Shown: positions 1 through 5,233 of the stretch, one piece after another
Position numbering within the stretch: position 1 is the stretch's first letter
How the letters are laid out: every line of letters begins with the position of its first letter
Virus record (IMG/VR): IMGVR_UViG_2663762627_000003
DNA length: 5,233 bases
Direction: 5' to 3' (one strand)
Source of the DNA: a virus
Lineage: Duplodnaviria; Heunggongvirae; Uroviricota; Caudoviricetes
Translations under genes and position numbers: made by a program
Notes under the pieces: generated by a model
Database searches by the model: none
The model's input: the letters and a program-made list of their open reading frames with translations, nothing else
Told to the model about the DNA's origin: nothing

Positions 1-75
1 TACACTCTGCAGCTGAGCAGTTCCTCTAACTACGACAACCTGAACGGTTGGGCGNNGNNNGNGNNNNGACNGTAA
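1..75 (+). CDS. Possible 3' end of an unidentified upstream CDS, interrupted by ambiguous bases
   Basis: Frame 1 is open from the window edge (YTLQLSSSSNYDNLNGWA...) through the N-containing block to a TAA at 73-75. This 54-nt stretch is 29/54 G+C, unlike the AT-rich cargo to its right. No motif recognised; the N block prevents a clean reading. Confidence 0.2.
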   Translation, partial: YTLQLSSSSNYDNLNGWAXXXXXX

Positions 76-288
76 ATTATGACGGGAAACAATTTACGTA
101 TCCGGTTGCTGATGAGTGGCCGGGATTTTTACAAACAGAAATTGTTTTTGGGATTAATAAGTTATCTCTAAGCTAAGACGCTCAAAGCAAGAGATTATTT
201 TACTGTACGTAGCCATCTGGAATTGTGGCTGTGTTAAAACGCTCGAGATTTTTTGGATATCCAGTTATACTCCGCTTAGAAATCATTC

Positions 289-293
289 GGAGA
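289..293 (+). promoter_or_regulatory. Shine-Dalgarno sequence (GGAGA) for the methyltransferase gene
   Basis: GGAGA sits 5-6 nt upstream of the ATG at 299. No convincing -35/-10 pair could be identified by eye further upstream. Confidence 0.5.
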
Positions 294-298
294 CTAAG

Positions 299-1345
299 AT
301 GGCGGTAAAAGTTGTTGATCTTTTTTGCGGTGCTGGCGGTTTAACGCACGGCTTACATTTGGCCGGATTGGACGTTGTCGCAGGCATTGATTTAGAAGGT
401 GAGTGTCGTGTTGCATACGAAAGCAATAATGATGCACTTTTTATTGAAAAAGATATATCTCTGGTGACAAAAGATGAAATCGAAAATCTTTTTGAAGGGG
501 CAAGTGTTAAAGTATTGGCCGGATGTGCACCTTGTCAGCCATTTTCTAAATATACTCAGGGAAAAGATAAAAAAAATGATAAAAAGTGGCCGTTATTATA
601 TGAGTTTGAACGTTTAATAAAAGACACGAAACCAGAAATAGTTACAATGGAAAACGTTCCTGATGTGACAAAACATTCTGTCTATGATGATTTTTATAAT
701 ACCTTAATAGCATTGGGTTATTATGTTTGGGCAAATAAGATTGAATGTGTAGATTTTGAGGTTCCGCAAAACAGAGTGAGGCATGTATTACTCGCATCTA
801 AATTTGCGCCGATTTCTCTGATGAAACCACAAACATCGGTAAAGCTGACAGTTAGGGATTGCATTGGTAATTTACCTTCGATTGAAGCGGGACAAGCAGA
901 TCCAAAAGACCCTCTCCATAAGGCGAGTAGATTGAGTGAAATTAATCTCAAACGTATTCTACATTCAAAACCGGGGGGGACATGGAGGGATTGGCCTGCT
1001 GAATTAATCGCTTCATGTCATGCCAAGAAAAGTGGGCAGGGATATGCCAGTGTTTATGGTCGTATGTCTTGGGATAAACCGAGTCCAACGATAACTACAC
1101 TTTGTTATGGTTTTGGTAATGGACGTTTTGGTCATCCCGAGCAGCATCGTGCAATCTCACTTAGGGAAGCAGCATTACTTCAAACGTTTCCTGTTACATA
1201 TTCATTTACCCAACCGGGCGAGCCGATCAAAATGAAAAATGTCGGGCGTATGATAGGTAATGCTGTTCCTGTAAACTTAGGTAAAGCGATTGGTCTTTCA
1301 ATAGTACATCATTTGAAAGAGTTTCACCCCGCCGCTCTTAAATAA
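299..1345 (+). CDS. DNA (cytosine-5)-methyltransferase, Dcm/C5-MTase family, 348 aa
   Basis: Canonical C5-MTase motifs in the correct order: motif I DLFCGAGG (AdoMet binding, nt 323-340), motif IV GCAPCQPFS with catalytic Cys79 (codon 533-535), motif VI ENV (650-658), motif VIII QNRVR, motif X GNAVP near the C-terminus. The variable region between VIII and IX is consistent with a target-recognition domain. Confidence 0.9.
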   Translation: MAVKVVDLFCGAGGLTHGLHLAGLDVVAGIDLEGECRVAYESNNDALFIEKDISLVTKDEIENLFEGASVKVLAGCAPCQPFSKYTQGKDKKNDKKWPLLYEFERLIKDTKPEIVTMENVPDVTKHSVYDDFYNTLIALGYYVWANKIECVDFEVPQNRVRHVLLASKFAPISLMKPQTSVKLTVRDCIGNLPSIEAGQADPKDPLHKASRLSEINLKRILHSKPGGTWRDWPAELIASCHAKKSGQGYASVYGRMSWDKPSPTITTLCYGFGNGRFGHPEQHRAISLREAALLQTFPVTYSFTQPGEPIKMKNVGRMIGNAVPVNLGKAIGLSIVHHLKEFHPAALK

Positions 1346-2043
1346 GCCTGAGTATCAAGATAAGTTTGTATATTTTCAAGGATGCAGTTGAGATAATGAA
1401 AAACTTCATCCTTCATTTCTGTTAGTGTATCAATAGATGTATCTCTGCCTTTGTTTCTAAATGATTCAGAACCATGAGCAAGGTCGTTTCTGGCCTTTTT
1501 TATTGGAAGTAAATTGCAACCATTTCGCGTTATTTCTGAATCTGTATCTGCTGAGAAGCCATATTTTTCAGCGACTTCTCTAATTTTTCTAGCATCAACA
1601 TTTCCAGAAAATAACGGATTTTTATTTGATTGGATAAGTTTTTTGTGAGCGTTTAGCCACTCTTTAAATATAACTTTTGCAATGTTCCCTTGTGAGAAAT
1701 CTATTTTCCCATTTGGTGATTGTAAACTATGAAATGCTACTCTTGTAAGGTTTTCATTTACAGTGTCTGCACATAATGATTCATTAGACATTAAAACATT
1801 ATGAATGTCTTCTATTGCATTGGAAATGGTTGCTTCAATGAGATTGTACAATATAATAAATGCATTAGCCTTTAAAATATGAGTCATATCAATATCAATG
1901 GGTTGTTGTATAGGCGCATCGCTTGTATTCTCTTTATAGACTAGAGATGGTTTTTTGTTTATTAGTAACTGAATGAATGAGAAGTATTCATTAATATCTT
2001 GCATTCTTTCTTGGAAAAGAATTTTACTTGTCATCTCCTCCAT
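1324..2043 (-). CDS. HEPN-like protein (resembles MAE_28990/MAE_18760-type HEPN nuclease family), 239 aa
   Basis: C-terminal KKARNDLAHG contains an R-x4-H HEPN-type motif (R185 at codon 1489-1491, H190 at 1474-1476). The protein is predominantly helical in character and lies 10 nt downstream of, and co-oriented with, the DUF262 gene. A GAGG about 9 nt upstream of the ATG is a plausible RBS. The family call is from memory of motif pattern and is not verified by search. Confidence 0.6.
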   Translation of the reverse strand: MEEMTSKILFQERMQDINEYFSFIQLLINKKPSLVYKENTSDAPIQQPIDIDMTHILKANAFIILYNLIEATISNAIEDIHNVLMSNESLCADTVNENLTRVAFHSLQSPNGKIDFSQGNIAKVIFKEWLNAHKKLIQSNKNPLFSGNVDARKIREVAEKYGFSADTDSEITRNGCNLLPIKKARNDLAHGSESFRNKGRDTSIDTLTEMKDEVFHYLNCILENIQTYLDTQAYLRAAG

Positions 2044-2053
2044 TTACTTGGCC

Positions 2054-3199
2054 TCACTCCATATTTTCATCTTCATTTTCATCTTCGTCGACAATATTTT
2101 CTGGAATGTCTTTCCCAAGCAACTTGTTTTTTACATATTCAATGCGTGCTTTAACTTTGGGTTTAGAGTTGCTGGCATCTGAACGTGTGTGCGTGATAAA
2201 CTCTTTCGAGTTGATCCAGTCATCAATATTTTTAGGAACTAAATTGGGTTCTTCCTCTAGTGCTAATGTTGCACCGACGGCAAGAGCTTCGAAACGAATC
2301 CTAGGAACAGTGGTGGCGTTTTTCACCTTTCTGAAACCATTTGGGAAATGTGTATTAATGAATTGGCACATTTTATGAAATTTTTCCGCCAGCATAGCTG
2401 CGTTTTCATCTGTATATTCGGCATTTTTACGTTTTAAATAGGTTGTAAGAAATTCATCAACGCTTTTTCTGAAATCAAGATATTCTTCAGTGTAGGCAAA
2501 GTAGCGTAGTGCCAATTCTGGATATTCAGAGCGACGTTTTCTTGCATCTCCCAAAGGACAGATGCTATGAAATAGAGGATCTTCGGAAATTTCATTGATA
2601 AATGCAAGGAATGGCCCATCATGGCTACCTTGCCGTTGTTCCATTGTTGTTAGTTTTTTTCCGCCAGTATTCAGACGGTCAAAAATTTCCCTTCTTGTCT
2701 CTTCGTCACAATGTTCTGTAAGTTCAATCATTCGAATAGTTTTTCTATCAAAACGTAGGCGACGGGGAGTACTGAAATCAGAATATTTAAAACCATTGGC
2801 TGTGACTAATTTCTGCAGGCCTTCAAGAGTTAGTTTGTTATTGGTAAATTGGTGTAGGGTTCTTATTCGTTGGCTACCGTCAACAATTTCAAGTCTACCT
2901 TCATTTTCACCTGAACCAATATCGGCAACGAATATGTAAGGTATAGGAAGATTTAAAAGCAGAGATTCAATGAAACGGGATTTTTGCTTGTTGTTCCAGA
3001 TAAACTCCCTTTGGTAGTCAGGTATAAAAAGCTCTGCCTCATCTTCTTCAAGACCATTCTGAAATTTGTCCACAATAACACTTATCGGGAACTCACGTAT
3101 TTCATGGTCAGTGATTTTTTGCATTTCAACTATGCTTTGATCTAAAAGCTCCTTTTCTTCTTTAGTTTTTGGGGTATGTTCTGCTTTTTTTCTCGCCAT
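2054..3199 (-). CDS. DUF262 / ParB-like (GmrS-type DGQQR motif) domain protein, 381 aa
   Basis: N-terminal region has LFIPDYQREFIW (the YQR..W signature of DUF262) and EIVDGSQR (a DGQQR-type motif; codons 2867-2881). No His-Me/HNH (DUF1524-like) motif is recognisable in the C-terminal half. The protein ends in an acidic tail, DEDENEDENME. Confidence 0.85.
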   Translation of the reverse strand: MARKKAEHTPKTKEEKELLDQSIVEMQKITDHEIREFPISVIVDKFQNGLEEDEAELFIPDYQREFIWNNKQKSRFIESLLLNLPIPYIFVADIGSGENEGRLEIVDGSQRIRTLHQFTNNKLTLEGLQKLVTANGFKYSDFSTPRRLRFDRKTIRMIELTEHCDEETRREIFDRLNTGGKKLTTMEQRQGSHDGPFLAFINEISEDPLFHSICPLGDARKRRSEYPELALRYFAYTEEYLDFRKSVDEFLTTYLKRKNAEYTDENAAMLAEKFHKMCQFINTHFPNGFRKVKNATTVPRIRFEALAVGATLALEEEPNLVPKNIDDWINSKEFITHTRSDASNSKPKVKARIEYVKNKLLGKDIPENIVDEDENEDENME

Positions 3200-3220
3200 G
3201 AGCTTATTATCCTACTATGC

Positions 3221-3315
3221 GTGTGATTGCATTAAATTGCATGTTAAACAAAAGCATAATCTATATCAGTCAATCAGCCAGTGGCAAGGTGTTGTGATTA
3301 CAATGCAACTGCATT
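3221..3315. promoter_or_regulatory. Putative promoter/operator region of the DUF262-HEPN operon, with TTGCAT direct repeats and an AATGCA-N2-TGCATT inverted repeat
   Basis: TTGCAT occurs at 3227-3232 and 3237-3242, 10 bp apart. A perfect 6-bp-arm inverted repeat AATGCAacTGCATT lies at 3302-3315. Both segments are preceded by TGTGATT. They sit between cos and the start codon at 3199. Confidence 0.3.
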
Positions 3316-3338
3316 AGAACCGACTCATGAAGCGGGCG

Positions 3339-3357
3339 GGCGAGGCGGGGAAAGCAC
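3339..3357. other. cos: cos site: 19-nt cohesive-end sequence of P2/186/P4 type
   Basis: GGCGAGGCGGGGAAAGCAC matches the P2-family cohesive end as I recall it. Its position just downstream of the portal gene end is what is expected for P2 gene order (cos-Q-P). Confidence 0.65.
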
Positions 3358-3499
3358 TGCGCGCTGGCGGTGGTGCTGATTTTATTTTTTCAGCGTCTGA
3401 GCGCGTCGTGAAGGCGTTTACTTGGCCTGCTGGGGCGTTGGTGTGTCTGCGGGATTTTTTGTGCGGTGATGAGCGTGTGAGGGCGTGATGACGGGGTGT

Positions 3500-3521
3500 A
3501 AAAAAGCCGCCCGCAGGCGGC
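3500..3521 (-). terminator. Rho-independent terminator downstream of the portal gene
   Basis: On the minus strand, 5 nt after the Q stop codon, a 6-bp G/C stem (3516-3521 pairing with 3506-3511) with a 4-nt loop (3512-3515) is followed by a run of six U (3500-3505). Confidence 0.7.
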
Positions 3522-3526
3522 GATGT

Positions 3527-4561
3527 TCAGCCGTTGTCAGTGTCCAGTGAGTAGTTTTTAAAGCGGATGACCTCCTGACCGAGCCAGCCGTTTATCTCGC
3601 GGATCCTGTCCTGTAACGGGATAAGTTCATTGCGGACAAAGACCTTTGCCACTTTCTCAATATCACCCAGCGACCCGACGTTCTCCGGCTTGCCGCCCAT
3701 CAACTGAAAGGGGATGCGGTGTGCGTCCAGCAGGTCAGCGGCGCTGGCTTTTTTGATATTAAAAAAATCGTCCTTCGTCGCCACTTCACTGAGCGGGATA
3801 ATTTTAATGCCGTCGGCTTTCCCCTGTGGGGCATAGAGAAACAGGTTTTTAAAGTTGTTGCGGCCTTTCGACTTCACCATGTTTTCGCGGAGCATTTCGA
3901 TATCGTTGCGATCCTGCACGGCATCAGTGACGTACATGATATATCCGGCATGAGCGCCGTTTTCGTAATACTTGCGGCGGAACAGCGTGGCCGACTCATT
4001 CAGCCAGGCAGAATTAAGGGCGCTGAGATATTCCGGCAGACCGTACAGCTCCTGATTAATATCCGGCTCCAGCAGGTGAAACACGGAGCCGGGCGCGAAA
4101 GGTGTCGGCTCGTTAAAGGACGGCACCCACCAGTAAACATCCTCTTCCACACCACGGCGGGTATATTTTGCCGGTGAGGTTTCCAGTCTGATGACCTTAC
4201 CGGTGGTGCTGTAACGCTTTTCCAGAAACGCATTACCGAACACCAGAAAATCCAGCACAAAGCGGCTGAAATCCTGCTGGGAAAGCCACGGATGCGGGAT
4301 AAATGTCGAGGCCAGAATATTGCGTTTGACGTAAATCGGCGAGCTGTGATGCACGGCAGCACGCAGGCTTTTCGCCAGACCGGTAAAGCTGACCGGCGGC
4401 TCATACCATCTGCCGTTACTGATGCACTCGACGTAATCCAGAATGTCACGGCGGTCGAGTACCGGCACCGGCTCACCAAAGGTGAATGCCTCCATTTTCG
4501 GGGCGCTGGCGGTCATTTTTTTTGCCGCAGGTTGCGGTGTTTTCCCTTTTTTCTTGCTCAT
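3527..4561 (-). CDS. Q: Capsid portal protein, P2 gpQ-like, 344 aa
   Basis: Full-length ORF in a GC-rich backbone, with a lysine-rich N-terminus (MSKKKGKTPQPAAKK...). Length and sequence are consistent with my recollection of P2 gpQ. Its start overlaps the stop of the upstream terminase gene (ATGA), and it sits next to cos. Confidence 0.85.
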   Translation of the reverse strand: MSKKKGKTPQPAAKKMTASAPKMEAFTFGEPVPVLDRRDILDYVECISNGRWYEPPVSFTGLAKSLRAAVHHSSPIYVKRNILASTFIPHPWLSQQDFSRFVLDFLVFGNAFLEKRYSTTGKVIRLETSPAKYTRRGVEEDVYWWVPSFNEPTPFAPGSVFHLLEPDINQELYGLPEYLSALNSAWLNESATLFRRKYYENGAHAGYIMYVTDAVQDRNDIEMLRENMVKSKGRNNFKNLFLYAPQGKADGIKIIPLSEVATKDDFFNIKKASAADLLDAHRIPFQLMGGKPENVGSLGDIEKVAKVFVRNELIPLQDRIREINGWLGQEVIRFKNYSLDTDNG

Positions 4562-5233
4562 CAGTAAAACTCCAGAATGGTGGATGTCAGCGGGGTGCTG
4601 ATACCGGCGGTGAGTGGCTCATTTAACAGGGCGTGCATGGTCGCCCAGGCGAGGTCGGCGTGGCTGGCTTCCTCGCTGCGGCTGGCCTCATAGGTGGCGC
4701 TGCGTCCGCTGCTGGTCATGGTCTTGCGGATAGCCATAAACGAGCTGGTGATGTCGGTGGCGCTGACGTCATATTCCAGACAGCCACGGCGGATGACGTC
4801 TTTTGCCTTGAGCACCATTGCGGTTTTCATTTCCGGCGTGTAGCGGATGTCGCGCGCGGCGGGATAGAACGAGCGCACGAGCTGGAACACGCCGACACCG
4901 AGGCCGGTGGCATCAATACCGATGTATTCGACGTTGTATTTTTCGGTGAGTTTGCGGATGGATTCAGCCTGAGTGGCAAAGTCCATGCCTTTCCACTGGT
5001 GACGCTCAAGTATTCTGAATTTGCCACCGGCCACCACCGGCGGTGCCAGCACCACGCATCCGGCGCTGTCGCCACGGTGTGACGGGTCGTAACCAATCCA
5101 TACCGGGCGGGAGCCGAACGGATTTGCGGCAAACGGCGCATAGTCTTCCCATTCTTCCAGCGTGTCGACCATGCAGCGTTGCAGCTCCTCGAACGGGAAC
5201 ACCGACGCCTTGTCGTCAACAAATTCACACATG
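4561..5233 (-). CDS. P: Terminase large subunit, P2 gpP-like; C-terminal (nuclease-domain) portion only, 5' end lies beyond the window
   Basis: The reading frame is open to the window edge on the minus strand, so the Met at 5232 need not be the true start. Content includes an acidic GIDATGLG segment typical of terminase RNase-H-like nuclease domains. Position immediately upstream of, and translationally coupled to, the portal gene matches P2 P-Q order. Confidence 0.8.
   Translation of the reverse strand, partial: MCEFVDDKASVFPFEELQRCMVDTLEEWEDYAPFAANPFGSRPVWIGYDPSHRGDSAGCVVLAPPVVAGGKFRILERHQWKGMDFATQAESIRKLTEKYNVEYIGIDATGLGVGVFQLVRSFYPAARDIRYTPEMKTAMVLKAKDVIRRGCLEYDVSATDITSSFMAIRKTMTSSGRSATYEASRSEEASHADLAWATMHALLNEPLTAGISTPLTSTILEFY

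What the first reader, a model, noticed from the sequence alone, without database searches (positions are those of the whole stretch)
76..3338. AT-rich cargo island precisely abutting cos in a P2-like genome, consistent with the cos-adjacent defence hotspot of P2-like prophages
Seen in sequence: composition shifts sharply at about 3338/3339 (sampled 60-nt stretches: 19/60 G+C at 1381-1440 against 34/60 at 4561-4620). The 54 nt left of the N block are 29/54 G+C. Established knowledge: in P2 the region between the replication genes and cos carries the non-essential old and tin genes, and in P2-like prophages this position is a reported hypervariable hotspot for anti-phage systems. Inference: the MTase/HEPN/DUF262 cassette is an exchanged cargo at that hotspot, acquired from a lower-GC donor.
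Basis: partly seen in the sequence, partly recalled or inferred. Interest (0 to 1): 0.6.

Follow-up and report, generated by a model that had tools for sequence, protein, structure and literature searches.

The report
Defence gene cargo in P2 prophage hotspot
This is an AT-rich, three-gene cassette (DNA methylase, DNA-sensing DUF262 protein, HEPN RNase) sitting in the already well-known swap-in "defence hotspot" of a P2-like phage, so the location is ordinary, although nobody has yet tested how this cassette works.

Summary
The window is a P2-like phage, 99.9% identical to Peduovirus P24B2. The order is gpA 3' end, C5-methyltransferase, MAE_28990-family HEPN, NsnA-like DUF262 protein, cos, portal Q, terminase P.

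The hotspot reading is correct and already published. Rousset 2022 and Vassallo 2022 describe the hotspot, and Rousset's Table S5A lists this exact gene arrangement.

Three details are wrong:
- Homology breakpoints are 127/128, inside gpA, and about 3302, which is 36 nt left of the cos nick. They are not 76 and 3338.
- The 54 nt left of the N block are E. coli damX, not phage backbone.
- A "lower-GC donor" cannot be inferred. The cassette is AT-rich relative to its flanks in 82 of 82 loci across phyla.

The triad is a conserved mobile module. DUF262 directly precedes HEPN in 86 of 86 loci. A single orthologous methyltransferase accompanies the pair in every non-cyanobacterial locus.

The most likely mechanism (about 0.5, inferred) is R-M-like. 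Methylation marks self DNA, the DUF262 NTPase senses foreign DNA, and the HEPN RNase is the effector. This has not been tested.

The parts
68..176 (+). 3' end of P2 gene A (replication endonuclease). Positions 68-127 are conserved backbone. Positions 128-176 encode a variant-specific C-terminal tail (LQTEIVFGINKLSLS*).
   Evidence: Annotated as replication endonuclease in NC_049387 and NZ_CP059907. Alignment of six P2-like loci shows identity through ...FTYPVADEWPGF and then divergence.
101..124 (+). Conserved hairpin followed by a T-run inside the gpA 3' end, immediately before the left exchange junction (127/128).
   Evidence: Terminator-like site. The sequence is conserved in 5 of 6 aligned loci. 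No function has been tested.
128..3302 (.). Exchangeable AT-rich cargo segment (3175 bp, 37% G+C) as defined by homology breakpoints. The three-gene cassette proper is shared with a diverged E. coli copy from position 232 onward.
243..271 (+). Sigma-70-like promoter candidate upstream of the methyltransferase (TCGAGA-17-TATACT).
   Evidence: this is a consensus match only, and the number of such sites does not exceed the shuffled expectation. It lies inside the stretch shared with the diverged cassette L007, which starts at window 232.
299..1345 (+). C5 cytosine DNA methyltransferase, 348 aa, with all catalytic motifs (FCGAGG, PC79Q, ENV, QNRVR, RE..Q.FP, GNAVP). A G7 run lies at 972-978.
   Evidence: Pfam PF00145 at 1.8e-54 and TIGR00675 at 2.9e-36. 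Motifs read from the translation. P24B2 carries one extra G in the run, which frameshifts its copy.
1324..2043 (-). MAE_28990-family HEPN protein (239 aa, or 236 aa from the Met at 2034, which has a GGAGGAG Shine-Dalgarno). The R185-x4-H190 motif is invariant. Its 3' end overlaps the convergent MTase by 22 nt.
2054..3199 (-). NsnA-like DUF262 (ParB-type NTPase) protein, 381 aa. It has an N-terminal DUF262 domain with QRxxxW, DGSQR (107-111) and FxxxN motifs, a helical C-terminal domain, an acidic disordered tail and no DUF1524 nuclease domain.
   Evidence: Pfam PF03235 at 4.7e-28. PADLOC NsnA at 4.9e-55 over the full length and PD-T4-2_A at 9.2e-35. Motifs invariant in 28 homologs. AlphaFold2 pLDDT 81. 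Foldseek top hit BrxU, then CTP-binding ParB/Noc.
3258..3287 (-). Sigma-70-like promoter candidate for the DUF262-HEPN operon (TTGCCA-18-TAGATT).
   Evidence: consensus match only. In P2 the old-tin mRNA also starts in the equivalent cos-proximal spacer (annotation).
3303..3338 (.). Conserved cos-left flank (backbone), ATGCAACTGCATTAGAACCGACTCATGAAGCGGGCG, lying between the cargo and the cos nick.
   Evidence: Conserved in six loci with different cargos. Phage hits start at 3302-3305.
3339..3357 (.). P2-type 19-nt cohesive end (cos), GGCGAGGCGGGGAAAGCAC.
   Evidence: Aligns to the annotated cosR of NC_001895 at 33575-33593. The P24B2 record ends at window 3338.
3527..4561 (-). Portal protein gpQ (backbone).
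   Evidence: TIGR01540 at 2.5e-74 and PF04860. 97-98% nucleotide identity to P2-like phages.
4561..5232 (-). C-terminal part of the large terminase gpP (backbone); the gene runs off the window.
   Evidence: PF17289 at 5.2e-48. Annotation.

Best explanation
Identity (near certain, at least 0.95). Window 128-3302 is the variable cargo of the gpA-cos-gpQ hotspot of a P2-like temperate phage. Cargos are exchanged by recombination within the conserved flanks, which are the gpA 3' end with its hairpin on the left and the 36-nt cos-left flank on the right. No transposon-type terminal repeats are present.

The cargo is one copy of a widely distributed mobile triad. It consists of a DUF262-HEPN two-gene operon plus a dedicated C5 cytosine methyltransferase.

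Mechanism (inferred, about 0.5). The triad works as a restriction-modification-like, methylation-coupled defence in four steps.
(1) The MTase methylates one fixed DNA motif on the lysogen's chromosome and on the prophage, which marks them as self.
(2) The DUF262 protein is a ParB-type NTPase with a helical DNA-binding domain and no nuclease domain. It scans DNA and distinguishes incoming DNA that lacks the mark. An SspE-like variant, in which the protein must be licensed by the self mark, is also possible.
(3) NTP-dependent switching of the sensor releases or activates the HEPN partner.
(4) The HEPN domain, with its intact Rx4H site, cleaves RNA and stops phage gene expression, possibly at the cost of the cell.

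What is shown: gene content, intact motifs, predicted folds, strict DUF262-HEPN linkage and the linkage to one orthologous MTase family. What is inferred: methylation as the self mark, the sensor role of DUF262, the RNase effector role of HEPN, and anti-phage activity itself.
For: Hotspot.
- The flanks are P2 backbone and the interior differs between relatives at the same junctions.
- The literature describes this hotspot and lists this arrangement.

Triad as a unit.
- DUF262 lies immediately upstream of HEPN on the same strand in 86 of 86 loci.
- The adjacent MTase is a single orthologous family, 49-89% identical to the window's. Its target-recognition region (64% mean identity) is at least as conserved as the catalytic core (53-56%).
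- The MTase occurs in two gene orders: 25 loci convergent downstream of HEPN and 5 upstream on the same strand.
- It is present in every non-cyanobacterial locus: Escherichia, Klebsiella, Kluyvera, Buttiauxella, Vibrio, Thalassotalea, Parabeggiatoa, Runella and Cytophagales, Pyrinomonadaceae, Desulfuromonadales. It is also present in an unrelated phage lineage, the Moraxella Mcat prophages.

Proteins.
- Catalytic motifs are intact and invariant in all three.
- The HEPN fold is confirmed. The DUF262 model resembles BrxU and ParB/Noc, with no nuclease domain.

Precedents.
- DUF262 acts as an NTP-dependent DNA-modification sensor in GmrSD, BrxU and SspE (PMC12065111 and PMC10952713).
- The two-gene relative PD-T4-2 (DUF262 + HEPN) defends E. 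coli against T4 (PMC9519451).
Against: - No experiment on this triad was found in the searched library.
- 49 of 79 species-level loci lack the MTase within 5 kb, and 25 of them have a full-length DUF262 with intact motifs. These loci are all cyanobacterial, apart from one unclassified MAG. Most are syntenic next to clpB, so they represent few independent events. I could not check whether those genomes carry the methylase elsewhere.
- The phage record P24B2 has a frameshifted MTase (G8 instead of G7) with intact DUF262 and HEPN. This could be a tolerated knockout, phase variation or a homopolymer sequencing error.
- PD-T4-2 functions without a methylase.
- Characterised DUF262 enzymes are mostly modification-dependent, which is the opposite polarity.
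- The methylated motif is unknown.
Confidence: 0.55

Rival explanations
1. Type IV-like reading. The DUF262-HEPN pair is a self-sufficient, modification-dependent sensor and effector, like PD-T4-2, GmrSD or BrxU, that recognises modified phage DNA such as hmC or glc-hmC. The methyltransferase would have a separate job. It could protect the P2 genome from host or competitor restriction systems, or act as an epigenetic or anti-restriction accessory.
For: - Characterised DUF262 proteins sense modified DNA.
- PD-T4-2 has no MTase and protects against T4.
- Rousset 2022 files a Vibrio 'DUF262 + DUF262/DndB + HEPN_MAE_28990' locus under Type-IV restriction.
- MTase-less loci with intact motifs exist.
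- P24B2 has a frameshifted MTase.
Against: - An unrelated accessory would not be expected to be one orthologous family with a conserved target-recognition region. Nor would it be expected in two gene orders, across at least five phyla and two phage lineages, and in every non-cyanobacterial locus.
- A 5mC writer next to a sensor of modified cytosine risks self-targeting.
- The HEPN here gives no hit to PD-T4-2_B.
Confidence: 0.25
2. Addiction or stabilisation module rather than defence. The triad would behave like a toxin-antitoxin or post-segregational-killing R-M unit. Loss of the prophage dilutes methylation and unleashes the HEPN toxin, and any anti-phage effect is secondary.
For: - The module is found on mobile elements and is AT-rich everywhere.
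Against: - It sits at a locus whose tested cargos are overwhelmingly anti-phage.
- Chromosomal cyanobacterial copies are vertically inherited without the MTase, which a pure addiction module would not tolerate.
- This reading is not exclusive of the best explanation.
Confidence: 0.1
3. The composition step is an assembly artefact: a chimeric join of unrelated DNA rather than a real phage locus.
For: The window does contain one suspicious join, damX | N block | gpA at positions 1-72.
Against: The segment 68-5233 is colinear at 98.9-99.1% identity with three complete E. coli chromosomes, and 68-3338 is 99.9% identical to an isolated phage genome. The cargo itself is 99.9-100% identical in those chromosomes.
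Confidence: 0.01

Closest known systems
P2 hotspot #1 (gpA-cos-gpQ locus; old/tin in phage P2), described by Rousset et al. 2022 and Vassallo et al. 2022
   Same: Same position, same conserved flanks, similar cargo size (3.2 kb; Rousset gives a mean of 3.2 kb) and AT-rich content. [quoted passage not shown]
   Different: Nothing about the locus differs. This particular cargo was catalogued there, but it does not appear among the systems Rousset cloned and tested (file 3 has no DUF262 entry).
MAE_28990 HEPN / ParB / DNA-methylase operon (Anantharaman et al. 2013, Biol Direct 8:15, Table 1)
   Same: The same three components. The HEPN is of the same Pfam family (PF18737). The ParB-superfamily partner is adjacent and a DNA methylase is adjacent.
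   Different: That description is a one-line comparative-genomics note, with no mechanism, no experiment and no phage context.
PD-T4-2 (Vassallo et al. 2022; from ECOR65)
   Same: A DUF262 protein (PADLOC PD-T4-2_A, 9.2e-35) followed by a HEPN protein. Vassallo reports seven of the 21 systems in P2-like prophages, without naming which. PD-T4-2 is experimentally anti-T4.
   Different: PD-T4-2 spans only 1540 bp for both genes and has no methyltransferase. The window's HEPN is 239 aa and gives no hit to the PD-T4-2_B model. The window's DUF262 protein is closer to NsnA.
Menshen (NsnABC; Millman et al. 2022; Li et al. 2025)
   Same: The DUF262 protein matches NsnA over its full length (4.9e-55, residues 31-358 against profile positions 41-377 of 385). 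This corresponds to the ParB-DUF262 plus ParBDB-type architecture proposed to act as the sensor.
   Different: There is no NsnB ATPase and no NsnC effector. A HEPN protein and a methyltransferase are present instead.
GmrSD / BrxU / SspE (DUF262-DUF1524 enzymes) and SspABCD-SspE
   Same: An N-terminal DUF262 NTPase with conserved QRxxxW, DGxQR and FxxxN motifs. BrxU is the best structural match. In the Ssp system a DUF262 protein is likewise coupled to an adjacent self-modification module.
   Different: There is no DUF1524 His-Me nuclease domain. The effector is a separate HEPN protein, and the modification is predicted to be 5-methylcytosine rather than phosphorothioate.

Membership tests
P2-like gpA-cos-gpQ hotspot cargo | Lies between the replication endonuclease gpA and cos / portal gpQ of a P2-like genome | tested here: met
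   gpA 3' end at 68-176, cos at 3339-3357, Q at 3527-4561, P from 4561.
P2-like gpA-cos-gpQ hotspot cargo | Flanks are conserved while the interior differs among related phages at the same junctions | tested here: met
   Five other loci with four alternative cargos share junctions at window 127/128 and 3302-3306. Only 7 of 5426 E. coli genomes carry this cargo.
P2-like gpA-cos-gpQ hotspot cargo | Cargo confers anti-phage defence | not testable with these tools
   Domain content is defence-type. No experimental report was found.
MAE_28990 HEPN-ParB-methylase operon (Anantharaman 2013) | HEPN protein of the MAE_28990 family with an Rx4-6H motif | tested here: met
MAE_28990 HEPN-ParB-methylase operon (Anantharaman 2013) | Adjacent ParB-superfamily (DUF262) gene | tested here: met
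   There is a 10-nt gap between the two genes in the window. The adjacency holds in 86 of 86 loci.
MAE_28990 HEPN-ParB-methylase operon (Anantharaman 2013) | Adjacent DNA methylase gene | tested here: met
   C5 MTase at 299-1345. An orthologous MTase is adjacent in 30 of 79 species loci and in all non-cyanobacterial ones.
PD-T4-2 | Homolog of PD-T4-2_A (DUF262) | tested here: met
   PADLOC PDLC04027 at 9.2e-35, though NsnA scores higher.
PD-T4-2 | Homolog of PD-T4-2_B (short HEPN partner) | tested here: not met
   The 239-aa HEPN has no PADLOC family at E<=0.01. It shares only the weak Pfam RiboL-PSP HEPN signal (7.6e-07).
PD-T4-2 | Two-gene system without a modification gene | tested here: not met
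   A dedicated, co-inherited C5 MTase is present. PD-T4-2 spans 1540 bp with two CDSs.
Menshen (NsnABC) | NsnA-type ParB-DUF262 plus C-terminal DNA-binding domain | tested here: met
   PADLOC NsnA at 4.9e-55 over the full length. The model shows a helical C-terminal domain.
Menshen (NsnABC) | NsnB ATPase and NsnC effector encoded downstream | tested here: not met
   The cargo holds only an MTase and a HEPN gene besides DUF262, and no other ORF has such hits.
GmrSD / BrxU / SspE (Type IV, DUF262-DUF1524) | C-terminal DUF1524 His-Me (HNH-like) nuclease domain | tested here: not met
   Pfam finds only GmrSD_N on residues 52-190. Residues beyond 190 are all-helical in the model.
GmrSD / BrxU / SspE (Type IV, DUF262-DUF1524) | DUF262 motifs QRxxxW, DGxQR and FxxxN | tested here: met
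   Q63 R64 W68, D107 G108 S109 Q110 R111 and F173..N177 are invariant in 28 homologs. Motif definitions come from PMC12065111.
Classical Type II restriction-modification | Cognate methyltransferase with complete catalytic motifs | tested here: met
   PF00145 matched over the full length; motifs I, IV (PCQ), VI (ENV), VIII, IX and X are readable.
Classical Type II restriction-modification | Recognisable restriction endonuclease whose cleavage is blocked by the cognate methylation | not testable with these tools
   No REase-fold protein is present. There is only a weak PADLOC REase_II hit on the DUF262 N-domain (8.9e-07). Methylation sensitivity needs experiments.

The most novel reading that the evidence does not exclude
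The MTase-DUF262-HEPN triad may be an uncharacterised class of restriction-modification-like immunity. Self would be marked by 5-methylcytosine at a single family-wide conserved motif. The restriction arm would be a nuclease-less ParB-type NTPase sensor that switches on a trans-acting HEPN RNase, so that DNA methylation status is read out as RNA cleavage. A corollary is that cyanobacterial copies have dispensed with their own methylase because a resident genomic methylase supplies the mark.
Probability: 0.4. Interest if true: 0.6.

Novelty: already known. Interest (0 to 1): 0.3.

Why it matters
As a locus, this is a textbook example of the P2 cos-proximal defence hotspot and adds nothing new. 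Its value is as a clean, compact (about 3.1 kb), naturally phage-borne copy of a three-gene module. That module is conserved from Enterobacterales to cyanobacteria and has been known from comparative genomics since 2013, but I found no report of its mechanism being tested. If methylation-gated activation of a HEPN RNase by a DUF262 sensor were demonstrated, it would link R-M-type self-marking to abortive-infection-type RNA effectors. It would also help explain what DUF262 proteins that lack a nuclease domain (NsnA, PD-T4-2_A, DzbA) actually sense.

Tried and rejected
- Transposon or integron-type mobility of the cargo. No flanking direct or inverted repeats beyond chance were found, so exchange by flank homology is preferred.
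- RNA elements in the intergenic regions. There were no Rfam matches and no tRNA or tmRNA genes.
- Sequence search of the DUF262 and HEPN proteins against PDB. Nothing significant came up, apart from a borderline BrxU hit at E=0.85.
- Inferring MTase specificity from solved homologs. Only the catalytic motifs align, to DNMT1, M.HaeIII and M.HhaI, so no specificity can be assigned.
- Fine-scale co-phylogeny of the MTase with DUF262. Pearson r=0.94 is driven by two divergence clusters and Spearman is 0.32 (p=0.08). I claim only orthology at comparable divergence.
- Truncated DUF262 genes occur only in MTase-less loci: 20 of 49 against 0 of 30 by recount. The Fisher test as run on 22/24 gave p about 1e-6. 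All of these are syntenic Microcoleus-type loci, so they are not independent and I give this little weight.
- Locating the source contig through the damX/N-block junction in viral contigs. No match.
- Filing the cassette as Menshen, PD-T4-2 or GmrSD. Rejected because defining components are absent (see the membership table).

Full report
OBSERVATION

A 200-nt sliding profile stays at 29-45% from about 100 to 3300 and at 50-63% afterwards. The region 177-3302 is 37.4% G+C and 3303-5233 is 56.0%. The best single change-point is 3319, with near-equal likelihood between 3315 and 3332. The log-likelihood gain over a one-composition model is 84.3 nats, LRT p=2.5e-37. The contrast is strongest at third codon positions: GC3 is 0.24-0.30 in the three cargo genes and 0.66-0.73 in Q and P. 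The composition step is therefore real and far beyond chance.

WHAT THE WINDOW IS

Megablast places 68-3338 on Peduovirus P24B2 (NC_049387/LR595873) at 99.9% identity, ending exactly at the end of that linear record. It places 68-5233 on P2-like prophages in three complete E. coli chromosomes at 98.9-99.1%.

The annotation of those records and my own family searches give this order:
- gpA (replication endonuclease) 3' end, up to 176
- C5 cytosine methyltransferase, 299-1345 (+)
- MAE_28990-family HEPN protein, 1324-2043 (-)
- DUF262 protein, 2054-3199 (-)
- the 19-nt P2 cohesive end GGCGAGGCGGGGAAAGCAC, 3339-3357
- portal gpQ, 3527-4561 (-)
- terminase gpP, from 4561 (-)

In the E. coli 181.1 chromosome the whole prophage lies next to cpxP in the canonical P2 order int-C-cox-B-A-[cargo]-cos-Q-P-O-N.

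BOUNDARIES

I compared the window with five other P2-like loci. Four carry different cargo: P2 itself with orf91+tin+old, a DUF7380 gene, DUF3850 plus two hypotheticals, and an 873-bp stretch with no annotated gene. The fifth is a diverged copy of the same cassette preceded by DUF3850 and a hypothetical.

All of them lose similarity to the window at 127/128 and regain it at 3302-3306.

The left junction lies inside gpA. The protein is conserved through ...FTYPVADEWPGF and then ends in lineage-specific tails. Here the tail is 15 residues, LQTEIVFGINKLSLS. The junction sits directly after a conserved hairpin plus T-run at 101-124.

The right junction leaves 34-36 nt of conserved sequence (ATGCAACTGCATTA.AACCG....TGAAGCGGGCG) between the cargo and the cos nick.

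So the island is 128-3302, not 76-3338, and it does not abut cos base-for-base. The three-gene cassette proper is shared from position 232 with the diverged E. coli version, at 79% nucleotide identity over 232-5233 and about 74-76% within the cargo. No terminal direct or inverted repeats flank it. This fits exchange by recombination in the conserved flanks.

THE LEFT END OF THE WINDOW

The first 54 nt are not phage. They are 100% identical to the core gene damX, present in one copy in each of 5426 of 5426 E. coli genomes. This also explains why every genome matched the full window.

In the N block (55-71), the three called G's at 57, 61 and 63 sit exactly where damX has G and where damX and gpA agree. 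From 68 on the sequence is gpA. This looks like an assembly or masking artefact rather than an attachment site. I could not find the source contig.

Genuine backbone begins immediately to the right of the N block, so the hotspot reading survives.

THE HOTSPOT IS KNOWN

Rousset et al. [quoted passage not shown] Vassallo et al. 2022 (PMC9519451) call it P2 defence hotspot #1.

[quoted passage not shown] It was not among the systems they cloned (no DUF262 entry in the table of tested systems).

This cargo is rare. It occurs in 7 of 5426 complete E. coli genomes: three at 99.9-100% identity and four at about 75%. Among 50,697 phage records it occurs only in P24B2 and in nine Moraxella Mcat prophages.

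LOW G+C

Every cargo I examined at this hotspot is AT-rich (33-41%) against 51-57% backbone.

The DUF262-HEPN(-MTase) module is lower in G+C than its flanks in 82 of 82 loci from all taxa, with means of 36% against 45%. This includes hosts whose own flanks are only 36-47% G+C. AT-richness is thus a trait of the module and of this class of genes. The data do not identify a lower-GC donor.

THE CARGO AS A SYSTEM

The HEPN protein has 548 homologs at E<=1e-3. In 7 contigs found by exact-protein look-up and 79 species-representative genome loci, a DUF262 gene lies immediately upstream on the same strand in 86 of 86 cases. Spacing is typically 0-40 nt, or about 110-140 nt where the DUF262 gene is truncated.

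A C5 methyltransferase orthologous to the window's (49-89% identity) is adjacent in 30 of the 79 loci. It is convergent downstream of HEPN in 25 and upstream on the same strand in 5. Its target-recognition region (residues 175-285, 64% mean identity to the window) is at least as conserved as the catalytic parts (53-56%). This suggests one conserved methylation specificity across the family.

Every non-cyanobacterial locus has the methylase:
- Escherichia, Klebsiella, Kluyvera and Buttiauxella P2/186-like prophages
- a Vibrio cholerae chromosomal site between housekeeping genes
- Thalassotalea, Candidatus Parabeggiatoa, Runella, Cytophagales, Pyrinomonadaceae, Desulfuromonadales

The Moraxella prophages have it too: DUF262 at 45%, HEPN at 29% and MTase at 59% identity, in the same convergent layout.

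The 49 MTase-less loci are cyanobacterial, apart from one unclassified MAG. Most sit at one syntenic site next to clpB, so they reflect few events. In 20 of them the DUF262 gene is truncated to about 165 residues.

Anantharaman et al. [quoted passage not shown]

THE PROTEINS

The methyltransferase has all C5 motifs: FCGAGG, PC79Q, ENV, QNRVR, RE..Q.FP and GNAVP.

The DUF262 protein matches PADLOC NsnA over its full length (4.9e-55) and PD-T4-2_A at 9.2e-35. It keeps the QRxxxW, DGSQR and FxxxN motifs, which are invariant across 28 homologs (motif definitions from PMC12065111). It has no DUF1524 nuclease domain. In the AlphaFold2 model (pLDDT 81) a helical C-terminal domain follows the ParB-like domain. 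The best structural matches are BrxU and then CTP-binding ParB/Noc. Its C-terminal tail is disordered and acidic in most homologs.

MECHANISM

Shown: gene content, intact catalytic motifs, predicted folds, obligate DUF262-HEPN linkage, and linkage to one orthologous methylase family in two gene orders across phyla and two phage lineages.

Inferred, at about 0.5: the methylase marks self DNA at one motif. The nuclease-less DUF262 NTPase reads DNA modification state. Incoming DNA without the mark, or loss of licensing by the mark as in SspE, triggers the HEPN RNase and blocks phage development.

The main rival, at about 0.25, is a Type IV-like, modification-dependent DUF262-HEPN pair. Its model is PD-T4-2, which works without a methylase and protects against T4. 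In that reading the methylase has an unrelated role. Three observations favour the rival: MTase-less cyanobacterial loci with intact motifs, the G8 frameshift of the methylase in the P24B2 record, and the polarity of characterised DUF262 enzymes. Against it stand the single-family methylase with its conserved recognition region and the universal presence of the methylase outside cyanobacteria.

An addiction-module reading (about 0.1) is compatible with either. I found no experimental study of the triad.

CLASSIFICATION

The cassette is a member of the P2 hotspot cargo set and of the MAE_28990-HEPN/ParB/methylase operon type.
- It is not Menshen, because NsnB and NsnC are absent.
- It is not PD-T4-2, because there is no PD-T4-2_B match and a methylase is present.
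- It is not a GmrSD, BrxU or SspE enzyme, because there is no DUF1524 domain.

PADLOC v2.0.0 models would not call it a complete system.

VERDICT

The finding is a correct recognition of a published hotspot carrying an already catalogued gene arrangement. The boundaries are misplaced, the left flank is misidentified, and the donor inference cannot be supported. As a locus it is ordinary. What remains of interest is that this conserved three-gene module is still mechanistically untested.

Noticed in passing
window 1-54: This stretch is 100% identical to the E. coli core gene damX (SPOR-domain region, YTLQLSSSSNYDNLNGWA). It is single-copy in 5426 of 5426 complete genomes and is not phage sequence. 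P2-like prophages carrying this cargo sit next to cpxP in E. coli 181.1, not next to damX.
   Followed up: yes
window 55-71: The N block is interspersed with called bases (NNGNNNGNGNNNNGACN). The G's at 57, 61 and 63 are exactly where damX has G and where damX and gpA agree, and 68-70 follow gpA. It looks like a blended or masked join of two unrelated sequences (assembly or masking artefact). The source contig was not found in viral contigs.
   Followed up: partly
window 972-978 (G7 run inside the methyltransferase gene): Peduovirus P24B2 (NC_049387) has one extra G here. This frameshifts its methyltransferase, which is annotated there as two CDSs, while its DUF262 and HEPN genes are intact. 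The window and three E. coli prophages have the intact G7 form. It could be phase variation, a tolerated natural knockout or a homopolymer sequencing error.
   Followed up: partly
window 128-176: The last 16 codons of gpA lie beyond the exchange junction. Replication endonucleases of different P2-like phages therefore end in different cargo-linked C-terminal tails: LQTEIVFGINKLSLS here, STVMEWT in P2 and SLPI in another prophage.
   Followed up: partly
window 2054-2120 (C-terminus of the DUF262 protein): The tail is disordered and strongly acidic (…VDEDENEDENME; 10 D/E in the last 22 residues). Acidity, but not sequence, recurs in most homologs, with 7-12 D/E in enterobacterial and several other lineages. 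It might be an autoinhibitory or DNA-mimicking tail. This was not tested.
   Followed up: partly
L019, L022, L029, L033, L039-L041, L044, L046-L049 and others (Microcoleus loci, about 4350-4865): In 20 cyanobacterial loci the DUF262 gene upstream of an intact HEPN gene is shortened to roughly its N-terminal 165-175 residues. All of these loci lack the methyltransferase and are syntenic between clpB and a BrkB-like gene.
   Followed up: partly
L095 (Moraxella phage Mcat32, KR093656) 2318-5203: An unrelated temperate phage lineage, nine Moraxella catarrhalis Mcat prophages, carries the same DUF262 -> HEPN <- MTase triad. All three genes are annotated there as hypothetical proteins.
   Followed up: partly
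L006, L024-type records (e.g. NZ_CP116067.1 positions 1-2283; several hits at record position 2202): Several complete E. coli assemblies start their chromosome record at the P2 gpA (replication endonuclease) gene. They were presumably rotated by an automatic start-fixing tool that mistook it for a replication initiator.
   Followed up: no

Follow-up and report, generated by a model that had tools for sequence, protein, structure and literature searches.

What kind of system is encoded by a DUF262 gene that lacks a nuclease domain and is followed at once by a HEPN gene? The question is raised by a 5,233-nt stretch of viral DNA (IMG/VR record IMGVR_UViG_2663762627_000003; "the window" throughout), in which a first-pass annotation made from the letters alone had recognized such a pair. 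It described the pair as a two-gene operon and as a candidate uncharacterized anti-phage system whose sensor and effector are separate proteins.

Prophage setting and gene content

The genes lie in an island with a GC content of 30-44%, compared to 52-59% in the phage backbone. The island begins directly after P2 gene A (replication endonuclease), which ends at window position 176, and stops at the cos 19-mer (3339-3357). It has no match in other P2-like prophages, whereas both flanks do. In P2-like prophages the locus between gene A and the portal gene is a defence hotspot, and tested cargo from this locus protects against phage. The cassette is cargo of a P2-like prophage in the gene A to cos/Q defence hotspot, and at least three alleles of it occupy the same hotspot in E. 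coli P2-like prophages, so that a standard host suffices for testing it directly. Scans of the window revealed no Rfam RNA family and no meaningful repeats. A promoter-like site precedes the DUF262-HEPN operon by ~60 nt, counted from its first ATG (3199); it is only a candidate because such sites are no commoner in the region than in shuffled sequence.

Table 1. Features of the cargo island, with positions counted from the first nucleotide of the window
Feature	Positions	Strand	Basis
Low-GC cargo island	177..3338		P2 gene A (replication endonuclease) end to cos site
C5 cytosine DNA methyltransferase (MTase)	299..1345	+	348 aa; Pfam DNA_methylase
22-nt stretch shared by the MTase and HEPN genes at their convergent 3' ends	1324..1345		ORF coordinates
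MAE_28990-family HEPN protein	1324..2043	-	239 aa; Pfam HEPN_MAE_28990
DUF262 (ParB/Srx-fold NTPase) with helical ParBDB-like DNA-binding domain	2054..3199	-	381 aa
Promoter-like site, candidate	3258..3287	-	TTGCCA-18-TAGATT, 9/12 matches

The first-pass annotation had placed the DUF262 and HEPN genes correctly, on the minus strand and 10 nt apart, and its residue numbers (D107, R111, R185, and H190) agree with the translations. Its DUF262 assignment is confirmed by Pfam (GmrSD_N/DUF262, E=4.7e-28, 99 bits with a cut-off of 33) and by structure models, which agree with the domain assignments of the window proteins. The translation contains both FIPDYQREFIW and IVDGSQR, and the motifs QRxxxW, DGSQR, and FxxxN are intact. 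Q63, R64, W68, D107, G108, Q110, R111, and N177 are invariant in 82/82 DUF262 homologues; F173 is kept in 81 of the 82, the exception being F173Y. The best PADLOC match is NsnA (PDLC03877; E=4.9e-55, 185 bits), aligned over residues 31-358 of the protein and positions 41-377 of the 385-position profile, and PD-T4-2_A (PDLC04027; E=9.2e-35, 118 bits) aligns over residues 59-356 and positions 55-357 of 363. The PADLOC REase_II model ("Type II REase") matches the DUF262 region weakly (E=8.9e-07).

As the first-pass annotation had also noted, the DUF262 protein carries no DUF1524/His-Me domain that a Pfam search can find. Its C-terminal half is modelled as all-helical and ends in an acidic tail; neither Pfam nor the structure models detected a nuclease fold there. 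BrxU and SspE are among the top structural matches of the model, and the architecture is ParB/Noc-like. We propose that the protein is a sensor or switch.

The HEPN assignment holds as well. Pfam HEPN_MAE_28990 (PF18737) matches with E=7.6e-18 (65.9 bits, cut-off 26.8) and HEPN_RiboL-PSP with 29.6 bits (cut-off 28.4), and structure modelling supports the HEPN fold, with a resemblance to HepT toxins. The R-x4-H motif lies in KARNDLAHG (R185 and H190), and the RNxLAHG residues R185, N186, L188, H190, and G191 are invariant in 81/81 HEPN homologues. RefSeq places the start 9 nt later, at 2034, which gives 236 aa. The protein is our proposed RNase effector. The annotation was right to separate a sensor that lacks a nuclease domain from a HEPN protein encoded in trans. 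A HEPN-MNT toxin-antitoxin pair was rejected since there is no MNT gene and the HEPN partner is the DUF262 protein. The PADLOC check that the annotation suggested succeeded for one protein only: DUF262 found its relatives NsnA and PD-T4-2_A, but the HEPN protein drew no match at E<=0.1 to any PADLOC family, PD-T4-2_B included. PADLOC models as they stand would therefore miss the cassette.

The MTase is recognized by Pfam DNA_methylase (E=1.8e-54) and by TIGR00675 dcm (125.8 bits, cut-off 100.65), and its translation shows all C5-MTase catalytic motifs (FCGAGG, PCQ, ENV, QNRVR, and GNAVP). The gene converges on the HEPN gene, so that their 3' ends overlap. A Dnmt2-like tRNA methylase that guards RNA from the HEPN protein was considered and put aside, because type II and DISARM DNA MTase models match the protein over its full length with E of ~1e-84 to 1e-89. 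The MTase is predicted to be the modification arm of the cassette.

Conservation of the three-gene unit

Searching with the DUF262 profile, we found 80 related loci in nine phyla or more; 73 of these loci could be assessed. In 70 of these 73, the DUF262 gene is followed by the HEPN gene and the MTase gene adjoins. The triad is spread over Proteobacteria, Cyanobacteria, Bacteroidota, Planctomycetota, Verrucomicrobiota, Campylobacterota, and CPR, and is also present in V. cholerae, in Pseudomonas Tn7-like cargo, and in Moraxella prophages; at many cyanobacterial and proteobacterial loci, the inspected flanks hold no obvious mobile-element genes. The MTase of most triad loci is an orthologue of the window MTase (48-89% identity), and five loci have a different C5 MTase (~29% identity). 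The median DUF262-HEPN gap of the relatives is -4 nt, an ATGA overlap, with a 4-nt overlap in 34 loci. The convergent layout recurs in 54/80 related loci, and the HEPN-MTase spacing has a median of -4 nt. Pairwise identities correlate among the three proteins (r=0.89 for DUF262 and HEPN, 0.72 for DUF262 and MTase, 0.70 for HEPN and MTase). Because the genes adjoin across at least nine phyla and their three products co-diverge, what is conserved is a set of three genes, C5 MTase included, and not the two-gene operon described at first. The type IV, modification-dependent reading that the annotation had offered is less likely than a modification-protected, restriction-modification (R-M)-like one because the MTase is near-obligate.

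Departures from the triad are few. Two assessable loci, L090 and L077, lack an intact MTase gene, and their DUF262 proteins carry substitutions (R302K, N344R, and P347K in L090; F173Y and S340L in L077) that are seen in 0/80 other proteins and fall on otherwise strongly conserved positions. If the wild-type DUF262 protein is what the MTase guards against, such changes are to be expected. Frameshifted MTase genes beside intact DUF262 and HEPN genes in the P24B2 phage record (G8 for G7) and in N. weixii may stem from sequencing errors. In Cyanobacteria, the two loci L058 and L086 retain DUF262 and MTase but have no HEPN, which argues that HEPN may be accessory rather than the sole effector. Conversely, the Klebsiella P2-like phage L094 has a DUF262-HEPN pair without an MTase; this locus has no DNA relative among E. 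coli complete genomes, and a profile comparison of its HEPN partner with the HEPN family studied here gave no similarity (probability 1.6%).

Relation to known systems

The architecture is already known. By comparative genomics, operons of MAE_28990 HEPN, ParB, and DNA-methylase genes were described in 2013 (Anantharaman et al., 2013; Biol Direct 8:15, Table 1), and the window has each element of this class: a MAE_28990 HEPN with Rx4-6H, an adjoining ParB-superfamily (DUF262) gene, and a DNA methylase. The class is defined by comparative genomics only and bears no system name; its ParB partner is called a nuclease, which is unsupported for DUF262 domains without DUF1524. The defence context of the initial description holds, the genes being low-GC cargo in a hotspot, but the association itself had been published. 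We found no experimental work on the MTase-DUF262-HEPN triad in the literature searched, and the main text of Rousset 2022 does not mention it.

The annotation also knew of no experimentally named system with exactly this DUF262-HEPN architecture. That claim fails because PD-T4-2 from E. coli ECOR65, validated against T4 with a deletion in the native strain included, consists of DUF262 and HEPN (Vassallo 2022). Like the window pair, PD-T4-2 is E. coli mobile-element cargo in which a DUF262 protein without DUF1524 precedes a small HEPN gene. Its HEPN protein was assigned by HHpred to RiboL-PSP (97.8%) and MAE_28990 (96.9%) (Vassallo 2022). In our comparison, made through PADLOC models and published descriptions, the two HEPN proteins have only Pfam HEPN families in common, the PD-T4-2 ORFs span 1540 bp as opposed to 1876 bp for the window pair, and PD-T4-2 acts without an MTase, which is near-obligate in the class of the window cassette. 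An orthologue of PD-T4-2 was rejected because the PD-T4-2_B model has no match and the DUF262 protein is closer to Menshen NsnA (185 bits, compared to 118 for PD-T4-2_A). The pairs of L094 and of E. coli phage 689R6 (L097) were likewise rejected as PD-T4-2 by PADLOC score. Since PD-T4-2, cloned with no methylase, is active (Vassallo 2022) and the L094 pair persists without one, a DUF262-HEPN core need not be methylation-gated.

NsnA, the proposed DNA sensor of Menshen, resembles the window protein in its ParB-DUF262 domain with QRxxxW, DGxQR, and FxxxN motifs and in the helical ParBDB domain that follows. Menshen effectors are mostly RNases. Menshen also has the NsnB ABC-ATPase and the NsnC inPIN-effector; in the window, HEPN follows directly and an MTase belongs to the unit. 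Membership in Menshen was rejected since neither an NsnB nor an NsnC gene is present. GmrSD, BrxU, and SspE share the DUF262 fold and its NTP-site motifs. In these enzymes, DUF262 is an NTP-dependent sensor of DNA modification and the DUF1524 His-Me domain of the same chain cleaves DNA, a domain that the window protein lacks; a GmrSD-type enzyme was rejected because Pfam finds no DUF1524 and the window has no such gene. GmrSD and BrxU target DNA that is modified, and neither requires a cognate MTase.

Two further systems are analogues of the cassette, not homologues. In PD-lambda-5, the ParBc-(weak HEPN) fusion is accompanied by an N6-adenine MTase of the D12 class (Vassallo 2022); PADLOC gives no match between this system and the window proteins. 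In PrrC-EcoprrI, an R-M system restrains the HEPN anticodon nuclease PrrC, which differs from the window protein in its ABC ATPase and its type I R-M partner.

A proposed mechanism and its alternatives

On balance, positions 299-3199 probably hold a three-gene, R-M-like anti-phage cassette in which the MTase would mark self, the DUF262 protein would read the mark, and HEPN would serve as RNase effector. The MTase would methylate its targets throughout the resident DNA, in the chromosome as well as the prophage. The DUF262 protein would bind DNA and use NTP binding or hydrolysis to read the mark, in the manner of GmrSD, BrxU, SspE, and ParB. On meeting unmarked DNA from an incoming phage or plasmid, it would release or activate its co-translated HEPN partner, and a HEPN dimer would then cut tRNA, rRNA, or mRNA, so that translation halts and the infection aborts. 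The "restriction" arm would thus consist of sensor and RNase in place of a DNA endonuclease. The stricter version, in which this arm has no DNA nuclease at all and an NTP-switched ParB-like protein reads m5C status and directly licenses the HEPN RNase, is a tentative proposal that we hold with some doubt. It would couple epigenetic self/non-self discrimination to RNA cleavage and abortive infection, and the ParB/Noc-like architecture would make room for loading as a clamp, or for spreading, on DNA without the mark. If the proposed mechanism holds, this compact and very widespread cassette would be a second use of DNA methylation in immunity, with the mark gating an RNase-based abortive response via a ParB-like NTPase and not a DNA endonuclease, and would offer a mechanistic handle on DUF262 systems without a nuclease domain, such as PD-T4-2, Menshen, and Dazbog. 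If the mechanism fails, the cassette is another member of a class already catalogued.

Other readings share some of this evidence. The DUF262/ParB-like protein could itself cut or nick unmethylated DNA, with a HEPN RNase that it keeps silent and that fires only if a phage disables restriction, as in PrrC. The cyanobacterial loci that dispense with HEPN and the weak "Type II REase" match of the DUF262 domain fit this model, and the term "ParB nuclease" and the same logic for R-M-linked HEPN proteins come from Anantharaman et al. (2013). We nevertheless regard it as unlikely: GmrSD, BrxU, and SspE cut via the DUF1524 domain missing here and use DUF262 as NTPase and sensor, and the C-terminal half offers no detectable nuclease fold. 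It is quite improbable that the DUF262-HEPN pair is self-contained, as in PD-T4-2, sensing modified phage DNA or another infection cue beside an independent MTase, for instance a phage anti-restriction or orphan enzyme. PD-T4-2 does suffice against T4, whose DNA is hypermodified, MTase-less pairs exist, and apparent MTase frameshifts occur beside intact partner genes; against this, the MTase adjoins in nearly all assessable loci in very different contexts, with gene ends that often overlap and with co-divergence, the window HEPN protein has no PD-T4-2_B match, and no profile similarity to the HEPN of an MTase-less pair was detected.

The methyl mark could also activate, where the model that we prefer has it protect. 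SspE DUF262 senses the phosphorothioate mark of its own host, and this sensing switches on the NTPase and, with it, the nuclease domain; by analogy, the window protein might recognize its own m5C mark, so that methylation would activate the NTPase and license the effector against unmarked DNA. Such positive sensing would account for an obligate MTase too. Drawn from analogy alone, and no better than the protective model at explaining the unusual DUF262 substitutions at MTase-less loci, it appears very improbable. R-M-like gene sets act as selfish addiction modules, and there is a slim chance that the cassette is chiefly a post-segregational killing module that stabilizes the mobile element or prophage carrying it and defends against phage only incidentally. 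Its presence on P2-like and Moraxella prophages and on a Tn7-like element suits such a role; its place in a hotspot whose tested cargo protects against phage, and the many cyanobacterial and proteobacterial loci with no obvious mobile-element genes in the inspected flanks, do not. Addiction is in any case compatible with a defence role and does not exclude it.

Prophage setting of the cassette

The window lies within a P2-like prophage. Its positions 68–3338 share 99.9% identity with the right end of Peduovirus P24B2, and its portal–terminase portion shares ~97% with P2-family phages. The entire window recurs at ~99% in three complete E. coli genomes; in most other P2-like prophages the flanks alone match. 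The cargo island ends at the P2 cos 19-mer, and the GC content of its three genes is 30–44% vs. 52–59% for the phage backbone. According to work citing Rousset 2022, the stretch from the replication endonuclease gene to the portal gene is the documented P2 defence hotspot and houses old, tin and many validated systems. Scattered ambiguous bases (N) and a GC-rich terminator hairpin lie in the flanks.

Features of the window and their positions
Feature	Position	Strand	Remark
Gene A (replication endonuclease), 3' end	up to 176		
Ambiguous bases	55–71		within gene A 3' end
C5 cytosine methyltransferase (MTase)	299–1345	+	
G7 homopolymer (CCG GGG GGG)	972–978		in MTase gene
HEPN	2043–1324	-	
Terminator-like hairpin	1480–1497	+	~135 nt beyond MTase stop
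DUF262	3199–2054	-	
Acidic C-terminus of DUF262 protein	2054–2100		VDEDENEDENME
Repeated words	~3215–3310	-	TGCAATCACA, TGTAATCACA
P2 cos 19-mer	3339–3357		exact match, GGCGAGGCGGGGAAAGCAC
Terminator hairpin	3506–3521	-	3' of portal gene
Portal Q	4561–3527	-	
Terminase P	from 5232	-	

Composition of the cassette among relatives

Scanning one genome per species with a profile of the DUF262 protein yielded 80 loci (44–95% identity) from Gamma-, Beta- and Alphaproteobacteria, Cyanobacteria, Bacteroidota, Planctomycetota, Verrucomicrobiota, Lentisphaerae, Desulfobacterota, Campylobacterota and a CPR bacterium. Loci were annotated by scripted ORF calling; the ORFs were then searched with profiles of HEPN and DUF262 and with the window's MTase, and arrangements were counted in the 73 loci with sufficient flanking sequence. 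DUF262 is followed by HEPN and accompanied by a C5 MTase in 70 of the 73. The MTase gene is convergent and directly after HEPN, as in the window, in 54 loci, and lies on the same strand upstream in 11 or downstream in five; two loci combine DUF262 and MTase without HEPN and one combines DUF262 and HEPN without MTase. The MTase is near-obligate within the cassette, and the two-gene operon of the first-pass annotation is better described as a cassette of three genes spanning 299–3199. In 34 loci, HEPN overlaps the end of DUF262 by 4 nt. The relatives' MTase is an orthologue of the window enzyme (48–89% identity) except in five loci, which carry a different C5 MTase (~29% identity). Pairwise identities across the 73 loci correlate for DUF262 and HEPN (r=0.89), DUF262 and MTase (r=0.72), and HEPN and MTase (r=0.70).

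Independent look-ups placed the same triad on V. cholerae chromosomes, in nine Moraxella catarrhalis prophages and among the genes carried by a Pseudomonas Tn7-like element, there with an additional GHKL ATPase. Of 5426 complete E. coli genomes, at least 16 have the triad in the same P2 hotspot, as at least three diverged alleles. In the Pseudomonas Tn7-like element (L010, 7978–9927), a GHKL/HATPase_c_3 (MORC-like) ATPase gene is inserted between HEPN and MTase, and the whole set adjoins tnsBCDE-like transposition genes. Two other DUF262 pairs, both in phages, lack an MTase: Klebsiella phage ST16-OXA48phi5.4 (L094, 2926–4829) pairs DUF262 with a HEPN_RiboL-PSP partner between tail-fibre and tail genes, and E. 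coli phage 689R6 (L097, 2923–4634) pairs it with a small partner beside the integrase at icd. The PADLOC model PD-T4-2_B matched neither partner, and no PADLOC model matched that of 689R6.

The DUF262 and HEPN proteins

The ORFs at 2054–3199 and 1324–2043, with the peptides and residue numbers quoted for them, are all correct in the window translation, and profile searches bear out both domain calls (DUF262/GmrSD_N, E=4.7e-28; HEPN_MAE_28990, E=7.6e-18; HEPN_RiboL-PSP is barely over the cut-off). As had been noted, domain search of the DUF262 protein found no DUF1524/His-Me domain. The two proteins are annotated in RefSeq as 'DUF262 domain-containing protein' and 'MAE_28990/MAE_18760 family HEPN-like nuclease'. 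The DUF262 motifs described in the literature (QRxxxW, DGxQR, FxxxN) are all present and retained in 82/82 homologues, with one F173Y exception; the HEPN motif R-N-x-L-x-H-G is retained in 81/81. AlphaFold models built from alignments of 43 and 49 sequences reached pLDDT 82.6 (DUF262) and 91.9 (HEPN). The modelled DUF262 protein has a helical C-terminal half, the counterpart of the 'ParBDB' DNA-binding domain of NsnA, SspE and GmrSD. Its strongly acidic, low-confidence tail varies in length and sequence between homologues and is extended by 30–40 residues in some from Betaproteobacteria.

Known systems and mechanism

The annotation knew of no named system with this architecture; PD-T4-2 from ECOR65 is already a validated 'DUF262, HEPN' system (Vassallo et al. 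2022), and the architecture is therefore named. PD-T4-2 guards K-12 against T4, and its deletion sensitises the native strain (Vassallo et al. 2022). Reviews group Menshen and Dazbog with PD-T4-2 among the DUF262 systems that have no DUF1524. The cassette is not a PD-T4-2 orthologue: the DUF262 protein matches the Menshen component NsnA at 185 bits, above the 118 bits for PD-T4-2_A, no PADLOC model, PD-T4-2_B included, matched the HEPN protein, and PD-T4-2, the smaller of the two, had no methylase in the clone. Nor is it Menshen, since it lacks NsnB and NsnC. PD-lambda-5 ('ParB/HEPN, methyltransferase'), which its authors took to be a compact RM+Abi system, is an analogue made from different families. 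By analogy with PrrC, R-M-linked HEPN proteins have been proposed to act as RNases within a multi-pronged defence (Anantharaman et al. 2013). The cassette belongs to a class described computationally in that paper, in which MAE_28990 HEPN genes adjoin ParB and DNA methylase genes. In the literature searched, we found no other paper mentioning the MAE_28990 HEPN family and no experimental study of the MTase–DUF262–HEPN triad. The cassette is not categorically new; it represents the DUF262+HEPN kind, validated experimentally in PD-T4-2, in a variant linked to a methylase, and is readily testable in E. coli. Of the earlier interpretation, the domain calls and the defence context stand, while the two-gene extent and the unnamed architecture do not.

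What is observed directly comprises the component genes with their intact catalytic and NTP motifs, their operon structure, the near-obligate MTase and the location in the hotspot. In the mechanism we propose, the MTase would mark self DNA, the DUF262 protein would act as an NTP-dependent sensor of DNA status, as in GmrSD, BrxU and SspE, and HEPN would be the effector RNase. An intact MTase has been lost in two assessable loci, both cyanobacterial, and their DUF262 proteins carry, at sites otherwise strongly conserved, substitutions (R302K, N344R and P347K in L090; F173Y and S340L in L077) that the 80 remaining proteins lack. Judged from these sequences, the pattern fits a protective methylase. 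Strict R-M logic is countered by MTase-less DUF262+HEPN pairs, of which PD-T4-2 functions, and by 1-nt MTase indels beside intact DUF262 and HEPN genes, which could be sequencing errors: the P24B2 record has G8 for the window's G7, causing a frameshift, and in Neisseria weixii (L026, 8843–9885) a deletion in a short C run splits the gene. The P24B2 G8 could alternatively reflect slipped-strand switching of the methylase. Also counting against strict R-M logic, two cyanobacterial loci (L058, L086) have DUF262 adjoining MTase with HEPN cleanly absent and ~100 nt between the genes, which suggests that this pair is able to persist alone. The same loci leave room for a different, rather unlikely reading, in which the attack on DNA would fall to the DUF262 protein and HEPN would serve as a second line. 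An SspE-like model, in which the self mark would activate the DUF262 sensor, is a low-probability alternative to strict R-M logic.

The G7 run encodes P-G-G of the conserved MTase segment KPGGTWRDWP, a peptide that other family members encode without a G run. In L090, a partial HEPN gene duplicate sits at the usual MTase place. No regulator gene is evident within the cassette; the words repeated around a promoter-like site 5' of the DUF262 start might act as an operator. The hairpin beyond the MTase stop lies antisense within the HEPN gene. On this layout, transcripts of the MTase would share a stretch with the 3' end of the HEPN mRNA, an arrangement that could permit antisense control.

Follow-up and report, generated by a model that had tools for sequence, protein, structure and literature searches.

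Several described systems combine HEPN or DUF262 proteins with DNA modification or restriction genes. Table 1 of Anantharaman, Makarova, Burroughs, Koonin and Aravind (2013, Biol Direct, PMC3710099) lists a neighborhood composed of a MAE_28990 HEPN protein, a ParB nuclease and a DNA methylase, and the same authors proposed that HEPN RNases act as second-line effectors within restriction-modification (R-M) systems. PrrC-EcoprrI, reviewed in the same article, is a case in which an R-M system incorporates and controls a HEPN RNase. A two-gene operon of DUF262 and HEPN proteins from E. coli ECOR65, PD-T4-2, protects against T4 (Vassallo et al. 2022, PMC9519451). This operon is active and tolerated in E. 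coli K-12 as a 1.8 kb clone that contains no methylase (PMC9519451). Menshen loci (NsnABC; Millman 2022; Li et al. 2025) are often flanked by methylases, and Li et al. raise for these neighbors the same idea that we consider below (PMC12065111). Finally, SspE is a DUF262 protein that is coupled to a self-modification system (PMC10952713).

The locus described here lies in a 5,233-nucleotide stretch of Caudoviricetes DNA (IMG/VR record IMGVR_UViG_2663762627_000003; hereafter the window) that is 99.9% identical to Peduovirus P24B2. With the neighborhood of Anantharaman et al. it shares a PF18737 HEPN protein with an Rx4H motif, an adjacent ParB-like/DUF262 gene, an adjacent DNA methylase, and conservation of this arrangement across taxa. 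The 2013 entry differs in that it is one table line derived by comparative genomics, without the context of phages and the P2 hotspot, the methylase-less forms or the partner swapping that we report. A first-pass annotation of the window had called the combination of a C5 methyltransferase (MTase) with a DUF262-HEPN pair unusual, a view that the earlier tabulation corrects (PMC3710099). We conclude that this trio, already noted in 2013, is most likely an unconventional R-M-like anti-phage module.

Table 1. Features of the window (positions counted from its first nucleotide)
Feature	Position	Strand	Remark
P2-type replication endonuclease gene A, 3' end, left hotspot border	1..176	+	gene ends here in matching records
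N run within the 3' end of gene A	55-70		
Sigma-70-like hexamer pair, 28 nt 5' of the MTase start	243..271	+	candidate promoter, weak
C5 cytosine DNA methyltransferase, 348 aa, catalytic motifs complete	299..1345	+	
G7 homopolymer in the MTase, codons for P-G-G of the conserved KPGGTW	973..979	+	
Convergent 3' ends of MTase and HEPN genes, 22-nt overlap	1324..1345	.	
MAE_28990-family HEPN protein, 239 aa, predicted RNase effector	1324..2043	-	
NsnA/PD-T4-2_A-like DUF262 protein, 381 aa	2054..3199	-	
Sigma-70-like hexamer pair 5' of the DUF262-HEPN operon	3258..3287	-	candidate promoter, weak
P2 core resumes, cos region	3303..3526	.	>100 P2-like phages match from about 3303
P2 portal protein Q, right hotspot border	3527..4561	-	
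Large terminase P, C-terminal part	4561..5232	-	

The cargo island occupies the hotspot between P2 gene A and the cos/portal region, consists of the genes for the MTase, the DUF262 protein and the HEPN protein only, and has a GC content of 0.31–0.44 versus 0.49–0.60 in the phage core. The DUF262 gene lies 10 nt upstream of the HEPN gene, and this operon converges with the MTase gene such that the 3' ends overlap, as expected from the first-pass annotation, which had described the MTase as the only other cargo gene and convergent with the pair. The same annotation had seen neither a Vsr nor a type II restriction endonuclease (REase). We also detected no open reading frame (ORF) for either protein in the window and, since the three genes fill the low-GC cargo, there is no space for one. 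In this respect the locus differs from the Dcm-Vsr module, where Vsr stands beside the m5C MTase. Scans for promoters and terminators returned results at chance level overall: promoter-like sites are as numerous in the region as chance would produce, and for the hexamer pair upstream of the MTase the position alone is suggestive. A repeat scan of the window returned nothing meaningful. The MTase is co-directional with the early gene A. The linear P24B2 record ends at position 3338 of the window, and the P24A7b record begins at 3339.

The MTase is intact, as had been claimed. It matches Pfam PF00145 (DNA_methylase) over profile positions 2–323 of 324 (E = 1.8e-54), TIGR00675 (dcm) with 2.9e-36, and the PADLOC models DrmMII (1.9e-89) and MTase_II (5e-84). 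The translation contains every catalytic motif: I (F9-C-G-A-G-G14), IV (P78-C79-Q80, with Cys79 as the catalytic residue), VI (E118-N-V120), VIII (Q157-N-R-V-R161), IX (R284..F297-P298) and X (G320-N-A-V-P324). This full-length match together with the motifs places the protein in the C5 MTase class. The names of cluster members gave no clue to specificity, as all of them read "DNA cytosine methyltransferase". Residues 205–282 are the best conserved stretch across the MTases of such trios, and we considered this conservation as a sign of a common target motif. We dropped this idea because the stretch is also conserved in MTases with other partners. It aligns to DNMT1 and is a hallmark of the subfamily that provides no evidence for a common target motif.

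The HEPN protein matches PF18737 (7.6e-18), and its Rx4H motif (R185-N-D-L-A-H190) contains an arginine and a histidine that are invariant in 23 homologues. None of the PADLOC models matched this protein even at E ≤ 1, including PD-T4-2_B. Sequence searches of the PDB with the HEPN profile and with the DUF262 protein returned no useful match. The DUF262 protein matches PF03235 (GmrSD_N) with residues 52–190 (4.7e-28). This N-terminal domain is ParB/Srx-like, with the motifs DYQRE (61–65), DGSQR (107–111) and FDRLN (173–177), and it is followed by a helical C-terminal domain with an acidic tail (368–381). The DUF1524 nuclease is absent: among Pfam models only PF03235 matched, and in the fold model the C-terminal half is all-helical with no nuclease fold. 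Among PADLOC models NsnA scores highest (4.9e-55, profile positions 41–377 of 385), ahead of PD-T4-2_A (9.2e-35, positions 55–357 of 363), and the REase_II model PDLC03418 gives a weak match to the N-terminal domain only (8.9e-07). Foldseek searches with the predicted structure retrieved low-TM matches to ParB/Noc and BrxU only (BrxU at rank 11), which support the domain class and nothing more. Since the DUF262 protein has no recognizable DNase, a textbook R-M system is improbable.

These assignments define how the locus relates to its closest counterparts. Like PD-T4-2, it contains a DUF262 and HEPN operon, and its DUF262 protein fits PD-T4-2_A over the full length. However, the ORFs of PD-T4-2 span 1.54 kb instead of 1.88 kb, its second protein PD-T4-2_B is not matched by the present HEPN protein, and PD-T4-2 is autonomous without a methylase, whereas the present locus and all its close relatives have a C5 MTase attached. 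With Menshen it shares the NsnA architecture, a ParB-DUF262 domain joined to a helical DNA-binding domain, but it contains neither the NsnB ATPase nor the NsnC effector; a HEPN protein is the sole downstream gene instead. A Vibrio phage encodes a C5-MTase followed by NsnA, NsnB and NsnC, and the Menshen-linked MTase that we examined is 25% identical to the present one. PrrC-EcoprrI is more distant, as it pairs a Type Ic R-M system with an ABC-ATPase-HEPN anticodon nuclease and its homology is limited to the HEPN fold. GmrSD and BrxU share the N-terminal DUF262 domain (PF03235) with QR and DGxQR motifs, and BrxU is the weak fold match mentioned above, but the present protein does not contain their DUF1524 His-Me nuclease and gives no sign that modified DNA is its target. 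The premise of the first-pass annotation that DUF262 proteins of this kind are type IV enzymes that attack modified DNA is therefore incorrect for this NsnA/PD-T4-2_A-like protein, which is not of the GmrSD type. The apparent paradox of a modification-dependent nuclease residing beside a methylase is weakened accordingly, also because SspE works with self-modification. In SspABCD-SspE a DUF262 sensor is tied genetically to a module that modifies self DNA, which makes this system the closest mechanistic precedent for the reading of a self mark. The differences are that the mark is a phosphorothioate instead of m5C, and that SspE contains its own DUF1524 nickase where the present locus encodes a separate HEPN RNase.

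We then examined how the MTase is linked to the pair in other genomes. The order DUF262→HEPN←MTase with overlapping 3' ends occurs in 28 of 79 species-level HEPN loci, which span Enterobacterales, Thalassotalea, a Cytophagales MAG and many cyanobacteria. The overlap is 4 nt in most of the cyanobacterial loci, and one locus (L025) shows the collinear order MTase→DUF262→HEPN. The trio order was also found in Acinetobacter, Moraxella, Vibrio, Shewanella and Pseudomonas, and its settings include P2-like and lambdoid prophages, satellites, islands and plain chromosome. Starting from the MTase instead, both partners were present on all 27 viral contigs encoding a homologue with at least 68% identity, and on 31 of the 47 viral contigs with any MTase homologue. 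Exact-protein look-ups of MTase homologues with 59–73% identity revealed the partners in 6/6 cases, located in P2 prophages of E. coli/Shigella, in Acinetobacter lambdoid prophages beside cI, in a Vibrio satellite-like island, in a Shewanella defense island and in a Pseudomonas island. Moraxella phage Mcat24 contains the trio as well. Among 5426 complete E. coli genomes, 16 carry one of three alleles of the cassette, each time with all three genes, and across these alleles the MTase is the most conserved protein (73–80% identity versus 29–60% for HEPN). Distances between MTases correlate with those of the DUF262 (Mantel Spearman r = 0.82) and HEPN proteins (0.79; p = 5e-4) to a degree equal to the correlation of DUF262 with HEPN, and presence of the MTase is phylogenetically clustered on the DUF262 and HEPN tree. 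In a Pseudomonas aeruginosa relative (L145) a Vsr gene is inserted between the MTase and HEPN genes, as one would expect under chronic m5C methylation of the host chromosome. At the level of genetic linkage, these comparisons support the MTase as a conserved third member of a methylase-DUF262-HEPN trio as opposed to a stray gene.

The reverse does not hold for the pair. In 50 of the 79 HEPN loci the DUF262 and HEPN genes have no adjacent DNA methylase and are neighbored by housekeeping genes. A Pfam search of 68 ORFs flanking the MTase-less loci detected no DNA MTase; the products encoded there include BrkB, aconitase B, ABC1, ClpB and XisH. The catalytic motifs of DUF262 and HEPN proteins showed no difference between MTase-positive and MTase-negative loci except P299T. 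In MTase-less clades of cyanobacteria the genes are of full length and their motifs intact. The DUF262 protein of 22 Microcoleus loci without an MTase has decayed to a stub of the N-terminal domain. Within the MTase-positive clade, three loci (L041, L070 and L079) have kept both partners with a lost or degraded MTase.

MTases with 55–60% identity to the present protein are nested inside the clade of trio MTases. They occupy the same P2 hotspot but are convergent with a gene for a single 650-residue GHKL protein that takes the place of DUF262 and HEPN. The PADLOC model "REase_II Type II restriction enzyme" (PDLC03419) aligns to this protein over its full length (9e-91). We take this GHKL-ATPase restriction protein to represent the paraMORC-type R-M systems of Iyer, Abhiman and Aravind (2008). 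Given that the partner of these sister MTases resembles a Type II REase, the clade supplies modification subunits. Those homologues that lack the DUF262-HEPN partners have other nuclease-type partners, so that the family does not behave as a set of solitary phage MTases.

On this basis we propose, with a probability of roughly 0.6, that the MTase serves as the modification arm dedicated to an R-M-like anti-phage cassette of three genes, which a P2-like prophage carries in its A-cos hotspot. This proposal starts from an intact enzyme of a clade of cognate methylases for restriction-type partners. In a lysogen, the MTase would methylate a single sequence motif in the DNA of both host and prophage. 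The DUF262 protein, with its ParB/Srx-type NTPase domain, its helical DNA-binding domain and no DNase domain, may be the sensor that detects on DNA whether this motif is methylated. Unmarked DNA that enters or replicates in the cell would trigger the sensor and release the Rx4H RNase activity of the HEPN protein, which could then shut down translation or phage transcripts. One would expect an outcome similar to abortive infection instead of DNA cleavage. One version of this model is an R-M system with a non-DNase "R", in which a ParB/CTPase-like DUF262 clamp reads m5C and unmarked DNA unleashes the RNase in a form of methylation-gated abortive infection. We put this version forward tentatively, as a possibility with less than even odds. 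The alternative in the first-pass annotation that favored a three-gene module thus holds for linkage, co-evolution and the origin of the MTase clade in R-M systems, while the role of methylation is what we infer.

As far as the genomes show, the methylase is part of the cassette, and PADLOC-style annotation misses the three-gene system: such a view shows "a Type II MTase" and an unassigned DUF262 gene next to a HEPN gene for which there is no PADLOC model. Natural versions of the same pair with and without the MTase offer an experimental handle on self/non-self discrimination by DUF262/ParB-like sensors. The natural partner swaps on the same MTase backbone offer another, and the three diverged alleles in E. 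coli P2 prophages are testable in K-12. If methylation does gate the RNase effector, the R-M concept would extend to abortive infection. If the clamp version is true as well, the exchangeable slot (DUF262 and HEPN, GHKL-REase, or GHKL-Ymh-HEPN) would define a family of "one methylase, many readers" in prophage hotspots.

The evidence from linkage and co-evolution would equally fit a licensing role, similar to that in Ssp systems, in which methylated self DNA loads or activates the DUF262 protein instead of being shielded from it. Loss of the MTase would then silence the defense without killing the cell. Such a role could explain why MTase loss is tolerated, both in frameshift alleles with intact partners and within the MTase-positive clade, and why the DUF262 protein has decayed in the Microcoleus loci; the stimulation of the SspE NTPase by phosphorothioate provides a precedent (PMC10952713). 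Nevertheless, we consider licensing unlikely, because PD-T4-2 and the MTase-less cyanobacterial clades maintain full-length genes and intact motifs with no methylase nearby, and because the Type II REase-like partner of the sister MTases points to protective methylation. That DUF262-HEPN pairs function and persist without a methylase is also an argument for an independent orphan, which would either methylate the P2-like genome against host restriction, as suggested in the first-pass annotation, or act as a solitary epigenetic regulator beside an autonomous pair. The shared direction with gene A would even make lytic expression possible. This explanation is contradicted by the survey: every close homologue that we examined is linked to DUF262-HEPN, including those on non-phage cyanobacterial chromosomes and islands, the 3' ends overlap by 4–22 nt, the co-phylogeny is strong, and the gene never occurs alone in the E. 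coli genomes. Absence of co-occurrence in other genomes had been named as the observation that would favor an orphan, and the opposite was found decisively, across phyla. We therefore regard the orphan as highly improbable. A purely historical association is hardly more attractive. In that case the MTase would be the M subunit left over from a Type II R-M system whose REase was replaced by insertion of an unrelated DUF262-HEPN pair, and the cell would keep it only because it is harmless or mildly useful. The GHKL gene at the same position of sister loci does show that the partner slot is exchangeable, but an MTase kept as a neutral remnant would neither have remained intact nor have diverged in step with its partners over a range that extends from Bacteroidota and Proteobacteria to Cyanobacteria, nor would it be the best conserved gene of the trio among the E. 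coli alleles.

A remaining question concerns the G7 tract of the MTase gene. The P24B2 record has G8 at this site and E. coli 2015C-4136CT1 has G6, so that the MTase is frameshifted in two of five near-identical copies of the cassette, with intact DUF262 and HEPN genes. If these frameshifts are real and do not stem from misread homopolymers, cells survive the loss of M. With these alleles and the methylase-less forms in view, any protective dependence on the MTase may be less than strict. The coexistence of G6, G7 and G8 in otherwise near-identical cassettes could also indicate a phase-variable epigenetic switch, in which slippage toggles the MTase and hence defense or host gene expression. 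Other MTase alleles encode KPGGTW without a homopolymer, which makes the tract specific to the present allele and means that switching cannot be the general function of the gene. Even for this allele we find a switch very hard to credit, since G7 is short for efficient slippage, the G6 and G8 variants may be sequencing errors, and the exact, intact MTase protein is encoded on about 410 contigs. WonAB/GrwAB and DARNA, which we followed as literature leads, turned out to be unrelated systems.

The window represents the cargo hotspot at the right end of a P2-like phage genome. It matches Peduovirus P24B2 with 99.9% identity over 68-3338, and dozens of P2-like phages match it with 96-98% identity from about 3303 onward. 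Since the linear P24B2 record stops at 3338 and another P2 record starts at 3339, we place cos at 3338/3339. Between replication gene A and portal gene Q lies an island of low GC content (0.31-0.44 versus 0.49-0.60) that holds exactly three genes, coding for a C5 cytosine methyltransferase (MTase), a HEPN protein and a DUF262 protein. The MTase and HEPN genes are convergent with a 22 nt overlap, and 10 nt separate the DUF262 stop from the HEPN start. The MTase retains every motif (FCGAGG 9-14, PCQ 78-80, ENV 118-120, QNRVR 157-161, motif IX 284-298, GNAVP 320-324), and no Vsr or REase ORF is present in the window. ORFs, Pfam matches and motifs thus confirm the first-pass annotation of a complete C5 MTase that converges on DUF262-HEPN without these companions. 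Positions 55-70, in the 3' end of replication gene A, consist of N and other ambiguity codes; this stretch looks like a masked or low-quality part of the source record and not like a biological feature.

Features of the P2 A-cos hotspot in the window and loci of sister MTases
Feature	Coordinates	Strand	Match or position
Replication gene A, 3' end	ends at 176		left border
C5 cytosine MTase	299-1345	+	PF00145 1.8e-54, full length
MAE_28990-family HEPN protein	1324-2043	-	PF18737 7.6e-18
DUF262/GmrSD_N protein	2054-3199	-	PF03235 4.7e-28
Portal Q	3527-4561	-	right side, with terminase P
Sister MTase + GHKL-ATPase loci	L120-L123, L127-L129, L141 (viral contigs; e.g. L127:6067-8025)		P2 A-cos hotspot and other prophages

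The first-pass annotation had left open whether this MTase is an independent orphan or belongs to a three-gene module with DUF262-HEPN, and had named absence of co-occurrence in other genomes as evidence for the orphan. We found the opposite. Across 5426 complete E. coli genomes we find three diverged alleles of the cassette: the window type (3 genomes), a second allele (4 genomes; 80% identity for MTase, 66% for DUF262, 60% for HEPN) and a third (9 genomes; 73%, 45% and 29%, respectively), each time with all three genes and always at the same P2 hotspot. A HEPN-seeded scan of one genome per species returned 79 loci, 28 of which contain a full-length orthologous MTase (50-89% identity) that converges on HEPN, the two 3' ends usually overlapping by 4 nt. 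These loci belong to Enterobacterales, Thalassotalea, many genera of cyanobacteria and a Cytophagales MAG; a MAG of Ca. Parabeggiatoa communis (L025, 656-3530) encodes MTase, DUF262 and HEPN collinearly on one strand, the sole non-convergent trio seen. Viral contigs collected with the MTase as seed contain both partners in 31 of 47 cases, and in 27 of 27 at ≥68% identity, as do all six exact-protein look-ups of MTases at 59-73% identity. One such variant is found on more than 750 contigs, from P2 prophages of E. coli, Shigella, Salmonella and Klebsiella; others are part of trios in Acinetobacter lambdoid prophages adjoining cI, in an integrase/AlpA/VapE island of Vibrio parahaemolyticus, in a Shewanella defence island and in a Pseudomonas island. 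Moraxella catarrhalis phages Mcat24-32 encode a full-length DUF262 homologue, which in Mcat24, the phage examined, belongs to the same trio. Among 30 trios, pairwise MTase identity correlates with that of both partners (Mantel Spearman r = 0.82 for DUF262, 0.79 for HEPN; p = 5e-4) as tightly as DUF262 does with HEPN. In the DUF262+HEPN tree, loci with an MTase group into clades and include all basal lineages. Because co-occurrence in E. coli genomes, HEPN loci, viral contigs and look-ups is the reverse of what an orphan implies, that reading is untenable, and the three-gene module is supported as to linkage.

In the E. coli P2-hotspot alleles (L001/L002, L083), identity to the window is far higher for the MTase (73-80%) than for DUF262 (45-66%) and HEPN (29-60%). 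Judged from these values, the putative DUF262 sensor and HEPN effector evolve much faster than the methylase.

The DUF262 protein matches the PADLOC models for NsnA of Menshen (4.9e-55) and PD-T4-2_A (9.2e-35) over its full length and retains the motifs DYQRE, DGSQR and FxRLN. In its AlphaFold model (pLDDT 82) an α/β N-terminal domain precedes a C-terminal half made up of helices only. Among PDB folds, ParB/Noc CTPases including their DNA-binding domain match best and BrxU comes 11th, all at low TM-score. Neither DUF1524 nor another DNase domain was found in this protein, which therefore falls outside the type IV enzymes of the GmrSD type. The apparent paradox of a type IV DUF262 enzyme next to an m5C MTase is softened accordingly. 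The HEPN protein matches no PADLOC model and has no solved relative; it does contain an invariant Rx4H motif (R185..H190), so that the only predicted catalytic effector of the trio is an RNase. Residues 368-381 of the DUF262 protein (window 2054-2096) form an acidic low-complexity tail, NIVDEDENEDENME, which is missing in most homologues and modelled at pLDDT <50.

We propose, with a probability of about 0.6, that the trio is an R-M-like module. The MTase would be the self-marking arm, the DUF262 protein would sense DNA in an NTP-dependent way and read whether the MTase's motif is methylated, and the HEPN RNase would be the effector, released once unmarked DNA is sensed. The data show gene content, linkage, co-evolution and the R-M ancestry of the MTase clade; self-methylation, mark reading and RNase output are inferred. 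An independent orphan MTase, contradicted by the co-occurrence data, is very improbable. That the MTase is left over from a former Type II R-M system is hardly more credible.

Fifty of the 79 HEPN loci contain DUF262-HEPN without an adjoining methylase, next to ClpB, BrkB, aconitase B, ABC1 kinase and similar genes, and with the same DUF262 and HEPN motifs as the MTase-linked loci. About 22 of these are from Microcoleus, where a form common to many species adjoins clpB (L008, L010, L017, L021, L027-L029 and others) and DUF262 is cut to its N-terminal ParB-like domain (about 177 aa); this form may be a remnant in decay or a minimal variant. Within the MTase-positive clade the MTase is lost or degraded at three loci. 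The validated DUF262+HEPN system PD-T4-2 of ECOR65 guards K-12 against T4 from a 1.8 kb clone without methylase (PMC9519451). The window MTase contains a G7 homopolymer (973-979) covering P-G-G codons. Two further complete genomes share this G7; the P24B2 record has G8 and E. coli 2015C-4136CT1 has G6 (labelled 'frameshifted' in RefSeq), and both variants keep DUF262 and HEPN intact. These variants may reflect slippage at a contingency locus or homopolymer sequencing errors; if real, they imply that MTase loss is survivable. Other MTase alleles keep KPGGTW without the homopolymer, and a phase-variable switch is the least probable of the readings considered. Because of the MTase-less forms, PD-T4-2 and the possible frameshifts, a strict classical R-M toxin-antidote relationship is not demonstrated. 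A module with inverted logic, in which the DUF262 sensor would need the self mark to work, by analogy to SspE and phosphorothioate, would account for tolerated MTase loss; we regard this main rival as possible though rather unlikely.

The MTase clade of the proposed R-M-like module has R-M ancestry. The nearest non-trio MTases (55-60% identity) branch within the trio clade (NJ tree, without bootstrap) and occupy the same P2 hotspot, where they converge on the gene for a single GHKL-ATPase protein of 650 aa. This protein matches PADLOC PDLC03419 'REase_II, Type II restriction enzyme' over its full length (9e-91) and looks like an ATPase-type restriction enzyme that serves as alternative hotspot cargo; its C-terminus weakly resembles Shedu SduA_C. 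More distant relatives (39-45%) are partnered with GHKL-HEF_HK plus receiver, a GHKL-Ymh-HEPN fusion, DUF3427-HNH or an AAA_15 ATPase. Given this range of partners, the lineage behaves as a portable modification unit in which the restriction/effector slot is exchangeable. Vsr is the usual companion of enzymes that chronically m5C-methylate the host chromosome, and a Pseudomonas aeruginosa trio (L145:4528-4938, JTSM01000020) carries a Vsr gene (PF03852) between MTase and HEPN.

The trio is already known as a neighbourhood, catalogued in 2013 by comparative genomics (Anantharaman et al., PMC3710099), the only mention of MAE_28990 in the searched literature; its kind is experimentally uncharacterised. 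Among validated systems PD-T4-2 comes closest, yet the trio does not belong to it, as component B is unmatched and PD-T4-2 works as a clone lacking a methylase; with Menshen the trio has only NsnA in common. The system occurs with and without the MTase, with swapped partners and as three alleles in E. coli, and thereby provides an unusually clean natural experiment on how ParB/DUF262 sensors use DNA methylation. Li et al. (2025) raised the question of whether solitary methylases beside Menshen work for ParB-DUF262 sensors directed against unmodified DNA (PMC12065111). An independent MTase-DUF262 association that illustrates this question is found in the temperate Vibrio phage 10N.286.55.E6_PE002 (L143:987-6131), where a C5 MTase with 25% identity to the window MTase lies directly upstream of a complete NsnA-NsnB-NsnC operon.

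Follow-up and report, generated by a model that had tools for sequence, protein, structure and literature searches.

A three-gene cargo in the P2 hotspot

The window, by which we mean the whole stretch of 5,233 nucleotides analysed here, comes from a P2-like (Peduovirus) prophage and spans its variable cargo between replication gene A and the cos/portal region. It carries a rightward MTase gene that faces a leftward HEPN gene and, behind the latter, a leftward DUF262 gene (Table 1). The G+C content is 37% in the cargo, compared with 56% in the phage core. Cargo of this kind in the defence hotspot of P2-like prophages has been described (Rousset 2022; Vassallo 2022). The variable defence hotspot of P2 is known to extend from the replication endonuclease to the portal (PMC9519451), and the window belongs to it, with variable genes between gene A and cos/portal Q. 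In P2 itself (NC_001895), the old-tin mRNA begins beside cos and runs leftward toward A-orf91, so that opposing transcription is normal for this hotspot. The window resembles P2 in having, between gene A and cos, a leftward defence operon that comes from beside cos and converges on rightward genes downstream of A. It differs in that its proteins are unrelated to those of P2 (the Old nuclease/ATPase and Tin) and in that orf91 and tin of P2 are 38 bp apart and do not overlap. Few E. coli carry the cassette: among 5,426 complete genomes, it was found at ≥99% identity in three, and a variant at about 74-76% DNA identity in four. It also occurs in Peduovirus P2_4B2.

Table 1. Features of the window and their coordinates.
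Feature	Position	Strand	Remarks
Replication gene A (P2), 3' end	1-176	+	Left hotspot border; positions 55-71 partly N-masked
Candidate MTase promoter, TCGAGA-17-TATACT	243-271	+	Promoter scan, weak
C5 cytosine DNA methyltransferase (MTase), 348 aa	299-1345	+	PF00145; RefSeq WP_001533788.1
Convergent overlap, 22 bp	1324-1345		Last six codons plus stop of the MTase gene (+) and of the HEPN gene (-)
MAE_28990/RiboL-PSP-type HEPN protein, 239 aa	1324-2043	-	PF18737, PF18735
DUF262/GmrSD_N (ParB-like NTPase) protein, 381 aa	2054-3199	-	PF03235
Candidate DUF262-HEPN operon promoter, TTGCCA-18-TAGATT	3258-3287	-	Promoter scan, weak
P2 cos sequence GGCGAGGCGGGGAAAGCAC, 19 nt	3339-3357	+	Right hotspot border; identical to annotated cosR of NC_001895
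Portal Q	3527-4561	-	Pfam Phage_portal
Terminase P	4561-5232	-	Pfam Terminase_6C

The identification of the two converging genes as an MTase and a HEPN gene in the first-pass annotation is borne out by the Pfam matches (PF00145 and HEPN_MAE_28990). The MTase is predicted to be a full-length, motif-intact and active DNA methyltransferase: residues 4-336 match the Pfam DNA_methylase family PF00145 at 1.8e-54, and the translation contains FCGAGG, PCQPFS, ENV, QNRVR and GNAVP (catalytic motifs I, IV, VI, VIII and X). It also matches the PADLOC MTase_II and DrmMII-type models and has M.HaeIII, M.HhaI and DNMT1 as relatives in the PDB. The HEPN protein, for which RefSeq sets the start at 2034 (236 aa), matches HEPN_MAE_28990 (PF18737) at 7.6e-18 over residues 10-234 and PF18735 at 7.6e-07. 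It contains an RNxLAHG motif, three residues of which (R185, N186 and H190) do not vary in alignment A2, and is a predicted effector nuclease; 546 homologues were found. The DUF262 protein matches PF03235 (GmrSD_N) at 4.7e-28 over residues 52-190 with an intact DGSQR motif. Because its stop codon is followed by the HEPN start after 10 nt, the two genes probably form one operon. Neither the DUF262 protein nor the HEPN profile had sequence relatives in the PDB.

The type IV enzymes GmrSD, BrxU and SspE combine DUF262 with a DUF1524 (His-Me/HNH) nuclease. The window lies outside this group, since it has GmrSD_N alone and none of the three cargo proteins had a Pfam match to a DUF1524/HNH domain. 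Menshen (NsnABC) consists of NsnA, the ATPase NsnB and the effector NsnC (PMC12065111). In PADLOC, the DUF262 protein matches NsnA at 4.9e-55, but the gene downstream of it encodes a HEPN protein and the cassette has no ATPase gene, which sets it apart from Menshen as well. The closest experimentally studied counterpart is PD-T4-2 from ECOR65, a DUF262 and HEPN pair that protects against T4 (Vassallo et al. 2022, PMC9519451). Both have a two-gene DUF262-to-HEPN module, and the DUF262 protein of the window fits PD-T4-2_A (9.2e-35, residues 59-356), although it fits NsnA better. With about 1.5 kb for its two genes, PD-T4-2 is the smaller system, and its activity was seen in a clone that contained no MTase. 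The HEPN protein of the window matched no PADLOC model at E ≤ 0.01, PD-T4-2_B included, and shares with PD-T4-2 just the Pfam HEPN family PF18735, cited for PD-T4-2 in a review. The same three families occur together in the operons of MAE_28990 HEPN, ParB/DUF262 and DNA methylase genes described by Anantharaman et al. 2013 (PMC3710099), of which the window is an instance. That study predicted an R-M-like association and is silent on orientation, junction and mechanism; the searched literature contained no experimental study of an MTase-bearing member of these cassettes. Judged by these matches, the window cassette is an uncharacterised MTase-linked relative of PD-T4-2 and not a member of any named system.

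The 22-bp overlap and its relatives

The MTase gene ends in CAC CCC GCC GCT CTT AAA TAA (HPAALK*), with TAA at 1343-1345, and the HEPN gene ends on the opposite strand in TAT TTA AGA GCG GCG GGG TGA (YLRAAG*), with its stop codon at 1326-1324 (tca on the + strand). The MTase stop is thus the antisense of a HEPN Tyr codon (TAT) plus one base, this Tyr being that of a conserved YLR motif, and the HEPN stop is the antisense of T-CA across two codons of the MTase tail. Within 1324-1345, the two frames share their third codon positions. The first-pass annotation had placed the MTase end at 1345 (+) and the HEPN end at 1324 (-), with 22 bp in common, and here the list of open reading frames and RefSeq agree with it; RefSeq gives the same two 3' ends in an identical E. 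coli locus (3458-3479 of NZ_CP141736). Among long overlaps in genome annotations, many have been found to be wrong (Pallejà et al. 2008, PMC2478687), which raises the question of whether the present one arose from a mistake in sequencing or assembly or from an ORF wrongly extended. However, both stop codons are unambiguous, the overlap is just 22 bp long, and the same ends recur in five genera besides Escherichia, in two viral contigs and in the complete genomes of three E. coli strains. An artefact is refuted by these observations and retains practically no probability.

Short convergent overlaps between prokaryotic genes are well described (Rogozin et al. 2002; Pallejà et al. 2008, PMC2478687) and account for 3,035 of 42,055 well-characterised overlaps, or 7% (PMC2478687). 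The window overlap is an ordinary member of this class: two real genes on opposite strands share bases at their 3' ends, in their last codons, the arrangement is conserved in orthologous loci of related genomes, the third codon positions face each other, and the probable origin is the loss or shift of a stop codon. Its length of 22 bp exceeds that of the commonest form, a 4-bp stop/stop overlap, which is also the usual one in relatives of the cassette. Compared with the known cases, a series from terminator spacer to 4-bp overlap to overlap of 22-25 bp is visible here within one gene family.

This series emerged from a survey of homologous junctions. A profile built from 23 HEPN homologues yielded 79 loci from species-representative genomes and 55 from viral contigs, and the neighbouring genes were found by tblastn with the three window proteins. 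The DUF262 gene directly precedes the HEPN gene in nearly all of the 138 related loci. The MTase gene is more variable. In the genome set together with the E. coli and phage loci, it is convergent in 29 cases, co-directional and upstream in 5, a partial match in 2 and absent in 48; 51 of the 55 viral loci have it, 42 convergent and 9 co-directional. In the clustered loci, duplicates included, the MTase is co-directional and upstream in 13, and at least 23 loci are without any MTase. Another type of MTase in place of the C5 enzyme was considered for the loci that lack it and rejected, the downstream genes there being unrelated housekeeping genes (BrkB, ABC1 kinase, CHAD, SPFH). In a distance clustering of the DUF262 and HEPN sequences, presence and orientation of the MTase were stable within sub-clades and different between them.

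Removal of identical junctions left 57 convergent ones from genomes and viral contigs, and 55 of these fall between a 39-bp gap and a 104-bp overlap. The 4-bp stop/stop overlap (TTAA, CTAG, CTAA or TTAG) is found in 20 of the 57 loci, an overlap of 9-25 bp in 9, and one of 53-104 bp in 4, these last lengths having been obtained by extending the tblastn hits automatically as far as the next stop and not confirmed case by case. The stops abut with 0 bp between them in one locus, a gap of 4-9 bp separates them in 6, a gap of 12-39 bp filled by a bidirectional terminator hairpin in 15, and a gap of more than 280 bp in 2.

Tail-to-tail MTase and HEPN genes occur in Cyanobacteria, Bacteroidota (Cytophagales) and Gammaproteobacteria (Thalassotalea, Enterobacterales). 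From this span of hosts, we infer that the tight layout is old and inherited with the cassette. The first-pass annotation had proposed, as one reading, a recent tight fusion of two modules, in which an orphan MTase gene would have joined a DUF262-HEPN pair and left the overlap as a fresh junction scar. DUF262-HEPN pairs without an MTase do exist, in PD-T4-2 and in many cyanobacterial loci, and between clades the MTase is about 72% conserved, compared with about 30-33% for HEPN. Nevertheless, one MTase family stands tail to tail on one HEPN family in Cyanobacteria, Cytophagales, Thalassotalea and Enterobacterales alike, and the 22-bp form is older than the divergence of cassettes whose HEPN proteins are 72-86% identical. 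A junction that is spread across phyla, and whose exact 22-bp form is present in at least five enterobacterial genera, refutes the recent fusion, to which we assign hardly any probability.

The exact 22-bp overlap, with both stops in place, is found in cassettes of Escherichia, Klebsiella, Kluyvera, Erwinia and Serratia (HEPN 72-86% identical), and its length is kept in loci L006 and L140-L145. HEPN homologues at 72-85% identity, Klebsiella, Erwinia aphidicola and Serratia fonticola being among their sources, have it in P2-like hotspots, as does the Kluyvera cassette at 86% HEPN identity; Buttiauxella has a 25-bp overlap, and the overlap is 4 bp long in an E. coli variant whose HEPN protein is about 60% identical. 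Within the 22-bp clade, 12 of the 22 sites are variable, comprising 7 of the 8 shared third positions compared with 5 of the 14 other positions. The window and Kluyvera differ at four sites, all of them shared third positions and synonymous in HEPN; one of them replaces H by Q in the MTase and another turns TAA into TAG. The MTase tails of the clade read HPAALK, QPAALK, QLATLK, QTVALK, QAVALK and QPAALR, the HEPN tails after the conserved YLR read AAG, VAS, ATV and ATA, and the stops are fixed in both. This pattern of substitutions is the one expected where two C-terminal tails under seemingly weak constraint overlap at low cost, in the phase that constrains them least. The overlap lengths of 4, 22 and 25 bp all equal 1 modulo 3, and the distance from HLKE of the MTase to YLR of HEPN is 18 bp shorter in the 22-bp form than in the 4-bp variant. 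The shortening would fit a small deletion in which both earlier stops were lost.

Terminators and transcripts at the junction

According to the first-pass annotation, the junction leaves no room for terminators and neither transcript can end before it enters the opposite gene. Both statements hold for the lineage of the window. There is no intergenic space, and an 81-nt segment centred on the junction folds at -8.5 (+) and -11.0 (-) kcal/mol, which is like random sequence (z -0.17 and -0.32 against shuffles). Scans of both strands for a hairpin with a U-tract, by a tool scan and a custom one, gave no convincing terminator within the overlap, and a search of the window against Rfam at a permissive threshold returned no RNA family. 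A bidirectional intrinsic terminator, with a GC-rich hairpin and an A-run and a T-run at the stops, is therefore missing from the window junction, and each transcript must enter the other gene. The 4-bp-overlap clades also have no terminator at the junction.

The sister cassettes L092-L124 differ from the window at this very site, between the same two genes. In all 15 of their junctions with a 12-39-bp spacer, the spacer is a GC-rich hairpin of 6-9 perfectly matched base pairs between runs of A and T, as in AAAGCCTGC-nnn-GCAGGCTTT; by its structure, it is a compact bidirectional intrinsic terminator. The junction of L097 folds at -24.9 kcal/mol (z -3.9), the hairpin of L100 was detected by the tool scan, and in L115 the MTase stop codon lies within the hairpin loop. 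The P2 portal is present in the flank of 13 of these 15 cassettes. The sequence AAGCCTG at 1346-1352 of the window was considered as a relic of the sister terminator arm AAAGCCTGC and dismissed: it is present in the 4-bp-overlap E. coli variant and not in Kluyvera, and 7 nt are too short.

We also considered intrinsic terminators embedded in the opposing coding sequences. The best candidate is a + strand hairpin at 1480-1497 followed by UUUUUUAUU, which was reported by the tool scan 135 nt past the MTase stop; the segment 1470-1510 folds at -11.2 kcal/mol (z = -2.0). However, this hairpin lies opposite the codons for the HEPN catalytic motif (KARNDL), is destroyed in Kluyvera by synonymous changes that leave the peptide identical, and is absent from Buttiauxella, the 4-bp-overlap E. 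coli variant and Thalassotalea. As an antisense of active-site codons that is lost in relatives, it was rejected as a conserved terminator. On the - strand, no candidate lies within about 370 nt of the HEPN stop, the nearest being at 912-953 and 625-667, both weak. Termination at such embedded sites is accordingly given only a slight chance. Another + strand hairpin, at 1378-1413 (-10.2 kcal/mol), was set aside for its poor U-tract.

The two candidate promoters of the converging units are about 2.9 kb apart. They are weak candidates because the region contains 9 promoter-like matches, compared with 9.2 expected from shuffles; the scan of the region revealed no enrichment of antisense promoters. 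The candidate at 3258-3287 occupies a position equivalent to the start of the P2 old-tin mRNA next to cos. Past the HEPN stop, the - strand RNA, which is antisense to the MTase gene, contains C at 0.235 and G at 0.163, and this C-rich, G-poor extension is compatible with Rho loading. Past the MTase stop, the + strand RNA is no obvious Rho substrate because it is U-rich and has about as much C as G. In E. coli, Rho is known to keep antisense transcription in check (PMC6847712).

Based on these features, the fate of the transcripts may be pictured as follows. With no terminator at the junction, each RNA polymerase would run into the opposite gene, and both mRNAs would be extended as antisense RNA. 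They would probably end through Rho acting on the untranslated antisense RNA and through collision of polymerases.

Compaction or regulation at the interlocked ends

The extended transcripts lead to the main alternative, the reciprocal regulation that the first-pass annotation raised as a possibility: terminator-less convergent transcription would be a selected device in which antisense RNA and polymerase collisions set the ratio of MTase to effector. Several observations fit this proposal. The almost spacer-free tail-to-tail layout is conserved from Cyanobacteria to Enterobacterales, and the clades with 4-bp and 22-bp overlaps have no terminator at the junction. That the spacing has stayed near zero across phyla may be due to selection for coupling rather than to compaction or inertia alone. 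In E. coli, expression can be tuned by opposing or antisense transcription (PMC4731013). Antisense control of the EcoRI and Eco29kI R-M genes is documented (PMC3141266, PMC12707154), and these systems are like the window in joining a toxic nuclease to a protective MTase at a ratio open to opposing transcription. In EcoRI and Eco29kI, however, the genes point the same way, and the antisense RNA comes from dedicated reverse promoters within the R gene (PMC3141266, PMC12707154); no such promoter is evident in the window, where the opposing RNAs would be 3' extensions of the mRNAs.

Other findings speak against a selected device. A strong bidirectional terminator sits exactly between the stops in 15 sister cassettes, 13 of them in the P2 hotspot, the MTase is co-directional and upstream in the 13 loci counted above (duplicates included), and at least 23 loci do without it. 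With the promoters about 2.9 kb apart, interference would be indirect, and no antisense promoter is enriched. Because the family also has cassettes with a terminator between the genes, with a co-directional MTase or with none, cross-regulation is no requirement of the system. By analogy with the cases above, some mutual dampening of the MTase and HEPN genes is plausible. Any antisense effect on expression would then be a tolerated side-effect, or at most fine-tuning, that the system does not need. As the reason for the overlap, reciprocal regulation thus appears unlikely to us.

We rate above it the reading that the 22-bp overlap of the two tails is ordinary and inherited, belongs to a compact mobile three-gene defence cassette, and is neutral or driven by compaction; we consider this the probable explanation. 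The cassette family would always have kept the 3' ends of the MTase and HEPN genes almost touching, and the clades would differ in how: by a 4-bp stop/stop overlap, by a minimal bidirectional-terminator spacer, or, in the enterobacterial clade of the window, by the 22-bp interlock. The overlap would be cheap and stable because the shared bases encode short, weakly constrained tails whose wobble positions coincide.

A more elaborate proposal ties the interlocked, terminator-less junction to the phage life cycle as a switch. Transcription of the MTase gene and of the DUF262-HEPN operon would converge in the lysogen at low, balanced levels. Upon induction or infection, strong transcription of the P2 early operon would read through gene A, cross the MTase gene and continue as antisense over HEPN and DUF262. 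No terminator is evident between 176 and 299. If true, the switch would raise the MTase and silence the effector during the phage's own DNA replication, and the clades with a terminator spacer would be without such coupling. We regard this scenario as quite improbable.

As it stands, the overlap is of small import, and of greater interest is whether the MTase acts as a partner in self-protection. In a classical, type II-like R-M system, the nuclease would attack DNA that lacks the cognate methylation, and the host would need the MTase to survive. The linkage of the MTase to the module is nearly constant in phage-borne copies (51 of the 55 viral loci) and keeps the same position across phyla. 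Against an absolute requirement for it stand the DUF262-HEPN clades without an MTase and the activity of PD-T4-2 alone. In the record of P2_4B2 (NC_049387), a run of eight G in place of the seven at 973-979 of the window shifts the frame of the MTase and leaves HEPN and DUF262 intact; this may be a sequencing error.

The overlap is a clean example of a stably inherited short convergent overlap in which each stop codon lies in the dispensable tail of the other gene. As a by-product, the analysis yields a natural series of junctions in one family, consisting of bidirectional terminator, 4-bp stop overlap and 22-25-bp overlap, which is a handy natural test set for whether the insulation of convergent defence genes matters.

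The junction between the MTase and HEPN genes and transcription into it

In sister cassettes, which are related loci on viral contigs that lie for the most part in P2-like hotspots, we found the stop codons of the MTase and HEPN genes to be 12-39 bp apart. The spacer between them, seen in L092, L095, L097, L098, L100, L101, L104, L105, L108, L115, L117, L119-L121 and L124, is a bidirectional terminator made up of a GC-rich hairpin with A/T runs on its flanks. The hairpin loop of L115 contains the MTase stop codon, and the L095 spacer includes a tandem AATCAAG repeat as well.

From the point where replication gene A ends to the start of the MTase gene (176-299 in the window), no terminator-like structure was found; therefore, P2 early-operon transcription could enter the MTase gene, and read-through could extend past it into the antisense of the DUF262-HEPN effector operon. 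The 11 scattered N characters at 55-71, in the 3' end of gene A, represent masked positions or bases of low quality; at this place, the sequence of the identical E. coli locus (L001) is ordinary. A strong terminator-like hairpin lies directly downstream of the stop codon of portal gene Q, between Q and cos.

Positions of sequence features (window coordinates unless stated)
Feature	Position	Strand	Remark
Spacer junction	about 4650-4720 in the listed sister loci		between MTase and HEPN stops
Hairpin	101-124		within gene A
G7 homopolymer	973-979		inside MTase gene
HEPN start per RefSeq	2034	-	gives 236 aa
Alternative HEPN start, ATG	2043	-	gives 239 aa
Strong terminator-like hairpin, GCCGCCTGCGGGCGGC then TTTTTT	3506-3521	-	

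The HEPN start codon

In the region of the HEPN start (2034-2053), the upstream ATG is preceded by a GAGG motif that overlaps the DUF262 stop codon, and the HEPN homologue alignment (A2) shows the first Met of the longer form to be conserved, as MxxMxS. The longer form looks at least as likely as the one annotated in RefSeq.

Conservation of the MTase and effector pairs without it

Between clades, the MTase is conserved far better than its partners: in the viral loci L092-L124, identity to the window proteins is about 70-73% for the MTase, about 45% for DUF262 and about 30-33% for HEPN. This gap reflects either much faster evolution of the effectors or a reshuffling of modules against a conserved MTase. 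About 48 loci among L008-L081, mostly from Microcoleus and other Cyanobacteria, carry DUF262-HEPN pairs without an adjacent MTase of the window's family. The genes downstream of these pairs are unrelated (BrkB, ABC1 kinase, CHAD, SPFH), and many Microcoleus DUF262 copies align to that of the window over the N-terminal about 170 residues only.

In NC_049387/LR595873 (Peduovirus P2_4B2; L004, about 3793-3800), the G-tract is G8 instead of G7, so that the MTase is broken into two ORFs; HEPN and DUF262 are intact. The additional G stems either from an error in sequencing or from slip-strand switching to an OFF allele. If the allele is real, the phage's host tolerates the DUF262-HEPN effectors in the absence of the MTase.
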